This document shows positions 1-64,000 of a stretch of 64,000 nt of DNA, piece after piece; positions within the stretch are counted from its first letter, which is position 1; each line of letters begins with the position of its first letter. The stretch spans positions 39,663-103,662 of the forward strand of contig JAUXVJ010000024.1 of the NCBI GenBank assembly GCA_030684515.1, read 5' to 3'. The position numbers and the translations under genes are program-made. Origin of the DNA: Actinomycetota bacterium. Lineage in GTDB: Bacteria > Actinomycetota > Actinomycetes > S36-B12. The notes below the pieces were generated by a model. The model was not told where the DNA came from, made no database searches, and worked only from the letters and a program-made list of their open reading frames with translations.

Positions 1-432
1 GCGCCCATTGCAGTGGCGGGCTCAGGACTGCGACCCGATGATTTCCGATCTGGTGCTGGCCGAGTCCGGCTGACAAGAGTTGAACTTGCCGAACAGGTCG
101 GACTCACAGACGCGGTGATCGCCCAATTGGAATCAGTTGGGCTGGTGGTCTGCACGGCTGGCGGTCATTACGACGAAGATGCTCTGGCTATCGCTTCGGT
201 GGTCGCCCGGCTGTCCGAATTCGGCGTCGAGCCCCGCCACCTGCGCGGATTCCGCGTGACAGCCGACCGCGACAGCGGCTTGCTCGATCAGATTGCCACC
301 CCATTCACCCGCCCTCGTGATCAGGAAGCACGCTCACGCGCCCAGGAAACCATCCGAGAGCTGGCGGCCCTGTTCGTTCAGTTGCATGCAGCATTGCTAC
401 GCGCCGAGTTGGTCCGCGGCGGGAAGGTCTAG
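1..432 (+). CDS. MerR-family transcriptional regulator, 3' part (5' end outside window; Rv1828-like)
   Basis: Reading frame is open to the window edge. HTH-like repeat RVRLTRVELAEQVGLTDAVIAQLE. First member of the conserved actinobacterial MerR / BFN nuclease / MerR / gcvP block. Confidence 0.6.
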   Translation, partial: APIAVAGSGLRPDDFRSGAGRVRLTRVELAEQVGLTDAVIAQLESVGLVVCTAGGHYDEDALAIASVVARLSEFGVEPRHLRGFRVTADRDSGLLDQIATPFTRPRDQEARSRAQETIRELAALFVQLHAALLRAELVRGGKV

Positions 433-447
433 CACTACTCTGGATCT

Positions 448-918
448 GTGCACGCAGTTGAGTTCATCGGCGTCCGGATGGAGATGCCATCGAATACTCC
501 GATCGTGCTGCTCAAGGAAACCGAAGGCACCCGGGTTATTCCCATTTGGATTGGTGCCGTTGAGGCAACTGCCATCGCATATGCACAGCAAGGCGTTGTT
601 CCGCCTCGACCACTGACTCACGACCTCATGAAGGACATCCTGCTGGCCGTGGGTGCAGAACTGCGTGAGGTCCAGATCTCGGCATTGACTGATGGAGTGT
701 TCTACGCCTCCCTGCTGTTCGCCAATGGCGTGCAGGTGAGCGCACGACCTTCCGATGCGGTGGCACTGGCTCTGCGCTTGCAGGTTCCGATCACTGCCGC
801 GGAGGAGGTGCTCGAAGAAGCAGGGGTCGAAATGCCTGAAGATGACGAGCCCGAGGACGAGGTCGAGCAGTTCCGGGCCTTCCTGGACCAGATCTCACCC
901 GAGGATTTTCAGGAGTGA
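448..918 (+). CDS. Bifunctional nuclease (BFN/DUF151) family protein, Rv1829-like
   Basis: 156 aa. Motifs IPIWIGAVEATAIA and PRPLTHDLMKD, plus an acidic C-terminal tail. Conserved synteny. Confidence 0.8.
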   Translation: MHAVEFIGVRMEMPSNTPIVLLKETEGTRVIPIWIGAVEATAIAYAQQGVVPPRPLTHDLMKDILLAVGAELREVQISALTDGVFYASLLFANGVQVSARPSDAVALALRLQVPITAAEEVLEEAGVEMPEDDEPEDEVEQFRAFLDQISPEDFQE

Positions 919-1051
919 ACCCTCACGTGATGGTTCAGACTTCGCCCAGTCGGACACCCGTGTGTCGCATTGACCATGATGGGGCCTTGTTCATAGCGTC
1001 AGCACTGCCCACTTCCCCAGTGGTGCGTCCGGGCTGTGCAGGAGGCAATAC

Positions 1052-1618
1052 GTGAACGTTGAGAGTCCTAAGACAGATGGTCAAGGCTCCTTGTTTGACG
1101 ATGCCGATCTGCGCCCGCTGCCTGCTGACATCGGCTACCGCGGACCCATCGCCTGCTCTGCTGCCGGCATCACCTACCGCCAGCTCGACTACTGGGCACG
1201 CACTGAACTCGTGCAGCCATCGGTTCGTGGAGCAGCAGGTTCAGGAACTCAGCGTCTGTACAGTTTTCGCGACATCCTGGTGCTGCGCATCGTCAAGCGA
1301 TTGATTGACACCGGCGTCTCGCTTCCGAATATCCGCGCAGCAGTTGACCACCTGGCTTTGCGCTCCCATGAGGATCTGGCTCGCATGACGCTGATGAGTG
1401 ACGGCGCCACCATCTATGAGTGCCGAAGTGCTGACGAGGTCGTGGATCTGGTGCGCGGCGGCCAAGGAGTCTTCGGGATCGCTGTCGGCAGCGTCTGGCG
1501 TGAGGTCGAAGGCACTCTTGCCGCGCTGCCCGGAGAACGCCCCGACGGTGAAGCCGTCAATCCACCCAGTGCCAGTGATGAGCTTGCCGCCCGTCGCGCG
1601 CGCCGGGTCGCCGGCTGA
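1052..1618 (+). CDS. MerR-family transcriptional regulator, Rv1830-like
   Basis: 188 aa. MerR HTH ITYRQLDYWARTELV...RLYSFRDILVLRIVKRLIDTGVSL. Synteny upstream of gcvP. Confidence 0.8.
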   Translation: MNVESPKTDGQGSLFDDADLRPLPADIGYRGPIACSAAGITYRQLDYWARTELVQPSVRGAAGSGTQRLYSFRDILVLRIVKRLIDTGVSLPNIRAAVDHLALRSHEDLARMTLMSDGATIYECRSADEVVDLVRGGQGVFGIAVGSVWREVEGTLAALPGERPDGEAVNPPSASDELAARRARRVAG

Positions 1619-1654
1619 ACTGCTCAGCTATAGGCTGTGCTTGCTGATTGACCC

Positions 1655-1858
1655 CACGCGGGAGAGTCTGGCGTTCATTTCGGTGAACGGCAGCGCCGAA
1701 GGAGCAAATCTCCCCGACAACCTCTCAGGCAAACGGACCGCATGGGGAAGGCACCTCTGGAAGGCGGGCTTGCGCCCCACCGACGGTGAAACTGATGCGC
1801 GAGCATCGGGAAACTCTCAGGTCGCGATCCAATCGCGGGCAACAGAGGGGGAGAAGGC
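1655..1858 (+). promoter_or_regulatory. Tandem glycine riboswitch (two aptamers) in the gcvP leader
   Basis: Aptamer 1: GGGAGAG...CGCCGAAGGAGCAA...CTCAGGCAAACGGACCG. Aptamer 2: CTCTGGAAGG...CACCGACGGTGAAA...CTCAGGT...GGCAACAGAGGGGGAG. Sits immediately 5' of the gcvP ATG. Confidence 0.85.
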
Positions 1859-1887
1859 ACAACCGTGCCCTCGACCCGGGGAGAGTC

Positions 1888-4758
1888 ATGTCCGAACGCG
1901 AATTCAGCTTTGTCGATCGCCACATTGGTCCAGATGAGCCTGCTGTCGAGCACATGCTTGCCACCCTTGGCTACGCCAACCTCGATGCGTTCACCTCTGC
2001 TGTAGTCCCCGAAGTCATCGCCTGGACTGATGCGCTCGAACTACCAGCGGCCGTGGATGAGTTCGCGGTGCTGGCAGAACTGCGCGCGATTGCAGCGCGC
2101 AACTCAGTGAAGACCAGCATGATCGGACTGGGCTATTCCGATACCCATACGCCAGCAGTGATCAGGCGCAATGTCCTTGAGAATCCCGCTTGGTACACGG
2201 CCTATACGCCATACCAGCCTGAGATCAGTCAAGGTCGGCTCGAGGCACTCCTGAACTTCCAGACGATGATCGAGGATCTCACGGCTCTGCCAGTCGCTGG
2301 ATCCTCGCTCTTGGACGAACCCACTGCAGCTGCCGAGGCGATGGCGCTCAGTGTTCGTCAGGGACCCAAAGGAGTGCAGCGCTTTCTCGTGGATGCGGAC
2401 ACGCATCCGCAGACTCTTGCGGTGCTCAACACGCGTGCAGAGCCTATGGATATCGAGTTGATCCAAGCCGATCTCAGTCAGGAGTGGCCAAGCGGACCGT
2501 GGTCGGGCGTGCTGATCAGCTACCCCGGATCGTCCGGAATCGTCCCCGACTTAGGCGCACTGATTGCCAGGGCTCATGATGCCGGAGCGCTTGCAGTTGT
2601 TGCTGCCGATCTGCTGGCGTTGTGTGTGTTCACACCTCCAGGTGAGCTGGGAGCCGACATTGTGATCGGCTCTGCACAGCGTTTTGGCGTGCCGATGGGC
2701 TTCGGTGGACCGCACGCCGGCTATATGTCGGTTCGCGCAGGCCTTGAGCGCTCGCTGCCTGGTCGACTCGTCGGCGTGAGTCTTGATGCTGATGGCAACC
2801 CTGCATATCGACTGGCGTTGCAAACTCGTGAGCAGCACATTCGCCGAGAGAAGGCCACAAGCAATATCTGCACTGCACAGGTGCTGTTGGCGATCATCTC
2901 GGCGATGTATGCCAGCTACCACGGCCCAAGCGGGCTCACGGCCATTGCGCAACGTGTGCATCGAAGCGCCTTGGTGCTGCGCACCGGCTTGCAGCGTTTG
3001 GGGGCCACGACTTCGGAGGCGCCGATTTTCGACACAGTGCAGTGGCAGGTGCCCGGCAAGGCGGATGAGATCTGTGCAGCAATCGCAGACAATGGAGTCA
3101 ACATTCGCGTCGTGGATGCGGACACCTTGTCGGCGTCAACCGACGAACTGACACAGGCTGAGCATGTGCAGATCATTTGGGATGCAACCGCTCAGGCTCT
3201 TGGTCTGAACAGCACTGCAGATCTGACCACTCTTGAGAATGAAGTCGTGAGTTTTGCTACGCGCACCTCATCCTTCCTGCAGCATCCGGTCTTCAATACA
3301 CATCACAGCGAGACGTCGATGATGCGCTACCTGCGCAAACTTGCCGATCGCGACATCGCCCTCGATCGAGCCATGATCCCGCTGGGTTCATGCACGATGA
3401 AGCTGAACGCGGCAACGGAGATGGAGTCCATCACCTGGCCAGAATTTGCCGGATTGCATCCCTTTGCTCCGACCGGCGATGCAGCGGGATCCATTGACTT
3501 GATTCAATCCCTAGAACGGTACCTCGCAGAGATCACTGGTTACGACTACGTCAGCGTGCAGCCCAACGCCGGGTCTCAAGGCGAGTTCGCAGGACTGCTC
3601 GCCATCCGTGCCTATCACCACTCAAATGGTGAGCACGCCCGAAATGTCTGCCTGATTCCCAGCAGCGCTCACGGCACCAATGCCGCAAGTGCAGTGATGG
3701 TCGGCATGCGCGTGGTCGTCGTGAAGTGCGATGAGTACGGAAATGTCGATCTCGATGATCTCAACTTGCGGATAGCCGAACATGGCCCCCAACTCAGCGC
3801 CTTGATGATCACCTATCCATCCACACATGGCGTGTTCGAGACTGCAGTAGCCGACATCTGCGCGCTGGTGCACGACGCGGGTGGCCAGGTCTACGTCGAT
3901 GGCGCAAATCTCAATGCCCTGGTCGGGCTAGCCAAGCCCGGGCGATTTGGGGCTGACGTATCGCATCTGAACCTCCACAAGACTTTCTGCATTCCGCATG
4001 GAGGCGGTGGTCCAGGTGTTGGACCTGTTGCAGTGCGTGAGCACTTGGCGCCATTCCTGCCCTCGCATCCCTTGCGACCAGAAGCCGGACCCTTGGGTCG
4101 AGGCCATCGCGATGGTGGAGTAGGTCCGGTCAGCGGCGCGCCTTGGGGGAGTGCAGGCATTCTGCCAATTCCTTGGGCCTATATCCGAATGATGGGTGCC
4201 GAGGGTTTGAAGCGCGCAACTCAAGTGGCCATATTGTCGGCGAACTACATCGCCAGGCGACTCAACGATCACTATCCCGTCCTGTATACAGGCAGCACCG
4301 GACTTGTGGCGCACGAATGCATTCTGGACGTCCGCCCGATCACTTCGGCGACTGGTGTCACGGTGGACGACATCGCCAAACGACTGATGGATTACGGCTT
4401 TCACTCGCCGACAATGTCTTTCCCGGTGGCAGGAACTCTGATGATTGAACCCACGGAGTCCGAAGATCTGCTCGAAATTGATCGCTTCATTGACGCGATG
4501 ATCTCCATCAAGACGGAAGTCGATGAAGTTGCGGCCGGAATCTGGCCACTTGAGGACAGTCCTTTGCGCAATGCCCCGCATACAGCCGATTGCGTCATCG
4601 GGGATTGGGACCACAGTTACCCGGCCAGGCTTGGCGCCTTTCCCGCTGGAATTGCCCAGGCTGATAAATACTGGCCGCCTGTCCGGCGTATCGATGGCGC
4701 ATATGGCGATCGCAATCTCGTGTGCAGCTGCCCAAGCCCCGCTGAACTCGCAACGTGA
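1888..4758 (+). CDS. gcvP: Glycine dehydrogenase (aminomethyl-transferring), glycine cleavage P protein
   Basis: 956 aa from ATG 1888 ([15 protein letters not shown]), preceded by a GGGGAGAG SD. PLP-lysine region [18 protein letters not shown]. The longer ORF start at 1786 lies inside the riboswitch. Confidence 0.95.
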
Positions 4759-5057
4759 GCGAAGCATTCTCTTTGACCTTGTGCGTGCAGTTGTGGCCAC
4801 AGCCCGGGCAAGAGGCAGCCTTGATTCAATTTGAGGACCAGGTGTTGGCACTGATACCGCGACATGGCGGAACGGTGCTGCAACGCGTGCGACGTGTAGA
4901 CGATGGCGAGGAGGCCTTCGAGACACATGTCATCACCTTTCCCGATCAATCGGCATTCGAGTCATACATGCATGATCCTGAACGCCTCGCCTTGCTTGCT
5001 GTGCGCGAAATTGCTATCGCCAGAACTGTCAGCACGCCTGTAGTGCTGGTGAGGTAG
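4755..5057 (+). CDS. Hypothetical protein (weak DUF1330 / dimeric alpha-beta-barrel resemblance)
   Basis: 100 aa. GTG start overlaps the gcvP stop (GTGA), suggesting translational coupling. Pattern ...[19 protein letters not shown].... Confidence 0.5.
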
Positions 5058-5125
5058 ATAGTTCCATTCATTTGTCACTGTCATCCCGATAGATTGTCGA
5101 CACAGACGATCTTGGGGGAGCAGCA

Positions 5126-5908
5126 ATGACCAACACGGGTGTTCGACGAACCTCCTTCTTTGCAGGTGTTGCAGCGTTTGCGTTGCTGACATTGAGCGGT
5201 TGCATCAACGTGACATACACGATCAACGTCAACCCAGATGCGTCGTTGTCGGGCACGGTGCAACTCGCAGTAACGAAGCAGGCCGCCTCAATTCTGGGTA
5301 TCACTGACGCCGACGACTTGAACGAGAAGTTGAAGTCGGGCCAATTGAGCGAAGAGATGCCCACCAAGGCTGTGGACAATTGCACAGCAAGCGAGGACGC
5401 GACGAATCTGATCTTGAATTGCAAGCTTGAGAACGCACAAGCATCGGACTTGAACGAAGCCTGGACGATGACTGTCAATGGCGACACCGCTACCTTCCGT
5501 GCTGTTCTCGGCGACAGTTCGAGTGCAGAGGCCGCGGGACTTCCCGGATTCTCAACCGGTGAATACGACCTCACACTCACCTACCCAGGTCCCATATCGT
5601 CAGTCACAGGAGATCGCGCGGTGAAGACAGGGCCGAACACCGTCACGGTGAAAGGCACCTTGGACGAGGCCCTGGACCTCACGGTTGTCGGCTCCTTGAA
5701 CAGCGGCAGTTCGTCGATGCTGTGGATCTATGTCTTGCTGGGCGCGCTGGCAGTGGGCGCTATTGCATTGCTGGTGTTCGTCCTGCGGGCTGGGTCTGGC
5801 GGTCCGAAGGCTGACGCGCAGCCAGCGATCGACAGCGAAAGCCAGGTTCCAGCGATTGAGGCAACGCCTGAGACACCAGAAGGCAAAGAGTCCGGCGACC
5901 AGCAATGA
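5126..5908 (+). CDS. LppM/DUF3153-like lipoprotein with C-terminal membrane anchor
   Basis: 260 aa. Lipobox LLTLSGC follows a basic N-terminus. C-terminal TM MLWIYVLLGALAVGAIALLVFVL, then a low-complexity tail. Confidence 0.6.
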   Translation: MTNTGVRRTSFFAGVAAFALLTLSGCINVTYTINVNPDASLSGTVQLAVTKQAASILGITDADDLNEKLKSGQLSEEMPTKAVDNCTASEDATNLILNCKLENAQASDLNEAWTMTVNGDTATFRAVLGDSSSAEAAGLPGFSTGEYDLTLTYPGPISSVTGDRAVKTGPNTVTVKGTLDEALDLTVVGSLNSGSSSMLWIYVLLGALAVGAIALLVFVLRAGSGGPKADAQPAIDSESQVPAIEATPETPEGKESGDQQ

Positions 5909-6711
5909 GCACTCTGGCCGACAGAACCATCGAGGCGCTCCGGGCCAATCGCGATGACCTCGCCGACCAGGTACTGCAGTTCTCTGCCGCCGATCTGGAT
6001 CGCACCTCGGGATCCAGCCAATGGGATGTTGCGCAGGTCCTCAGTCATCTGGGCAGCGGAGCTGAGATCGGTCTTGAGGGATTGCGGCGGGCACTCACCG
6101 GGCAGGTGAGCCCGCCACAGGACTTCAACCAGATCGTGTGGGATCGATGGAATGCCATGTCGCAGCAGGAGAAGTCCGATGGATTCCTGGAGTCAACCGA
6201 ACTGCTGCTGTCGACTTACGAGGCCATCGATGCCCAAACGCGCATTGATCTGCGCTTCAATCTCGGCTTTCTCCCGGCGCCAGTAGACCTGGCAGTAGTG
6301 ACCGGCATGCGACTGAACGAAGCGCTGTTGCATGCCTGGGATGTTCGCGTGGCATTTGATCCTCAGGCCAGCATCCCCGGAGCCCTTGCGGCAGTACTGC
6401 TCGAGCAGTTCTCCGGGCCGGTCAGCTTCTTCATGGGATTCCTGGGACGCACGGCCGGGTTGCATGGCGAGCGATTCACCCTGCAGGTCAACACCACAGA
6501 CCCAAGTGGGAGCCTGGGGCTTTCTTTCGCAGAGTCCGTCAGCATCACTGAAGCTCCTGCCTTCCCTGACGCAGTGCTGTCCATTCCGACCGAGGCACTC
6601 ATGCGGCTGTGGAGTGGTCGGTTGTCGGCAGCTCACACGCCGGAAGGAGTTGAGCTCATCGGTACGAGTCTGACCCTGGACGATCTGCGCGGAGTCTTTC
6701 CTGGTCTGTGA
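5905..6711 (+). CDS. Mycothiol-dependent maleylpyruvate-isomerase-family (DinB_2/MDMPI_N) protein
   Basis: 268 aa. N-terminal DinB-like motif SQWDVAQVLSHLGSGAE. Start overlaps the preceding stop. Confidence 0.7.
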   Translation: MSTLADRTIEALRANRDDLADQVLQFSAADLDRTSGSSQWDVAQVLSHLGSGAEIGLEGLRRALTGQVSPPQDFNQIVWDRWNAMSQQEKSDGFLESTELLLSTYEAIDAQTRIDLRFNLGFLPAPVDLAVVTGMRLNEALLHAWDVRVAFDPQASIPGALAAVLLEQFSGPVSFFMGFLGRTAGLHGERFTLQVNTTDPSGSLGLSFAESVSITEAPAFPDAVLSIPTEALMRLWSGRLSAAHTPEGVELIGTSLTLDDLRGVFPGL

Positions 6712-6723
6712 TGCAACAAATAC

Positions 6724-6778
6724 CACGAGCCGTGATCTGCCTAAGGCATCAAATGCCCGCGACTGATCACGGCTCGTG
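6724..6778. terminator. Perfect 14-bp inverted repeat between convergent genes (putative bidirectional terminator)
   Basis: CACGAGCCGTGATC (6724-6737) pairs with GATCACGGCTCGTG (6765-6778). The loop holds an inner GGCAT-caa-ATGCC hairpin. No clear U-tract. Confidence 0.45.
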
Positions 6779-6796
6779 AACACTTCTGATGGAAAG

Positions 6797-7693
6797 TTAG
6801 CCGCGTGGATCTCCAGGAATGGCAATGTCCGTGAATCGCATGGGCGCCCCGAAGGTGTCGTCAGGGTCGGCGATCAGGGTGTGCTCGTCCCGTCCGATGA
6901 TGCGAATGCCCTTGGACTCCAAGAATGTGGAGGCCCGATCCAGATCCAGCACCTGCCAAGTGACTGCATGGCACATGTCACCGTTCTTCTCCAGATCGCG
7001 TGCGGCAATCGAATCATCAGTAGTGGGGCGGGAAAGCTCAACGATGGTGTTCTCACCTACCGACACGTAGAGATTGTGCGTGCCGGTCAGTTCAGACATG
7101 TTCTCGTGAATCAAATCGCCGCCAAGTACCTTGGTGAAGAGCTCCTGCGCCTTGTTCAAGTCGGCAACAACGACAGTTGCATAGGCCATCCGCTTGAGCC
7201 CAAGCGGATACTTCTCCCAAGCCAGGGCATCAAAATCAGCGTTGTACCGGGGATCAACAGGCATCACATGCGGGTAGAACTCCAACTGCGTATGGGTGTC
7301 CCGAGGATGGGTGAACAGCGATCCGTCTTCTGGTCGAGTCGGGAGCGCTACACCGCCATCGGTCACTACTCGCACACCGAGTTGAGTCATGGTGTCCCAT
7401 GCGTCCCCTACATCGTCGATATACCAGGCAAGCGAATGCCAGTGACGTCCGAAACGGTTGTAGAAGCGACCAACCGGCATGAGTTCAGAGCCTTCGATGT
7501 CGCTTTCGGCCATGGGCTCAATGATCGCGTCGCCAATCACAATGAGCGATGCGTCGCGCTTCTCAATGGGGGAGTACCCAGCATCCATCAGCCCGCGAGT
7601 CGGATTGAAGACATCGTCATACCAAGCATCAAGCTCAGCGAGATCGTCCGAGATATGAATGATGTGAAAGAGCTTGCCGATGGTGAAGGACAT
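6797..7693 (-). CDS. VOC-family protein (glyoxalase/bleomycin-resistance/extradiol-dioxygenase fold)
   Basis: 298 aa from ATG 7693 (MSFTIGKLFHIIH) with a GAGGAG SD. The upstream part of the 438-aa ORF looks non-coding. Confidence 0.75.
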   Translation of the reverse strand: MSFTIGKLFHIIHISDDLAELDAWYDDVFNPTRGLMDAGYSPIEKRDASLIVIGDAIIEPMAESDIEGSELMPVGRFYNRFGRHWHSLAWYIDDVGDAWDTMTQLGVRVVTDGGVALPTRPEDGSLFTHPRDTHTQLEFYPHVMPVDPRYNADFDALAWEKYPLGLKRMAYATVVVADLNKAQELFTKVLGGDLIHENMSELTGTHNLYVSVGENTIVELSRPTTDDSIAARDLEKNGDMCHAVTWQVLDLDRASTFLESKGIRIIGRDEHTLIADPDDTFGAPMRFTDIAIPGDPRG

Positions 7694-7816
7694 GTCACTC
7701 CTCGAGGGATTGGTGGAGCTGCCATGAGGCAGCACAGTGCAGTTCAGGGTGTGTGCGCACAGTAGGGCTCCTGCAGTCAGCTGGGTGCAGGATTGGGAAA
7801 TCTGCCGTTTCTGCTC

Positions 7817-7849
7817 TTTGCATTTGTGCAAACTTGCAGTGTGTGCAAA
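7817..7849. promoter_or_regulatory. Candidate TetR operator
   Basis: Palindrome TTTGCAtttgTGCAAA (7817-7832) plus a second GTGCAAA copy (7843-7849), 10-40 bp upstream of the tetR ATG in a divergent intergenic region. Confidence 0.45.
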
Positions 7850-7858
7850 TATTAATCC

Positions 7859-10703
<2,845 letters not shown>

Positions 10704-10835
10704 CCAGCGTGTTCGATGTGGGCCGGACAAGTTCGGGTCTGGGCCAACAGCAGACAGTGGTGTGCAAATGTTCGTCATTTCCCGATCTGAACGCCACTTC
10801 CCCTACGCTGAGAACACAACTCTGGACTGGCCGAT

Positions 10836-12110
10836 ATGCAGCCGGAAGCCGACCACTGGGAGGGCCCGATGACATTGGCTCCCGTGCGTGCGGATGCGGC
10901 ATCAAGCGTGCGCAGCAAGGGCGCCTGGGCGATCGTTGGCGCCACGTTCATCATGCTGGCGTTCAACACCGGATTTGGCTTCTATGCCCTGGGAGCCTTC
11001 AACCGCGGCTACATCGACAGCGTTGGGATGAGCGTCTCTGCCACATCTGCCGGAGCCACCATCTTCTTGCTCGCCGGCGGAATATCCGGTTTGTTTGTCG
11101 CTCGCCTCATGAAACAGGTGGGCATTCGATGGCTCCTACTGGCCGGCACCGTCGGCTCGGCCGCGTGTCTGGCCATGCTCGGAGCTGTCACCCAGGTGTG
11201 GCAGATGTGGGCCGTCTTCCTGATCTTCGGTCTGGTTTCGGCTGGCTTCTCGATGATTCCCACTTCAGCAATGGTGCTTGGAGAATTCGCCGAGGAGTCC
11301 GTCGCCCGACCCATGGCAGTGATGGCCACCGGCTTCTCGGTTGGTGGAGCGGTGCTCGCGCCGATCATCACCGCAGTTGTGCTGAGTTTCGGCATCGCCA
11401 CTGCAGGCATAGCCATGGCCTTGACCTTGCTCGTCGTGATGATTCCGCTTTCGATCGCAGCCACTGGCCATGAACCGCGCATTGGCAGCGCCACATATGT
11501 TGCGACCAAGGTTGAAAAGGCGACTGGCAAGGAACAGCACGGCAGTGGTGGATGGCCGTTCTTTGGGGTCTGCATCGCCTACAGCCTGCTACTCATCACT
11601 CAGGTCTCGGTCGTCATCCATTTGCTCACTTTGGCCACCGAGCGGGGGATTGGCGGCGCCGCCATCACCTTGTCCCTGTTTGCCAGCATGGCCTTTGTTG
11701 GTCGGCTCATCGGGCTGGCGATCATGCCCCGCTTCACTCTCCGATCACTGAGTGTGGTGATGGCCGGCCTACAGGTGCTCGCGCTCTGCATCCTGGCCTT
11801 CTCCGCCGACCTCATGTGGTTGGCGATCGGAGCCGCCCTCATGGGATTGCCATCGGGCAACAATCAAGTGTTCATGCCCCTGTGGCTGCTGAATCTGTTC
11901 GGTGCGGCTCGCTACCCGACAGTCTTTGCTCGTTCGAACCTCATCACCGGATTCAGCGTTGCCCTCGGCCCGCTCTATGTCGGCGTCGTGCATGAGTCCG
12001 CTGGAAACTACCAACTGCCATTCCTGGTGCTGGCTGCCAGTGCCGTCTGCGCGGGGGTGATCATCGCGACTCTGCCGCACAAGGGAGCGACAGATCACGA
12101 AATGTCATAA
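10836..12110 (+). CDS. MFS transporter (12-TM type, substrate unknown)
   Basis: 424 aa with a continuous hydrophobic-segment profile. Start uncertain (alternative ATG at 10869). The stop codon TAA lies inside the island direct repeat. Confidence 0.75.
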   Translation: MQPEADHWEGPMTLAPVRADAASSVRSKGAWAIVGATFIMLAFNTGFGFYALGAFNRGYIDSVGMSVSATSAGATIFLLAGGISGLFVARLMKQVGIRWLLLAGTVGSAACLAMLGAVTQVWQMWAVFLIFGLVSAGFSMIPTSAMVLGEFAEESVARPMAVMATGFSVGGAVLAPIITAVVLSFGIATAGIAMALTLLVVMIPLSIAATGHEPRIGSATYVATKVEKATGKEQHGSGGWPFFGVCIAYSLLLITQVSVVIHLLTLATERGIGGAAITLSLFASMAFVGRLIGLAIMPRFTLRSLSVVMAGLQVLALCILAFSADLMWLAIGAALMGLPSGNNQVFMPLWLLNLFGAARYPTVFARSNLITGFSVALGPLYVGVVHESAGNYQLPFLVLAASAVCAGVIIATLPHKGATDHEMS

Positions 12111-12129
12111 TGTGCATTATCGGCGTTAG
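12108..12129. repeat. Left direct repeat (attL-like) of the 5.1-kb insertion
   Basis: TAATGTGCATTATCGGCGTTAG. The same 18-mer TAATGTGCATTATCGGCG plus TTAG recurs at 17210-17232. Confidence 0.7.
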
Positions 12130-12303
12130 AACCAACTACAGCATTAGTAATGTCATTCGCGTGGTTATCGGCTAACTATCACTTCTGTCACATCAGTCAC
12201 AACGTGGCAAAGGCAACTACATAGCCCATGACCGTCATATTACCTTGAGAAAGCAGATTCAGGCGTCTATAGCCTCAGGTAGAAACCTCAGGTATGAGAA
12301 GTG

Positions 12304-12690
12304 CTACGGGGTACTTGAAGCGCTACGAGGACCACAAATGGCTGAAATGGACTTCACTTTCCCATTCAACTCAGTAGCACTTTGTGACGATAGATAAATC
12401 TCCTCCGATGGAATCACCTGCACATTGGAGAGTTCTCTGACTACCGCCTTCAAATCCTCATTCTGAATACTGGGCCAAACCGCAGACATTCCTATGACCA
12501 TGCGCTGAGCATTGGCAAGATCATCATCTTGGGCATATTGACCAGTACCCAGTTTCGTGTCATGAGCGCCTATCTCATCCCAAGCAGTCCTGATCTGAAT
12601 GCAGTCTGAACTCACTGTGTCACTGCTACACGCAGTCAGAGATAGAATCAATCCAATGCCTACGAACGAACCTAGGTTGCCAATCCTCAT
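12304..12690 (-). CDS. Hypothetical lipoprotein
   Basis: 128 aa. Lipobox LILSLTAC. No recognisable domain. Confidence 0.55.
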   Translation of the reverse strand: MRIGNLGSFVGIGLILSLTACSSDTVSSDCIQIRTAWDEIGAHDTKLGTGQYAQDDDLANAQRMVIGMSAVWPSIQNEDLKAVVRELSNVQVIPSEEIYLSSQSATELNGKVKSISAICGPRSASSTP

Positions 12691-12827
12691 GGAAGAACGC
12701 TAGTCCACCATAGTGTGACTTCCTTTGAACTGCGGCTTGTCCATTGCCCTAAATGCATGCTCTTCGCGCAACGATCATCGCAAGCGAGATCAAGTACACA
12801 CGGTCCAATAGAAGTGTTGATCGTCAT

Positions 12828-13322
12828 TCACAACTCTTCCTTGTGGTCCTCAAGGTCTTCACATACACCCACTCCACGTCGCCATCTATGACCCCAGACA
12901 TCAGTGAAATAGAACTCGATGGGGCCAATGGGACAGTCGGGATGTTGTGGATGTACTGGGCTGCTGGCCGCAAAGTAGTCTGAAATTGTCTGCTTAGGAA
13001 CGACAGTTGAAAGCGTCTTGCAGTCAACATTCGCTTCCGCTAGGTAGACATTGACATCGTCAATTGGATAATCACCAAAGTTGGTGATCTGGAATTTGAA
13101 TCGCCAGACACCGCCAGTCAGGGCTTCATGATCTATCTGAAGCGCTACGGAGCGAGCCATGGCAAGGCGCTGATCCTTTTCAGATTGGCCCTTATCTCGC
13201 TTCCAAAGGAAGACTGTGACTACCACTGCAATGAGGGCCACGAGTGTCCCTAAGGCCTGCACCCATGCCGCCGCTACCAACGCAGCATCAGACACATCGA
13301 TGTGGATACCAATGTCGGGCAA
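12828..13322 (-). CDS. Hypothetical membrane-anchored protein
   Basis: 164 aa. One N-terminal TM (AAWVQALGTLVALIAVVVTVFLW) and an unknown C-terminal domain. Confidence 0.5.
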   Translation of the reverse strand: MPDIGIHIDVSDAALVAAAWVQALGTLVALIAVVVTVFLWKRDKGQSEKDQRLAMARSVALQIDHEALTGGVWRFKFQITNFGDYPIDDVNVYLAEANVDCKTLSTVVPKQTISDYFAASSPVHPQHPDCPIGPIEFYFTDVWGHRWRRGVGVCEDLEDHKEEL

Positions 13323-13330
13323 CCTCGGCC

Positions 13331-13561
13331 CTAGCCCTTGGACGACTTTGGATCTCGGCTCTTTGGATAGGTATTGCGCTCACCAATGGTGCCGTCCATC
13401 TTCTTGATGACGTGCTCCACACCGCGCTCCTGCGCCATTTCACGACCTCTTGCTTGTGCATCAGCCTTAGTTTGGGCGGTATTTGATGCCCGTTCGTTCC
13501 CTTGCGGGCGGTTCTTCCATTGACCGTCTTCGTGGTAAGTCTCGATGTCACCCTTTGCCAT
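13331..13561 (-). CDS. DUF2188-domain protein
   Basis: 76 aa. Pattern MAKGDI..Y..DGQW....G..RAS....TKA.A.A.GREMA.ERGVEH.I...DGTI...NTY is typical of DUF2188. Confidence 0.6.
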   Translation of the reverse strand: MAKGDIETYHEDGQWKNRPQGNERASNTAQTKADAQARGREMAQERGVEHVIKKMDGTIGERNTYPKSRDPKSSKG

Positions 13562-13652
13562 GACTCCCCCTAGGAATGTTGGAACATTGACTTTTTAAGG
13601 TTAGTCGAACGTGTGTTCGAAGTGGAGGCGACACGCCAGTTGGACTGAGAAA

Positions 13653-14123
13653 TCAGTCGTCCTCACGAAATTCATGCTCCTGAACGATCCTCAGGATTTC
13701 GCCCAAGTCATCATGCAGGTAGGAATTTTCAGATATGGCGACATTCTCCCAAGACATCTCATCCTCCAGCGTGCGCAAATCCTTGAGGGTCGGCAGTGCA
13801 GGCATTCCCTTATTTGTGAAGAAGTGCGGTTCTGACCCTCCGATTCGCTCGTGAGGTGGAGCATTGAAGAGTTCCGTTAGCGACTCAAACTCCGTATCGC
13901 AATCTATGTCGAGTAAGCAGAGAAGGTCTTTCCAAGTCAGCCCAAGTGTGGTCTCGCCTTTGTCCGTTAATACCGCAAAGCGTTCAGAACTCACGTAAGC
14001 CAAGGGAAGTCCGAAGTCGTAAACCCTGAAGAATTCTGCCCAATTTGGGTCCGTCGTCTCCTTGTAGGTGGACCACAGGTTGCCAAGAATATGGTTGCTG
14101 ACTTTCTTGCGCGTTGCCGTCAT
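13653..14123 (-). CDS. Hypothetical acidic cytoplasmic protein
   Basis: 156 aa. No recognisable motif. Same strand and spacing as its neighbours. Confidence 0.5.
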   Translation of the reverse strand: MTATRKKVSNHILGNLWSTYKETTDPNWAEFFRVYDFGLPLAYVSSERFAVLTDKGETTLGLTWKDLLCLLDIDCDTEFESLTELFNAPPHERIGGSEPHFFTNKGMPALPTLKDLRTLEDEMSWENVAISENSYLHDDLGEILRIVQEHEFREDD

Positions 14124-14186
14124 CTAGTGGCCCTTGCCTTTTGACTGACCAAGACTTCTGAGAATTGGAATAGCCAATTCAACCTC

Positions 14187-14591
14187 TCAAGTCGCAGGAG
14201 TCTCGACTTCAAGAAATTCGCCACAATGCTTGCATTTCTTGGCTACCGCCAGAATTTGTTCGCCGCAAAATGGGCATTTTTTGTCAGGACTGTTCAGAAC
14301 CAATGAAGGCAACTGATTTGGGGCAAGAGTTGCCAGTCGAGGATCAGGAAGATTGGTGGCTACTTGAGCGGTGTGGACTCCTGCATTGGTATTGCCCTGC
14401 GGCCCCATGATTGCTACTACAACTGCGGCCGGAATGATGAAGAAGAATGCGATCCAGAACCAAGCTCGGTAACTCCTCCCCTTCTTCTCCGCTGCCCTGG
14501 CCACCATCTGTATCAGTTTGATGTAGCCCCAAATTAGAAGCACTGTGATGACAATTCCGATGACAATGCCTATGAAACCTGCTGCGTTCAC
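14187..14591 (-). CDS. Membrane protein with C-terminal zinc ribbon
   Basis: 134 aa with a GTG start. Two N-terminal TM helices, then CPFCG-x13-CKHCG. Confidence 0.55.
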   Translation of the reverse strand: MNAAGFIGIVIGIVITVLLIWGYIKLIQMVARAAEKKGRSYRAWFWIAFFFIIPAAVVVAIMGPQGNTNAGVHTAQVATNLPDPRLATLAPNQLPSLVLNSPDKKCPFCGEQILAVAKKCKHCGEFLEVETPAT

Positions 14592-14622
14592 GTCTCCCCC
14601 AATGCAACCATTTCAAAGCAGT

Positions 14623-14663
14623 GTAGGAACGTTACTACAGACTTTTCGTAGGAGTGTTCCTAC
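14623..14663. promoter_or_regulatory. Candidate XRE operator (GTAGGA half-sites)
   Basis: GTAGGAAC (14623-14630) and GTAGGAgtgtTCCTAC (14648-14663), in the 81-bp divergent spacer between the zinc-ribbon gene and the XRE gene. Confidence 0.5.
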
Positions 14664-14672
14664 CTTGCATGT

Positions 14673-14903
14673 GTGTCATATGAGCCGACAGATGCCGCCA
14701 TCGCGGGGCGTGCTGTGCTTGGCTCAAGGTTGCGATCGCATCGTGAATCAAAAGGTATGACTCAAGAACGATTAGCCCTAGACGCTGGCCTTGATCGCTC
14801 ATTTCTCGTTGACGTTGAGGCTGGTCATCACTCTCTGATGCTTGATCGAGTATTTGACTTGGCACACGCACTAGGTGTCAGTGCTGCCGATCTCGTTAAG
14901 TAA
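14673..14903 (+). CDS. XRE-family helix-turn-helix transcriptional regulator
   Basis: 76 aa with a GTG start. LRSHRESKGMTQERLALDAGLDRSFLVDVEAGHHSLMLDRVFDLAHALGVS is a Cro/C1-type HTH. Confidence 0.8.
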   Translation: MSYEPTDAAIAGRAVLGSRLRSHRESKGMTQERLALDAGLDRSFLVDVEAGHHSLMLDRVFDLAHALGVSAADLVK

Positions 14904-15304
14904 CCCCTACGGCATCAAAGTTTAGAAATTTTCAGGGAGTATTCATACGTATTCCTAGCCATATCAGGCTCCTAGATAGTGCGGCCTTTATTTTGTGAAC
15001 GGATTTACGGGGATCACAATTAGTCAGATCTGACGTTTCCCAAAGCCATCACAGTCACATTTACGCCTACCCGGGATGCAGGTAGGAAGTGATCTCAAGG
15101 GGGATTATGTGGAAGTGGCTTATACGACCGTTGTCTTTAAGTACCCCCGCCTTTGGCGGGATGCTCACTGCGTTCGCATTAATGAAGGATTTTCCTAGTC
15201 AGAAGGAAGGGGGCCCTTTTCTCTGATCATCAAAGAATCAAATTCTGCCGACCGTAGGGAGGCTCACCATGAGCGTCAGCGAATGGTGACTTGCTACATA
15301 TAAG

Positions 15305-15579
15305 TAGAAAAATTGTAGGTACTAGATGCAGTTGTTGGAAAAGACCTAGTACCTACAAGACTGTAAAGGATTTAGACATAGTTTAGGTTTAGTCCAATGG
15401 AACAACACAATTTAAGACTTAGTCACAGAAGTGAATGGAAATCCCAAGATCATCGTTTGTACTCGACTTACGCAGACCCGTGGTGGCAACTTTCACTTGC
15501 GACCCGTACTCCTAGCCCCTTGCTTAAACATTCCAACAACTGCATGCGCATCGCAGCAAAACCATTGCTACTAAAGCCA
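15305..15579 (-). ncRNA. Candidate structured 3' UTR / ncRNA ending in an intrinsic terminator
   Basis: No ORF of 60 aa or more. Contains a perfect 15-nt long-range complementarity (15531-15545 against 15326-15340), a 13-bp terminator hairpin and several local hairpins. Confidence 0.3.
15308..15358 (-). terminator. Rho-independent terminator (minus strand)
   Basis: Perfect 13-bp stem TTGTAGGTACTAG / CTAGTACCTACAA with a 20-nt loop, followed on the minus strand by TTTTT (15312-15308). Confidence 0.6.
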
Positions 15580-15768
15580 TTATACAGGAATTTGAGACAA
15601 AATGTCTGGGCCCAATTCTTGGTTCATGGCTGTCGCGGGGTACTCGAAAGCGTGTCTCTCAACTGCCTCAAGAATGGGTTCGCTTCTCATTAGTGCTTGC
15701 CATCTTGACTCGTGGATCTCTTCTTGAATTGCTAGGAATATTGCTTCCTCGTTTGAAATGGGCTTCAT
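15580..15768 (-). CDS. Small hypothetical protein (62 aa), downstream of the TIR-like gene
   Basis: ORF with helical-looking composition and a weak SD. Preceded by a sigma70-like promoter. Coding status uncertain. Confidence 0.35.
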   Translation of the reverse strand: MKPISNEEAIFLAIQEEIHESRWQALMRSEPILEAVERHAFEYPATAMNQELGPDILSQIPV

Positions 15769-15916
15769 TCACATACCTGACTTCTATCCTTTAGGTCCCT
15801 TCCTAAAGCGACATAACCAAGGGAGACCACGATCTATTGCTGCTCGTAGATTGATTCTCTGAGGAGTGAGGCTACAACGCTCTGAACACTCAGATATCGG
15901 TCAATTCGCTAGTCGA

Positions 15917-15945
15917 ATTATAGCAGAAATATTGTGCACTCACAA
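15917..15945 (-). promoter_or_regulatory. Sigma70-like promoter on the minus strand
   Basis: Minus strand reads TTGTGA - 17 nt - TATAAT (+ strand tcacaa 15940-15945, attata 15917-15922). Confidence 0.4.
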
Positions 15946-15996
15946 TGCCCAGAACACAAGAAAGACCTTTGTTTGCAAGGACTTTCTCCGCCTTCA

Positions 15997-16869
15997 TTAC
16001 ACAATCTTGCTTAGATCGACGTGGATGGTCGCGGCAGCCAATTCCTTCGCAAGTAGGAGTTTCCATACGCCTTCGGAGTCAAGCCCGACGTAGACGATTC
16101 CATCAACATCTGAGGGCTTTTCGATTCCATCATCAAGAAGCACGACAACTCTGGAACGTCCCAAAGCAGCGAAGAAGAAGCCCATTTCGAATACCACGTT
16201 CTGGCGACCGCGAAGCATGAGATCGGAGTCAGTTCCCTTGTGTCGGCCCTCGTCATCAGCAGTCAGAATCACGACTGCAAAGGCCGCTGATCCAGCATGA
16301 TCTTCGAACTTCTCGATCAAAGTTCGACCACGATTGGGCTGTTCATGCAATATCACGACCTCGCGGCCTGTCGCTTGCTCCAGCATTCGAGCAACCTCGA
16401 CCTTGCGCACATCGTCCGAGCCGTGCACTAGAAAGATGGAGCCATCCATCGGGCGCTCAATGGATGTATCCTGCGGTGGATCGAGGGATTCTTTCTCCCA
16501 AAGTGGGAGTCTGTCCGCAATCGACGTCAGTTGCCTGAGGTAGTCGTCAATTTCGCTCCGAAGATCATCGACTCGCTGATTGACCGTTAGTGGCTCTCCG
16601 AAACCCCCTATCGAGAAGTGGGTTCGATACAACTCTGCGCTATTGATGCCTAGCAACTTGGAGATCAATGCTCCATTGAATTCGTGCCATGTCTGGACTT
16701 CATTCTCCAAACGGTCGAGCACAACGCTATTCATCCTTGACGACAACTGACTCTTCAATTGCTCGCCCTTGAGTTTCTGGGCGTCAATTTTTGTCTTCGC
16801 GGATTCAAGCGATCCAATAAGAATGGGGCTCCTAGGTTCATCACTCTTTGAGACAGCCCTCTTAGCCAT
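15997..16869 (-). CDS. TIR-like domain protein (CAP12/Pycsar-effector-type TIR, COG4271) with an N-terminal coiled-coil domain of unknown function
   Basis: 290 aa. The C-terminal ~150 aa read IFLVHGSDD..VEVARMLEQ..GREVVILHEQPNRGRTLIEKFEDH...AFAVVILTADDEG...RGRQNVVFEMGFFFAALGRSRVVVLLDDGIEKPSDVDGIVYV, matching the family pattern including the FE(L/M)G glutamate. No sensor domain or cyclase was recognised. Confidence 0.75.
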   Translation of the reverse strand: MAKRAVSKSDEPRSPILIGSLESAKTKIDAQKLKGEQLKSQLSSRMNSVVLDRLENEVQTWHEFNGALISKLLGINSAELYRTHFSIGGFGEPLTVNQRVDDLRSEIDDYLRQLTSIADRLPLWEKESLDPPQDTSIERPMDGSIFLVHGSDDVRKVEVARMLEQATGREVVILHEQPNRGRTLIEKFEDHAGSAAFAVVILTADDEGRHKGTDSDLMLRGRQNVVFEMGFFFAALGRSRVVVLLDDGIEKPSDVDGIVYVGLDSEGVWKLLLAKELAAATIHVDLSKIV

Positions 16870-16963
16870 CCATGGATCTTGTCAGACCGGATGCACTGTC
16901 ACAGATTTGGACGCCGTGTTGCGGCATGTCTATTTGGGGCTGCTCAATTCAATCGAGCCAGTC

Positions 16964-17170
16964 TCATGCAACCGATTTCATTCGCCTCTTGGCCATCTGT
17001 ATCTTCTTGATGGCCTTTTCGACCTCATCAAGATCCTGACCAGATAGACGAATCTGTAAGTGGCTATCCCCACTTCCCAAATTGAGAATGACAAATAGGT
17101 CAGAGTCCGTGGTCACTCGGCATTGTGTCCAGTTTCGTGTTGCGGTTGCTATTTCTACGTGTGCCCTCAT
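16964..17170 (-). CDS. Small hypothetical protein (68 aa), upstream of the TIR-like gene
   Basis: ATG preceded by AAGGGA. Same strand, 94 nt upstream of the TIR-like gene. No recognisable motif. Confidence 0.4.
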   Translation of the reverse strand: MRAHVEIATATRNWTQCRVTTDSDLFVILNLGSGDSHLQIRLSGQDLDEVEKAIKKIQMAKRRMKSVA

Positions 17171-17209
17171 ACGTCATTTCCCTTGGTATATAAGGCAAAT
17201 GGTCCCTAC

Positions 17210-17232
17210 TAATGTGCATTATCGGCGGTTAG
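17210..17232. repeat. Right direct repeat (attR-like) of the 5.1-kb insertion
   Basis: TAATGTGCATTATCGGCGGTTAG. Differs from the left copy by one extra G. Confidence 0.7.
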
Positions 17233-17262
17233 TTATCAGCCATTCACGCATAGAGACACACC

Positions 17263-18117
17263 TCAGGCTGCCAAGGAACGGTGAATCACGATGTCGCCAC
17301 CACCGGTGCGGGCACGAACTTCAATCTGGGGCTCGGCATTGCCGGGCTGGCTTGCGGACTCAAGGCTGTTGCGCACAAGGCCATAGTGGGCCAGGACGTC
17401 CAGCCAAGCGGCCGTACCTTCGCGAATACCGATATCCACAGAGCCGGCTGCTGTGCGGATATTCGCCGAACCGGCAGACAGTTCAGCGATCCGGATACTT
17501 CCGGCGGCCGAGCCCGCAGTGAGACTTCCATAGGACTGCCCAATTGCGACGTCACCTGACGCTGTGCGGATGTGGGCGCCCTGCTCCAGAACGCCCAAGT
17601 CGATTGGTCCATTGGAGTTCCGGATGACTGCCGAGCCCTTGATCCTGCCCAGACGAATCACGCCGGTCCCCGTGGAGACCTTTGCGTCTCCGACGATGTG
17701 ATCTGCGAACACATCACCCATACCGGACTTCACGATGAGTGAGCCGACATGATCAATGCGAACCTCGCCCATCCCAGTTCTGATCTCAGTGCCAGTGAGT
17801 TGGCCCTCGCAATGCACGGCGCCCATTCCAGTGACGGCTTTGAGCGAGGATCCACTTGGCAGTTGGATCTCCACGATGAGCGCCCCATCGTTCTTGCTGG
17901 TGAATCGGCGCCAAGTCTTGACGGCGCGCACTGTCAATGCCGAACCGGCATATTCGACGGTCGCGTCCCTAGCGGCCTGCACATCCGCAGGCCGAGATTC
18001 GTCTCGGGGATGAACCAGGACCACGGTGTCGAATCGATCGCTGGCTGTGATGGTGATGTCCCCCATTCCTACTTCAATGTTTGCAGAGATCGGATTGGGT
18101 GTCTGGAATGTTGGCAT
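17263..18117 (-). CDS. DUF4097-family beta-strand-repeat protein (putative adhesin-like)
   Basis: 284 aa from ATG 18117 (MPTFQTPNPI) with a GGAAGAGG SD. Repeated G(D/E)(V/I).(I/V) beta-repeat units. Confidence 0.75.
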   Translation of the reverse strand: MPTFQTPNPISANIEVGMGDITITASDRFDTVVLVHPRDESRPADVQAARDATVEYAGSALTVRAVKTWRRFTSKNDGALIVEIQLPSGSSLKAVTGMGAVHCEGQLTGTEIRTGMGEVRIDHVGSLIVKSGMGDVFADHIVGDAKVSTGTGVIRLGRIKGSAVIRNSNGPIDLGVLEQGAHIRTASGDVAIGQSYGSLTAGSAAGSIRIAELSAGSANIRTAAGSVDIGIREGTAAWLDVLAHYGLVRNSLESASQPGNAEPQIEVRARTGGGDIVIHRSLAA

Positions 18118-18152
18118 GCTGCTACCTCTTCCTGGATGTTGATGGTGGGCCA

Positions 18153-18659
18153 CTAGCGGACCCATCCGGTGAAGGACTGTCCGGAACTTGCCGGCGCTAT
18201 CGCTGGGCGAGGTGACCCGCTGCTTGCATTTGTGATCACTCGAACAAGCCAGGCGTTGACCGAAAGGGTCTCGCGGCCGGCTGCCTCCTCAATGCGCTGC
18301 TTGAGCTGTTCAGACAGCCGCAGAGTCACGCGCGCTGGAGTGCCGTCCTCGCTGTCACCTGCCAGAGCCATTTCGCCGGCGGCAGATTCAGAATGTGGAG
18401 ACCACGATTGGGCAGGAGCCGGCACCATCACGGTGAACTCGGGCTCGCGGCCCCGCAATCGCACCTCAACGGAACCTGGCGCCAGATCGATCGTGATCTC
18501 CTGAGCCGCCGCGCTCAGCACCTCCAGCAGCATCAGATGAACGGCCGAATCAATACCGGCGGTCATTCGTTCAGCAACAGCCCGGCCGTCAGGCCCGCTG
18601 AGTTCTGCTGAGGTCAGCAGCTGATCCCGAAGCTCGTCTATGAAGGGTTGAAGATGCAT
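18153..18659 (-). CDS. Hypothetical protein with C-terminal ribbon-helix-helix (Arc/HicB-like) motif
   Basis: 168 aa. C-terminal ARVTLRLSEQLKQRIEEAAGRETLSVNAWLVRVI. Forms an operon with the DUF4097 gene. Confidence 0.6.
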   Translation of the reverse strand: MHLQPFIDELRDQLLTSAELSGPDGRAVAERMTAGIDSAVHLMLLEVLSAAAQEITIDLAPGSVEVRLRGREPEFTVMVPAPAQSWSPHSESAAGEMALAGDSEDGTPARVTLRLSEQLKQRIEEAAGRETLSVNAWLVRVITNASSGSPRPAIAPASSGQSFTGWVR

Positions 18660-18665
18660 GACGTC

Positions 18666-18695
18666 ATTATGACACTATAGTGATGTCATTGTCAA
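18666..18695 (-). promoter_or_regulatory. Promoter for a probably leaderless RHH-DUF4097 mRNA
   Basis: Minus strand reads TTGACA - 18 nt - CATAAT - 6 nt - ATG. Flanked by two TGACGTCA palindromes (18659-18666, 18702-18709) and CACTATAGTG (18673-18682). Confidence 0.45.
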
Positions 18696-18858
18696 CAACA
18701 TTGACGTCACTCCCCCTGTGATATCTCCAATAAGGAGTCTCCATTGGATTCCCTGAGCCTGCAGTCCACGCATCATGGCCTGGGAATGTGCAGCGGCCAG
18801 GCTGCGCGAGCGCGCCCGTGCTGGGTGCAGGATTCTTCTCTTGCGCAGGAGGTCATTG

Positions 18859-19275
18859 CTAGGACTTGGCTCGCACTCGGTTGTTGCGGGGATTGTGCTC
18901 GAGCTCGACTAGCCCCAACTCCTCGAGCAAGGGTGGCAAGTACATGCCAAAGCGACCGCGATAGCCCTTGCGCAATCCATACCAGCCGCCCACTGGATTG
19001 TCGGCTGATCGACCCCACGCCTCAACTGTTCCCTCTGCAGCCTCCTTGTTCTCGTCGGCCGCACCCAAGGCGATCCAATCGCCATGTGCAAGCAGCATCG
19101 CGTGCAGATCCGCAATTGCGCTCGCCTGGTACTTCAAGGTTGTCGATCCGACCACGCACACCAGTTCGGCAGGGTCAACTGAGTCGTCGCGGTACATCGT
19201 GTAGGCAGAAGATCCAGGCGCGGTCGTCAGCTGCCAAGGATCCTGCGCAGTGCCTGTTCCCGTCACGGTGCACAC
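18859..19275 (-). CDS. Conserved actinobacterial hypothetical protein
   Basis: 138 aa. Conserved-looking blocks DPWQLTTAPGSS.YTMYRD and WGRSADNPVGGWYGLRKGYRGRFGMYLPPLLEELGL. Confidence 0.6.
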   Translation of the reverse strand: MCTVTGTGTAQDPWQLTTAPGSSAYTMYRDDSVDPAELVCVVGSTTLKYQASAIADLHAMLLAHGDWIALGAADENKEAAEGTVEAWGRSADNPVGGWYGLRKGYRGRFGMYLPPLLEELGLVELEHNPRNNRVRAKS

Positions 19276-19289
19276 CTCTCCGCAAGGAT

Positions 19290-19718
19290 CTAATCGCGCT
19301 CCCCGACGTTGCGCAGCCTTTTGGTCTGACCGCGGTTCTTCTTGGCACTGATGCGTCGCTCCTGTGAGGCACGTGTTGGTCGTGTTGCGCGCCGCGCCTT
19401 GGGATCTGGAGCTACCGCCGCAGCCATTGTCGACACCAGGCGTTCCTCTGCGAGGCGTCGATTCTGCAACTGTGATCGTTGTTCTGACGCAGCGATTACC
19501 AGGCAGCCGTCAGTCAGGCGAGACGCGAGGCGTCGCACAGCGCGAGTGCGCATGAATGGCGACAGGCTGCGCGAATTCGCAACATCAAAGATCAACTGCA
19601 CTCGCGAATCTGTGGTGTTGACACTCTGCCCTCCCGGGCCCGAAGACCGAGAGAACTTCCAGGACAACTCGGCCCGGGGAATCGAGAGATTCACGTTGAT
19701 GAAGAGTTCGTCGTCCAC
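19290..19718 (-). CDS. arfB: Alternative ribosome-rescue factor ArfB (peptidyl-tRNA hydrolase, GGQ family)
   Basis: 142 aa. GPGGQSVNTTDSRVQL motif and a basic C-terminal tail. Confidence 0.85.
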   Translation of the reverse strand: MDDELFINVNLSIPRAELSWKFSRSSGPGGQSVNTTDSRVQLIFDVANSRSLSPFMRTRAVRRLASRLTDGCLVIAASEQRSQLQNRRLAEERLVSTMAAAVAPDPKARRATRPTRASQERRISAKKNRGQTKRLRNVGERD

Positions 19719-19752
19719 TCAGCAAGCATTGCGCATGCTGTGTGAAGTGGCG

Positions 19753-20322
19753 CTACGGGCGGCGCCCAAGCATGTCCAGGAGCCGCATCTGCAAGGGCGC
19801 ATCCTCGGCAACCGCCCCGCTGGGGCCTTCACCGAATACGCCGGTGGCAACGAGATGCCCAGCGGTCGGCGACAGGGTTTCCCAGAGACTGGAAACAATC
19901 ATCGGGTTGAGTTCGAGCTCGCCGCCAGTTGCCCGGGCAAGGTCCCAGGCGTGGATGGTGAGATCTACCAAGCGGAATCCGAACAACCGCGCGCCAGGCA
20001 GATCACCCGCGGGGTGCGGAACAATCTTCTCGAATGCTCCGGGCGCCGCAAACGCTCCCCGTTGCGCAGCTGCGCTCTCGTCGAATGCCTTCAGTGGGTC
20101 TGTGTCAGCCTCCGAAGCTGCCATCGCTGCGATGCCCTCTTCCCGGGATCCTCCGCCCAGCAGCACCACCGACATCCGATTGGCGCCGATGACGTGATCG
20201 ATCAGCGCTCGCACAGACCAATCCCCAAGATCGGTGGGCAACTCCCACTGAGCGGGAGTGATGGGCGCCAAACGCGCACGAAACTCAAGGCTGGCTGCGT
20301 CAAGGGGGGCAAGTTGATCCAT
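19753..20322 (-). CDS. TIGR03086-type DinB/MDMPI_N-domain metal-binding protein
   Basis: 189 aa. WSVRALIDHVIG...LVDLTIHAWDLARATG. Confidence 0.65.
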   Translation of the reverse strand: MDQLAPLDAASLEFRARLAPITPAQWELPTDLGDWSVRALIDHVIGANRMSVVLLGGGSREEGIAAMAASEADTDPLKAFDESAAAQRGAFAAPGAFEKIVPHPAGDLPGARLFGFRLVDLTIHAWDLARATGGELELNPMIVSSLWETLSPTAGHLVATGVFGEGPSGAVAEDAPLQMRLLDMLGRRP

Positions 20323-20391
20323 GCGTTGACACTAATCAGTCATCCGCCCGGAATATGAGGATTCATGAGTTCTGTCATCCCTTGCGTGCGA

Positions 20392-20952
20392 CTAGCTCCC
20401 ATTGCTGGCCATCTCCAGCAGGGTGTTCGCCGTATTCCAGTTACGCGCAGTGCCACCGATCTTCGGGCTGGATATTTGCCGCGCAAATTTGCTCGTGCCA
20501 ATACCGTCGGGCGTGTACAGGTAGATGAAACGTCCCATCACCTCCGCGAAATCCTCGCAGCCGGTGGTTTGCGCCTCAGCGACCGCAGCATCGATCTGCG
20601 CTATCCGCTGTGCCTCGACATTCTTCTCGAACACGATGCAGTGCAGCGCTTTGGCAGGTGCACCCTGTGGAACGGGCCATTGGTTGATCGCTCGAGCCAA
20701 CTCCTCAGTAGAGAGCGCAACTGTCGGCACCTTGAGGCCGAACTCCGATGCGATGGTCTCTTCCACGAGGGAGGCGACCTTGGCTGGGCTCAGTTTGGAC
20801 TTGCAGATCACATTGCCAGACTGGATGTACGTGCGGACGTCCTTGAGTCCGGCTTCAGTCAGGACCTCGCGCAATGAAGCCATGGGTAATTTGTTGCTGC
20901 CTGCGACATTGACGGCCCGTAGCAGCACAATCACCACACCCTCAGCAGCCAC
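20392..20952 (-). CDS. DUF1697-domain protein
   Basis: 186 aa from GTG 20952 (AGAGAGG SD 7 nt upstream). LLRAVNVAGSNKLPMASLREVL...RTYIQSGNV...GGTARNWNT. Confidence 0.7.
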   Translation of the reverse strand: MAAEGVVIVLLRAVNVAGSNKLPMASLREVLTEAGLKDVRTYIQSGNVICKSKLSPAKVASLVEETIASEFGLKVPTVALSTEELARAINQWPVPQGAPAKALHCIVFEKNVEAQRIAQIDAAVAEAQTTGCEDFAEVMGRFIYLYTPDGIGTSKFARQISSPKIGGTARNWNTANTLLEMASNGS

Positions 20953-21045
20953 TTGAGCACCTCTCTTAGCGTCAATCTCGGTGTGCAATTCGCCCCGCAG
21001 ATGGCGGGCTCGGTGACACACTTGCTCCCTCTCGAAGGAGCTTGC

Positions 21046-21795
21046 ATGTCTGTCTACACGATTTCGCACATCAACATCAATGTGGCCGATCTTGATGCCT
21101 CTGTGCACTTCTATATTGATGATCTCGGACTCAATCTCGTGCGTCGCGTGGGTGCGCCCTCGGAGAGCAAGGACGTTCCGAGCAGCGAAACCGCAATCAT
21201 CAACACCGGCGAGCGAGGAGTCAGCCTTGAGAACATTCAATATGACCTCGGCGCTCTTGAATCCTCGGTTCCGCCCACGGCGCCATCACTGGGAGTCATC
21301 GGCTTGCATCTGGAGTTGACCAGACGCGAGCTTGATGGATCCCAACTGGTGGATCCCGATGGCGTGCTCGTTGGGGTCAGCGCGTCTGATCGCAACCGCA
21401 TTGCAGGGGTCGATCTGCTCGTGGCGAATGTGGACGAGACAAGACGACACTGGAAGCAGTCACTTGATCTGCAGTTTCTGGATGCGCCCGAAGGCAGCGA
21501 CTACGACGCATTTGTCGAAGTACGCAGTTCGCAGGATCAATTCCGGATCACGATCAAGCAAGCCGACCTCCCGGCCGAGCACACGTCGGGCTATCAGCTG
21601 GGAGCTCGGAGGTTGGCCTTCACTGTCGATGATGTCGAGCAGTCATACTCGCGCGCGATGGCTGATGGCGCTCGATCAGAGTCCGCTCCTGCTCAATTTG
21701 AACTGGGCCCAGTCAAAATGATCGCCGGACTGTGGTTTGACCCCAATGGCGTGGTGCTGCAAGGCCTGCAATTCATCAAGGAACCGAAGGTCTGA
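21046..21795 (+). CDS. VOC-family protein (two glyoxalase-like modules)
   Basis: 249 aa from ATG 21046 with a GAAGGAG SD. ISHININVADLDASVHFYIDDLGL. Confidence 0.75.
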   Translation: MSVYTISHININVADLDASVHFYIDDLGLNLVRRVGAPSESKDVPSSETAIINTGERGVSLENIQYDLGALESSVPPTAPSLGVIGLHLELTRRELDGSQLVDPDGVLVGVSASDRNRIAGVDLLVANVDETRRHWKQSLDLQFLDAPEGSDYDAFVEVRSSQDQFRITIKQADLPAEHTSGYQLGARRLAFTVDDVEQSYSRAMADGARSESAPAQFELGPVKMIAGLWFDPNGVVLQGLQFIKEPKV

Positions 21796-21796
21796 G

Positions 21797-22342
21797 TCAG
21801 GACAGCTCGTCGATGATGGCGAACAACTGTGGAAGCACTTCGGCGAAGGCCTCGTATGTGGCCAACTCAGCAATCTCCTCGCGCGTGAACCAGCCGGCGG
21901 CCTGATTCTCCCAATGCAGTTCCGACGGCGGTGAGAACTTCTCTCGCACCTCAACTACCACGGTTGTATACGCCCAGGTCTCGTGCACGTGCTGCGCGTG
22001 GTCTCCCAGCACGATGATGTCGATGTCCAGTTCTATCTCTTCCTGAAATTCGCGCAGGGCACCTTGAACAGGGGTCTCCCCCGCTTCCAGCGCTCCCCCT
22101 GGCAGAGCCCACTGGCTGCGTCCGCCTTCGACGTTGTCGCCCCGTTGGGCCAGGAAGAATGACTCGTAACCATCGGCATCCACGTGCCGAATGAAGATCC
22201 CCGACGCTCCGTGGAGCCCCCAACGGCGCTGTCCATCGGGGAAGAAGACAAAGCCATCCCCGCTGCCGCCCCATGGGACCGGCACATAGACCGGTGTGTC
22301 CTTTTGCACTGCCTCGGCAGCAAACTGCTGGTGCCAATCCAC
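21797..22342 (-). CDS. NUDIX hydrolase
   Basis: 181 aa. Nudix box [24 protein letters not shown]. Confidence 0.85.
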
Positions 22343-22402
22343 GACAGGAGCCTAGGACCTGGGCAGGCCGTTTGTGTCAGGCTCAGACGATACGGTTCAT
22401 GC

Positions 22403-22606
22403 ATGGCTGCCCGTCGCTCCCGGAGTCTGGTGCTGGCCTTTGTCGCAACAAGCATTCTTTTGGTCTGGAATCTGTTTCACGACCGTTTTCTCGGATCCTT
22501 GGTAGCAACTCTTGTGTGCTTCGCCTTGGCGGGGTCCTTTGGGGCGCAAGCTATTCGTCTTGCCTGGCTCTCTCCCAAAGCTGAGGCTGCCACTCCTCGT
22601 TTGTAA
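22403..22606 (+). CDS. Possible small two-TM membrane protein
   Basis: 67 aa from ATG 22403, with two hydrophobic helices. No clear SD. Confidence 0.3.
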   Translation: MAARRSRSLVLAFVATSILLVWNLFHDRFLGSLVATLVCFALAGSFGAQAIRLAWLSPKAEAATPRL

Positions 22607-22764
22607 CGATTTCTTGATCGTTTCTTTACGTAATCGTGATGGTCTTATCGCACGTCGCGCGGAATATTGAGAGTGCGCAGATGTTGAACTCAATTGGAAC
22701 CAATGCAGTGGCATCTGCGTCAGATGCTCAACAGTTTGGGCCATGAGAGCGAAGGAGCACGACG

Positions 22765-23130
22765 ATGAACGAGACTTCAATGCGCGGTTCGCGAATTGGT
22801 GCGCTGAGCTATGAAAACGACCTCCATGTCGTTCCACCTGCAACGACTCCGCTGCAGTACGTATGCCCAGAGGGACACATCACCGTCGTTCCATTCTCGA
22901 TCGAAGCCGAGGATATCCCCCGCACGTGGGGTTGCCGTTGCGGCCGGGAAGCGACAGCTTCCAGTGAGCTGGACAACATGGCCTCAACGGACGTCAAGGA
23001 AGCACGTTATGTGCGCACCCATTGGGACATGCTGCTTGAGCGTCGTTCTATAGCCGAACTGGAAGAACTTCTCAACGAGCGTCTTGCTCTTCTGCACGGA
23101 CACGAGATACCGGTTCTGAAATCTGCTTAG
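22765..23130 (+). CDS. rbpA: RNA polymerase-binding protein RbpA
   Basis: 121 aa. RGSRIGALSYE... and RTHWDMLLERRSIAELEELLNERL are RbpA hallmarks. Confidence 0.9.
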   Translation: MNETSMRGSRIGALSYENDLHVVPPATTPLQYVCPEGHITVVPFSIEAEDIPRTWGCRCGREATASSELDNMASTDVKEARYVRTHWDMLLERRSIAELEELLNERLALLHGHEIPVLKSA

Positions 23131-23579
23131 CCGTCTCGCTCAACTGAGCGGGTATTGAAGGGGTCGTCATTCTCATGAATGACGACCCCTTCAACGATGT
23201 CACCACTGCCACCCCAGCTACGAACACGCCAATTCATTCCACCTGATGGCGTATTGAGATTGGTGAATGGTGCCGCAAGACGTGCTTGCACTCCGGGCAC
23301 GAACAGCAGCAGGGCAGCGATATCGGTCCAAAATCCGGGGATCATGAACAGCACTCCACTCAGCATGCGGAAGGTGATGGCCCGGCTTGGCGCCGCACTC
23401 CTTTTGGCTGCAGCCAGCGCAGCTCGTCCCGCGTTGCGAAAGACCATCCAGCCGATCGGTATGCCGATGAAGGAGATGAACAGTGCCCATCCCCAGCCAA
23501 ACCAAGTGACGAAGAAGAAGAAGGTGACGATCTCCAGCAATGGATAGCCGAAGATCACCAGGCGACGCAGGAAGGCCAT
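23127..23579 (-). CDS. fxsA: FxsA-family membrane protein
   Basis: 150 aa. N-terminal GYPLLEIVTFFFFVTWFGWGWALFISFIGIPIG. Synteny with ppm1/lnt as in mycobacteria. Confidence 0.75.
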   Translation of the reverse strand: MAFLRRLVIFGYPLLEIVTFFFFVTWFGWGWALFISFIGIPIGWMVFRNAGRAALAAAKRSAAPSRAITFRMLSGVLFMIPGFWTDIAALLLFVPGVQARLAAPFTNLNTPSGGMNWRVRSWGGSGDIVEGVVIHENDDPFNTRSVERDG

Positions 23580-24355
23580 TACTTCCCTCGTTCAGCGGCC
23601 GCACGCCTTCGCTGGGCCTTACGTCGCAAGCGCGTCACGCGATCATCGAAACCCCAGACAGTTACCCGCCAAAGCGCTTCAACCACGATGCGCTGACTCA
23701 TCTTGCTGGTGCCTGCCGTGCGTTCCACAAAGGTGATGGGCACCTCTTTGACTCGGAGCTTTCGCTGGGTCGCTCGCCAGGCGAGGTCTACCTGGAAGCA
23801 ATAGCCCTGAGAGGCGACTTCATGGAGATCCAGTTGGCGTAGCGCGTCAGCCCGGAAGGCTCGATAGCCACCGGTGGTGTCATGAATTGGGATCCCCAAG
23901 AGGATGCGCGAATACAGACTGCCGCCACGCGAGAGCAATTCGCGGCCCTTTGACCAATTCTCAACCTCGCCCCCATCAACCCAGCGTGAACCAAGAACCA
24001 GGTCGGCATCTTGCAAGGCATCCAGGAGGTCTGGCAGCTGTTCAGGCTGATGCGAACCGTCAGCGTCCATCTCCACCACGACGTCGAATCCCTCTTGCAG
24101 GGCCCATGCAAAGCCAGCCAGATAGGCAGCGCCGAGGCCTTCCTTGCCAAGCCGGTGCATGACATGGACCTGCGCGTCCAACGAGGCAATCTCTTGGGCG
24201 AGTTCACCGGTGCCATCGGGCGAATTGTCATCCACGATCAGGATTTCCGCGCTCGCAACACTTGCACGAACGCGAGCCACGATGGGCCTGACAGTGTCGA
24301 TCTCATTGAAGGTGGGGATGATGACCAGAATGCGGCCAAGGTCCTCGATGCTCAT
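23579..24355 (-). CDS. ppm1: Polyprenol monophosphomannose synthase (GT2)
   Basis: 258 aa. IIPTFNE...VDDNSPDGT...MDADGSH GT2 motifs. Overlaps lnt by 4 nt. Confidence 0.85.
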   Translation of the reverse strand: MSIEDLGRILVIIPTFNEIDTVRPIVARVRASVASAEILIVDDNSPDGTGELAQEIASLDAQVHVMHRLGKEGLGAAYLAGFAWALQEGFDVVVEMDADGSHQPEQLPDLLDALQDADLVLGSRWVDGGEVENWSKGRELLSRGGSLYSRILLGIPIHDTTGGYRAFRADALRQLDLHEVASQGYCFQVDLAWRATQRKLRVKEVPITFVERTAGTSKMSQRIVVEALWRVTVWGFDDRVTRLRRKAQRRRAAAERGK

Positions 24356-25941
24356 TCCGCCAGCCTATGTCGGCTTTGAACCCGCAGTCTGCCGACCCGC
24401 ACCATCAGGAAAAGCGCCAAGATCACACTCGCCCAAGCCCAGACGGCGGCCAGCGGACGACCGATCGCAGCGCTTGGGTTCTGAGTCCCGCGCAGTGCCA
24501 CCTCCTGTACGGCTGAACCCACCTCACCTTCACCAATCTGCGTAGTGATGCTTCCATCTGGAGCTATGAACGCACTCACGCCGGTGGTAGCAGCAACCAC
24601 AACACTTCGGCCAGTTTCCAGGGCTCGAAAGCGTTCGATCTGCAATTGCTGAATCGGCTGCGAAGTGCCTTCGTATGTCGCGTTGTTGGTCTGGACCGTC
24701 AAGACACGAGCACCACCATCGATGAGCGGATCGATGACAGTGTTGTAAGCGATCTCAAAGCAGATCACGTCGCCTATCTGCAGGCCATTGATGTCGAACA
24801 GTCCAGGCGTGCTGCCAGCAGCAAAATCCCTCGTGATGCGTGCAAAGCGATCAAAGAGATGAGCAATTGTTGAGCGGAAGGGAATGTACTCGCCAAAGGG
24901 CACGGGGTGCGTCTTGCTGTACGCCTGCCCCGGTCCGGTCAGTGGATCCCAGAGGATGCCCTGGTTCCAAACAGAAGTCGGATCTCCGGGCACATTCACG
25001 ATCGCTCCCACGAGTACGGGCGTATCGATTGCGCGCACACTTGTGCCAATTGCCGCGGCCGCGGCCATGTCCACATACGGGTCAAGGTCAGACGCATTCT
25101 CAGGCCACAGCACGAAGTCGGGCTTCTCCTGCACCCCAAGGGCCACGTCTCTTGCCAGCAGCATCGTCTGCCGCACGTGATTGTCGAGCACTGCCCTGCG
25201 GACGTCCATCGCGCCAAGCCCGCTCTGCGGGGTTCCGCCCTGCACCACGGCAATGCGCGCAGTGGCCGGGCCACCAACACGGTCACCTTGGGTAGGCGGA
25301 GTGAGCAGTAGCGGAAGCATCACGATGGCTACCGCGAGACCACCCCAGCCAAGAGCGCCTTTCAGATCTCCGCGGTGAATACCCAATGCGAGCGCAACGA
25401 CTGCACTGGCGCACAACACGATCGCGCCACTTGTGCCCAGTGCGCCAGTGATCATCGAGAGTCGGCCAAAGCTGGTGTCCACCTGCGCGAATGCAAGATT
25501 TCCCCAGGGAAAGCCTCCAAAGGGAAAGGTGCCACGAAGCCACTCCTGAGCAACCCACATGCCTGCCACCCAGAGCGGCCAGGCCGGCAGCCTGCTGAGC
25601 AAAGCGATACCCGCGCCCATCAGCGCGAAGTAGCTGGCGCAGACAAGTGACAGCAATATCCAGGCATCAATGCCCACAATGGTGAGCCAGTGCAAGAGCA
25701 TGAGGAAGAAGACGCTCGCGGAGATGAAAGCCAGCACGGCTGCTCGCACGGGGCTCGAGCCCACCAAGACTCCTACGAGCACTGCTACTGCCGGTAGCGC
25801 CATCCAGCCCACGGCCATGGGCGGGAATGCCAAACTCAGCGCTGCGCCACTGATGACGGCCAGTAGCACACGAGTGGCGAAGTCGAGATGCTTGTGTGAG
25901 CGGTGATCTAGCGCAACTTGCGAGGCTTGACTAGTCGACAA
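24352..25941 (-). CDS. lnt: Apolipoprotein N-acyltransferase
   Basis: 529 aa. N-terminal multi-TM region plus a C-terminal nitrilase/CN-hydrolase domain (VLWPENA...CFEIAY). Confidence 0.85.
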   Translation of the reverse strand: MSTSQASQVALDHRSHKHLDFATRVLLAVISGAALSLAFPPMAVGWMALPAVAVLVGVLVGSSPVRAAVLAFISASVFFLMLLHWLTIVGIDAWILLSLVCASYFALMGAGIALLSRLPAWPLWVAGMWVAQEWLRGTFPFGGFPWGNLAFAQVDTSFGRLSMITGALGTSGAIVLCASAVVALALGIHRGDLKGALGWGGLAVAIVMLPLLLTPPTQGDRVGGPATARIAVVQGGTPQSGLGAMDVRRAVLDNHVRQTMLLARDVALGVQEKPDFVLWPENASDLDPYVDMAAAAAIGTSVRAIDTPVLVGAIVNVPGDPTSVWNQGILWDPLTGPGQAYSKTHPVPFGEYIPFRSTIAHLFDRFARITRDFAAGSTPGLFDINGLQIGDVICFEIAYNTVIDPLIDGGARVLTVQTNNATYEGTSQPIQQLQIERFRALETGRSVVVAATTGVSAFIAPDGSITTQIGEGEVGSAVQEVALRGTQNPSAAIGRPLAAVWAWASVILALFLMVRVGRLRVQSRHRLAE

Positions 25942-27055
25942 TGACGAGTTCGCGTGTCTGATTGTTCATCGATTCCACACCGCTTTCCGTGCACACGACG
26001 ATGTCTTCAATGCGTGCGCCAAATCGACCTTGGTCGTAGAAACCTGGCTCGATACTGAAGGCCATGCCTGGTTCGAGTGCCAGCGAATTGCCCTGCATGA
26101 TGTAAGGCTCCTCGTGCGTCTGCATGCCGATGCCGTGACCCGTGCGATGGATGAATTGTTCGCCCAGACCAGCTTCCGACAGTCGATCGCGGGCTGCGCT
26201 GTCGATCTGTGCGCACGTCACTCCGGGAGCTGCCAGGGACGATGCTTGATGTTGCGCTTGGAACAGCTGTGCGTACTTCTCCAGGTATTCGGTCCCCGGA
26301 TCGCCCACCGAGTACATGCGGGTGCAGTCGCTGCAGTATCCGTCGGGCATAGTGCCGCCGATATCGACCACCACCGAATCGCCATGCTCAATAACCCGGT
26401 CGGAAAGCTCATGGTGTGGGCTGGCTCCATTGGGACCCGCCGCGACAATGACAAAGTCCACACTGACATGTCCGACGGCGATGATGAGCTCGGCTATGTC
26501 ACGCCCCACTTCACGTTCGGTACGGCCAGCCCGCAAGAGGCTTGGCACACGCGCATGAACGAGATCGATTGCTGCACCGGCTCGTCGCAGAGCGTCAATC
26601 TCACGGGAGTCCTTGCGCATCCTGATGGGCTCAATCAGCGGTCCGGCAGCGGTCTGTGCTGCATCGGGCATTGCATCGCGCATGCGCAGGACCTTGGAAG
26701 CCCACATATGGTCATCGATGGCAACGCGTCTCGCCGACGGAATGAGATCTGCTACCCGGGCGTAGGAGTTCTCCATCTCATTGCACCCGATGATCGGGAT
26801 CCCCATCGTGCCGATCGGGCTCACTAATGCTGCGGGCACTTCAAGAGATGGCACGACGATGACTGGATCGCCATCGGCCGGCAGCACCAGGCATGTCAGT
26901 CGTTCGAGCGCTTTGGCGTCGTAACCGGTGAGATAGCGAAGATCGGCACCCGGCGTCACAAGTACGGCGTCGATGCCAGCCTGTCGTGCGGCCGTTCGAA
27001 CGCGATCCATGCGCGAGATGAAGTCGGCGGGACCGAAGCTTGCTTCCATCAGCAC
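25931..27055 (-). CDS. M24-family metallopeptidase (Xaa-Pro dipeptidase-like)
   Basis: 374 aa. Pita-bread metal ligand blocks VVDIGG...YCSDCTR, HRTGHGIG and SIEPG. Confidence 0.85.
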   Translation of the reverse strand: MLMEASFGPADFISRMDRVRTAARQAGIDAVLVTPGADLRYLTGYDAKALERLTCLVLPADGDPVIVVPSLEVPAALVSPIGTMGIPIIGCNEMENSYARVADLIPSARRVAIDDHMWASKVLRMRDAMPDAAQTAAGPLIEPIRMRKDSREIDALRRAGAAIDLVHARVPSLLRAGRTEREVGRDIAELIIAVGHVSVDFVIVAAGPNGASPHHELSDRVIEHGDSVVVDIGGTMPDGYCSDCTRMYSVGDPGTEYLEKYAQLFQAQHQASSLAAPGVTCAQIDSAARDRLSEAGLGEQFIHRTGHGIGMQTHEEPYIMQGNSLALEPGMAFSIEPGFYDQGRFGARIEDIVVCTESGVESMNNQTRELVIVD

Positions 27056-27088
27056 AATCTAAGGCATACCTGCTGCCAAGATGCTGTC

Positions 27089-28006
27089 ATGCGCACTGGT
27101 CCGGTCCTGCTGCTTGACTCAGCCTCCCTGTACTACCGAAGCTTCTACGCTTTGCCTGACTCCATGAAGGCGCCGGACGGACGTCCGCATCAGGCGCTAC
27201 GCGGCTTCTTGTCCATGCTGAACGCTTTTCATGAGCAATTCTCGCCTTCAGGCATCGTGGCCTGTTGGGATGCCGACTGGCGACCTGAGTGGCGGGTTGA
27301 GTTGATGCCCTCGTACAAGGCCCACCGAGTGGCGCGAGTGATGCCGGATGGCAGCTGGCAGGAAGAAGAGCCTGATGAGCTGACTCCCCAAGCACAGGCA
27401 CTGGCTGAACTGCTGGACGCTGCGGGAATCGCCCGCGTAGGCCTCGCTGACTATGAGGCCGACGATGTGCTGGCCAGTCTCGCCTCATCGATTCCAGGAC
27501 CGATCGTTGTCATCTCAGGTGATCGCGACCTGGTGCAGCTTGTCGACGACGCTGCAAAGACACAGGTGTTCCTCGCCGTGAACGGTGGTATGCCCAAATG
27601 GCCCTTGCTTGATGCGCAAGGTGTGGTCGCTCGCTATGGAGTGCGGGCCGACCAGTACGTCGACCTGGCCATCATGCGCGGAGATCCGTCCGACGGTATC
27701 CCTGGAGTGCCGGGTATCGGCCAGAAGACAGCTTCGGCTCTGCTGCATGAATACGGGAGCCTTGACGGGATTCTCGACGCTGCCAAGGGCCCAGCAAAAT
27801 CACCTCTGACTCCTCGCATCCAAGGTCTGCTGCTGGAGCATGCTGACGAGGTGCGCACTGCACGAACAGTGGCTACTGCTGTCCGCGATCTCCACGTGCA
27901 AGTTGATCCTGCGGTTCCCGAACGAGCCAGGGATGGCGTCGGAGTTGCAAGGATCGTTGAGCAGTGGGGACTGCAACGATTCATCCCCGACTGGTTCCCG
28001 GCTTAG
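27089..28006 (+). CDS. 5'-3' exonuclease (FEN/Pol I N-terminal-domain family)
   Basis: 305 aa. LLLDSASLYYRSFYA, EADDVLASL, SGDRDLVQLV, and an H3TH GIPGVPGIGQKTA. Confidence 0.85.
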   Translation: MRTGPVLLLDSASLYYRSFYALPDSMKAPDGRPHQALRGFLSMLNAFHEQFSPSGIVACWDADWRPEWRVELMPSYKAHRVARVMPDGSWQEEEPDELTPQAQALAELLDAAGIARVGLADYEADDVLASLASSIPGPIVVISGDRDLVQLVDDAAKTQVFLAVNGGMPKWPLLDAQGVVARYGVRADQYVDLAIMRGDPSDGIPGVPGIGQKTASALLHEYGSLDGILDAAKGPAKSPLTPRIQGLLLEHADEVRTARTVATAVRDLHVQVDPAVPERARDGVGVARIVEQWGLQRFIPDWFPA

Positions 28007-30711
28007 ACCTTTGCGACCGAGGCAACGACCCCCCGATTGACCAGATCTGCAGCTTTTGCAGCAGTGAATCGAAGTGGATGATCAGTTGGCACGGCCTGAG
28101 AGATTTGACCCAGCAGGTCGATGACCTGACGAGACCAGCGAACGAAGTCGCCGGCTGTCAGATCCTCGCGAGTCAGGATTGAATACAAACTGTTGCCCTG
28201 ACACCAGCGGTAGACCGGCCACACAAAGCCGGAATCCATCATTCTCGTGGCGTGCAGGCCGTGCCCGGCTTCAATCTCATGGATGTCGGACCACATGCTC
28301 TGCATCTCTTCAAAAGCCGAGCGGATCGGACCATTGGGGACCTTGGGCGCATCGTCCTCTGAACTGCGCGCCTCGAAGACCAATGTTGAGCACACAGCTG
28401 CCAGCTCGGCGGGGGTGAGCTGATCCCATGTGCCTGAGCGAAGACACATGGCGGTCAGGAGGTCTGCCTCGGTGTACAAGCCCATCAAGAGTTGTCCCTC
28501 TTCAGTGACTTTGGCCTGGTCGTCCGCTGAGGTCAGGTAGTCAAGTTCCACGAGCACTTCACAGATTCGATCGAAGTGGCGCGCGATTGAATTTGTGCGA
28601 CCTTCAACTCGGCGCTCCAGCTCGTGGATCTCTCGCTGCGCGCGGTGGTAGCGCTCTGCCCAGCGCGCGTGCTGCTCGCGGTCATTGCATCCGTGACATT
28701 CGTGCTGACGCAATTGAGAACGTAGCTGTGTCACCAGCTCGTCCTCATTGCGCACATGCTTGTGCTTGGCCCCTCCAGCGCGATCGCCAGCAATTTCTCG
28801 CAGCGAAGAGGCAAGATCGCGTCGCGACTGGGCATTGCGAGCCGAGAAGGTCTTGGGGATGCGGAGTCTGCCGACGATTTCAAACAGCGGATTGACTTCA
28901 AGGCTGGAGATTCTCAGCACCTGTCGTTCTGAAGTCAGCACCAATGGCCGCGGATCGGATGCATTGCCGTCAAAACCGGTATCCAGTACTACTGCCGGCC
29001 CGGCTCGCCTTCCGGCGGGAATGATGATCACATCCCCTGGCTTCAGTGATCGCAGAATGTCGCTGGCGCTCTCGCGGCGCTGCGCTGCAGCTGATCGGTT
29101 GACATCTTTTTCGCGCCGCGAGATCTGCTCCCGCAAGGCGGAGTACTCGACAAAGTCGCCCAGGTGGCAAGCCATCGCATCGCGGTAGCCGTCCAGACCT
29201 TCCTCCAGACGACGAATCTGAGTAGCAAGTCCGACAACAGAACGATCAGCCTGGAACTGCGAGAAGGATGTTTCCAGTACCTCTCTGGCCGTGTGGCGTC
29301 CTAGACGCGAGACAAGATTGACAGCCATGTTGTACGAGGGCTGAAAGGAGGATCGCAAGGGATAGGTACGTGTGGATGCCAGACCGGCTACTGCCCGAGG
29401 GTCAAGGCCCTCCTGCCACAGCACTACTCCATGGCCCTCAATATCGATGCCACGTCTACCTGCGCGACCGGTGAGTTGGGTGTACTCCCCCGGGGTCAGC
29501 TCAACGTGGGTCTCGCCATTCCACTTGACCAATTTCTCCAAGACCACGGAGCGCGCGGGCATGTTGATACCCAAGGCCAGAGTCTCAGTTGCGAACACCA
29601 CCTTGATGTAGCCCCGTTGGAACAGCGTCTCAACAACTTCCTTGAATGCAGGGAGCAGACCGGCGTGGTGCTCGGCAATGCCTCGCTCCAGTCCGTCCAG
29701 CCAGTCATCAAAACCCAAGGCCAAGAGATCGTCATCAGGAAGATGTCGCGTTGCCTCAAGTGCATACTCGCGCACTTCATCGCGCTCATGCTTGGAGTTC
29801 AATCGCAATCCCGCGGCTAGACATTGCTGAACCGCATCATCACAACCCTTGCGACTGAACAGGAAGTAGATAGCCGGGAGCAGTCCGGCGCCCTCCAATT
29901 GCGAGACAACATCACTTCGATACGGCGTCAAACCGTTGCGTCTGCGTGCATTGCGATCGGGCCGTCCGCCTTTGCGTCCGGGATCCCGACCCAGCCGCTC
30001 GAGTTCAGGATTGACTACTTCTTGCGCATCGTCGACGAAGAGGTCGTACATCCGGTGCCCAGCGATCACGTGCTGCCACAAGGGAACCGGGCGATGCTCT
30101 TCAACAATGATGTCGGTTTCGCCTCGGACGGTGGAAAGCCAGGCGCCAAACTCCTCAGCGTTGCTCACTGTGGCAGACAGCGCGGCAATGCTTACTGACT
30201 GAGGGAGGTGAATCATCACCTCCTCCCAGACTGCACCACGAAAGCGATCAGCCAGATAGTGCACTTCGTCCATCACCACGTAAGAGAGGTTGTTCAGGGT
30301 GCTGGATTGCGCGTAGAGCATGTTGCGGAGAACTTCCGTGGTCATCACAACAATCGACGCTTCACTGTTGATCGACGTGTCGCCGGTCAACAGACCGATG
30401 TGCTCAGTGCCGAAATGATCGACCAGGTCGTGGTACTTCTGATTTGAGAGCGCCTTGATTGGCGTGGTGTAGAAGCACTTGCGGCCTGCCTGAAGCGCCA
30501 GATAGACAGCGAATTCACCGACTACGGTCTTGCCAGCGCCGGTTGGCGCTGCGACCAGCACGCTGCGTCCGCGCTCCAAGCTCGCGCATGCTTCCCGTTG
30601 GAAATCGTCGAGACCAAATGAGTAGTCCGCTGCAAAGGCCTGCATGAGTGGTGTCCGGGCACGTTCGCGCGAGGCGGCATATCGCTCTGCAGGACTACTC
30701 GTCATTGTCAT
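28003..30711 (-). CDS. helY: Ski2-like DEAD/DEAH-box helicase HelY
   Basis: 902 aa. Walker A APTGAGKT, DEVH box, SAT motif, and a C-terminal DSHCT-like domain. Confidence 0.9.
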   Translation of the reverse strand: MTMTSSPAERYAASRERARTPLMQAFAADYSFGLDDFQREACASLERGRSVLVAAPTGAGKTVVGEFAVYLALQAGRKCFYTTPIKALSNQKYHDLVDHFGTEHIGLLTGDTSINSEASIVVMTTEVLRNMLYAQSSTLNNLSYVVMDEVHYLADRFRGAVWEEVMIHLPQSVSIAALSATVSNAEEFGAWLSTVRGETDIIVEEHRPVPLWQHVIAGHRMYDLFVDDAQEVVNPELERLGRDPGRKGGRPDRNARRRNGLTPYRSDVVSQLEGAGLLPAIYFLFSRKGCDDAVQQCLAAGLRLNSKHERDEVREYALEATRHLPDDDLLALGFDDWLDGLERGIAEHHAGLLPAFKEVVETLFQRGYIKVVFATETLALGINMPARSVVLEKLVKWNGETHVELTPGEYTQLTGRAGRRGIDIEGHGVVLWQEGLDPRAVAGLASTRTYPLRSSFQPSYNMAVNLVSRLGRHTAREVLETSFSQFQADRSVVGLATQIRRLEEGLDGYRDAMACHLGDFVEYSALREQISRREKDVNRSAAAQRRESASDILRSLKPGDVIIIPAGRRAGPAVVLDTGFDGNASDPRPLVLTSERQVLRISSLEVNPLFEIVGRLRIPKTFSARNAQSRRDLASSLREIAGDRAGGAKHKHVRNEDELVTQLRSQLRQHECHGCNDREQHARWAERYHRAQREIHELERRVEGRTNSIARHFDRICEVLVELDYLTSADDQAKVTEEGQLLMGLYTEADLLTAMCLRSGTWDQLTPAELAAVCSTLVFEARSSEDDAPKVPNGPIRSAFEEMQSMWSDIHEIEAGHGLHATRMMDSGFVWPVYRWCQGNSLYSILTREDLTAGDFVRWSRQVIDLLGQISQAVPTDHPLRFTAAKAADLVNRGVVASVAKV

Positions 30712-31528
30712 CCAGATTCAGCGGTGAGATCTCATCATCGCCCAAGTCGGAGAAATCGCCATTGCGGGCGCGCTTGCGCGCGCGCCTTTTGTCATTCAGA
30801 AGCGAGAAGCAGATCGCAAACGTCACCAACAGCAGAATTGGGCCCGCAAGCAGACTCATGTTGATCGGATCTCCGGTGGGCGTGGCAACTGCCGCGAAGA
30901 TGAAAATAATGAAAATGATCCAACGCCACCAGCCCAACAGGCGCTTGCCGGTGAGGATTCCGGCCATGTTCAAGGCAATCAGCACCAAGGGGGCCAAGAA
31001 GCCCACGCAGAAGACGAGCACCATGCGTAAGAAGAATGACAAGTAGCGATCCACGGACACGATGTTGGCGACGCCATCGGGCGTGAAGCCAAACAGGAGG
31101 TCCAAGCCAATTGGCAACACCGAATACGCGACGAAGACTCCCGCTAGGACAAGCGGAAATGCGACCGCCACGAAGCCAAGCGCCCAGCGGCGCTCATGCT
31201 TGTGCAATCCGGGGGTGATGAAGCGCCACAGTTGGTAGAGCCACACGGGTGCGCTCAGCAGCAGACCTGCGACCGCGGCAACCTGCAGCTGGAGCACGAA
31301 GGGGTCGGCTACCCCCGTCAAAGCCAAAGTGATCTCTCGACCCTGTTCCTTTGCTTCGGCAACGACGTCGTTGAAAGGCGCGCTGATCCAGGCAAACAAC
31401 TGGGGATAGAAAAACCAGCCAATGACCATGCCAATGATCACGGCAATTGCTGACTTCACCGTGCGCGAACGCAGTTCGCGAAGGTGCTCCGTCAGCGGCA
31501 TTGCCACTGATCGGTCGGTACGGGACAT
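30695..31528 (-). CDS. tatC: Twin-arginine translocase subunit TatC
   Basis: 277 aa with 6 TM segments. N-terminal MPLTEHLRELRSR motif. Confidence 0.9.
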   Translation of the reverse strand: MSRTDRSVAMPLTEHLRELRSRTVKSAIAVIIGMVIGWFFYPQLFAWISAPFNDVVAEAKEQGREITLALTGVADPFVLQLQVAAVAGLLLSAPVWLYQLWRFITPGLHKHERRWALGFVAVAFPLVLAGVFVAYSVLPIGLDLLFGFTPDGVANIVSVDRYLSFFLRMVLVFCVGFLAPLVLIALNMAGILTGKRLLGWWRWIIFIIFIFAAVATPTGDPINMSLLAGPILLLVTFAICFSLLNDKRRARKRARNGDFSDLGDDEISPLNLDDNDE

Positions 31529-31536
31529 CCAGGCGG

Positions 31537-31737
31537 CTACTCGTCAGTCGTCTTCTTGACTGCAGCATCCTCAGGGGTCGGGTCAGATTCGGTGAGGCCC
31601 TTTGTTTCAGCCTTGAAGATGCGCAGGGAGCGGCCAAGTCCACGAGCTGCATCGGGAAGGCGCTTAGCCCCAAACAGCAAGGCGATGACCAAGACGATGA
31701 TCAGGATCTCAGGTGCGCCAAAACTCTTGAACATCAA
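31537..31737 (-). CDS. tatA: Twin-arginine translocase subunit TatA
   Basis: 66 aa. [36 protein letters not shown]. Confidence 0.9.
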
Positions 31738-31761
31738 CCAGTCCTTCGTAGGGGAATATGG

Positions 31762-32679
31762 TCAAGAGTACGACGAGAGGGCCGCGAGTGCTGCATCCGC
31801 CACCCACTGTCTGGCTTCTTGAGGGGAGATGACCTGCATCTGCCCCGCAAGTGACAGTACGACCCGGTTGAGCCATTCCAGGTCCTGATACGCCAGTTCA
31901 GCCTCAAAGCGCCCGTCGGTCAACTCCACGACGTTCGTCAAGGGATAGATGTCCAAGGCCCAGCGACTGCTGGGAGCAATGCGTACCTGCGCTGTGAGTA
32001 CTTTGGCCGAAGCAGTGGTGCCGGGGCTTTCAGAGGTGTCGGACTCCCCCAGTTCGGCGGACAAAATGCGATCGACCCTGAATGTTCGTATCGCCTCAGC
32101 CCGCTGGCAGTAGGCCTCGAGATAGAGCCGGCCTTCAGTGGTGACGATCTGTTTGGGGTGCACGACTCGCTCGGTCACCGCGTCGTCTGTTCGCGCCGCG
32201 TACACGATGTGAAGGGTCCGCTTGTCTGTCAGGGCAGTATCAATGGCATCGAGCACTGCTGTTGTCACACCGCTTTCCACCATGACGCCAGCTGAAGCAG
32301 CCGGAGCGCCCAAGGCCACTTCCAGGCGAGAGATCACCTTGTGCAAGGTGGCTCTATCATGCGTTCCCGGAACCTGGAGCAGCAGTCGCAGCGCCACAAG
32401 CAGGGACATGATCTCGTCACCGCTCAAGCGCAGCGGACGATCCAACGTCTGCGGATCGATGACATGAATGCGACCGTCATCCCAGAACTGGATGTCAACC
32501 AGTTGATCTGGTCCGTGACCCGGAAGTCCACACACGACCAAGAGCCACAGGTCCTTCTCGCACTGTTCAACTGAGATGCCAAAGTGCTCAGCGGCTTCCT
32601 TGATACTGACGCCGTCGTGAGCGACCAGCCACGGAACCATGGTCATCAAGCGTGACAGGCGCGAACCGGAATCGCTCAT
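31762..32679 (-). CDS. pafC: WYL-domain transcriptional regulator PafC
   Basis: 305 aa. HTH + WYL architecture. Second gene of the overlapping pafB-pafC pair, downstream of pafA. Confidence 0.8.
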   Translation of the reverse strand: MSDSGSRLSRLMTMVPWLVAHDGVSIKEAAEHFGISVEQCEKDLWLLVVCGLPGHGPDQLVDIQFWDDGRIHVIDPQTLDRPLRLSGDEIMSLLVALRLLLQVPGTHDRATLHKVISRLEVALGAPAASAGVMVESGVTTAVLDAIDTALTDKRTLHIVYAARTDDAVTERVVHPKQIVTTEGRLYLEAYCQRAEAIRTFRVDRILSAELGESDTSESPGTTASAKVLTAQVRIAPSSRWALDIYPLTNVVELTDGRFEAELAYQDLEWLNRVVLSLAGQMQVISPQEARQWVADAALAALSSYS

Positions 32680-33638
32680 GCGTTCGCCCCCGCGTGGGAT
32701 TCCACGACAGTCATCAGTGCCTGCATGACCTTGGTGCGGACGTCGGGCGGTTCAAGGACTGCAACGCCTGCCCCTGCCGCACACAGTTGCGAGATCAGGA
32801 CATCCTCAGAGATTGCCGTGACCAAGAGCTCAACATCCTGAAAGGGATCGCCTGAGAAGTCATTTGCTGCCCGCAATTGAGCTCCCTGGCCCGCCTTGAT
32901 CAGCACTCGTGCCCGCGCGGGATTCTCGGCTTCAGCGCCTCGCACAATCTCTGCCAGATCAATGCCATTGGGCCGGCCATGCTCGATTGGGCGAGCTGTG
33001 AGCGTGACGGATCCGCTGATGCGTGAGACCCGAAACGTGCGTCGCTCATCTCGATCCAGGTCGTGCCCCACGAGATACCACTGGCCGTCGTGGGCAATGA
33101 CTCCCCAAGGGTCCAAGCTGCGCAGAACCGCTTGCTCATCTTGCCTACCGCGGTAGTCAAACGTCACAACCCTCTGCTCACGCAGTGCAGCCATAAGCGG
33201 AAGCAGGGCCGCATCGGTTGCTGTCATGCGGACGTCATTGAATTCGCGCAATTCAGGGGCATCGCCCGAAATTGACTCAATCTTGCGAAGGGCCGTGATG
33301 GCTGGGGCTTCAAGCACGGCTGCCTGCCAGGTGGCAGCCGCCAGCGCAATGACAGCAAGCTCATCAGCATCGAAGGTGAGCTCTTCATTCGTCAATTGGC
33401 GACGGATGACATAGCCCTCAACATCACCACTGGCATCCAGCACCGTCTCAACGGGAATGCCCATGCTGCGCAGCGCATCCTTGTCGCGCTCGAACATGCG
33501 TTCAAAGGCCACTTCTGATGCATCACCGCTATACCCGGCCACGGCGCGCCGGATCTCGGATCTGGGCACTGGCCTCGGCGATCCGAGCAAGCAGAACACC
33601 ACATTGAGCAAACGCTCAGTGCGATCGACACGAGCCAA
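32676..33638 (-). CDS. pafB: WYL-domain transcriptional regulator PafB
   Basis: 320 aa, paralogous to PafC, with a 4-nt overlap. DGQWYLVGHD WYL core. Confidence 0.8.
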   Translation of the reverse strand: MARVDRTERLLNVVFCLLGSPRPVPRSEIRRAVAGYSGDASEVAFERMFERDKDALRSMGIPVETVLDASGDVEGYVIRRQLTNEELTFDADELAVIALAAATWQAAVLEAPAITALRKIESISGDAPELREFNDVRMTATDAALLPLMAALREQRVVTFDYRGRQDEQAVLRSLDPWGVIAHDGQWYLVGHDLDRDERRTFRVSRISGSVTLTARPIEHGRPNGIDLAEIVRGAEAENPARARVLIKAGQGAQLRAANDFSGDPFQDVELLVTAISEDVLISQLCAAGAGVAVLEPPDVRTKVMQALMTVVESHAGANA

Positions 33639-33644
33639 GGGTGC

Positions 33645-34004
33645 CTAGCCGACGTTCAGCAGGTCGATGACGAAGACCAGAGTCTGGCCAGCCAGGCGAT
33701 GTCCGCCTGATTCGCCGTAGGCAAGAGCCGGTGGAATGACCAACTGGCGGCGTCCCCCGACTTTCATTCCGGGGATGCCTTCCTGCCAGCCCGCAATCAG
33801 ACCGTTCAGGGGAAAGGTGATCGACTCGCCACGATCCCAGGAGGAGTCAAACTGCTCTCCGGAGGTGAATTCCACCCCCAGATAGTGCACTTCTACTCGA
33901 CCACCGGGGACAGCCTCTGCGCCATCACCGACAATCAGATCAGTGATGACCAAGGTCGTGGGCGCGGGCCCTTCAATGAAGTCAATTTCCGGCTTCTGCG
34001 TCAT
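33645..34004 (-). CDS. FKBP-type peptidyl-prolyl cis-trans isomerase
   Basis: 119 aa. VHYLGVEFTSGEQFDSSWDRGE...GLIAGWQEGIPGMKVGGRR...LVFVIDLL. Confidence 0.9.
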   Translation of the reverse strand: MTQKPEIDFIEGPAPTTLVITDLIVGDGAEAVPGGRVEVHYLGVEFTSGEQFDSSWDRGESITFPLNGLIAGWQEGIPGMKVGGRRQLVIPPALAYGESGGHRLAGQTLVFVIDLLNVG

Positions 34005-34013
34005 GCCTCAACC

Positions 34014-34601
34014 CTAGTTCTCGATGGAGATCAACTGGACAACAAAGGCCAGCGATTCATCAGGCAGGATGCCACTGCCCGCTGGTGGGTTGGATCCATA
34101 TCCGGCGGCGCCCGGAATGATCAGCAGGCGCTCCTCCCCCAGCTTCATGCCGGGCATGCCCTGTCCCCAGCCGGGAATCAATTGACTCAGTGGGTACGTG
34201 ATCGGAGCACCATTGGCCCATGAGGAATCGAACTGCTGCTGGCTGACCAGACCAACGCCGCAGTAATTGAAGGTGATGGTGTCGGTGGCTGTCATGGCCT
34301 GCCCCTTGCCGGAACTCAGAGTCTTGGCGATGACCTCGGTGGCTGCCGGAAGTGCCGGTGCCACAGTGATGACTGGTGCGAGATCAGTGTCTTCAACAGT
34401 GACGCCCGCAACAGTGGTGCCACGCGTTGGCGCAGACTCTGAATCAACTGGGCTGCCACCAGTGATCGCGCACTGAGAGGTCACGTAGCTGCTGCCGCTG
34501 ACTGGTGCTGCTGGACTGGAAGCATCTGACGGGCTGGCTTCTTGAGAAGAACAGGCCGCCAATAGGAGCCCCGCGGCCAGAAGGATCGCATATTTACGCA
34601 T
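34014..34601 (-). CDS. FKBP-type peptidyl-prolyl isomerase lipoprotein
   Basis: 195 aa. Lipobox LLLAACSS plus a C-terminal FKBP domain. Confidence 0.85.
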   Translation of the reverse strand: MRKYAILLAAGLLLAACSSQEASPSDASSPAAPVSGSSYVTSQCAITGGSPVDSESAPTRGTTVAGVTVEDTDLAPVITVAPALPAATEVIAKTLSSGKGQAMTATDTITFNYCGVGLVSQQQFDSSWANGAPITYPLSQLIPGWGQGMPGMKLGEERLLIIPGAAGYGSNPPAGSGILPDESLAFVVQLISIEN

Positions 34602-34641
34602 GGCGTGAGCCTAGTATGACGACTGGACTGCTCACCGTGCC

Positions 34642-36006
34642 CTACATCAAAGCGATGAGCCTCTCAACACGTTCATCTACGGCTGTGAACGGGTCTTTGC
34701 ACAGCACCGTCCGTTGCGCTTGGTCATTGAGCTTCAGGTGAACCCAGTCAACGGTGTAGTCCCGATGATTTTCCTGCGCACTCTTGATGAAGTCGCCCCG
34801 CAATTTTGCTCTCGTGTTCTGCGGAGGAATCGACTTGGCTTCAAAGACTTCCAAATCCTTGGAGATCCGGTTGACCATCCCGCGCCGTTCGAGCAGGTAG
34901 AACAGTCCTCGATTGCGGGTGATGTCGTGATAGGCCAAATCGATCTGCGCAATGCGTGGGGAGTCAAGGCCCAGATCATGCTTATCCATATAGCGATCGA
35001 TCAGTTTCTTCTTGATGACCCAATCCACATCACGATCCAGAGCATCAAGATCGCCCGCTTCCAAAGCGATGAGCGACTTTTCCCACAGAGCGAGCACCTG
35101 ACGATGTATTGGATCCTCACGCAAGCCACGGCTGTCTGCGAAGTCGCTGGCCTTCTCGTAGTACTCCGATTGAATCTGGATAGCTGTGAGATCCCTGCCG
35201 GTGCTGAGTTTCACCTCCGTCTTGCAAGTGGAGTCGTGGCTGATCTCGCGGATCGATCGAATGGGGTTTTCAAGGCTCATGTCGCGCATCACCACGCCAC
35301 CTTCAAGCATGCGCAAGACCAGGTCCACGATGCCGACCTTGAGCATTGTGGTCATCTCACTCATGTTGGAATCACCGACGATTACGTGCAGGCGTCGATA
35401 AAGCTCTGCGTCAGCGTGCGGCTCGTCTCTGGTATTGATGATTGGCCGCGAGCGCGTGGTGGCGCTGGAAAGGCCCTCCCAGATGTGATCGGCACGCTGG
35501 CTCAGCGCATAGATCGGGCCGCGCGGAGTCTGTAGCACTTTGCCTGCCCCGGTAACGATCTGGCGAGTGATGAAGAAGGGAATCAGACGCTCAGCAAGCC
35601 TGGCAAAATCACCATGACGCTCCACGAGGTAGTTCTCATGGCAGCCGTAGGAGTTGCCGCCGGAGTCAGTGTTGTTCTTGAACAGGTAGATGTCTCCATT
35701 GATGCCTTCGGCGCGAAGACGCTCCTCGCCGTCGTAGACAAGGCCCTCAAGAATGCGATCACCTGCGCGGTCATGAGTGATGAGCAGTGGAACGCTGTCG
35801 CACTCAGGTGTTGCGTATTCAGGGTGACTGCCGACATCCAGATAGAGCCGAGAGCCGTTGCGCAAGAAGACATTGCTGCTGCGGCCCCATGAGACAACTC
35901 GACGAAACAGGTAGCGGGCCACTTCGTCAGGGCTGAGTCGACGCTGTCCTTGAAAAGTGCAGGTCACTCCGAATTCGGTCTCTAGTCCGAAGATCCTGCG
36001 GTTCAT
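34642..36006 (-). CDS. pafA: Pup--protein ligase PafA
   Basis: 454 aa. [13 protein letters not shown] start, carboxylate-amine ligase fold, and no Dop-specific insert. Confidence 0.92.
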
Positions 36007-36015
36007 CTGCCCACA

Positions 36016-36705
36016 CTAGGCCAGAAGAGTGTCCAGACGACTGCCATTGATGCGTACAAAGGTCCGGCGCGGGCGGGTGCGATCAAGCACAGCAACTTCC
36101 AGTGCTGCCGGCTCAAGTGTGCGAGATTCTTCAGCGCCGAATTCGCCGAGCAATCGCACTGCGAGCTTCAAGGAGTCGGCGAGTGACATTCCGGCGTGCC
36201 ATTGCTCCTCCAGAGCTGATGTGATGCTCTCTGCCTGGCCACCCATCGCGACGTAGCCCTGCTCGTCGGCTACCGAACCGTCGAAAGTGAGCCGGTAGAG
36301 CTGATCCTCGCTGGAGTCCTCGCCAATCTCGGCCACCACGATCTCGACTTCATAGGGCTTGGGCATCTCGGTGAAGATCGTGCCGAGAGTCTGGGCGTAG
36401 GCATTGGCGAGGCTGCGTCCGGTGACATCGCGCCGGTCGTAGGAGTAACCGCGCATATCTGCAAGTCGCACACCGGCAACTCGGAGATTCTCGAATTCGT
36501 TGTATTTTCCGACGGCCGCGAAGCCGATGCGGTCATAGATCTCGCTGATCTTGTGCAGCGCACGCGAAGGATTCTCAGCGACGAAAAGCACACCATCTGA
36601 ATACTCGACAACGATGACGCTGCGCCCACGGGCGATCCCCTTGCGGGCGTAATCGGCCTTGTCCTTGATGATCTGCTCGGGCGCGACATAGAAGGGCATA
36701 CTCAC
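36016..36705 (-). CDS. prcA: 20S proteasome alpha subunit
   Basis: 229 aa. [29 protein letters not shown]. Confidence 0.92.
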
Positions 36706-37550
36706 TGTGCATCCTCCATTGGCACGAGAGGCCCATCTGGGCGTCGTTGACGTGCTTGAACAATGGTGGTCACATATGCGGCGAGCTCGTCCTCTTGGAG
36801 CAGGCGCACCCCCACCGCATCAGTCACTGCGATGACCGGGAAGATCCCGCGAGCCAGATCAGGACCGCCCGTTGCACTGTCGTCATCTGCTGCGTCGTAC
36901 AGAGCCTCAAGGGCGACCATGATTGCCTGCTCGGCCGACATGTTCTCGCGATACATCTTCTTCATCGAGTTCTTGGCGAAGAATCCACCCGATCCCACAG
37001 AGTGATAGTCGTGCTCTTCATAGCGACCGCCGGTGACGTCATACGAGAAGATCCGTCCGCGTTCGCGATCAAGGTCATAGCCGGCGAACATTGGCACGAC
37101 CGCCAGCCCCTGCATCGCCATACCGAGGTTGCCGCGCAGAAGCCCAGACAGTCGATTGGCCTTGCCGTCCAGGCTCAGCTGCACGCCCTCGATCTTCTCG
37201 TAATGCTCAAGTTCAACCTGAAAGAGGCGAACAAGCTCAAGTGCAATACCGGCAGCTCCCGCGATGCCGATGGTTGAATGCTCATCAGCCTGAAAGACTT
37301 TCTCGATATCGCGTTGAGAGATCACATTGCCCATAGTCGCGCGACGATCGCCCGCCATGATCGCGCCAAAGCTGCCGCGCAAGGCCACGATTGTGGTGGC
37401 ATGAGGTGCAAGGGTGCTGGAGTCCACAGCAGGATTCAGTAGCAAACGCGCACTGAGTACGTCAGGCGCAAGGTCGGCAAGAAAATCAGCAAACGAGGGC
37501 GAGCCTGAGCGAAGGTAAGCCGCCGGCAGCAGGCCACCACCCGAAGTCAC
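36702..37550 (-). CDS. prcB: 20S proteasome beta subunit (with propeptide)
   Basis: 282 aa. Propeptide followed by the catalytic Thr in HATTIVAL. Confidence 0.92.
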
Positions 37551-37753
37551 TGACCACCCTTTTGCACGAAGGACTTCACGAAGTCTTCGGCATTGACTTC
37601 AAGCACGTCATCGATCTCATCCAGCATTGAATCAACTTCAGCATCAAGGGCAGCCTTGCGTTCTGTCGCGGCCGCATTCGAGGACACCTGTTCTTCGGGT
37701 ACGTCCTGCGCAGGCCGTGCGGACTTGCGTTCGGCGTTCTCGCGTTGAGGCAT
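37547..37753 (-). CDS. pup: Prokaryotic ubiquitin-like protein Pup
   Basis: 68 aa, acidic and disordered. Ends ...FVQKGGQ, so the C-terminal Gln needs Dop deamidation. Confidence 0.92.
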
Positions 37754-37778
37754 TTGTCTAGGTTACCTGTTCAGGTGA

Positions 37779-39296
37779 CTAAGCACCCAGCAACTCGACC
37801 AGTTCTGAGGCATTTGCTGCGTTGGCAAGCAGTTCGCCAACCAGGGCCTGAGTGCCCTTGGTGGGCTCCATCGTGGGTACCCGTATCAGAGTTTCCTTGC
37901 CAGGCAGGTCAAAGATCAGGGAGTCCCAAGACGCTGCGGAAATCTCATCGGGAAAACGGCGCAGGCATTCGCCGCGGAAATAGGCGCGGGTGTCAGTGGG
38001 TGGATGGAATTGAGCGTGCTCGATCTCCGAGTCGGTCAGCATGCGCACGAGTTGACCGCGCTCTTCCAAGCGCAAGGCCAGACCTTTGTCAGGTCGAATA
38101 TCGGCGTACTGCAGATCGATCGCCTGCAGCTTCGCTGATGACCACTCGAGGTCACCACGGGTGCGATACGCCTCCATCAGCCGGTACTTGGCGACCCAAT
38201 CCAGCACGTCGGCACATTCCATCGGTTCTTCCTCAAGGCGATCAAGCACCCGACCCCATTGAAGAAGGACATCGACTGTCTCCTCGTCAATATCGTCGGC
38301 AAAACTTGAATCGCAGAATTTTGATGCAAGGTTCCAGAACTCTCGCTGCATCTCCAACGCTGTCCAGTTGCGCCCATTCGTGAGAGGCACCCGCTTTTGC
38401 AGAGTGATGTCGTGGCTGACCGCATACATGGATCGGACAGCTTCCGTCGGCGTCATGTCCTTGTCGCTCAAGAAGCCGCTTTCCAGCATGCTGAGCACCA
38501 GCGAGGTCGTGCCCATCTTCAGGTAGGTAGCGGTATCGCTCATGTTTGCATCGCCCACAATCACGTGCAGTCGACGAAAACGTTCTGCATCGCAGTGCGG
38601 CTCATCGCGCGTATTGATGATCGGCCGCTTGAAAGTGGTCTCTAGACCCACTTCGGTCTCAAAGAAGTCCGCACGCTGGCTGATTTGATACTTGAAATCG
38701 CGAGTCTGCTGTCCGACTCCAAGTCGACCAGCACCCGTGAAGATCTGCCGGGAGATGAAGAAGGGTGTCATCCACGCAACGATCGAGGAGAACTCCGTCG
38801 ATCGATTCATGAGGTAGTTCTCATGGCAACCGTACGAGGCGCCCTTGTTGTCGGTGTTGTTCTTGTACAACAGGATCGGCAGGTCAACCCCATCGGTAGT
38901 GGTGTACTGGGCGGCCCGATACATGATCGCGGCACCTGCTCGGTCCCAGAGCGCTGCGTCGCGCGGACCCGTGACCTCAGGCGACGAATACTCCGGATGC
39001 GCGTGATCAACGTAGAAGCGCGCACCATTGGTCAAGATGACATTGGCCATGCCCATGTCATCATCAGTCAACTGCGACGGGTCGGCTTCGGATCGGCTCA
39101 TATCAAAGCCACGAGCATCACGCAGAGGCGCTTCCTCGGAGTAGTCCCACTTGGGATTTCGCTGCCGTCCACGAATGTTGTTGCGTGCGTAGGCATTGAC
39201 CAGCCGAGTGGACGTGGCCATTGCGTTCATGATGCGCACGCCTGGCACGGTGATGCCGTACTCAGTCTCAATGCCCATGATCCGATGCACGGTCAT
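37779..39296 (-). CDS. dop: Pup deamidase/depupylase Dop
   Basis: 505 aa PafA paralogue with the Dop-specific insertion. MTVHRIMGIETEYG. Confidence 0.9.
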   Translation of the reverse strand: MTVHRIMGIETEYGITVPGVRIMNAMATSTRLVNAYARNNIRGRQRNPKWDYSEEAPLRDARGFDMSRSEADPSQLTDDDMGMANVILTNGARFYVDHAHPEYSSPEVTGPRDAALWDRAGAAIMYRAAQYTTTDGVDLPILLYKNNTDNKGASYGCHENYLMNRSTEFSSIVAWMTPFFISRQIFTGAGRLGVGQQTRDFKYQISQRADFFETEVGLETTFKRPIINTRDEPHCDAERFRRLHVIVGDANMSDTATYLKMGTTSLVLSMLESGFLSDKDMTPTEAVRSMYAVSHDITLQKRVPLTNGRNWTALEMQREFWNLASKFCDSSFADDIDEETVDVLLQWGRVLDRLEEEPMECADVLDWVAKYRLMEAYRTRGDLEWSSAKLQAIDLQYADIRPDKGLALRLEERGQLVRMLTDSEIEHAQFHPPTDTRAYFRGECLRRFPDEISAASWDSLIFDLPGKETLIRVPTMEPTKGTQALVGELLANAANASELVELLGA

Positions 39297-39320
39297 GTGG
39301 CACTCACTTTCTGCGCAACC

Positions 39321-40985
39321 TCACAGGTACTGGCCGGTATTGGCAACCGTAGCGATGGAACGACCGGCTTCGTTGCCCTTCTTACCCTGCACCAAGGTAC
39401 GGATGAAGACGATGCGCTCGCCCTTCTTGCCAGAGATTCGGGCCCAGTCATCCGGATTCGTCGTATTGGGAAGGTCCTCATTCTCACGGAACTCATCGAG
39501 GCAGGCATCAATGAGATGCTGCACACGGATGCCCTTCTCGCCAGTGTCGAGGAAGGCCTTGATCGAGGCCTTCTTGGCCCGAGCCACGATGTTCTCAATC
39601 ATGGCTCCGGAGTTGAAATCCTTGAAGTAGAGGATCTCCTTGTCGCCATTGGCGTAGGTGACCTCAAGGAAACGATTCTCGTCGGATTCGGCATAGATCA
39701 TTTCGACTGCGCGTTGGATCATCGCCGCACACGCAGCGGGGATATCGCCATCGTGCGCCGCCACATCTTCTGGGTGGATCGGCAGTTCTGGCACAAAGTA
39801 CTTGCTGAAGATCTCGCGCGCTGCTTCGGCGTCTGGCCGCGCAATCTTGATCTTCACGTCCAAGCGCCCCGGGCGCAGGATCGCTGGATCAATCATGTCC
39901 TCGCGATTGGAGGCGCCAATCACAATGACGTTCTCAAGCCTCTCCACGCCGTCAATCTCACTGAGCAATTGCGGCACGATGGTGTTCTCAACATCGCTGG
40001 ACACACCTGAACCACGGGTGCGGAACAGTGAGTCCATCTCGTCAAAGAACACGATGACCGGCATGCCCTCTGAGGCCTTTTCGCGAGCACGCTGGAAGAC
40101 CAGGCGGATATGTCGTTCTGTCTCACCCACGTACTTGTTGAGCAGTTCAGGACCCTTGATATTCAAGAAGAAGGAGCGACCCTCTTCCGTGCCATTGCGC
40201 TCGGCAACCTTCTTCGCAAGGGAATTGGCCACAGCTTTTGCGATGAGCGTCTTTCCACAACCGGGCGGGCCGTAGAGCAGGATTCCCTTGGGTGCTTTCA
40301 ATTGGTGCTCGGTGTATAGCTCTGCATGCAAGAAGGGCAACTCGACCGCATCCCGGATCGATTCGATCTGCTCCCCCAGGCCGCCAATATCCTCATAACG
40401 AATATCGGGCACTTCTTCGAGCACTAGCTCTTCGACTTCGGATTTGGGGACGCGCTCAGTGACGTAACCCGAGCGGGTGTCCAGCAGAAGTGAATCGCCA
40501 GCGCGAAGTTTGATCGTCAGCAAGGGCTCGGCCAGTCGTACGACCCGCTCATCATCTGATCGACCAACGACAAGGGCGCGAGTTCCATTGTCGATGAGTT
40601 CCTTCAGCATCACTATCTCGCCGACATCCTCAAAGTCGCGAACACCAATGATGGTCATCGAGTCGCTGAGCATGATTTCCTGACCCGGAACCAGTGTGCT
40701 CAGATCAATGCCAGGACCCACAGGCACGTGCATCTTCCTGCCGGCCGAGAGCACATCTGCGGTGTATTCATCAACAGCGCGCAGGAAGGTTCCGTAGCCG
40801 GCAGGCGGCATCGCGAGTCGATCAAGCTCACCCTTGAGATTGACGATCTGCTCGCGAGCTTCGCGCAGGGTGCTGATCAGTCTGGTGTTGTGATCCTTGT
40901 GCGCAATGAGATCACCTCGAAGGCGAGTCAGGGCAGATTCCAAAGCAATGACACGCTCGATTTCGGGCGTATTCGGGTCCGTCAT
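39321..40985 (-). CDS. arc: Proteasome-associated AAA ATPase ARC/Mpa
   Basis: 554 aa. N-terminal coiled coil, Walker A GPPGCGKT, and the C-terminal GQYL proteasome-docking motif. Confidence 0.92.
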
Positions 40986-41009
40986 TGCCCCTCCTTCGCA
41001 TTGCTCGTC

Positions 41010-41930
41010 CTACGACTCTAACTCTTTGTCTGTTAATTCGGAGTTCGCGGCGTGTTGCGAACCTGGTCCGGTGTAGTCCTCGCCATAGGCGCCCGGCGCT
41101 GGACGGCGGCGCCGAGTTGGCAGCACCGCGCCGGGAGCAAGACGTCGTGCGGTGACAAGAAAGCCGGTGTGGCCATTCATTCGATGATCAGGGCGTACCG
41201 ATAGACCGTCCAAATGCCAAGTGCGCAACATCGACTCCTCGGCGCGCGGCTCTGTCCACACCCCAGCTACCCGCATGGTCTCCACGAGCTTGGAGAGTTG
41301 AGTCGTCGTCGCGACGTAGCCCACGAGGATTCCCCCCGGAGCCAGCGCCGATGCGACAGTGTCCAGGCACTCCCATGGCGCCAGCATGTCCAGCACCACT
41401 GCATCAAGATCGCGCTCCTGGAGGGCAAAGGTCAGATCTCCCAGAATGAGCGTCCACTGCTGCGGGCGGGCTCCAAACCACGTATCAACATTGGCCTCGG
41501 CGATGGCGGCAAACTCTTCACGCCGTTCATAGCTATAGACCATTCCGGCAGGCCCCACGGCCTTGAGCAACGAGCAGGTCAGCGCGCCAGAGCCAACCCC
41601 AGCCTCGGCAACTCGGTCACCAGGATGCAGATTCATCAGGCCCACAATTCGCGCTGCATCCTTGGGGTAGACCACGGTGGCGCCACGGGGCATGGAGAGC
41701 ACAAAGTCGTCCAGCAGGGGACGCAGCACCAAATATGGCGAGCCACCGGAGGCGTTCAGCACTGAGCCTGACTCCTGCCCGATGATGTCGTCATGCGGCA
41801 GACCCCCGCGATGACTGTGAAAAACCTTGCCCGGGGTCAATGTGATGGTGTGCAGCTTTCCCTTGGGATCGGTCAGTTGTGCGAGATCGCCTTCGCGGAA
41901 TGGTCCCTTGCGGTGCACTGCATTCGACAT
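41010..41930 (-). CDS. trmI: tRNA (adenine58-N1)-methyltransferase TrmI
   Basis: 306 aa. Gcd14-type SAM-binding motif VAEAGVGSGALT. Rv2118c synteny. Confidence 0.85.
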   Translation of the reverse strand: MSNAVHRKGPFREGDLAQLTDPKGKLHTITLTPGKVFHSHRGGLPHDDIIGQESGSVLNASGGSPYLVLRPLLDDFVLSMPRGATVVYPKDAARIVGLMNLHPGDRVAEAGVGSGALTCSLLKAVGPAGMVYSYERREEFAAIAEANVDTWFGARPQQWTLILGDLTFALQERDLDAVVLDMLAPWECLDTVASALAPGGILVGYVATTTQLSKLVETMRVAGVWTEPRAEESMLRTWHLDGLSVRPDHRMNGHTGFLVTARRLAPGAVLPTRRRRPAPGAYGEDYTGPGSQHAANSELTDKELES

Positions 41931-41962
41931 TCAAGCAAGCGTAGTCACCCCTGCGGCCTACA

Positions 41963-42847
41963 GTGGGCCGCGTGAGTCAGGCCTTCCCGCGTGCGTTGTC
42001 CCCTTCGCGAGCCAATGACTTTCAGACGTGCCCACTGCTGTTTCGATTGCGCAGCATCGATCGCATCCCTGAACTGCCTTCCGCAGCCGCAGTGCGCGGA
42101 ACTTTGGTGCACGAGGTTCTTGAGCGAATGTTCGACCTGCCGGCCAGCGGACGTTCCATTGACGCCACCAAGACCCTGGTTTCGCAGGCGTGGCTGCGTC
42201 TTGCCGCCGCTGACGAGCCCGCAGCACACGCACTTCTCGTCGATGCCAAGCTCGACCCCTCGACTGCAAGCCCCGATCACTACGCCGCGACCATGGTCAA
42301 GATGATCCAACCGCTGTTGGAGACCTACTTCACTCTGGAAGATCCTTCCCGACTTGAGCCTCACGCTCGCGAGGTCGCCATCTCAGTTGAGATAGCCGAG
42401 GGCTTCAGCATTCGCGGCTTCATCGATCGCGTCGACAAGGCCCCGGCCGGCCAGATTCGCATTGTTGATTACAAGACCGGGCAGGCGCCACGCGCCGGTT
42501 TTGAATCCAAGCCCATGTTTCAGATGCGCTTCTATGCCTTGGCTTGGTGGCGCCTGACCGGCGAGATTCCCGCGATGCTCCAGCTGCTCTATCTGGGGAG
42601 TAAAGAGGCCTTGCGATATGAGCCGGACGAACAGGATCTGCTCAATACCGAGCAGAAGATCCTGTCGATTCGAGCCCGCATCCAGTCAGCAGTCAACGAA
42701 GGCTTCGCACCAACACCATCAAAGCTGTGCTCGTGGTGCTCCTATCAACACCTGTGCCCGGCCTACGGTGGCACTCCACCTGAACTTCCCAGTCAGGACA
42801 CCTGGGAATCCATCGCCTTTGAAAGCGCCCAGGGCGAGGAGTCCTAG
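41963..42847 (+). CDS. RecB-family PD-(D/E)XK nuclease with C-terminal Cys cluster
   Basis: 294 aa. SPSRANDFQTCPLLFRLR, GFIDRVD...IVDYKTG, and C-terminal CSWCSYQHLC. Rv2119-like. Confidence 0.75.
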   Translation: MGRVSQAFPRALSPSRANDFQTCPLLFRLRSIDRIPELPSAAAVRGTLVHEVLERMFDLPASGRSIDATKTLVSQAWLRLAAADEPAAHALLVDAKLDPSTASPDHYAATMVKMIQPLLETYFTLEDPSRLEPHAREVAISVEIAEGFSIRGFIDRVDKAPAGQIRIVDYKTGQAPRAGFESKPMFQMRFYALAWWRLTGEIPAMLQLLYLGSKEALRYEPDEQDLLNTEQKILSIRARIQSAVNEGFAPTPSKLCSWCSYQHLCPAYGGTPPELPSQDTWESIAFESAQGEES

Positions 42848-43506
42848 TCCAGTAATTGCCAAAGACCCCGAAGGCTCATGCCTTCTAGGCTGGCGATCTG
42901 CGCGATACCAGCATCTGCCTCAATCTCAGCAATATGCGGAATCGCCACCACCCGACAGCCAGCGGCCAGTGCTGACTGCACGCCTGTCGGCGAATCCTCA
43001 AGTGCAAGGCAGTCCTTCGCCGCGAATCCGAGTCGCCGCGCAGCCTCTTGGTAGGGCTCTGGATGCGGCTTGGTGTGCTCTACCTCATCGCCACCAATAG
43101 TCAGGGTGAAGGCCTTTCGCCCCAGATCGTGGTCAATTGCCCATTCCACTGCGTCGATCAGGCGACGCCAAGAGGCCGTCACCAGCGCAGTCGGAATGCC
43201 AAGACTGAGCGTTTCGTCGACCAATGAGCGGGCGCCGGGTCGCCACTGGAGCGGGGTGGTTCGAAGGAGTTCCTCCATCGTGGACAACAGCATCTCCATC
43301 GCCTCGGCGGCGCTCATCGTCGAGGTCACTCGTGCCAACATGTAGTCGATCACGCGTTCAAGCGGACCGCCCAGGCACTCACGCTGATCAGCTTCGCTCC
43401 AGCTACCTCCGAGCGCTGCCATCACGATGTGCTCGGCCTCAAGCCAGAGATGCTCTGAGTCAATGAGCGTGCCATCCATATCGAAGAGCACGGCGCTTGG
43501 CATCAC
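42844..43506 (-). CDS. HAD-family hydrolase (phosphatase)
   Basis: 220 aa. DMDGTLIDSE motif I and EDSPTG motif. Confidence 0.8.
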   Translation of the reverse strand: MMPSAVLFDMDGTLIDSEHLWLEAEHIVMAALGGSWSEADQRECLGGPLERVIDYMLARVTSTMSAAEAMEMLLSTMEELLRTTPLQWRPGARSLVDETLSLGIPTALVTASWRRLIDAVEWAIDHDLGRKAFTLTIGGDEVEHTKPHPEPYQEAARRLGFAAKDCLALEDSPTGVQSALAAGCRVVAIPHIAEIEADAGIAQIASLEGMSLRGLWQLLD

Positions 43507-43685
43507 GTGTTGGAGAACCGGACCTCAGAGTGGTGCACGGTGCCCAATGCAAAACACGCCATCACTACTCTTGTGGAGAGGGCCTCAATAGGGCTTGCGT
43601 GCGACGAAGGAGCCATGATGACCAACTCTACTGACCAGCACTCTGGCCCTGGTCTGTTGCTGGTCACTCGGACGGGGGGCTGGCA

Positions 43686-44537
43686 ATGATTGAGTTCGAC
43701 GGTTTGCCCGAACTCAAGGAGCCCATTCTCCTTGCCGCGTTCGAAGGATGGAATGACGCCGGAGAGTCTGCCTCCTCAGCCATTGAATATCTTCGCGAAA
43801 TCTGGGATGCCCAACTTCTTGCCGAATTCGACTCCGAGGACTACTACGACTACCAGGTGAACAGGCCGCTGGTGTCGACCGATGAAGCCGGGGTGCGCCA
43901 GATTGCTTGGCCCGCGACTCGTGTGTACACCGCACAGATTCCCGGAGCCAAGCGCGATGTTGTTCTTGTCCAAGGCATTGAACCAAACATGCGTTGGCAG
44001 CAATTCGTACGGGAGATTCTCGGCCTGTGCGCTGAGTTGGATGTGCGACTGGTCGCAACCCTCGGCGCGATGCTCACTGACACGCCGCACACCCGGCCGG
44101 TACCAATTCACGGCACCAGCACGGATGCACAACTGCAGGCCGAACTTGGTGTTGAGACATCGACCTATGAAGGACCTACTGGAATTGTTGGAGTCCTCCA
44201 GCACGCCTGCGCCAACTTCGGCATACCGGCTGTTTCCCTGTGGGCCTCAGTTCCCCACTACGTGAGCCAGCCTCCCAACCCCAAGGCAACTCTTGCACTC
44301 ATCCAGAAGGTGGAGGACGTGCTGGACGTCTCCATCACTGTGACTGAGTTGATCGAGGATGCGCGGGCTTGGGAGATGGGCGTGGACGAACTGGCCTCCG
44401 AGGATGACGAGGTGGCCGAGTACGTGCGGCAGCTCGAGGAGGCTCGCGATGCTGCCGACCTTCCCGAAGCAAGCGGTGAGGCCATCGCTCGCGAATTCGA
44501 GCGCTACTTGCGTCGACGCGGTACCGATACTCGCTAG
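43686..44537 (+). CDS. PAC2 (proteasome assembly chaperone 2)-family protein
   Basis: 283 aa. PILLAAFEGWNDAGESAS, with an acidic C-terminal region. Rv2125-like. Confidence 0.75.
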   Translation: MIEFDGLPELKEPILLAAFEGWNDAGESASSAIEYLREIWDAQLLAEFDSEDYYDYQVNRPLVSTDEAGVRQIAWPATRVYTAQIPGAKRDVVLVQGIEPNMRWQQFVREILGLCAELDVRLVATLGAMLTDTPHTRPVPIHGTSTDAQLQAELGVETSTYEGPTGIVGVLQHACANFGIPAVSLWASVPHYVSQPPNPKATLALIQKVEDVLDVSITVTELIEDARAWEMGVDELASEDDEVAEYVRQLEEARDAADLPEASGEAIAREFERYLRRRGTDTR

Positions 44538-46165
44538 CGCAAGCTGAGATACCTCTGCATATCGGCCAAGGTTGCCGAGTCAATGGACTGGTCATCGGCT
44601 TTGCCGGCGACCAGCTCGTGCAAGATCCCCATGGCAACTTTCTTGCCCAGTTCAACTCCCCATTGATCAAATGAGTTGATGCCCCAAATGGCTCCTTGCA
44701 CAAAGACGCTGTGTTCATACAGTGCAATGAGCGCTCCCAGCGTGAATGGGTTCAGTTCGCGAGTCATGAACACAGTCGTGGGGCGATTGCCTGGCATCAC
44801 CTTGTGCGGGACCAACTCGTCAGCAGTTCCGTCTGCGGCAACCTCTTGCGCCGTTCGCCCCAGGGACAAGACAGATGCCTGCGCCAGAGCGTTGGCAACC
44901 AACATGTCCTGTTGAGTTCCCAAGTTTTTCGGAGACTGCGCGAAGACGATCAGATCGCAGGCAACTGTGCTGGTGCCCTGGTGCAGCATCTGATAGAAGG
45001 AATGCTGACCATTGGTACCGGGCTCCCCCCAGTAGATTCCGCCGGTGTTGTAGGACACCGAAGCCCCATCGCGACGCACACTCTTGCCGTTGCTCTCCAT
45101 CGTCAACTGCTGAAGATAGGCAGGGAATCGGGCAAGGTACTGGGAGTACGGCAGCACGGCTGTGGTGGGCACCGAGAGAAAGTCACGGTTCCACACAGAG
45201 ATCAACCCCATCATCAATGGCAGGTTCTGCGAAGTTGCGGCCGTACGGAAGTGCTCATCCATTGCATGGAAGCCACTCAGCAGGTCACTGAAATGCGCAG
45301 ACCCGATCGCGATCATCGTGGACAGGCCAATTGCACTGTCCATCGAATAGCGCCCGCCGACCCAGTCCCAGAAGCCGTACATATGACCCGTGTCGATACC
45401 GAACTTGGACACCTCGTCGGCATTGGTCGACACCGCTACGAAGTGCTTGGCAACCGCGGGATCACCAAGTTCAGCAACCAACCAGGCGCGAGCGGCGCTG
45501 GCGTTGGTCATGGTTTCAAGAGTGGTGAAAGTCTTGGAGGCCACGATGAACAAAGTGGTGTCCGGACGCAGAGGTGCGAGCACTTCGCCTATGTCACAAG
45601 GATCCACATTCGACACGAAATGACAGGTGATGCCCAGGTCGCGGTAGTGCTGCATAGCGATGTATGCCATCGCCGGGCCTAGATCTGAACCACCAATGCC
45701 GATGTTGACCACATCAGTAATGGCCTTGCCAGTAGCTCCGGTCCAAGTACCCGATCGAACTTCCTCCGCAAACTGACCCATGCGATCAAGCACCGCGTGC
45801 ACTTCGGCAACAACATCAACTCCGTCGACGACCAGCGTGGCGTCGCGCGGCAGACGCAATGCCGTGTGCAGGACAGCGCGGTCCTCGCTGGTGTTGATGT
45901 GCTTGCCGTCGAACATCGCATCGCGCAGTTCCAAGACGCCAACCTGCGAAGCCAATTCGTGCAGCGCACCAACGACATCCGAGTCCACGCGTTGGCGCGA
46001 GAAGTCACCGAAGATGCCAGCGGCCTCCAAGGTGTACTTCCTGGGTCGATCACTGTCGTCAACGATCAATTCACGAATTGTTCCGGCACCGACAGTGGTG
46101 CTCAGAGCTTCCAAACTCATCCAAGCCGAACAGGTGCGAGGATCGATCGCGGCTACTTTGTTCAT
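44534..46165 (-). CDS. pgi: Glucose-6-phosphate isomerase
   Basis: 543 aa. IGIGGSDLGP, and the ESNGK and GEPGTNGQHSFYQ motifs. Confidence 0.92.
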   Translation of the reverse strand: MNKVAAIDPRTCSAWMSLEALSTTVGAGTIRELIVDDSDRPRKYTLEAAGIFGDFSRQRVDSDVVGALHELASQVGVLELRDAMFDGKHINTSEDRAVLHTALRLPRDATLVVDGVDVVAEVHAVLDRMGQFAEEVRSGTWTGATGKAITDVVNIGIGGSDLGPAMAYIAMQHYRDLGITCHFVSNVDPCDIGEVLAPLRPDTTLFIVASKTFTTLETMTNASAARAWLVAELGDPAVAKHFVAVSTNADEVSKFGIDTGHMYGFWDWVGGRYSMDSAIGLSTMIAIGSAHFSDLLSGFHAMDEHFRTAATSQNLPLMMGLISVWNRDFLSVPTTAVLPYSQYLARFPAYLQQLTMESNGKSVRRDGASVSYNTGGIYWGEPGTNGQHSFYQMLHQGTSTVACDLIVFAQSPKNLGTQQDMLVANALAQASVLSLGRTAQEVAADGTADELVPHKVMPGNRPTTVFMTRELNPFTLGALIALYEHSVFVQGAIWGINSFDQWGVELGKKVAMGILHELVAGKADDQSIDSATLADMQRYLSLR

Positions 46166-46238
46166 GTGTGGAACCTTCCACTAACCTCATCGAAATACGA
46201 CCTCGGACAGACCGATGTCTAGTGGTTCAGGAGGCAAC

Positions 46239-47273
46239 ATGGCAACCTCACGCCCAGTAACCCTCGGCATGGTCGGACTCGGTCGGATGGGTGCAAATCT
46301 GGTGCGTCGTGCCATGCGCGACGGGCACTCATGTGTGGTGTTCGATCAATCACCAGAATCCGTTCAGACACTTGTAGCCGACGGTGCGACGGGGTCCAGT
46401 GATCTTGCTGATCTGGTCGCCAAGCTGCCAACGCCACGGACCGTCTGGGTGATGGTCCCCGCCGGAGCCATCACTGAGTCCGTCATCACTGAATTGATCG
46501 GTCTACTGGAGCCAGGCGATGCTTTGATCGACGGCGGTAACTCCTACTACCGCGATGACATTCACCATTCTCAGCGATGCGCAGAGAAGGGCATCGACTT
46601 CATAGATGTCGGCACTTCTGGCGGCGTCTATGGCCTCGAACGCGGTTATTGCCTGATGATCGGTGGCGCAGATGGAACCGTTGACCGGCTCTCAGGACTG
46701 TGGGACACCATCGCACCTGGCTTTGAATCGGCCGAGCGCACGCCCGGGCTCACTGGCGACCCGACACCGGCGGAGCGAGGCTGGCTGCACTGCGGACCCA
46801 GCGGCGCCGGCCACTTTGTGAAGATGGTGCACAACGGCATCGAGTATGGCTTGATGTCTGCCTATGCCGAAGGACTGAACATCCTCAAGCACGCGAATGC
46901 CGGCAAGGCATCGCGTGACGCTGATGCAGAGACGGCTCCCCTTTCAAATCCGGAGTACTACCAGTTCGATCTCGACATTCCGGCTATCGCCGAGGTCTGG
47001 AGACGTGGAAGCGTCGTTGGATCCTGGCTGCTGGATCTGACCGCACTCGCGTTGTCAAAGTCCTCTGAGCTTGAAGAGTTCAGCGGACGGGTGTCAGACA
47101 GCGGTGAGGGTCGATGGACGGCAATTGCAAGCATTGAGGAGGGCGTCCCTACCCCCGTGCTGACTGCTGCACTGCAGGAGCGCTTCTATTCTCAGAGTTC
47201 CGCGCTTTTTGGCGATCGAATCCTCAGTGCCATGCGTAAAGAATTCGGCGGACACGATGAGAAGAAGGCCTGA
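46239..47273 (+). CDS. gnd: 6-phosphogluconate dehydrogenase, decarboxylating (short Gnd/YqeC-like type)
   Basis: 344 aa from ATG 46239 with an AGGAGG SD. GMVGLGRMG Rossmann motif and HFVKMVHNGIEYG. Confidence 0.85.
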   Translation: MATSRPVTLGMVGLGRMGANLVRRAMRDGHSCVVFDQSPESVQTLVADGATGSSDLADLVAKLPTPRTVWVMVPAGAITESVITELIGLLEPGDALIDGGNSYYRDDIHHSQRCAEKGIDFIDVGTSGGVYGLERGYCLMIGGADGTVDRLSGLWDTIAPGFESAERTPGLTGDPTPAERGWLHCGPSGAGHFVKMVHNGIEYGLMSAYAEGLNILKHANAGKASRDADAETAPLSNPEYYQFDLDIPAIAEVWRRGSVVGSWLLDLTALALSKSSELEEFSGRVSDSGEGRWTAIASIEEGVPTPVLTAALQERFYSQSSALFGDRILSAMRKEFGGHDEKKA

Positions 47274-48500
47274 CTACAACTGAACGCCCAGCAATGCGTT
47301 CACAGTTGCACGCATCAAGGTCGGAGCGCTCGCATCCGTGCCAGTTCCAGCTGCAGACGACATGGCCCACGCGTCAATGGCGTCGATTGCTTCGGGTGTT
47401 CGAAGATCGTTGCTGAGATGTTCGCGCACTCGTTGGAGCACAGGAGCAAAGTCGTGCCCTTGAGCCTGATCGGCTGCTGCCCGCCACAATGCCAGACGAT
47501 CCTCGGCTCCGCTGAGCCCGTTCTCGGTCCAAGCCCAATCACTGCGGTAGTGATGCGCGAGCAAAGCCAGTCTCAGAGCCATCGGATCATGGCCCTGATG
47601 GCGCAACTGCGAGACGAAGACGAGATTGCCACGCGACTTGCTCATCTTGTGTCCCTGCCAGCCGACCATGCCGGCGTGCACGTAGTGCTGAGCGAACGGG
47701 GCCTGCCCAGTCAGCACTTGGGCCTCTGACGCTCCCATTTCATGGTGCGGGAACGCCAAGTCGCTGCCACCCCCCTGCACATCAATCATCGGTCCAAGAT
47801 GATCAAGGGCGATCGCAACGCATTCGATGTGCCAGCCGGGTCGTCCATGACCCAACTTGGTATTCCATGCCGGTTCATCTGGGCGGGCGTCCTGCCAGAC
47901 CAAACAGTCAAGCGGGTGCCGCTTCCCAGGCCGATCAGGATCGCCGCCACGTTCGGCGAAGATACTGAGCATCTCCTCATGGTCAAGATTCGTCACCGCA
48001 CCGAACAGCGGATCTGCGTAGACGGAGAAGTAGAGATCGTCATCGACTGCGTACACGCTGCCCTTTGCCTGCAGTGCGATGACGTGCTCAGCTACTGAAG
48101 GGATCGCTTCGACTGCACCGATGTACTCCCGGGGCGGAATCACATGAAGGCTGAACATGTCCTCTCGGAACAACGCCGTCTCACGTTCGGCGATCGCCTG
48201 CCAGTCCTCTCCGCGTTCGAGGGCTCTCTCAAGCAGTGGGTCGTCGATATCGGTGACGTTCTGGACGTAGTGCACCTCGTGGCCAGCATCCAGCCACATG
48301 CGATAGACCAAGTCGAATGCCACATACGTTGCCGCATGGCCCATGTGCGTGGCGTCGTACGGGGTGATGCCGCAGACATACATGCGCGCGACAGGGCCCG
48401 GAGTCGTGAGCCGGACCGCCTGGGCAGCTGTGTCGAACAGGCTGAGTGGGAGCCCTGTTCCTGGCAACTGTGAAATGAGGGGTTGCTGCCACGATTGCAC
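47274..48500 (-). CDS. mshC: L-cysteine:1D-myo-inositol 2-amino-2-deoxy-alpha-D-glucopyranoside ligase (mycothiol ligase)
   Basis: 408 aa CysRS paralogue. HMGHA (HIGH) and KMSKS motifs. Confidence 0.9.
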
Positions 48501-48533
48501 TTGGTCACCTTAGCCAGTGCTTTTGATCCTGTC

Positions 48534-49316
48534 TCAGTAGAGGGGCCATGGGACAGCCGGCCAATACGTCGGAGGCTGCGGGAACTTTTTTGTCCGCAGG
48601 AGATCTCGAAATCGATCAGCGCAGGCATCGAGTTCATAGGGCAACAGCCATGGCGACAGCGCGCTTTCCAAACTGTCCCATTGTGCGAATGCCAGATCGA
48701 CATCCACGAGGTAGTCCTCAGGAACCCTCTGGCCCGACCAACCCCACAACACTGTGCGCAATTTGGGCTCATCATTGAACGTCAGGCCGTGATCAATCCC
48801 CCACAGTTTCTGCCGTTCGTCGATCAGCAGGTGGCCGGCCTTGCGATCAGCATTGTTCATGAGAATATCGAGCACAGCCATCTGTTGAAGATCGGCGCGA
48901 TCGGCATGCATGAGATGCACTGCATCTCCGTACTGACTTTCTCCTGTCAGCACATGGCGCCATCCCTCACGCACCACTTTGGACGAAACCACATCCACGA
49001 GGTCGTCCGCCTCGGCTTCATCGATCCACAGCTGACACATGCCAGCACCATGAGGCCCGTCGTCGCGCCAGACTGTGATCGGGATGAGATCCCAACCCAA
49101 CTGCAGATTCAGTTCATAGGCAGCTACCTCACGCGCAGCCAAGGTTCCTTCAGGAAAATCCCAGAGTGGGCGCTCGCCACGCACCGGCTTATACACGCAT
49201 TTCAGTTCTGAACCTGAGCCATAGGGAACTGTGCAGAACAAGGTCGCATTTGATGCACCTGCGAGGCGCCCATGAATTTCGAGCTCCCCCAGTGCGAGGC
49301 ATTCTGCGATGAGCAT
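48534..49316 (-). CDS. SCO1664-family protein (PI3/4-kinase-like fold, function unknown)
   Basis: 260 aa. GASNATLFCTV...YKPVRGERPLWDFP...NNADRKAGHLL...IDHGLTF. Conserved next to mshC. Confidence 0.7.
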   Translation of the reverse strand: MLIAECLALGELEIHGRLAGASNATLFCTVPYGSGSELKCVYKPVRGERPLWDFPEGTLAAREVAAYELNLQLGWDLIPITVWRDDGPHGAGMCQLWIDEAEADDLVDVVSSKVVREGWRHVLTGESQYGDAVHLMHADRADLQQMAVLDILMNNADRKAGHLLIDERQKLWGIDHGLTFNDEPKLRTVLWGWSGQRVPEDYLVDVDLAFAQWDSLESALSPWLLPYELDACADRFRDLLRTKKFPQPPTYWPAVPWPLY

Positions 49317-49852
49317 TAGGTCTGTCGCCGAAATCCGTTGGCTCGCGGACAGATATGTCCGTTGGGATCAAGCGGCTGACTGCAGAAGGGGCACGCGGGT
49401 CGCCCCGAGGCCACCATGGTGCGGGCCCTTTGCATAAATGCACGCACTTGATCGGCAGTGAGGCGCACACGCAGGGTGTCAACGCCTTCCTCGTCGTCTT
49501 CGCCCATTTCGGGCACCTCGTCCTCAGTGACCGCGTAGGCCTCAACGACCATCTTCTGGGACTCATCATCCCAGCCCAAAGCCATCGTGCCGACGCGAAA
49601 TTCCTCGAAGATCGGCAATTCAAGAGGCTTGTCGTCAATGACCGAGGGCATCGGCAGGTTCGTTCCGTGCAGGACGGAAAGGATCTGCTCCATTCGGTCC
49701 GCCAGCGCGGCCACCTGCTGCTTCTCCAGCACCACGCTCACCACACGGTTGCCTGTTCGTGCTTGAAGGAAGAAGGTGCGCTCCCCCGGCATTCCGACTG
49801 TTCCAACCACAAATCTCTCTGGATCGGCGAAGTCGAAGAGTTGGCGAGTCAC
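49316..49852 (-). CDS. DUF3090-domain protein
   Basis: 178 aa. FDFADPERFVVGTVGMPGERTFFLQA and a C-terminal CPFC...HICPRANG. Confidence 0.75.
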   Translation of the reverse strand: MTRQLFDFADPERFVVGTVGMPGERTFFLQARTGNRVVSVVLEKQQVAALADRMEQILSVLHGTNLPMPSVIDDKPLELPIFEEFRVGTMALGWDDESQKMVVEAYAVTEDEVPEMGEDDEEGVDTLRVRLTADQVRAFMQRARTMVASGRPACPFCSQPLDPNGHICPRANGFRRQT

Positions 49853-49887
49853 CGTTTGACCCTATCTGGCGCGCAACTGACCGTGCG

Positions 49888-50571
49888 TCATCCGGCGCCA
49901 CCACCAACGACTGCATCACCCTTGCGAGCCCGGCGCGATTTCTTCTTCGGAATCAAGCGTGACAGATCGCTTCCGGTGTCATTGATGTGGATGGCAAAGG
50001 GCCTGCGGGGGGTGTATTCGATGACACTGATGGAGCACGGATCGATCTGCACTCGTTGAAACAGATCAAGGTGTGCCCCGAGGGCATCGCTGACGATCGC
50101 CTTGATCACATCTCCGTGACTGACCATGACGTACATGCCGTCCGCGCCGATCTTGGAATTCCAATGATGGACGGACTCGATGGCACGATGAGCCATCTGG
50201 GTAATCGATTCGCCTTCTGGCCCCGGGAAGTGCGCTGCACTCGGCTGGCTCTGCACGACCTTCCACAACGGTTCCTTGGCCAGTTCGCTCAGCGGGCGGC
50301 CGGTCCAATCGCCGTAGCGACATTCACCGATGCGCTCATCGACCTCCATTGGGATGTCGCGTTCGCCAATGATGGCTTCAGCCGTTTCGACAGTTCGTTC
50401 CAGCGGCGATGTGACCACTGTTGAGATTGGCAGGTCGGTCAGCCGGAGCGCTGCCTTGGCAGCCTGCTCTATCCCGACCTCATCCAGATGAACTCCTGGA
50501 CTCCAACCAGCGAGGATCCCTTCGCGATTCGCGGGGGTCCGGCCATGTCGAACCAGGATCAGCGTGGTCAT
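49888..50571 (-). CDS. Histidine-phosphatase-family putative phosphomutase (MSMEG_4193 type)
   Basis: 227 aa from ATG 50571 (MTTLILVRHGRTPAN, RHG motif). Confidence 0.75.
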   Translation of the reverse strand: MTTLILVRHGRTPANREGILAGWSPGVHLDEVGIEQAAKAALRLTDLPISTVVTSPLERTVETAEAIIGERDIPMEVDERIGECRYGDWTGRPLSELAKEPLWKVVQSQPSAAHFPGPEGESITQMAHRAIESVHHWNSKIGADGMYVMVSHGDVIKAIVSDALGAHLDLFQRVQIDPCSISVIEYTPRRPFAIHINDTGSDLSRLIPKKKSRRARKGDAVVGGGAG

Positions 50572-50608
50572 GCACATAGTCTCGCAGTGATCCCCCACAA
50601 TGTGATCC

Positions 50609-51631
50609 GTGATCCGGGGAATGGGCGTCTACAGTCCTGACGGCGTTGTGCCGATCGATGACATTCGAAGCTGGCAGCAGCCAGGCGATGGACATCCAGC
50701 TCCCAAACTTGAAGGTCTGCGTCAACGCTGCGACGACAATCCAGAGTCCTTCGTTTGGCTGGGTCTGTTTGAGCCAACCAAGGACGAACTCGACATGATC
50801 ACGCGTGTCTTTGAACTGTCGCATCTGCAGGTGGAAGACGCCGCCAACCCCAACCAACGTGCGAAATTTGACTTTGACGATGACGGCCATGGACTAGCGG
50901 TCATCAAAGTCCTGGACTACTACGAGCCGAGTTCGGACGTGAACACCGGCCAAATCGCCGTGTTCGTCGGTTCCTGGTTCGTCATCACAGTCCGCTTCGG
51001 CCAGGTGGGTGACCTTCAGGGATTGCGCCAACGCTTGGAGAAGTCACCCAACCTCCGCTCAATGGGTCCCGTTTCTGTCCTCTATGCCGTCTTCGACAAA
51101 GTGGTCGACGAGTACATCGCCGTTTCCGACGAAGTCGCAAACGACGTGGAAGAACTTGAGCAGGCCGTCTTCCAACCGGGCAGGCGTGTTGAGTACGCCG
51201 ACCGGATCTATCGCCTCAAGCGCGAGAACGTCGAGATACGACGAGCTGTCAATCCGCTCGTTGTGGTTGCTCATGACTTCATGGAGGATGGCATCGCCTG
51301 GATCCCGGTGGACTTCCGTGCCTACTTTCGCGATGTCGGCGAGCACCTCATGCGCGTTCATGATGCCGTAGAAGGCACAGACACCATGCTGCTCACGATG
51401 CTGATGGCTGCCACCTCGCAGCAGGATCTGCAGCAGAACAAGGACATGCGCAAGATCAGCGCGTGGGTGGCAATTGCCGCTGTGCCAACGATGATCGCGG
51501 GCATTTACGGCATGAACTTCGACAATCTGCCCGAGCTGCACTGGAAGTATGGCTACTTCATGGTGATGGGGCTGATGGCCACCGCCTGCGGATTGCTCTA
51601 TCGCGCATTTCGAAAGAGCGGCTGGCTCTAA
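50609..51631 (+). CDS. corA: Magnesium/cobalt transporter CorA
   Basis: 340 aa. YGMNF motif and two C-terminal TM helices. Exact start uncertain. Confidence 0.85.
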   Translation: MIRGMGVYSPDGVVPIDDIRSWQQPGDGHPAPKLEGLRQRCDDNPESFVWLGLFEPTKDELDMITRVFELSHLQVEDAANPNQRAKFDFDDDGHGLAVIKVLDYYEPSSDVNTGQIAVFVGSWFVITVRFGQVGDLQGLRQRLEKSPNLRSMGPVSVLYAVFDKVVDEYIAVSDEVANDVEELEQAVFQPGRRVEYADRIYRLKRENVEIRRAVNPLVVVAHDFMEDGIAWIPVDFRAYFRDVGEHLMRVHDAVEGTDTMLLTMLMAATSQQDLQQNKDMRKISAWVAIAAVPTMIAGIYGMNFDNLPELHWKYGYFMVMGLMATACGLLYRAFRKSGWL

Positions 51632-52458
51632 GCAGTCAGGACGCCTACCCACAGCAGCAGGATCACGCCGAAGCCAAGCAGGATTCGGTAGATCACGAAT
51701 GGCAGGAACGTCTTGGTGATGACCCAACGCAACAGCCACGAGATCACTGCGATGCCAACGAAGAACGCGATGACGGCTGCGAGCAGGGTTGGACCCCAAG
51801 CGGCTGTCTCATCGCCGCCGATTTTGGTCATTTCATAGAAGCCCGAGGCCAGCACTGCGGGTATGGCCAGCAGAAACGAATAGCGCGCAGCGGATTCGCG
51901 GGTGTAGCCCAAGGCAAGGCCCGTGGAGATCGTGGCCCCCGAGCGTGAAACCCCAGGGATCAAGGCCAGGGCTTGGCCCAGACCAAAGAGCAGACCATCA
52001 CGCTTGTTCAGCTCAGTCAGATCGTGTCGTCGGGATCCCAGCGCGTCGGCAAAGGCGAGTACGACACCGAAGATGATGAGCATCGATGCGACCAGCCAGA
52101 GATTGCGTGCAGCTGTTTCGATCTGGCTTGAGAAGGTAACGCCAAGAATCGAGATCGGGATGGTGCCAACGATGATGTACCAGCCCATTCGGGCATCAAG
52201 TTCGCTTCGCAGCCTTGTGTCACGCAGTGATCGAAACCACGTGACAAGAATCCGCGCAATGTCATTTCTGAAATAGACGATGACAGCGAGTTCGGTGCCG
52301 ATCTGCGTCACGGCAGTGAATGCCGCACCTGGGTCTCCCCAGCCGAAGAGCTGGGAGACGATCAGTACGTGCGCGGTAGAGGAGATCGGGATGAATTCGG
52401 TGAGTCCCTGCACGAGACCGAGAACGATCGCCTCAAACCAGCTGACAGGATCGATCAT
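51628..52458 (-). CDS. uppP: Undecaprenyl-diphosphate phosphatase
   Basis: 276 aa. GLTEFIPISSTAH and PGVSRSG motifs. Confidence 0.9.
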   Translation of the reverse strand: MIDPVSWFEAIVLGLVQGLTEFIPISSTAHVLIVSQLFGWGDPGAAFTAVTQIGTELAVIVYFRNDIARILVTWFRSLRDTRLRSELDARMGWYIIVGTIPISILGVTFSSQIETAARNLWLVASMLIIFGVVLAFADALGSRRHDLTELNKRDGLLFGLGQALALIPGVSRSGATISTGLALGYTRESAARYSFLLAIPAVLASGFYEMTKIGGDETAAWGPTLLAAVIAFFVGIAVISWLLRWVITKTFLPFVIYRILLGFGVILLLWVGVLTA

Positions 52459-53504
52459 GTAGCCAACCCTGACAGGTCGAGTACCTCGGCCATTGTTCGG
52501 ACACTCGCGATTCGCTGTTCAATCGTGGAGCCGACAGCGCTGAAAGTCACATTGGTGACACCTGCTTCGGAGAAGGCGACCAAACGCTCGCAGATGCGCT
52601 CCTTGGGGCCAATCAGCGAAACCTGATCAAGGAGTGAGAACGGCAACGCGGCCTGTGCTCCCGCATAGTCCTTGGCCATGTAGCGATCCTGAATCTCCTT
52701 GGCCTCACGCTCATAGCCCATGCGCTGCACCAGTTGGTTGTAGAAGTTCTTGTCTCGACTGCCCATGCCACCGATGTACAGCGCCGAGCCAGCGCGCAGT
52801 TGATCGGCGCAGGCCTCAAGGTCATCACCTATCACCACTGATGTTGAGGCGACAACATCAAAGTCGTCCATCGACTTGCCGGCAGCCAACCGCGCCTCGC
52901 GCACAACGCCCAGAGTGTGCTCAGCATGCTCCGGGGAGAAGTAGACGGAGAGCCAGCCATCGGCTATTTCACCGACCATGGCCAAGGATTGCGGTCCGAT
53001 GGCTGCGAGGTAGATCGGCAGATGCTCACGGACGGGATGAATAGTGAGGGTGAGAGCCTTCCCAGGGCCGTTCGGGAGCGGCAGAGTGAAGCACTCCCCT
53101 TGGTACTCCACGCGCTCTCGCGCCAGCGCCATCCGCACGATGTCGACATACTCACGAGTGCGCTGAAGTGGTCGATCGAAGGCCACACCGTGCCAGCCTT
53201 CGGAAACCTGAGGGCCAGATACTCCCAAGCCCAAGCGAAAGCGACCTCCGGACAAGGTGTCCAGAGTCGCTGCGGTCATCGCAGTGTTGGCTGGCGACCG
53301 TCCAGGTATCTGGAAGACGGCAGTGCCGACATCGACCCGAGTCGTCTGCGCCACAACGAAAGCGGCAACAGTGGCTGCATCAGAGCCATACGCCTCGGAT
53401 GTCCAGACGACGTCGTATCCCAGTCGGTCTGCCTCCTGAGCCAAGACAATGTTCTGCGCATCGTTGCCGGCGCCCCAATAGCCAAGGTGGAGTCCAAGTT
53501 TCAC
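52455..53504 (-). CDS. LLM-class F420-dependent oxidoreductase
   Basis: 349 aa from GTG 53504 (GAAAGGA SD). VKLGLHLGYWG... luciferase-like monooxygenase fold. The long ORF extension was rejected. Confidence 0.8.
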   Translation of the reverse strand: MKLGLHLGYWGAGNDAQNIVLAQEADRLGYDVVWTSEAYGSDAATVAAFVVAQTTRVDVGTAVFQIPGRSPANTAMTAATLDTLSGGRFRLGLGVSGPQVSEGWHGVAFDRPLQRTREYVDIVRMALARERVEYQGECFTLPLPNGPGKALTLTIHPVREHLPIYLAAIGPQSLAMVGEIADGWLSVYFSPEHAEHTLGVVREARLAAGKSMDDFDVVASTSVVIGDDLEACADQLRAGSALYIGGMGSRDKNFYNQLVQRMGYEREAKEIQDRYMAKDYAGAQAALPFSLLDQVSLIGPKERICERLVAFSEAGVTNVTFSAVGSTIEQRIASVRTMAEVLDLSGLAT

Positions 53505-53583
53505 GAGAGTCCTTTCACAGTGGCGCCGCGGCCAAGCAGCGAGCCTAACCCCCTGCCAGCAGAGCCACAGGTACCGTTCGAGC

Positions 53584-54567
53584 ATGCAACAACGCCCCCT
53601 TGGACGCTCCGGCTTGTGGGTAGGGCGCCTGGCCCTAGGCACCATGACGTGGGGACGCAGCACCGATGAATATGAGGCTCGCGATCAGCTCGCGGCATTC
53701 ATTGACGCAGGTGGAACGCTGATTGATACCGCCGATGTCTATGTCGACGGAATCTCAGAACAACTGCTGGGCGAGCTGGTCGAGGAGTTCGGCATTCGTG
53801 ATCAGGTCGTCTTGGCCACCAAGGCTGTCAGCAGCGCTGACACAGATCGGCGCTATGACGCTTCGCGCCATCACCTCATGAAGGCGATCGACACCTCTCT
53901 GAAGCGATTGCGCACGGACACGATCGACCTGTGGCAATTGCACGCCTGGGATCCACTGACTCCGATGGAGGAGACCCTCTCGGTCTGTGACGACATCGTG
54001 CGCAGCGGCAAGGCTCGCTACATCGGCATTTCGAACTACAGCGGATGGCAGACGGCACGCGCTGCAACCTGGCAACGCGCAATTCCTGGTCGAGCCCCGA
54101 TTGTCACCGCTCAGATGGAGTACTCGCTGCTCGAACGAGGGATCGAACGCGAAATCGTTCCGGCCGCCCAGGCACTTGGGCTTGGCATCCTTCCCTGGTC
54201 TCCACTTGGTCGGGGAGTCCTCACCGGCAAATATCGGCATGGCACTCCGGCAGATTCGCGTGGTGGCAATGCTGACTTTGCTGGTTGGGTGCAGGTCTAC
54301 ATGGATGAGCGAGGACGTCGAATTGTTGATGCTGTAGCCACTGCCGCCGACGGCCTTGGCGCATCGCCAACAGAGGTCGCTCTTGCGTGGCTGCGCGACC
54401 GTCCAGGTGTTGTCGCCCCGATTCTCGGCGCACGCAACAACAGCCAGTTGATTGCTGCCCTGGCAAGCGAAGAACTCGAGCTTCCCGAGGAAATCAGTCG
54501 CGCACTTGACGAAGTGTCAGCGCCGGCTGCGAGCTATCCCGAAGCAGGTTGGGCCCAGCAGAGGTAG
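53584..54567 (+). CDS. Aldo/keto reductase
   Basis: 327 aa. LGRSGLWVGRLALGTMTWG, IDTADVY, IGISNY. Confidence 0.88.
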   Translation: MQQRPLGRSGLWVGRLALGTMTWGRSTDEYEARDQLAAFIDAGGTLIDTADVYVDGISEQLLGELVEEFGIRDQVVLATKAVSSADTDRRYDASRHHLMKAIDTSLKRLRTDTIDLWQLHAWDPLTPMEETLSVCDDIVRSGKARYIGISNYSGWQTARAATWQRAIPGRAPIVTAQMEYSLLERGIEREIVPAAQALGLGILPWSPLGRGVLTGKYRHGTPADSRGGNADFAGWVQVYMDERGRRIVDAVATAADGLGASPTEVALAWLRDRPGVVAPILGARNNSQLIAALASEELELPEEISRALDEVSAPAASYPEAGWAQQR

Positions 54568-54570
54568 GTT

Positions 54571-54783
54571 TTGTCAATGGCGATCCGCACGGCTACCACG
54601 CAGCAGTGGGAGTACCGCGAGATCGCATTGCCGCGCGGCACCTCGCGCGAAGCCGCACGGCAGCTCATGACGGGCGCCGCTGATACCGGCCACTGGGAGC
54701 TTCAACAGTCGAGAGTGTTTCCCGATGGCCGTCGTAAAGTCAGGCTTCGCCGACGGGTGTACCGGGTCGTTCGTACCGCCTAA
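54571..54783 (+). CDS. DUF5703-family protein
   Basis: 70 aa. WEYREIALPRG.SRE..R......A..GHWEL...RVFPDGRRKVRLRR. Confidence 0.65.
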   Translation: MSMAIRTATTQQWEYREIALPRGTSREAARQLMTGAADTGHWELQQSRVFPDGRRKVRLRRRVYRVVRTA

Positions 54784-54949
54784 GGGCACGCAACTACCGC
54801 AAGTACTTCTCGCTCAGGCGTGCAAGCGCACACACCAGCCGCGCATCCAACAGCACTTCTTTCAGCTGCTTCTTCGTCACTTTGTTGAGCTGGATCAGGT
54901 AAGCGTTGTAGCCATCGAGATCTCGGCGACCTCGTCGATGGTGACCAAC

Positions 54950-56257
54950 TCAGCAACCGCGAAGGAAACGATCAAGCACTTTCACGCCGAACTCAAGTCC
55001 TTCGATCGGCACTCGCTCGTCAACTCCATGGAACAGCCGCCAGTAGTCCAGATCCGCCGGCATCTTCAACGGCGAGAAGCCGTAGCACTCGATCTGCAAT
55101 CCGGCGAAAGACTTGGCATCTGTGCCACCCGAGATCATGTACGGAACAGCGCGCGCTGTTGAATCCTCAGCGCGCAACGCAGCGGCCATCAGATCAAAGA
55201 GTCCGGTGTCCAACGGAGCTTCAACAGCAATGCCGGTGTTGATGAACTCGAACTCGACCAACTCACCAGCCAATTCACGAATCGTCTCATCGAACTCCTC
55301 TTCGAAGCCCGGCAGATATCGCCCATCAATTTGCGCAGTGGCCTCGCGAGGAATGACATTGGCCTTGTAGCCAGCATCAAGAACTGTCGGATTGGCGGTG
55401 TTCTGCAGCGTTGCTCCCACGACATAGGCCAAGGTGCCCAGGCGCGCGTGCAGTTCCTGCTCATTGGCATCGCTCAAGTCGACCTGGAAGGCATCCGACA
55501 GCTCATCCAGAAAGCGCTGGACAGTGGGAGTCTTGCGGATCGGCCATTGGTGTTGACCGATACGAGTCACCGCCGCAGCCATCTCCGTGACTGCGTTGTC
55601 ATGATGAATCATGGAGCCGTGTCCGGCGCGAGCTGCAATGCGCAGCCGCATCCACTTCAGACCCTTTTCAGCCGTCTGGATCGGATACAACCTCAGATCA
55701 TCATTGACGGTGACGCTGAACCCACCAACCTCTCCGATGGCCTGCGTGACACCCACGAAGAGCTCTGGTCGGTTGGCCACCAACCACAAGGATCCATGTG
55801 TTGAACCCGCCTCCTCGTCGGGCAGGAAGGCGAAGACCATGTCGCGTCGGGGACGAAAGCCTGTGCGTCCCCAGTCACGCAGGACAGCCAAAATCATGGC
55901 GTCCATGTCCTTCATATCCACGGCCCCACGGCCCCAGATGAACCCGTCCTCAATGAGCCCGCCCAGCGGGGGCATCGACCATTCCGACGCGATCGACGGC
56001 ACGACATCAAGATGGCCGTGCACCAGAAGCCCTCCGGCAGTGGGATCAGTGCCAGGCACCCGCAGGACAACACATCGCCGAGAGTCACTGCTCGTGACGA
56101 TGATCTCTGGATCCCAACCGGCCTCGCGCATGCGTTCGGCTACATAGTCCGCAGCCGCTGCCTCACCGACAGTCTCGGCTGATTCACCGAAATTGCTCGT
56201 GTCGATGCGGATGAGCTCCTGGGTCAGTGTCACTACATCCGAGGAATCAGCGGCCAT
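54950..56257 (-). CDS. M20/M25/M40-family metallohydrolase (dipeptidase, Rv2141c-like)
   Basis: 435 aa from ATG 56257 (MAADSSDVVTLTQELIRIDTSN). HGHLDVVP and DEEAGS motifs. Confidence 0.85.
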   Translation of the reverse strand: MAADSSDVVTLTQELIRIDTSNFGESAETVGEAAAADYVAERMREAGWDPEIIVTSSDSRRCVVLRVPGTDPTAGGLLVHGHLDVVPSIASEWSMPPLGGLIEDGFIWGRGAVDMKDMDAMILAVLRDWGRTGFRPRRDMVFAFLPDEEAGSTHGSLWLVANRPELFVGVTQAIGEVGGFSVTVNDDLRLYPIQTAEKGLKWMRLRIAARAGHGSMIHHDNAVTEMAAAVTRIGQHQWPIRKTPTVQRFLDELSDAFQVDLSDANEQELHARLGTLAYVVGATLQNTANPTVLDAGYKANVIPREATAQIDGRYLPGFEEEFDETIRELAGELVEFEFINTGIAVEAPLDTGLFDLMAAALRAEDSTARAVPYMISGGTDAKSFAGLQIECYGFSPLKMPADLDYWRLFHGVDERVPIEGLEFGVKVLDRFLRGC

Positions 56258-56346
56258 GTGAGCATCCTGCCGCGCGATGCAAACCGGGGCGAGACCCACG
56301 CCCCGCGAGTTGCAGGTATAGTTCACCGGTCGCTTCACAGCGATGA

Positions 56347-56432
56347 GTCCGGGTGGCGGAATAGGCAGACGCGCTAGCTTGAGGTGCTAGTTCCCTTTAC
56401 GGGGAATGGGGGTTCAAGTCCCCCCTCGGACA
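56347..56432 (+). tRNA. tRNA-Leu (anticodon GAG), class II with long variable arm
   Basis: Acceptor GTCCGGG/CTCGGAC. Anticodon stem-loop CTAGC-TTGAGGT-GCTAG. Variable arm TTCCCTTTACGGGGAAT. T arm GGGGGTTCAAGTCCCCC. Discriminator A. CCA not encoded. Confidence 0.9.
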
Positions 56433-56438
56433 CGCTCT

Positions 56439-56465
56439 CCCCTCACACTTGTGGGGGGAATTTTG
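56439..56465 (+). terminator. Rho-independent terminator after tRNA-Leu
   Basis: CCCCTCAC-actt-GTGGGGGG followed by AATTTTG. Confidence 0.6.
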
Positions 56466-56523
56466 CGTCTCACCACACGTCGCAGCGACGAGGGCGCAAC
56501 TGGGCCGCTCGACTGGTCCAACC

Positions 56524-56871
56524 TCAGTCGTCAGCCAGCTCGCGTCCGATCCGGAATGACGTCCACTCTGCTCTCATCAGCAGGTAGCTCGTCAGGACCA
56601 GCACCAACGCGCCCTGCACTAGCGCCGCGACTGACACCACGATCGCTGAGAACAAGATCGACATCGCAGCGTTCCCCGTGCCTTGCGAGGCCGCGACCAT
56701 CGCTGAGATGATGCCGAGCAACAGGATAAAACCCGCGCCGCCCACGAGAACCCAACCGAGAGTCCTTAGCGGCTGAGCCCATCGGATCACGCTGACAGCG
56801 TGATCACCGGCACGCAGTGCCGCCTCGTACTCATTGACTTCCACATTCGACATGGCATCCCCCAGTAGCAA
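56524..56871 (-). CDS. Hypothetical membrane protein
   Basis: 115 aa with two long hydrophobic helices. Alternative start at 56853. Confidence 0.55.
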   Translation of the reverse strand: MLLGDAMSNVEVNEYEAALRAGDHAVSVIRWAQPLRTLGWVLVGGAGFILLLGIISAMVAASQGTGNAAMSILFSAIVVSVAALVQGALVLVLTSYLLMRAEWTSFRIGRELADD

Positions 56872-57115
56872 CTGCCTCGGAAACTATCGCGCGGACAGGC
56901 GAGGAGCGGGCGAATCACCCTAAGCGGCCCTGGACTACCCACGACCCGCTTTGCAGGCATGACTCCATTCGCATCGCGGGTCCGTACTCATGCTTTGTGC
57001 AGGTGGGCGTGTACCGGAATATCCGCGACTGCCACGACTAGCAGACCTAGGCTCGTGGATCGCGCGTGCATTCCGCCGCCCAATCGGATGAAATGAAATC
57101 CCGTAACCTGCACAC

Positions 57116-57559
57116 ATGAGCGACCTCAATGAGATCGGCGAGCGTGACGGCTGGCGATGCTGGCTGTGCGATGAACCTGTCGACCCCGAGGCATCCGTCA
57201 ACGCAGATCGCGGCCCGAGCATTGATGGTGGCTTGTCACCCAAGGGCAAGAAGGCTTCCGCAGCATCCGAGCGTCTCGCACACCGTTCCTGCAACACACG
57301 CAAGGGCAAGATCACGCCCGTCGTGCCGTGGTCTTCAGACTTGTTCGTGGTTGATCCGGCCCCGATCGTGTCTACCGTCGATCGGTTGACCCGCAAAGGT
57401 GGCAAGGAGGTCGTGGCCCGCTGCCCCAGCCAAGCCGACGCCGATCAGGCGGCCGAGTGGCTCGTTGACCGAGTCTCCCGATTCGCGCCGGACTTGGCAG
57501 TGGCAACTGAAGTCCAAGCCGGCGGCGGGCAGTTCCTGCTGGTGCTTCGCGCGCTTTGA
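57116..57559 (+). CDS. HNH-like protein (degenerate motif) with unknown C-terminal domain
   Basis: 147 aa. WRCWLCDEPVD...PSIDG...ERLAHRSCNTRKG resembles CxxC...DH...N..H..CN..KG, but lacks the first His and the Asn. Confidence 0.55.
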   Translation: MSDLNEIGERDGWRCWLCDEPVDPEASVNADRGPSIDGGLSPKGKKASAASERLAHRSCNTRKGKITPVVPWSSDLFVVDPAPIVSTVDRLTRKGGKEVVARCPSQADADQAAEWLVDRVSRFAPDLAVATEVQAGGGQFLLVLRAL

Positions 57560-57609
57560 ACTGCTGATTCGGCGTGACCGCCGAGCTGACGGTAGAACGA
57601 TTCAGGAGA

Positions 57610-58584
57610 TCAGTCCTCATCAACAATCGTCAACAGGACATTGCCGATCTTCTGGCCAGTCTCGACGTAACGGTAGGCGTCCACGATCTCATCCAATGGA
57701 TACGCCCTGTCGATGACCGGCTTGAACTGACCTGAGTCGATCAGGCCGCGAAAATACTCAGCAAGTTCCCTGTCGAATGACTGCGGGATGGGCAGCATCG
57801 CCTTCTTGGACCGCAACAGCGGAGTTGTCAGTGCCAGGATCGGATTCTGGGCCCAAGGCCCCAAGTCAGTGGTCGCGTAGATGCCACGCGGCTTCAACAA
57901 CGGCTTGCATTTGCCGAAGGTGCTCTTGCCAACCGCATCGAATACCAGGTCGAATCGTTGCTCGTCTTTGGTGAAGTCCTCGGCCAGGCGATCGATGACT
58001 CGATCCGCACCCAATCCCTTGACGAGTTCAATGTGCTGGGTGTCGCAGACTGCAACCACATTGGCGCCCACGACCTTGAGCAATTGCACAGCAGCACTGC
58101 CAATGGCTCCCGTGGCTCCGTAGACCAGGACATCGTCGCCGTTGCGGACCCCAGTCTTGCGAATTGAGGCCAAGGCGTAGTGGGAAGCCTCCGTACTGGC
58201 TACGGCCTGCGCGAAACTCAGATGAGAGGGAATGGTCGCCAGTGGTCCGTCTTCTGCGATCGACAGGTACTCCGCATGAGCCCCCCATCCGCCCTCGTTG
58301 TAGCCGAAGATCCGGTCGCCAACTGCGAATCTTGATACCTGCCCACCGATGCTTTCGATGACCCCTGCGAACTCAGTTCCGAGTACCGTGAACTTGGGCC
58401 GCGCGAGTCCGCTGAAGAGTCGAACGATCGCTGGCTTGCCAGACCTGAAGCCACAGTCGGTCCGATTCACGGTGGCGAGGTGGACTTTGATGAGCACGTC
58501 ATGCTCGCCAGTAATGGGCTCTGGAATATTGCGAACCTGGACGACTTCAGGAGGACCGTAGATGCTGCCGACGGCTGCCTTCAC
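57610..58584 (-). CDS. NAD(P)-dependent medium-chain dehydrogenase/reductase (quinone-oxidoreductase-like)
   Basis: 324 aa with a GTG start. GYNEGGWGAHAEY, VLVYGATGAIGSAAVQLLK Rossmann motif. Confidence 0.85.
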   Translation of the reverse strand: MKAAVGSIYGPPEVVQVRNIPEPITGEHDVLIKVHLATVNRTDCGFRSGKPAIVRLFSGLARPKFTVLGTEFAGVIESIGGQVSRFAVGDRIFGYNEGGWGAHAEYLSIAEDGPLATIPSHLSFAQAVASTEASHYALASIRKTGVRNGDDVLVYGATGAIGSAAVQLLKVVGANVVAVCDTQHIELVKGLGADRVIDRLAEDFTKDEQRFDLVFDAVGKSTFGKCKPLLKPRGIYATTDLGPWAQNPILALTTPLLRSKKAMLPIPQSFDRELAEYFRGLIDSGQFKPVIDRAYPLDEIVDAYRYVETGQKIGNVLLTIVDED

Positions 58585-58724
58585 AGGTCCACCTTATTGG
58601 CCAGGCAGGGCGATATTCCCTCAGATCATGGGCCCGAAACCGACTGCTCCCTCATTCTGCTGGTGGCAAGCTCACGAGCCGCGTGCTTTGCATCTGAGCG
58701 ATTCAGGTAGATTGGCTCCCAGCA

Positions 58725-58808
58725 ATCGAGGGGCGCTGCGACGGGCGAACACCCGCCACGCTCGATGTGCGCACGACAGAACAAGGGCGCCTCCGGTCTT
58801 GGAGGCGT
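58725..58808 (+). promoter_or_regulatory. Probable SAH riboswitch (metH motif) with SD-sequestering hairpin
   Basis: P1 ATCGAG/CTCGAT (58725-30 / 58761-66). Conserved core GAGGGGCGCTGCGAC. P2 CGGG-cgaaca-CCCG. The 3' tail GCGCCTC (58787-93) can pair with GGGGCGC (58730-36) as a pseudoknot, or with the SD as GCCTCC-ggtctt-GGAGGC (58789-58806). ATG at 58811. Confidence 0.55.
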
Positions 58809-58810
58809 GA

Positions 58811-61800
58811 ATGTTCGAACCCCAGATTCGTCCTGATGCAACAGATGTCTTGACGCGCCTGCTTAAGGAACGCGTGCTGATTCTCGACGGCGCCATGGGC
58901 ACCATGATTCAGCGCTATACCTTCGACGAGGCTCACTATCGCGGCGAACGCTTTGCTGACTTTGCAGGAGATCTGCAGGGCAACAACGACCTATTGAGCC
59001 TTACACAGCCCGCCACCATCAGCGCCATTCATCGTGAGTACCTGGACGCTGGCGCGGATCTGATCGAGACCAATACCTTCAATGCCCAGCGGATCTCACT
59101 CGCGGATTACGCCTTGGAAGACCTCGCCTATGAGTTGAACTACGCGTCAGCTCGTCTGGCTCGAGCACAATGCGATGAAGTCACAGCACTTGATCCCTCA
59201 CGACCTCGCTTTGTAGCGGGAGCGGTCGGACCCACAACGCGTACTGCGTCCATCTCCCCCGATGTCAATGATCCCGGCGCGCGCAACGTCAGCTACGAGC
59301 AGCTCGCAACGGCATATCTCGAACAGGTAAATGGGCTCGTCGATGGCGGTGCAGATCTGCTGCTCGTGGAGACCATCTTCGACACCCTCAATGCCAAGGC
59401 CGCGATCTTCGCTATTGAAACTCTGTTCGAGGAACGAGGGCGACGCTGGCCGGTCATGATCTCCGGCACGATCACTGATGCTTCCGGACGCACGCTCTCT
59501 GGTCAGGTCACCGAGGCATTCTGGAACTCCATGCGTCACGCCAAACCGCTGCTCATGGGGTTGAACTGCGCTCTTGGTGCTGACGAGATGCGCCCATATC
59601 TGGCGGAGATGTCCCGCATCGCTGACTGCTTCGTGTCCTGTTACCCCAACGCCGGCTTGCCCAATGCCTTTGGCGAGTACGACGAGGCCCCTGAGCAGAC
59701 CGCAGCGATCGTGCGCGAGTTCGCTGAAAGTGGATTGCTCAACCTGCTCGGTGGTTGCTGCGGTACGACACCGGATCACATTGCGCGGATGGCGGAGTCC
59801 GTGGCAGGCATCACGCCGCGCATTCCTCCAGTGATCGAACCCGCCTGCCGGCTGTCTGGTCTTGAGCCGCTGACGATTGTTCCTGAGTCACTGTTTGTGA
59901 ATATTGGTGAGCGCACCAACATCACGGGCTCCGCACGATTCCGCAATCTCATACGCGATGGCGATTACGGCACTGCGCTTTCAGTCGCGCGCCAGCAGGT
60001 CGAGAGCGGTGCTCAGATCATCGACATCAACATGGATGAAGGCATGATCGATGGCGTCGCAGCCATGGATCGCTTCGTCAAGCTCGTTGCTTCTGAGCCT
60101 GACATCAGCCGCGTACCGCTCATGATCGACTCGTCCAAATTCGAGGTGATCGAAGCTGGGCTGCGTTGTGTTCAAGGCAAGCCGATCGTCAACTCGATCT
60201 CCATGAAGGAGGGCGAGGAGAAGTTCCGCCGCGAAGCGATCTTGTGTCGCAAATACGGTGCGGCGGTTGTCGTGATGGCCTTTGACGAACAAGGGCAGGC
60301 CGACAACCTCGAGCGTCGCAAGGCGATCTGTCAACGGGCCTACGACATCCTCGTCAACGAGGTTGGCTTCCCCGCTGAAGACATCATCTTCGATCCGAAT
60401 GTCTTCGCCGTTGCAACTGGCATCGAGGAGCATGCCAATTACGGAGTCGACTTCATCGAGGCAACTCGGTGGATCAAGCAGAACCTGCCCGGCGCCTTGG
60501 TATCTGGCGGCGTTTCGAATGTCTCGTTCTCATTCCGCGGCAACAACGCCGTGCGCGAGGCGATCCACAGTGTGTTCCTGTTTCATGCGATTGCTGCTGG
60601 CATGGACATGGGCATCGTCAATGCAGGTGCACTGGTTGTATACGACGAGATCGACGCCACTCTTCGCGAGCGCATTGAAGACGTCATCCTGAATCGTCGT
60701 GCCGATGCAACTGAGCGACTGCTTGAGATCGCGGCCGACTTCGCTGGAGATGGCATGAAGGTGGAAGGCGCCAACGAAGAATGGCGTGAACTTCCTGTCG
60801 ATGAGCGCATCACCCACGCCCTGGTCAAGGGCATCGACGATTACGCCGAGACTGACACCGAGGAACTTCGCCTGCTCATCCAAGAGCGTGGCGGCAGGCC
60901 CATCGAGGTCATCGAGGGTCCATTGATGGCAGGCATGAATGTGGTCGGCGATCTCTTCGGCGCGGGCAAGATGTTCTTGCCGCAGGTCGTGAAGTCAGCA
61001 CGCGTGATGAAGAAGGCCGTCGCCTACCTCATCCCCTTCATCGAGGCGGAGAAGCATCCAGATGACGCCGGCCGTAGCAACGGGCTGGTCATCATGGCCA
61101 CGGTCAAGGGCGACGTGCCCGACATCGGAAAGAACAGCGTCGGTGTGGTGCTTCAGTGCAATAACTATGAGGTGATCGACCTGGGTGTCATGGTGCCGGC
61201 GCAGAAGATTCTGGACGCCGCCAAAGAGCACAAGGCGGACATCATTGGCCTGTCTGGTCTCATCACGCCTTCACTGGACGAGATGGTGAATTTCGCCACG
61301 GAGATGGAACGACAGGGCTTGGATATTCCATTGCTCATTGGTGGTGCCACCACTTCGCGCGCCCACACCGCTGTGAAGGTCGATCAGAAGTATCACGGTC
61401 CGGTCGTCTGGGTGAAGGACGCATCACGTTCTGTGCCCGTTGTCGCCGCGCTGCTGTCGGATGACCAACGCCCGGCATTGCTCGCTGATCTGCAGGTGGA
61501 CTATGACTCGCTGCGTGAACGCTATGCAGCACGCGCCAATGCGAAGGTCATCCTGCCCATTGACAAGGCACGCGCCAACAAGACAGCGATTGAATGGTCT
61601 GGCTACCAACCGCCAAAGCCAGTCACACCAGGCGTGCAGGTGTTCGACGACTACTCCATTGCCGAGCTGCGTGAATACATCGATTGGCAGCCCTTCTTCA
61701 ATGCCTGGGAGATGAAGGGCAAGTTCCCCGACATCCTCAATAACCCAGCTTCCGGCGAAGCAGCACGAAAGCTCTACGACGATGCGCAGGTGATGCTCGA

Positions 61801-62542
61801 CCAGATCATCAACGAGAAGTGGCTGAAAGCCTCTGGCGTCATCGGCCTGTTTCCGGCCAACACGATCAACGATGACGACATTGAGGTGTATGCGGACGAG
61901 TCACGCACCGAGGTGCTCCAGACTCTGCGCGAAGTACGCCAGCAGAGCGAGCATCGCGAGGGAATCCCGCATCGCAGCCTCTCGGACTTTGTCGCGCCCA
62001 AGCATTCCGGGCTTGCGGACTACGTCGGTGCCTTTGCCGTCACCGCGGGGCTCGGCAGTGCTGCCAAGGTCATCGAATTCAAGGAAGCGCTCGACGACTA
62101 CAGCGCGATTCTGTTGGAGTCATTGGCTGATCGCCTTGCAGAGGCTTTTGCTGAGCGGATGCACGAGCGTGTGCGCAAGGAGTTCTGGGGCTACCAGCCT
62201 GACGAGCAACTCGACAGCGAGGAACTCATCAAGGAGAAGTACGTCGGCATTCGGCCTGCACCGGGTTACCCGGCCAACCCCGAGCACACCGAGAAGCAGA
62301 CGATCTGGCAGTTGCTTGATGTCCAGGCCAACACTGGAATCGAACTGACCGAGAGCATGGCCATGTGGCCAGGCGCGGCTGTCAGCGGTCTGTACTTCTC
62401 ACATCCTCAGTCGCAGTACTTCGTGGTTGGACAGATCGGTCGCGATCAGGTCACCGACTATGCCGCGCGCAAGGGGTGGACCGTCGCGGAGGCTGAGCGC
62501 TGGCTGTCGCCGAACCTCGGATACCGAACCGACGACGAGTAG
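58811..62542 (+). CDS. metH: Cobalamin-dependent methionine synthase (B12 motif reads GDVPDIG instead of GDVHDIG)
   Basis: 1243 aa with all five modules: Hcy ([15 protein letters not shown] Zn ligands), pterin, cap, B12 and AdoMet (RPAPGYPA). Codon 770 is CCC (Pro) where the His ligand is expected. Confidence 0.92.
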
Positions 62543-62640
62543 TGCCTGCGGCATCACGCGAGATTCAGCTGCCAGGCTTGGGCATTCCCTGTGAACATCA
62601 GGAATGTTGTAGTCCGCATGCTGGGAATCTGCTCGTGGCT

Positions 62641-63645
62641 CTAGTTCAGGTTTCTTGCCAGAATCGGAATTTCGGCCAAGGACCGCAGCATGTCATTCAG
62701 ATGGGTGCAGCCCAGAACGCCAGGCAGAGTCCTGATAACAGTGGACCTGAAGTCAGAAACTTCTGTGCCTACCATCCTTGAAATATTGAGCACAGCGGCC
62801 GGGCAGGTGTCGAACGGCAGCACTCGTGGTTCTGCACTGACTGAGGTCAGCACCCCGTCCATATCAACGGAGGCGCGCAAGGTGTATTCATGAACGGCGA
62901 ATCGAACACCGTCGGGATTGATGCCACTGTCCTGGAAGAAGGTATCGACTTGGATCTGTCCATCTTCCAACCACACGTCTATTCGCCGGGCTCTGCGCAT
63001 CGAAGGACCACGATCATCGGCGGCATGCTCATGCCAGCCCAGTGGATCCGATGTGTCGCGAAGTGGTGGGACCGGCCGGGTCTGCTGGGTGGCCATGATT
63101 CCTTCATCGGGTGAGTGATGACTGGATCCAGCTGCGTGGCCGATGCAGATGTCTTCCATCATGTTCAAGGTGCCCTTGAAGACCGGGCGATCTTCGGGCG
63201 CAATCCATTCATATCTGATCTGGCCCGAGATCAGTGCGGCGGATGGAACGTCATCCATCAACAGATACAGGGCCGTGCCCTGCTCCTTGTCGTCCGGAAT
63301 CAACTGACCCATTTTCGTTCGAGATCCGGCTGCTCCGCGCGCTCCGATGAGTTCCTGCAGAGCTGGGCGATCCGGAATCGATGCCAGCGCCACATAGAAG
63401 CGTTCGGGCGAGATGTAGGCGGTCACGGTCGCAAGGTCAATGACCCAGGTCTCGCCCACTGAGGTGGTCATCAAATCGCGACAGGTGCCTTCGCAGTGCA
63501 CGTCGTGATCCAGACCCTTTGGCCAATTCATGTCGACTGTGCTTGTGCGTCGCACAGATCCAAGGCGACGAGGCGGAGTCGGCTGAGATGGGCCAAGGAC
63601 ATCGGCAGTGAGGACACGAGATCCGAAGGGCCACTCAAAAGGCAT
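62641..63645 (-). CDS. DUF2889-domain protein
   Basis: 334 aa. C-terminal GVLGCTHLNDMLRSLAE motif typical of DUF2889. Confidence 0.6.
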   Translation of the reverse strand: MPFEWPFGSRVLTADVLGPSQPTPPRRLGSVRRTSTVDMNWPKGLDHDVHCEGTCRDLMTTSVGETWVIDLATVTAYISPERFYVALASIPDRPALQELIGARGAAGSRTKMGQLIPDDKEQGTALYLLMDDVPSAALISGQIRYEWIAPEDRPVFKGTLNMMEDICIGHAAGSSHHSPDEGIMATQQTRPVPPLRDTSDPLGWHEHAADDRGPSMRRARRIDVWLEDGQIQVDTFFQDSGINPDGVRFAVHEYTLRASVDMDGVLTSVSAEPRVLPFDTCPAAVLNISRMVGTEVSDFRSTVIRTLPGVLGCTHLNDMLRSLAEIPILARNLN

Positions 63646-63726
63646 ATAGGAGGATAGGCATGTTCGATTTCTGGCCGTGTAGTTTTCAATGTATTCACCG
63701 GGTGAACAACAGGTAGCGTGACCGGC

Positions 63727-64000
63727 ATGAGCTATGGACCTTCAGCGCCGCACATGGTTCAGCCTCGTATCGACTTGCGTTCTGACACCGTCACGCATCC
63801 GACTCAAGCCATGCTCGATGCAATGGCAACCGCCCCCCTGGGTGACGATGTGTACGGCGAGGATCCCACTGTCAATGCACTCGAGGCACGCGCCAGTGAG
63901 CTGACAGGCAAGCAGGCAGCACTCTTTGTTGCGTCAGGGACTATGGGCAATCTCGTGAGCGTGATGGCGCATGTGCCACGCGGTGGAGAAATGATCGCGC
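63727..64000 (+). CDS. ltaE: Low-specificity L-threonine aldolase, 5' part (3' end outside window)
   Basis: [61 protein letters not shown]. Frame is open to the window end. Confidence 0.8.

Follow-up and report, generated by a model that had tools for sequence, protein, structure and literature searches.

The 5.1-kb segment that lies between an MFS transporter gene and a DUF4097 gene in the actinobacterial DNA considered here (the window, i.e. the whole 64-kb stretch that was analysed) is very probably a genomic island of the Xer-exploiting type (IMEX), that is, foreign DNA integrated at dif, the chromosome dimer-resolution site, most probably by the XerC/XerD of the host. Comparison with predicted sites identifies the repeat that bounds it as the core of actinobacterial dif, which the earlier sequence-only reading of this DNA had missed. 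The mechanism is already known, being well described in the cholera and gonorrhoea bacteria, and what is new is its actinobacterial setting. The flanking genes, junctions and body are:

10836..12110, + strand: MFS transporter gene (open reading frame and Pfam MFS_1)
12100..12127, + strand: attL, a complete 28-bp dif, comprising AAATGTCATAA (XerD arm), TGTGCA (central region) and TTATCGGCGTT (XerC arm)
12108..12125, + strand: left 18-bp repeat, running from the innermost 3 nt of the XerD arm through the central region to 9 nt into the XerC arm
12128..17201, no strand: inserted island body, 49% GC and CTAG-rich
17202..17229, + strand: attR, a dif-like site, comprising GTCCCTACTAA (XerD arm), TGTGCA (central region) and TTATCGGCGGT (XerC arm)
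17263..18117, − strand: DUF4097 gene, convergent with the MFS gene; chromosomal flank to the right of the insertion (Pfam)

The repeat claimed to bracket the island is there. The 18-mer TAATGTGCATTATCGGCG occurs on the + strand at 12108-12125 and 17210-17227, 5,102 bp apart from start to start, and, if a one-base indel (G) is allowed, the similarity extends to TTAG as had been stated. Allowing up to 3 mismatches brings in no further match in the 64-kb window; 0.01 matches are expected, and two were found in 0 of 100 shuffles. Elsewhere, the 18-mer is present in more than 120 metagenome contigs, in single copy in all but one, with flanks that are otherwise unrelated, and no conserved neighbour gene among these contigs accounts for it, nor does the site have a match in Rfam. 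A worry voiced earlier was that it might be just a common intergenic repeat having nothing to do with insertion. Common it is, because it is dif, but related to insertion it is too, since dif is the insertion target.

The site predicted as dif for Frankia alni is CACGCCGATAATGCACATTATGTCAAGT, and its reverse complement, ACTTGACATAATGTGCATTATCGGCGTG, contains the 18-mer exactly (PMC3025954). In the metagenome contigs TTGACA nearly always precedes the 18-mer, and the A.TTGACA upstream, the last three bases of which are 90-95% conserved among 122 sites, completes with it an Xer site of 11+6+11, the XerD and XerC arms being assigned by alignment with E. coli dif. The left site has 2 mismatches to the consensus of the 122 sites, agrees with the Frankia alni prediction once that is reverse-complemented (PMC3025954), and is presumed to be a working dimer-resolution site. 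At the right site the central region and XerC arm are intact and the XerD arm is degenerate and unrecognisable; its 6 mismatches to the consensus are all in that arm, at positions that are 59-95% conserved among the 122. Both sites are in direct orientation on the + strand, and both have TGTGCA as central region. Actinobacterial dif sites in general are computational predictions, none of which has been experimentally confirmed (Kono et al.). On a further contig, L125, a rolling-circle phage-like element abuts dif.

The dif site marks the replication terminus, and GC skew switches sign there. Around the 18-mer at 60 loci the skew changes from +0.019 to −0.019 between the two sides, with the left value exceeding the right in 45 of them (Wilcoxon p = 9e-6). 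In the window, the cumulative G−C maximum is at 11568, 532 bp from the dif site, and genes are convergent on the site.

The composition of the island is foreign and changes exactly at the dif sites. Its GC content (12130-17201) is 49.2%, that of the left and right flanks being 58.6% and 59.0%, and in 200-nt windows it steps from 63.0% to 43.5% across 12100 and from 45.5% to 62.5% across 17200-17300. The AT-richness ascribed to the insert thus stands, together with a sharp drop at the repeats, but the 63-67% GC ascribed to the flanks applies only immediately next to it, whole flanks being 58-61%. The abundance of CTAG inside also stands, at 3.75 per kb as against 0.5-0.7 per kb outside. There are nine open reading frames, five without a family match, and the orphan ORFs, XRE regulator and TIR-like effector reported previously are among them:

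12304..12690, − strand: 128-aa ORF with a lipoprotein-like N-terminus, no family match
12828..13322, − strand: 164-aa ORF with a hydrophobic segment, no family match
13331..13561, − strand: 76-aa DUF2188 protein (Pfam E 7e-19; PADLOC candidate PDC-S16, E 3e-17)
13653..14123, − strand: 156-aa orphan ORF, no family match
14187..14591, − strand: 134-aa protein with a membrane segment and C-terminal zinc ribbon (Pfam Zn_Ribbon_1, below the curated cut-off; phrog_8436, E 2.6e-14)
14673..14903, + strand: 76-aa XRE-type helix-turn-helix regulator (Pfam HTH_3, E 4e-11; PADLOC 'control protein', E 2e-11)
14904..15579, no strand: non-coding stretch where the GC of the island is lowest (38-50%)
15580..15768, − strand: 62-aa ORF, no family match
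15997..16869, − strand: 290-aa protein with a C-terminal CAP12/Pycsar-type TIR domain (Pfam PF10137, E 4e-33; PADLOC PDC-S35, E 1.9e-65)
16964..17170, − strand: 68-aa ORF adjoining the attP-derived arm, no family match

The 290-aa TIR protein, which has Cap12 and PycTIR as PDB matches (E 8e-6 to 3e-4), is likely cargo and, as a PADLOC candidate (PDC-S35), a candidate single-gene anti-phage effector. Assignment to a CBASS or Pycsar system was considered and rejected, as Pfam detects no cyclase (CD-NTase or pyrimidine cyclase) in the island and the matches of the protein are confined to the effector domain and the single-gene PDC-S35. The regulator gene is divergent from that for the 134-aa protein. 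The non-coding stretch that follows it has perfect inverted repeats (15313-15325/15346-15358 and 15326-15340/15531-15545) and no Rfam match. For the 156-aa orphan, the sole match in a search of 5.8 billion proteins is to itself, there is no PDB match, and the AlphaFold2 model (pLDDT 36.8) is unusable; the 68-aa ORF matches nothing but designed coiled coils, and these weakly.

The island is absent from three related contigs, L127, L003 and L057, none of which has a second dif-like site, and no second copy of it was found anywhere. In all three the junction of MFS gene end and dif is as in the window, where the last MFS codons, GAA ATG TCA TAA, are the XerD-binding arm of dif. The single-copy empty site, with a spacer of ~50 bp between convergent genes, that had been predicted is found in L127, where an 86% identical DUF4097 orthologue is followed by 32 nt, one dif and the MFS 3′ end; this is the one presence/absence comparison that constitutes the evidence for mobility, and it is between genomes only ~86% identical in the flanking protein. 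The XerC arm of the right copy and the bases next to it (GGTTAGT) are those of the L127 site, and the crossover lies inside the left 18-bp stretch. With composition steps that coincide with the repeats, and a relative with a single-copy site, the earlier proposal of a horizontally acquired insertion bounded by the repeat is borne out. What is on the XerC side of dif varies, being DUF4097 in L127 and the window, RibD_C, AHSA1 and ArsR genes in L003, and a cupin and an HTH gene in L057. That this content differs in every related genome examined, and that the window alone has a second dif-like site, would also suit illegitimate or homologous recombination in a hypervariable terminus having made the second dif-like copy along with the intervening DNA, the island then being one state of a variable locus. 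We consider this improbable, since relative to L127 the window has a clean insertion, the ends of which coincide to the base with the Xer core, and which is sharply foreign in composition; moreover, the outer arm of the right copy bears no relation to the chromosomal arm, so that this copy is not a duplicate of local sequence.

For an island acquired by insertion, the absence of a recombinase gene is pertinent. Pfam and PHROGs give no integrase, transposase, relaxase or Rep among the nine island ORFs, in agreement with the earlier failure to see an integrase, transposase or relaxase ORF, and PADLOC gives no recombinase; a simple motif search for tyrosine recombinases in six-frame translations is negative across the whole window. 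Small islands deprived of their integrase are common, and the two closest homologues of the TIR protein among those examined, in other genomes, are near Phage_integrase genes, which is what might be expected had a tyrosine or serine integrase of the island's own inserted it into the MFS 3′ end and its gene been lost later, the overlap with dif being coincidental. Such a history is nevertheless very improbable: neither an integrase pseudogene nor a remnant ORF is present in the 5.1 kb, there is no tRNA gene within 39 kb, the repeat is exactly the dif central region and XerC arm and ends there, a chance match to the one Xer site of the region being very unlikely, and a degenerate XerD arm is specifically an IMEX signature (PMC5357621, PMC6744903). 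Misassembly of the metagenome, with two organisms fused at a short repeat that they have in common, is scarcely credible, for even though the window is part of a metagenome-assembled genome and the contig of a sister MAG (L128) breaks inside DUF4097 ~130 nt from the right repeat, a Logan contig has exactly the sequence of the window along 21 kb that include the island and both junctions, the 18-bp repeat is shorter than the usual assembly k-mers, chimeras at the same motif would be needed at both junctions, and the island genes follow the strand bias of the surrounding replichore.

An IMEX architecture explains the absence of an integrase. A recombinase supplied in trans had been one of the options entertained previously, and that part fits an island encoding none; given that the repeat is dif, the trans-acting enzyme is most probably XerC/XerD of the host itself. 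The genes for XerC, XerD and FtsK are absent from the 64-kb window, and we assume that this organism has them because they are general in Actinobacteria (PMC3025954). Before integration the chromosome would have had one dif, AAATGTCATAA-TGTGCA-TTATCGGCGGT, at the terminus between the convergent MFS and DUF4097 genes. A circular element would have carried an attP, GTCCCTACTAA-TGTGCA-TTATCGGCGTT, in which the central region was that of dif and the XerC arm was good, but no XerD arm could be recognised. The two molecules would then have been joined by strand exchange at the edges of the central region that they had in common, leaving at the left junction (12100-12127) a complete and presumably functional dif composed of the chromosomal XerD arm and the XerC arm of the element, and at the right junction (17202-17229) a crippled site composed of the element's arm and the chromosomal XerC arm. 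If the gonococcal genetic island is a guide, the damage to this XerD arm should keep FtsK from driving excision of the island. We infer the catalysis by XerC and XerD, the order of their action and the route of the DNA into the cell; the free circle and an intercellular route are hypothetical. With regard to a free replicating or transferring form, the island has no Rep, Zot, relaxase, T4SS or capsid genes by Pfam and PHROGs, nor recognisable packaging genes, and it may be decayed or helper-dependent.

Insertion at dif, direct flanking dif and dif-like sites that share their central region, lack of an integrase of its own and the empty site in L127 are all features expected of an IMEX, and an attP with XerC arm and central region conserved and XerD arm divergent is of TLCphi type (as defined in PMC5357621). 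Judged from its sites, the architecture is that of TLCphi or of the gonococcal genetic island (GGI). [quoted passage not shown] However, it is 57 kb long with a type IV secretion system, as opposed to 5.1 kb without transfer genes, its host is a beta-proteobacterium rather than an actinobacterium, and its Xer dependence has been tested experimentally, whereas that of the present island is proposed from its sequence. TLCphi is, like the island, a small element, of ~4.7 kb. Its double-stranded attP is highly similar to dif in the central region and XerC arm but strongly divergent in the XerD arm, as proposed for that of the island, and its integration regenerates a functional dif, as in the event proposed here (PMC5357621, PMC6744903). 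In contrast, it encodes XafT (DUF3653, which activates XerD) and replication functions in a host of a different phylum, and the island has neither DUF3653 (no ORF match at E <= 0.01) nor Rep by Pfam. It could be that one orphan ORF encodes an activator of Xer that has no relation to XafT and enables XerD on a site to which XerD cannot bind.

More distant are the filamentous phages CTXphi and VGJphi, XerC-pathway IMEXs that host XerCD integrate at dif with no phage integrase, as proposed for the island (PMC5357621). As inoviruses, both have Rep and Zot genes, and the island has neither. The attP of CTXphi is folded single-stranded DNA with two inverted dif-like sites, but no inverted dif-like site is in or near the island; an IMEX of that type was rejected, as at up to 9 mismatches in 24 positions the window has no further dif-like site on either strand apart from chance-level matches elsewhere. 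For VGJphi, the attP central region differs from that of dif, whereas the island's is identical to it. EludIMEX-1 of Enterobacter ludwigii resembles the island in its low-GC cargo, in XerC/XerD sites conserved mainly in the XerC arm and in being known from comparative genomics only (PMC5357621), but is 29 kb long, carries a carbapenemase gene and is in a gamma-proteobacterium. The pdif modules of Acinetobacter plasmids resemble the island in being cargo genes that encode no recombinase and are enclosed by Xer-type sites. They are plasmid-borne, with sites alternating in inverted orientation, unlike the two direct repeats at a chromosomal terminus here.

The IMEXs in the literature searched are from Proteobacteria (Vibrio, Neisseria, Enterobacter, Xanthomonas and Haemophilus), and in that non-exhaustive search no report of one in Actinomycetota was found. 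It is conceivable, if doubtful, that in Actinomycetota the XerC side of dif is a general capture point for recombinase-less cargo, defence genes included, and that the present island is the first to be caught with both junctions intact. Were that so, the variation on the XerC side among four close relatives would be what remains, in decayed form, of successive rounds of gain and replacement by Xer, and the L125 element would be an independent case of Xer exploitation in the phylum.

From a practical perspective, the motif nnTTGACATAA-TGTGCA-TTATCGGCGnn is a marker of the terminus in many soil Actinomycetota, and in genome scans a second copy of it with a ruined XerD arm can serve to flag an IMEX. 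Hijacking of the host dimer-resolution machinery answers how a cleanly bounded island can exist without a recombinase. With an actinobacterial IMEX, Xer exploitation would be known from a second major phylum, and the candidate anti-phage TIR cargo would make dif a place to search for defence cargo in Actinomycetota, where island boundaries are hard to define.

[quoted passage not shown] Pursued beyond the window, as the sequence-only reading had proposed, the exact 18-mer was found in at least 120 stretches of public metagenomes, with three viral contigs matched besides. Among the matches listed, the aligned flanks are unrelated apart from the bases directly upstream, which in most loci read A.TTGACA (the final three bases 90-95% conserved), and no neighbouring gene is shared, the biggest protein cluster being from 9 of 124 loci. 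With these bases included, the motif shows the 11 + 6 + 11 Xer layout, with consensus nnTTGACATAA - TGTGCA - TTATCGGCGnn, the putative XerD and XerC arms being named by alignment with E. coli dif, whose reverse complement is ATTTAACATAA - TATACA - TTATGCGCACC (PMC3025954). The dif predicted for Frankia alni by Kono et al. is CACGCCGATAATGCACATTATGTCAAGT (PMC3025954), and its reverse complement, ACTTGACATAATGTGCATTATCGGCGTG, includes the entire 18-mer exactly. Over the 60 loci where the motif is flanked at both sides by 700 nt or more, mean GC skew switches from +0.019 ahead of it to -0.019 beyond it (left above right in 45; Wilcoxon p = 9e-6), a sign change expected of a replication terminus. 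Within the window the cumulative G-C maximum is at 11568, 532 bp from the site, and gene directions converge on the site. The genes rbpA, fxsA, ppm1 and lnt are a few kb from it, and in several unrelated contigs from actinobacteria they are again close to the motif. It is on the layout, the F. alni match, the skew, the converging genes and these neighbours that the identification as dif is based. A promoter, operator or RNA motif, raised by the TTGACA before the 18-mer, has neither an Rfam match nor a conserved adjacent gene or -10 element, and is unnecessary given the match to dif; an IS200/IS605 or MITE end is ruled out since the island-side DNA next to the motif is unrelated between loci.

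A scan of the window with the 28-bp pattern gave two sites only, which bound the island as follows (each site as XerD arm, central region, XerC arm):

10836-12110 (+), MFS gene, left of the island
12100-12127, left site, AAATGTCATAA TGTGCA TTATCGGCGTT, two mismatches to the consensus
12128-17201, island, nine ORFs:
CAP12/Pycsar-type TIR protein, 290 aa (Pfam E 4e-33; PADLOC candidate PDC-S35, E 1.9e-65)
DUF2188 protein (PADLOC candidate PDC-S16)
XRE regulator
protein with a membrane segment and a zinc ribbon
remaining five ORFs, no family match
17202-17229, right site, GTCCCTACTAA TGTGCA TTATCGGCGGT, six mismatches, all in the XerD arm
17263-18117 (-), DUF4097 gene, convergent

The XerD arm of the left site is formed by the last codons and stop codon of the MFS gene, and the mismatches of the right site affect positions with 59-95% conservation across a set of 122 sites. 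An exact repeat does flank the insert, as had been read from the sequence: the copies are at 12108-12125 and 17210-17227, and there is no third match in the 64-kb window with up to three mismatches tolerated (expected 0.01; two matches in none of 100 shuffles). The sharp compositional contrast also held, the island being 49.2% GC against 58.6% and 59.0% in the left and right flanks, with abrupt steps in 200-nt windows (63.0% to 43.5% across 12100; 45.5% to 62.5% across 17200-17300); the 63-67% earlier ascribed to the flanks did not, their average being 58-61%. Annotation agreed with the sequence-only reading on the remaining features, namely many CTAG sites (5-7 times denser inside than outside), orphan ORFs with an XRE regulator and a TIR-like effector, and no recognisable integrase, transposase or relaxase, nor a Rep protein, among the nine ORFs. 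Two perfect inverted repeats, one with arms of 13 nt (15313/15346) and the other of 15 nt (15326/15531), lie in the island's most AT-rich part (14904-15579, down to 38.5% GC), which is without an ORF or an Rfam match and could have a regulatory role or once have been an origin.

The empty site with a single repeat copy that had been expected in a relative is present in a Logan contig from a different sample (L127). While a scan of GTDB genomes with the MFS protein led to one relative (L003), L127 came from a search for DUF4097 homologues, its orthologue being 86% identical. Its order is DUF4097 stop, 32 nt, a single dif (…AACCGCCGATAATGCACATTATGACATTTCG…) and the MFS 3' end, and in a five-way alignment its MFS side equals the left junction of the window, and its DUF4097 side the right junction. 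The latter agreement includes GGTTAGT after the XerC arm, the left-junction arm being one G shorter (CGGCG-TTAGAAC). The alignment thus indicates that the chromosomal XerC arm is now at the right junction and that the island brought the left junction's XerC arm with it, a swap predicted by reciprocal exchange within the shared core.

The comparison (window 12128-19311, L003 6778-8870, L057 1-1129, and L127) further reveals that all four genomes share a conserved XerD side, with an XerC side that differs in each. The MFS-dif junction is kept to the base in L003 and in another close relative, L057. Beyond dif come a cupin gene and an HTH gene in L057, and RibD_C, AHSA1 and ArsR genes (6778-8870) in L003, these last three replacing the DUF4097/168-aa/DUF6855 block (window 17233-19311), with window synteny resuming at 19312. 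L127 carries an additional CAP-domain gene. No second dif-like site was found in L003, L057 or L127. This variability of the XerC side is what a non-site-specific rearrangement in a variable terminus would lead one to see, but the junctions are base-precise, the outer arm is unrelated and the composition is foreign, making such an origin unlikely. Loss of an integrase once present is less likely again, since the match between its att repeat and the Xer core would have to be a coincidence. An assembly chimera is scarcely credible, as 21 kb across both junctions are identical in a Logan contig and the window. In a second MAG (GCA_030683335.1, JAUXQR010000436.1, 1105 nt) whose DUF4097 gene is 100% identical, the contig stops inside that gene, ~130 nt from the right dif-like site, a break that could reflect presence/absence variation of the island in the population.

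IMEXs carry a dif-like attP and have host XerC/XerD in place of an integrase, a mechanism already well described and not new here. With integration of this type, a circular form bearing GTCCCTACTAA-TGTGCA-TTATCGGCGTT would recombine with dif. The left junction would then again be a full dif, preserving chromosome dimer resolution, and the right junction a crippled site by which the island would be locked in. Either XerD would be the first to act, aided by FtsK or by an activator that the element encodes, or XerC alone would form a Holliday junction for replication to resolve. Castillo et al., reviewing these elements, give both the attP of TLCphi and the dif-like site of the gonococcal genetic island (GGI) a conserved XerC arm and central region with a divergent XerD arm (PMC5357621), and Kono et al. 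describe the XerD arm of phage dif-like sites as considerably degenerate (PMC3025954). The lack of a DUF3653/XafT-like protein among its ORFs makes the island more like GGI than TLCphi in that respect. Folded attP of the CTXphi type is excluded, no inverted second dif-like site having been found in the window scan, and the identical central region of the two sites argues against the VGJphi type.

The TIR protein is plausibly the selective cargo. With no cyclase beside its gene, it is not part of a CBASS or Pycsar system. The two closest homologues examined (47-51% identical) are near integrase genes in other genomes, implying that the protein travels on different vehicles. A search for homologous islands beside a recombinase, also suggested from the sequence, yielded no other copy of the island, the closest TIR homologue (51% identical) being in an unrelated integrase-carrying one. 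A 156-aa ORF matched only itself among 5.8 billion proteins, and with the TIR homologues in unrelated islands no family of the island was found. For this ORF a single-sequence AlphaFold2 model is of too low confidence for use (pLDDT 36.8); PDB sequence searches with the orphan ORFs were empty or gave trivial matches, and scans for promoters and terminators did no better than chance. Neither a replication nor a transfer function was found in the island. The account is weakest on what the element is: a decayed remnant, a helper-dependent passenger, or DNA that was taken up and then captured by Xer.

Several other dif loci have features of their own. The rbpA block (window 22765-24355) is likewise a few kb from dif in L008, L020 (where rbpA itself is only ~350 nt away), L026, L033, L084 and L092, which suggests synteny near the terminus conserved across the phylum. 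A second conserved motif, GTTGTCCCGTCTCACGGAAGATG, without an Rfam match, is ~45 nt past the XerC arm in ~15 metagenome loci (including L005, L035, L040, L063, L078, L079, L081, L087, L090, L096, L104, L107 and L112), some with the complementary GGACAAC on the XerD side as well; it may be a feature of one clade. On a viral contig of 72% GC (L124 4258-5083, IMGVR_UViG_3300043496_000290) the exact 18-mer, with a non-consensus XerD arm (aagtaacgcg-TAATG...), has a 253-aa serine recombinase/invertase-like ORF (phrog_95, E 1.5e-55) ~50 nt away, and may represent a site of attP or attR type or be unrelated. A search of the other 122 dif loci, most of them short, for a second dif-like site gave no further clean IMEX; odd sites are an inverted pair 49 nt apart in L064 (1035-1111: ATCTGACATAA TGTGCA TTATCGGCGCA; opposite strand ACCTGACATAA GAGGCA TTATCGGCAGG) and an inverted weak site in L082.

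Two IMG/VR contigs (L125 1017-4731, and L126) overlap by 971 nt at 100% identity. At L125 4704-4731 a full-consensus dif, TTGACATAA TGTGCA TTATCGGCG, adjoins a small phage-like element in DNA of 65-72% GC, with one ORF matching phrog_20922 ('head morphogenesis', E 9.5e-36) and the next phrog_11698 (E 5.7e-62) and, just under the cut-off, the rolling-circle Rep family Rep_1 of Pfam (E 7.6e-8). This element, known from one end only, probably represents another case of Xer exploitation in an actinobacterium, unrelated to the island. A non-exhaustive search of the searchable literature found IMEXs in Proteobacteria only and none from actinobacteria. GC is lower on the XerC side in 27 of 42, 17 of 21 and 9 of 11 loci, which is not significant (Wilcoxon p 0.08-0.12). 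It is a tentative and rather doubtful proposition that in Actinomycetota cargo is captured generally on the XerC side of dif, the hints being this trend, the rolling-circle phage-like element abutting a consensus dif, and an XerC side that takes four different forms among close relatives.

Follow-up and report, generated by a model that had tools for sequence, protein, structure and literature searches.

Known antiterminators share nucleotides with one arm of the terminator, and the invertible-terminator mechanism is known mainly from Clostridioides. In Clostridioides difficile, the cwpV switch has 21-bp inverted repeats around 195 bp, and an intrinsic terminator forms where repeat and segment meet, in the OFF orientation only (PMC2784873); the flgB switch has 21-bp repeats around 154 bp (PMC5386303). 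Invertible sites typically carry inverted repeats of 10-20 nt, and the recombinase may be encoded elsewhere (PMC5903667). At the DNA level, a single template switch can produce a perfect inverted repeat and alter a hairpin, and such events are documented in bacteria too (PMC5453318; PMC8794818). In hok and AapA1 mRNAs, a 5'-3' long-distance helix can reportedly lock the fold of a short transcript until processing (PMC5416894, PMC6733600, PMC9841398).

The locus analysed here lies in the window (the whole stretch of DNA under analysis, 64 kb, from an actinobacterial MAG), downstream of a TIR-like gene on the minus strand. Its best reading, which we hold tentatively and at somewhat below even confidence, is an ordinary terminator, predicted to be leaky, with a templated 15-nt insertion at its apex.

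A terminator-like hairpin and the partner of its loop

Positions are those of the window, and A and A' denote the two complementary 15-mers.

15313 to 15358, minus strand: hairpin whose stem has 13 perfect base pairs, 5 of them G-C, and closes a 20-nt loop; candidate intrinsic terminator for the TIR/ORF62 transcript
15308 to 15312, minus strand: U-tract TTTTT, directly 3' of the hairpin stem, read from the sequence
15326 to 15340, minus strand: A', the 15-mer UUCCAACAACUGCAU, which makes up the last 15 nt (3' side) of the hairpin loop, with a 0-nt gap to the 3' arm
15531 to 15545, minus strand: A, the 15-mer AUGCAGUUGUUGGAA, which lies 190 nt upstream of A' and is its exact reverse complement
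15341 to 15530, no strand: 190-bp segment between A and A', holding the hairpin 5' arm (15346-15358)

The first-pass annotation had reported a perfect 13-bp hairpin followed by TTTTT on the minus strand and, in its loop, 15 of 20 nucleotides exactly complementary to a site 190 nt upstream; both were confirmed at the positions above. The stem arms (15313-15325 and 15346-15358, 13 nt each) are 100% complementary at a spacing of 20 nt, as are the 15-nt arms of the A/A' inverted repeat at a spacing of 190 nt. A' fills 15 of the 20 loop positions, the remaining 5 nt (GUCUU) all lying on its 5' side. The A/A' match is 15/15 Watson-Crick with zero G-U, and similarity stops sharply at either edge, which points to a signature of DNA copying rather than to a helix kept solely at the RNA level.

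The hairpin shares with canonical Rho-independent terminators a perfect stem, a direct U-run, the strand of the upstream genes and a convergent intergenic region. A stable G-C-containing stem followed by a U-tract is present (13 bp, 5 G-C, UUUUU; folding energy -20.2 kcal/mol), but the loop measures 20 nt rather than 3-10 nt (PMC2784873), and 15 of its bases have a perfect partner upstream; a loop in the short range (5 nt) is obtained only with the 15-mer removed. The terminator scan, whose rule was a loop of 3-8 nt, left the hairpin uncalled because its loop is 20 nt. The proposed intrinsic terminator thus fits in stem and U-run, but its oversized loop is outside standard models.

The 15-mer has no internal dyad symmetry, and an HTH operator was rejected since it is not palindromic. 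Within the 64-kb window, neither the 15-mer nor the stem arm has a further copy with up to two mismatches, and the inverted repeat's 15-mer, ATGCAGTTGTTGGAA, occurs only as the A/A' pair. Likewise, the fetched loci (543 kb, of which 10 kb lie past the window's far end) hold no further copy of the 15-mer. These searches bear on the idea, raised in the first-pass annotation as one that would undo its proposal, that the 15-mers are the termini of a repeated mobile sequence, for which no other copy appeared in the 64-kb window and 543 kb of fetched loci. In its specific form, a 220-bp miniature transposable element (MITE; 15326-15545) would have the 15-mers as its terminal inverted repeats. Perfect 15-bp terminal repeats, a MITE-like size and a mobile island would suit such an element, but it has no target-site duplication (flanks CTAG versus GCGC), it would have to include one hairpin arm by coincidence, no second 15-mer copy with up to two mismatches was found in the sequence just named, and blastn of the region against the phage and plasmid collections returned nothing. 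We consider it highly improbable.

Two further hairpins had been annotated between the 15-mers. The pair GGTCGCAA/TTGCCACC is present, but with one C-C mismatch (7/8 pairs), and GGATTT...AAATCC does pair, but over merely 6 nt, which is at chance level. The statement that no ORF of at least 60 aa lies between the sites had to be corrected: a 98-aa plus-strand ORF (15397-15693) overlaps the interval, although it has no homologue and was not called as a gene. An attC/integron site was rejected on inspection, as the sequence departs from the R''/R' consensus and the 190 nt between the 15-mers are not one long stem.

Island setting and searches for relatives

12108 to 12125, plus strand: left copy of an 18-bp perfect direct repeat, TAATGTGCATTATCGGCG, overlapping the MFS gene's stop codon; island boundary
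17210 to 17227, plus strand: right copy of the 18-bp perfect direct repeat; other island boundary
15997 to 16869, minus strand: TIR-like gene, 290 aa, candidate single-gene defence system (PF10137 CAP12-PCTIR_TIR, E = 4e-33; PADLOC PDC-S35, E = 2e-65; phrog_16442)
15580 to 15768, minus strand: ORF62, an orphan ORF of 62 aa that follows the TIR-like gene and precedes the noncoding stretch; a called gene in the Logan assembly
15524 to 15580, minus strand: candidate 18-codon ORF, MALVAMVLLRCACSCWNV then stop, whose ATG overlaps the ORF62 stop (TAATG) and whose codons 12-17 contain A
15579 to 15608, minus strand: weak promoter-like site, CAGACA-18-TATAAT, at the end of ORF62, where it overlaps the final codons and the stop
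15917 to 15945, minus strand: weak promoter-like site, TTGTGA-17-TATAAT (extended -10, TG), shortly after the TIR stop codon
14673 to 14903, plus strand: convergent XRE-type HTH gene, 76 aa (PF01381 HTH_3, E = 4e-11; PADLOC control-protein models)

The locus is part of a strain-specific, mobile defence island of 5.1 kb and low GC, which falls from ~60% outside to 45-53% between the 18-bp repeats. On clustering at 90% identity, seven of the eight island proteins looked up were singletons, and the cluster of the eighth held just two start-site variants of one gene. About 1.1 kb of the island (14904-15996) is without a recognisable gene. The only other assembly of the locus, a 55.5-kb Logan contig, is unbroken through the site, identical and in the same orientation. 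The next minus-strand gene begins at 14591, ~720 nt downstream and past the convergent HTH gene, to which transcription past the hairpin would be antisense. Both listed promoter-like sites are weak because sites of this kind are no commoner in the region than in shuffles (three found versus 3.7 expected); the one at 15579-15608, with its TATAAT at 15584-15579, would start an RNA of ~265 nt ending at the hairpin.

Protein searches gave the noncoding stretch and its small ORFs no relatives. ORF62 matched itself only among 5.8 billion clustered proteins and 1.84 billion representatives. Neither it nor a 68-aa ORF had a Pfam, PADLOC, PHROGs or NCBIfam match, and a 58-aa ORF had none in PHROGs or NCBIfam, the two scanned. 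The 18-codon candidate ORF, whose frame is covered by a stop-to-stop fragment ending at 15527, has no homologue. Within 14904-15996, all stop-to-stop frames reaching 25 aa were concatenated and compared with the 5.8 billion proteins; nothing came back at E <= 10, and a hidden or decayed gene in this interval was rejected for want of protein homology in any frame. The other island proteins had just generic zinc-ribbon or HTH matches in viral contigs. A retron (msr-msd) was also rejected, no island ORF having an RT domain.

At the RNA and DNA levels, Rfam gave chance-level matches only, both for the whole window at gathering thresholds and for 14900-16000 at E <= 10, and ARAGORN found neither tRNA nor tmRNA at the locus. 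An exact 28-mer spanning loop and 3' arm had no match in genome, metagenome or viral contigs, among which the source MAG is not included, and both stem arms with any loop of 3-30 nt had none in metagenome and viral contigs. The phage, plasmid, viral, metagenome and genome collections thus held no homologue for covariation analysis.

The TIR-like gene itself does have homologues, at 51-59% identity or lower, the nearest full-length one at 51%. No paper was found that uses the name PDC-S35; the label 'phage defence candidate' (PDC) is discussed in bioRxiv 10.1101/2024.01.29.577857. Across 85 TIR-homologue loci (80 of them genome loci), blastn and nhmmer found no similarity to the noncoding region. 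The longest complement between a loop and upstream sequence was 9 nt among the 60 loci with a placeable TIR gene end, versus 15 nt here, and no downstream noncoding element or loop-complement architecture travels with the PDC-S35/PF10137 gene in the scanned loci. The absence of complementarity at homologous loci, which the first-pass annotation had said would speak against a riboregulator, is thus formally what the scanned loci display, but the comparison is unfair to the RNA because the genes downstream of the TIR homologues are entirely different (DUF4238, a HicB-like gene, a terminase).

Competing folds of the predicted transcript

Nested-structure thermodynamics makes the A:A' duplex (-22.8 kcal/mol) and the hairpin nearly isoenergetic, energy gaps of 1-3 kcal/mol falling inside model error. 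In transcripts stopping short of the 3' arm the A:A' helix is predicted with P > 0.9. In full-length RNA the predicted outcome follows the 5' end: A:A' prevails with a 5' end at 15572 or 15579 (P 0.93-0.96) and the terminator with one at 15600 or 15768 (P 0.85-0.97). Shuffling A in silico restores the terminator (P = 0.97). The first-pass annotation had the two structures excluding each other, which the predictions bear out for the full 15-bp duplex against the hairpin; the exclusion is, however, purely steric or topological because the complementary site is in the loop and no stem arm is shared, and partial A:A' pairing of 7-10 bp could, on our own inference, coexist with the hairpin.

Such folds would be expected of an evolved cis-acting RNA in which A pairs with the nascent loop and sterically blocks the 13-bp stem, giving antitermination, or in which the long-range helix closes an ncRNA of ~200 nt. 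Whether A is available would depend either on ribosomes translating the 18-codon ORF, which TAATG couples to ORF62, or on which 5' end is used. We judge this pair of alternatives, taken jointly, unlikely. They are favoured by the energies and the early predominance of A:A', by the modelled dependence of the dominant fold on the 5' end, by the recovery of the terminator when A is shuffled, by the position of A within a small ORF with a start codon overlapping the stop of ORF62, and by the promoter-like TATAAT at 15584-15579. Like terminator/antiterminator attenuators and riboswitches, the locus would have two exclusive folds, one of them a terminator, with the competing strand transcribed first. 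It differs from them in that the competitor pairs with the loop and in having no aptamer, Rfam family or regulated downstream ORF. In attenuators the alternative helix uses stem-arm nucleotides, but A' (15340-15326) is wholly in the loop, so neither arm is sequestered and the hairpin can still nucleate. No same-strand gene lies directly downstream to be regulated, the next starting at 14591, and as a sensor there is no Rfam match at E <= 10 and only the candidate 18-codon ORF, which overlaps A and is without homologue.

Other results also weigh against a selected RNA switch. To our knowledge, the loop-mediated pseudoknots and kissing contacts described so far are shorter and less clean than a perfect 15-bp helix without G-U. 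The folding energy of the noncoding RNA is no better than that of shuffles (z = -0.77), so that the intervening RNA is no more structured than expected, the energy differences are within model error, promoter-like sites are no commoner than in shuffles, and no homologue was found, hence no covariation. A more elaborate version appears quite unlikely to us: a 'loop-invasion' antiterminator in which the distal strand pairs with the nascent loop, the rigid 15-bp helix bars closure and a leader ORF gates the process, tuning read-through from the TIR-like gene into the island. We know of no description of such loop-gated cis-regulatory logic for intrinsic terminators. No independent result supports or refutes a selected riboregulator or ncRNA, as first proposed.

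The long-range helix also invited comparison with type I toxin-antitoxin mRNAs, in which the 5' region pairs with the 3' end. The 15-bp A:A' helix (-22.8 kcal/mol, predicted) resembles this pairing, and the locus shares with hok and AapA1 a helix between the 5' region and the transcript 3' end, but here the partner lies in the terminator loop rather than in a 3' tail, there is no toxin ORF and no antisense RNA gene was identified. A type I system was rejected: 15305-15580 encodes no small hydrophobic toxin peptide, and none of the minus-strand small ORFs (18-27 aa) in 15305-15580 is transmembrane-like on inspection.

Origin of the paired 15-mers

Chance was gauged with 100 first-order Markov shuffles of the 64-kb window, counting inverted repeats that were perfect over 15 nt or more and had arms at most 400 nt apart; 0.03 were expected per 64 kb and two were observed, the second being a plain hairpin at 23155-23194. 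An expectation of 0.03 per 64 kb amounts to about two chance repeats per 4-5 Mb genome, so that the repeat alone is less extreme than the 10^5/4^15 of the first-pass annotation. The rarer part is that one arm lies wholly within the loop of a 13-bp hairpin, for which our own arithmetic (~6 x 400 position pairs x 4^-15, by hand rather than as tool output) gives a joint expectation of ~10^-6 to 10^-5 per hairpin. Pure coincidence, with a chance 15-nt inverted repeat happening to land in a hairpin loop, would gain from the number of such repeats per genome, and of many more across a multi-genome scan, and from the loop connection having been spotted post hoc. It sits poorly with an in-loop arm flush against the 3' arm of a perfect 13-bp hairpin and with the exact return of a canonical loop when the 15-mer is taken out, and we regard it as very unlikely.

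That return, like the sharp-edged perfect match, points to a DNA-level origin. Deleting the 15-mer in silico leaves a 13-bp stem, a 5-nt loop GUCUU and U5 (TTGTAGGTACTAGGTCTTCTAGTACCTACAA; -19.2 kcal/mol), a textbook terminator, and the hairpin minus its 20-nt loop and one CTAG is a perfect 22-bp palindrome, TTGTAGGTACTAGTACCTACAA, which places the extra bases precisely at the apex. On the insertion reading, the hairpin (15358-15313) and its U-run would be the intrinsic terminator closing minus-strand TIR-like/ORF62 transcription ahead of the HTH gene, and the 15-mer in its loop would be the product of a DNA-level event, an inverted copy of the sequence 190 bp away inserted in one step. The terminator or palindrome would have been canonical before, and the copy would have entered at its apex, probably either through a template switch in replication or through templated filler DNA synthesised when a break at the tip of the palindrome was repaired. 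With a bigger loop and a 15-bp long-range helix in competition, the terminator would be expected to lose strength and become leaky or bistable.

Since neither a sensor nor a conserved structure nor a regulated target is evident, we take the complementarity to be, most likely, a by-product of recent date that has not been selected, and not an evolved riboregulator. This agrees with the lack of an Rfam match, the z of -0.77, the want of relatives for either the region or ORF62, the absence of the architecture downstream of TIR homologues (9 nt versus 15 nt) and the setting in a strain-specific low-GC island. Several points stand against it. Classic template-switch events are intra-hairpin, with a source closer than 190 nt, a distance that therefore exceeds them here. 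On inspection, no microhomology marks a template switch at the insertion junctions. The direction and reality of the insertion are read from the present allele alone, and an evolved switch would look alike, with near-isoenergetic folds and A' emerging before the 3' arm. In comparison with documented template switches, the locus has the same one-step perfect inverted copy, sharp boundaries and association with a hairpin (PMC5453318; PMC8794818), but a source-target gap of 190 nt where theirs is within one hairpin.

The geometry also exactly suits a cwpV-type invertible terminator. If the 15-mers were recombination sites, 15341-15530 would be an invertible segment. The 15-bp inverted repeats would then be sites for a site-specific recombinase encoded elsewhere, with the terminator in one orientation only. 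A flip of the 190 bp would part the hairpin arms, so that transcription of the TIR cassette would either stop or run antisense to the HTH gene into downstream genes, and a population would be split between both states. The dimensions match known switches (15 bp around 190 bp; inverton range ~10-21 bp around 100-300 bp), the hairpin arms lie one inside and one outside the segment with the repeat in the loop, perfect identity and sharp edges are expected of recombination sites, and the island is a mobile defence island. In a model of the flip (15341-15530 inverted in silico) the local dG goes from -20.2 to -5.5, the hairpin is abolished and the probability that the 3' arm is locally paired drops from 0.78-0.94 to 0.03. 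The junction of the inverted form reads, in silico, TTGTAGGTACTAG-ATGCAGTTGTTGGAA-TGTTTAAGCAAGG.

Like cwpV and flgB of C. difficile, the locus has short inverted repeats, a promoter-less segment of ~190 bp and an orientation-dependent junction terminator, here in silico. The repeats are perfect and 15 bp long here but imperfect and 21 bp long there, and the present candidate inversion is at the 3' end of a cassette in an actinobacterial MAG, whereas the clostridial switch occupies a gene's 5' UTR. A recombinase was sought among the scanned island ORFs, the called genes within ~6 kb either side of the TIR gene, ten ORFs sampled at 34-63 kb and the called genes of the 10 kb past the window's end, and none was found. 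A single orientation was seen, the Logan contig being identical to the window; the terminator has no gene directly downstream on its strand; and the 15-mer has neither internal dyad symmetry nor a further copy in the window or the 543 kb of fetched loci. Inversion is, in our estimate, unlikely, though marginally less so than a selected RNA switch.

What the locus means depends on which of these readings holds. If the 15-mer is an insertion scar, the terminator is an ordinary one, yet it offers a tidy natural case of one templated insertion creating a bistable RNA. If the segment inverts, the cwpV-style invertible terminator would extend to actinobacteria, where it would put the anti-phage cassette of a defence island under phase-variable control. 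If the RNA pairing is selected, intrinsic terminators would be open to a new kind of gating, via the loop.

Hairpin, loop 15-mer and the surrounding island

The first-pass annotation described, on the minus strand, a perfect 13-bp hairpin followed by TTTTT, with 15 of its 20 loop nucleotides exactly complementary to a site 190 nt upstream. A repeat finder confirmed both points, and reading the sequence also confirmed the former, giving the minus-strand order ...CAGUC UUGUAGGUACUAG GUCUU UUCCAACAACUGCAU CUAGUACCUACAA UUUUU CUAC.... From the repeat coordinates, the loop 15-mer (A'; its upstream partner is A) fills the loop's 3' three-quarters, flush with the 3' arm and with GUCUU as the sole spacer to the 5' arm. 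Allowing up to 2 mismatches, the window has no second copy of either the 15-mer or the hairpin arm, and a MITE is an extremely improbable source.

In this uncultured Actinomycetota MAG (471-kb contig; NCBI proteins MDP22886xx, locus tags Q8M73_), GC content drops from 58-61% in the flanks to 45-53% between ~12.1 and ~17.2 kb. The stretch forms an island of 5.1 kb whose ends are att-like. Its insertion point is the stop codon of an MFS transporter gene, which the left copy of a direct repeat (12108-12125) overlaps. No integrase was found inside it, and its genes lie almost all on the minus strand.

Features of the hairpin and the island
12108-12125 and 17210-17227: 18-bp perfect direct repeat TAATGTGCATTATCGGCG, bracketing the low-GC stretch
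13331-13561, minus: DUF2188 protein (PADLOC candidate system PDC-S16, E = 3e-17; phrog_3220)
14673-14903, plus, convergent: XRE-type HTH gene, 76 aa (HTH_3, E = 4e-11; PADLOC 'control protein' models)
15313-15325 / 15346-15358, minus: hairpin arms, 13 nt, 100% complementary, 20 nt apart
15326-15340 / 15531-15545, minus: A'/A inverted repeat, 15 nt, 100% complementary, 190 nt apart
15580-15768, minus: ORF62, orphan of 62 aa
15997-16869, minus: TIR-like gene (PF10137, E = 4e-33; PADLOC candidate system PDC-S35, E = 2e-65)
Island, minus: 68-aa ORF
Island: zinc-ribbon membrane protein; 156-aa orphan; two further orphans

By sequence, the DUF2188 protein is a second candidate defence gene of the island. 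Seven of the eight island proteins compared with a collection of 15 billion proteins are singletons in its 90%-identity clusters, and the cluster of the eighth holds only two start-site variants of one gene. The 76-aa HTH ORF has no gene call in the Logan assembly, and its exact sequence is missing from the protein collection. This ORF and the zinc-ribbon membrane-protein gene point away from each other across a gap of only 81 bp, so the former may regulate the latter.

Chance expectation and conservation

Shuffling the window 100 times (Markov-1) gives 0.03 inverted repeats per 64 kb that are perfect over 15 nt or more and have their arms no further than 400 nt apart; the window itself has two. 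At this rate the A/A' repeat is unusual for one window, yet about two such repeats per genome would arise by chance, so the repeat alone is less extreme than the first-pass annotation estimated. The conjunction of a repeat arm with a loop is expected, by our own arithmetic, at roughly 10^-6 to 10^-5 for each hairpin. The truly improbable part is the coincidence of the 15-mer with the loop, rather than the repeat itself. The observation is real and non-random, with the loop association spotted post hoc, and we consider coincidence very improbable. The sole other such repeat in the window (23155-23194) is an ordinary hairpin, TTGAAGGGGTCGTCATTC-TCAT-GAATGACGACCCCTTCAA, with a perfect 18-bp stem and a 4-nt loop, 25 nt past the rbpA stop codon and without a U-tract; it sits between convergent genes, probably as a U-less terminator.

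The best full-length homologues of the TIR-like protein reach at most 51% identity, and the genes downstream of them vary between loci. Neither blastn nor nhmmer found similarity to the noncoding region in 85 TIR-homologue loci (80 from species-representative genomes and 5 of the closest homologues). In the 60 loci with a placeable TIR gene end, hairpin loops reach at most 9 nt of complementarity to the 400 nt upstream, versus 15 nt here; the 15-nt complementarity that the first-pass annotation proposed to seek in homologous loci is missing from these, although their different downstream neighbours make them no fair test of the RNA. The exact loop-plus-arm pattern had no match in genome, metagenome or viral contigs; the latter two collections also contain no instance of the two arms spaced by a loop of any length from 3 to 30 nt, and blastn found no match in phages and plasmids. 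Judged from these comparisons, the locus is an orphan, and its element does not accompany the family of TIR genes.

Possible RNA pairing and DNA inversion

A riboregulator or ncRNA with terminator/antiterminator logic had been proposed for this site. Predicted energies are -22.8 kcal/mol for the A:A' duplex and -20.2 kcal/mol for the hairpin. A:A' is favoured in transcripts cut just before the 3' arm (predicted P > 0.9 for every 5' end) and prevails in full-length RNA starting at 15572 or 15579, shortly after a promoter-like TATAAT (predicted P 0.93-0.96); with 5' ends at 15600 or 15768 the terminator prevails (predicted P 0.85-0.97), and with the upstream 15-mer A scrambled predicted P(terminator) is 0.97. 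In the model the two states are close in energy, with gaps of 1-3 kcal/mol that fall within its error. The proposed mutual exclusion is reproduced, because this nested-structure model favours either A:A' or the terminator, and is steric, because A:A' sequesters neither stem arm. In an H-type pseudoknot, a 0-nt linker across a 15-bp helix would leave no room for stem and full duplex together; partial pairing of 7-10 bp, we infer rather than compute, is probably compatible with the stem, so exclusion applies to the full duplex.

Around the locus, Rfam gave only noise at E up to 10, and a 301-nt minus-strand RNA (15600-15300) is no more stably folded than its dinucleotide-shuffled versions (z = -0.77). 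No coding remnant was detected in 14904-15996 at E up to 10 (surrogate blastx, all stop-to-stop frames of at least 25 aa), and ORF62 has no relatives in sets of 5.8 billion clustered and 1.84 billion representative proteins. An evolved loop-pairing antiterminator or ncRNA seems unlikely to us. The sole Rfam matches in the whole window, both away from the locus, are a glycine riboswitch and a tRNA. The riboswitch aptamer (RF00504, 1649-1750, plus strand, 65 bits) immediately precedes a 990-aa ORF (1786-4758), presumably glycine dehydrogenase gcvP, judged from typical glycine-riboswitch contexts. Past a tRNA-Leu(GAG) (56347-56433, plus strand), ORFs at 56935-62542 encode an orphan of 156 aa, a zinc-binding dehydrogenase-family protein and a B12-dependent methionine synthase, with no integrase or other island signs among the adjoining ORFs scanned.

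DNA inversion is a rival absent from the first-pass account: A and A' would be the repeats of a cwpV-type invertible terminator. Their 15 bp around 190 bp are inverton dimensions, compared with 21-bp repeats flanking 195 bp in the C. difficile cwpV switch, whose segment is promoter-less and has an intrinsic terminator at the repeat/segment junction in the OFF orientation only (PMC2784873), and 21-bp repeats around 154 bp in the flgB switch (PMC5386303). One hairpin arm lies within the segment and the other outside, and inverting 15341-15530 in silico abolished the hairpin (local dG rises from -20.2 to -5.5 kcal/mol, and the 3' arm is paired locally with P 0.03 instead of 0.78-0.94). [quoted passage not shown] A single orientation is seen, an independent Logan contig runs unbroken through the site, and no gene lies directly behind the terminator. 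Inversion is a rather doubtful reading.

Origin of the loop sequence

The A/A' match is Watson-Crick at 15/15 positions, has no G-U pair and ends abruptly on both sides. With the 15-mer removed in silico, what remains is a canonical terminator with a stem of 13 bp, a loop of 5 nt and U5 (-19.2 kcal/mol); with the 20-nt loop and one CTAG of 15313-15358 removed instead, it is a perfect palindrome of 22 bp around a central CTAG, TTGTAGGTACTAGTACCTACAA. These two outcomes locate the extra sequence exactly at the apex of a hairpin that seems once to have been an ordinary terminator, and the centring of the palindrome implies that the loop is bracketed by CTAG...CTAG, a direct repeat that looks like a 4-bp duplication around an insertion. 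Palindrome tips are natural break points. No microhomology was found at the insertion junctions. Template switching in replication is documented to produce a perfect inverted repeat and to alter a hairpin in one step, also in bacteria (PMC5453318, PMC8794818).

The element is real but unconserved and has no recognisable target; explanations other than those considered here take the remaining confidence. We tentatively favour an ordinary intrinsic terminator of the minus-strand TIR/ORF62 cassette that would have gained a templated, inverted 15-nt insertion at its apex, with a template switch as candidate mechanism, and the predicted consequence would be an unselected leakiness of the terminator.

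Follow-up and report, generated by a model that had tools for sequence, protein, structure and literature searches.

Introduction

The methionine synthase considered here is closest to the cobalamin-dependent enzymes of E. coli and human type (MetH; PDB 9ssp, 1k7y, 3bul, 1bmt), with which it shares the order of its five domains and an alignment over nearly the full length. Work by Jarrett et al. in 1996 reportedly showed that mutating His759 of E. coli MetH (H759G) abolishes turnover. In a further source, His759 is described as the lower cobalt ligand in the methylcobalamin state and as a residue making interdomain contacts in the reactivation state, and the H759G protein as constitutively His-off and in the reactivation conformation (PMC10293825). 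With respect to regulation, another report names MetH as a member of the S-adenosylhomocysteine (SAH) riboswitch regulon in Comamonadaceae (PMC4239095).

We analysed a window of 64,000 nucleotides, the whole stretch of DNA presented here, from a metagenome-assembled actinobacterial genome. A sequence-only reading had reported that its metH gene encodes Pro in place of the cobalamin-ligating His and, six residues further on, Ser in place of Ile, and had offered three explanations: substitutions introduced by sequencing or assembly, a recently inactivated metH, and an enzyme with a different cobalamin-binding mode. The deposited codons, if real, would remove the lower axial His ligand as H759G does in E. 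coli MetH; unlike the window gene, however, H759G is engineered, and no natural equivalent occurs among the MetH examined. Our data indicate that the observation is true of the deposited sequence and most likely not of the organism.

Results

The deposited metH differs from canonical MetH at two residues

The gene and the parts of it that matter here lie as follows, in positions of the window.

58811..62542, + strand: metH, cobalamin-dependent methionine synthase, 1243 aa (ORF and translation; five intact Pfam domains, PF02574, PF00809, PF02607, PF02310 and PF02965; PDB methionine synthases matched at E = 0)
61085..61357, + strand: B12-binding (Rossmann-like) domain, residues 759-849, which holds the Asp-x-His-x-x-Gly loop (PF02310 match)
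61118..61120, + strand: codon 770, deposited as CCC (Pro) in the window sequence and translation; contigs have A at 61119, which gives CAC (His)
61136..61138, + strand: codon 776, deposited as AGC (Ser) in the window sequence and translation; contigs have T at 61137, which gives ATC (Ile)

The metH frame is the only long ORF at this place, and codons 770 and 776 both lie inside it. Pfam recovers the four-module MetH architecture in order, with the homocysteine-binding module (S-methyl_trans, residues 23-331), the pterin-binding module (Pterin_bind, 366-604), the B12 cap and B12-binding domains (B12-binding_2, 664-740, and B12-binding, 759-849) and the AdoMet activation module (Met_synt_B12, 950-1222). 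Coverage of the profiles is nearly full-length (2-273 of 273 positions for PF02965) for all domains but B12-binding, which is matched over 2-92 of 121 positions. The best solved methionine synthase, 9ssp_A, aligns with HMMER at 1476 bits over residues 9-1241, and 1k7y_A at E 9.6e-226 over residues 657-1241. The Zn-ligand cysteines of the homocysteine domain, one in GLNCALG and two in GGCCG, are aligned with 9ssp_A and conserved, and the translation contains IRPAPGYPA in the activation domain, which has the AdoMet-binding motif RxxxGY.

Positions 61109-61141 read GGC GAC GTG CCC GAC ATC GGA AAG AAC AGC GTC. In the HMMER alignment with 9ssp_A, P770 stands opposite H and S776 opposite I of ATVKGDVHDIGKNIVGVV, so both replacements are present in the deposited gene as first described. 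The deposited B12 loop is D-V-P-D-I-G, and the CAC codon of same-strain contigs restores Asp-x-His-x-x-Gly. Compared with the E. coli and human type enzymes, the deposited protein thus has the same loop but for Pro in place of His and Ser in place of Ile, with no other difference at a conserved column, and the contigs of the strain supply the canonical codons at both places.

His and Ile are conserved in the MetH examined

All other MetH examined have His at the first of the two positions and Ile (or Leu) at the second. Among 30 loci of relatives, 28 cover the motif (L003 and L004 stop short of it), and His is found in 28 of these 28. The nearest relatives, G008 (protein 94% identical) and G004, have exactly GDVHDIGKNIV, written with CAT/ATC and CAC/ATT at codons 770/776, and relatives overall use CAC or CAT for the first residue and ATC or ATT for the second. 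We also searched a collection of 5.8 billion proteins with residues 752-800 only, so that proteins with words in common across the Pro would rank at the top. The best of 8000 scored candidates was 96% identical over the 49 residues, that is, it had two mismatches; no identical segment occurred among these candidates, and the 120 listed homologues have His and Ile in 120 of 120 cases. In contigs of one genome per species, 78 loci were recovered, 76 of which cover the motif (L153 and L160 end before it and were left out of the count), with His and Ile in all 76, 75 by pattern and one (L106) by eye. The alignment with orthologues proposed in the sequence-only reading therefore gives His throughout. 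When the Pro form was written as a degenerate DNA pattern, it matched once in the window and in 0 records of metagenome_contigs, a collection in which it had no positive control. The corresponding His-form pattern matched 103 of 169 loci, the remaining 66 comprising 60 loci of control genes, the locus of the window itself and five metH loci in which the stretch is absent or varies.

These counts bear on the proposal that the window encodes a working MetH with another mode of cobalamin binding, either base-on or without a ligand ('His-off'), the loop beneath the corrin being reshaped by Pro770 and Ser776. Other families do include corrinoid proteins that lack the His, the window protein is intact apart from these two residues, and it is the only methionine synthase found in its genome, all of which would suit such an enzyme. 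However, no other MetH examined has Pro, the strain's own contigs read His, and the E. coli residue serves both as lower ligand and in interdomain contacts, its replacement by Gly leaving the protein constitutively His-off (PMC10293825). The proposal gained no positive support from our data, and we consider it very improbable.

The rest of the gene is under constraint

We next asked how the protein behaves at conserved columns elsewhere, using 94 of the 120 listed homologues (1150-1300 aa, 70-94% identical to the query). At 366 invariant columns the window protein departs at two, which are residues 770 and 776, and at a further set of 212 columns conserved at 97% or more it departs at none. 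Relative to G008, 555 of 3732 bases differ. Third codon positions account for 475 of these differences, first positions for 58 and second positions for 22, and the 69 resulting residue changes are mostly conservative. Judged by its pattern of substitution, metH is not a decaying gene. The description of the remaining protein as intact was therefore accurate, with five Pfam domains and the named motifs in place and no departure at other invariant columns. The suggestion of a recently inactivated metH found no positive support, and no other decay was detected in the gene.

Two genes of the window served as controls. The proteasomal ATPase shows 0 departures at 225 columns invariant in 28 relatives, and GcvP, with 340 columns that do not vary among 29 relatives, has three changes there (T280C, A874S, I912V), all conservative; with only 28-29 relatives per set, 'invariant' is a weaker term here than in the test with 94 MetH homologues. 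A generally sloppy assembly was considered and rejected on these grounds, and because the control genes show no scattered radical errors, the pair of substitutions in metH is a local event.

Methionine synthesis appears to depend on this gene

The genome (G000; 99.13% complete, 33 contigs) contains a single MetH match. A metE elsewhere in the genome had been suggested as something to look for, and no match to the MetE family (PF01717) was found in this 99.13% complete genome. A CobS gene is present at C1:436021-436719. With one MetH, no MetE found and CobS present, methionine synthesis therefore appears to be wholly cobalamin-dependent, and a dead MetH copy would mean auxotrophy.

The metH leader contains a candidate SAH riboswitch

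Two elements precede the start codon.

58722..58799, + strand: candidate SAH riboswitch aptamer (RF01057, permissive scan, 34.6 bits where the gathering score is 37, E 1.2e-4)
58790..58805, + strand: hairpin between CCUCC and GGAGG, the Shine-Dalgarno sequence that precedes the ATG by 5 nt (minimum-free-energy fold)

The match to RF01057 is full-length to the 78-position model and ends 12 nt before the metH ATG, and the hairpin could, from its predicted fold, be the expression platform. Between 56000 and 64000 the Rfam gathering score is reached by one tRNA only, and no cobalamin riboswitch was matched upstream of metH, whether at the gathering score or with E relaxed to 10. At the same leader position G008 has a match of 36.9 bits (L002 5241-5318, - strand), again under the gathering score of 37, and L143, whose MetH is 79% identical, one of 37.1 bits at 580-661, which is above it. 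By eye, one stem pair of the element is altered on both sides between G000 and G008. In other actinobacterial metH loci, RF01057 reached gathering in 1 of 20 and an E of up to 0.1 in 1 of 13. Like the SAH riboswitch, the element thus lies in the leader of a SAM-cycle gene, and it is conserved in G008 and L143, but it scores below gathering in both the window and G008. The earlier statement that metH appears to be regulated by a riboswitch accordingly stands in a narrower form: nothing in the leader reaches the Rfam gathering score, and the sequence points to a sub-threshold candidate of SAH type, not to a cobalamin riboswitch.

Contigs of the same strain carry CAC and ATC

A run index returned six holders of the sequence, from groundwater and freshwater metagenomes, the best of which (X1) holds a 0.94 share of 106 sampled words; no indexed run holds the full set. 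Of 1071 possible 31-letter words, 49 span one of the two sites, so about 5 of the 106 sampled words would be expected to be missing on their account. X1 lacks roughly 6, of which about 5 are explained in this way. We compared the window at 60600-61700 with contigs from four public groundwater runs of three studies (X1-X4), which may differ from the run behind the assembly. The material consists of Logan contigs, from which rare variants are dropped, and it can show that CAC/ATC exists in the strain, not that CCC/AGC is absent from it. The letters at the two sites were as follows.

Site 61119: window C; contigs A in X1 18, X2 14, X3 5 and X4 41, total 78/78
Site 61137: window G; contigs T in X1 4, X2 1, X3 2 and X4 9, total 16/16

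In each of the four runs, the letter that differs from the window makes up the entire depth at either site. Most contigs over the two sites belong to metH genes of other organisms. Three pieces come from the same strain: record 1 of X1 and record 9 of X2, both over 60600-61128 with one other letter, and record 8 of X1, a 15,315-letter contig that covers 61099-61700 with two. Because every contig over both sites reads A and T, these one or two letters are the flagged bases. Since only those bases differ, 1099 of 1101 positions are identical between the strain contigs and the window, and the contigs have the regular CAC (His) and ATC (Ile). The same strain carries CAC and ATC in independently built contigs. 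Record 27 of X4, from a related strain with 30 other letters in 754, spans both sites and also has A and T. X3 has no listed same-strain piece over either site and contributes only His codons of other organisms. An exact search with the 42-base stretch just 3' of the second site gave 0 matches in metagenome_contigs.

The sequence-only reading had named raw reads with CAC and ATC at these codons as the result that would overturn the finding. CAC and ATC are what the Logan contigs contain; these drop minority alleles and are not raw reads, and the point is settled to that extent. Among the explanations first offered, substitutions introduced during sequencing or assembly is the one that the contigs of all four runs favour.

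The depth profile indicates what is unusual about this part of the gene. Summed contig depth in X1 is 607-833 in the bins covering 61081-61154 and 27-29 in the flanks, and it is here that the contigs of the strain itself break off (at 61128) and start (at 61099). The assembly graph branches at 61081-61154 because this stretch is common to many organisms.

Discussion

We consider it probable that the deposited CCC and AGC are two wrong consensus bases, or at most a minority allele, in an ordinary and functional His-on MetH. As consensus errors, the two (A>C at 61119, T>G at 61137) are one kind of change, A:T>C:G, viewed from opposite strands; alternatively, the assembler may have happened to thread a minority allele. 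In the first case the deposited C and G would have arisen in sequencing, assembly or polishing. They sit in the most conserved stretch of the gene, nearly letter-for-letter common to the metH of dozens of organisms in the same metagenomes, and it is at such a branching place that an assembler or polisher may be most prone to err. Two errors 18 bases apart and both on invariant residues would be improbable as random error unless the conserved stretch itself causes them. A plain error is also unusual at a strain depth near 27-29, which counts against this account. Simple borrowing from the metH of a neighbour does not explain the wrong bases, since C is absent at 61119 from all contigs of the four runs, whatever the organism.

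One guess as to their origin is an Illumina sequence-specific error. Such errors are described as being triggered by GGC and by inverted repeats in two reports (PMC3141275; PMC4787001). The window has GGC at 61109-61111, 8 bases upstream of 61119, and with A at 61119 the octamer 61114-61121 is its own reverse complement. Against this guess, the assembly may come from another sequencing platform, and the G at 61137 is neither of its neighbouring bases, unlike what a phasing slip would give.

The same bases could also belong to a real and very young allele, both substitutions having come from one clustered mutation event in one sub-population, which was possibly dominant only in the sample of the assembly. 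The MetH of the carriers would lack His ligation and be turnover-inactive, and they would need external methionine. The bases are, after all, present in the deposited assembly and genome, De Bruijn assemblers normally emit only words seen in reads, and contigs are unable to show the absence of a minor allele. Both changes being A:T>C:G and 18 bases apart would also fit a single multi-base mutation event. However, in two runs the same strain has CAC/ATC and is otherwise identical over 1.1 kb, no indexed run holds all words, no second lesion is found in 1243 codons, and neither a MetE nor a second MetH was found that would cover the loss. One radical change would moreover be enough to inactivate the enzyme, which leaves the second unexplained. 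We therefore regard a young allele as unlikely. The stronger claim that the CCC/AGC allele is real and was dominant in the source sample, making this a natural MetH without the cobalt-ligating His in a genome with no second methionine synthase found, seems to us less likely still.

Taken as consensus errors, the two bases make this work, as it stands, a quality note on one metagenome-assembled genome. Trusting them would mean wrongly calling dead the only methionine synthase found in the organism. Stretches that are nearly letter-for-letter common to many organisms have the most tangled graph and also encode catalytic motifs, and errors can hide there. A real allele would make this a natural MetH of a rare, His-off kind, and would mean that a loss of methionine synthesis had been freshly caught; were it also dominant, the groundwater community would contain a new methionine auxotroph or, far less likely, a MetH that works His-off.

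Some further observations concern the distribution of MetH in the genus and the genes around metH. There are two unrelated-looking types of MetH in the genus. The form resembling the E. coli and human enzymes occurs, besides the window, only in G008, G004 and G011 (93-97% identical). Where other genomes of the genus or the family have a match, the MetH frames are mostly about 1170-1210 aa long and only 34-39% identical to the window protein; in these same genomes the proteasomal ATPase is 84-96% and GcvP 79-87% identical. Outside the genus, the nearest homologues of the window type are in other Actinomycetota (73-82%). In G009 the other type of MetH lies 2.5 kb from the ATPase gene, and in the window metH is about 18 kb away from it. 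It looks as though a type of metH acquired horizontally has taken the place of another.

The next gene downstream of metH, at 62644-63645 on the other strand (-), encodes a protein of 334 aa. DUF2889 is its single Pfam match and lies in the C-terminal third, the N-terminal 215 residues having none. GcvP, encoded at 1786-4755 of the window, also departs conservatively at two columns conserved in all but one relative (G222D, V294I). At 34645-40985 (-) the window has a Pup-proteasome set, consisting of two genes of the Pup-ligase family (PafA/Dop-like, 454 and 505 aa) and the proteasomal AAA ATPase (554 aa), and this gene set fits an Actinomycetota genome.
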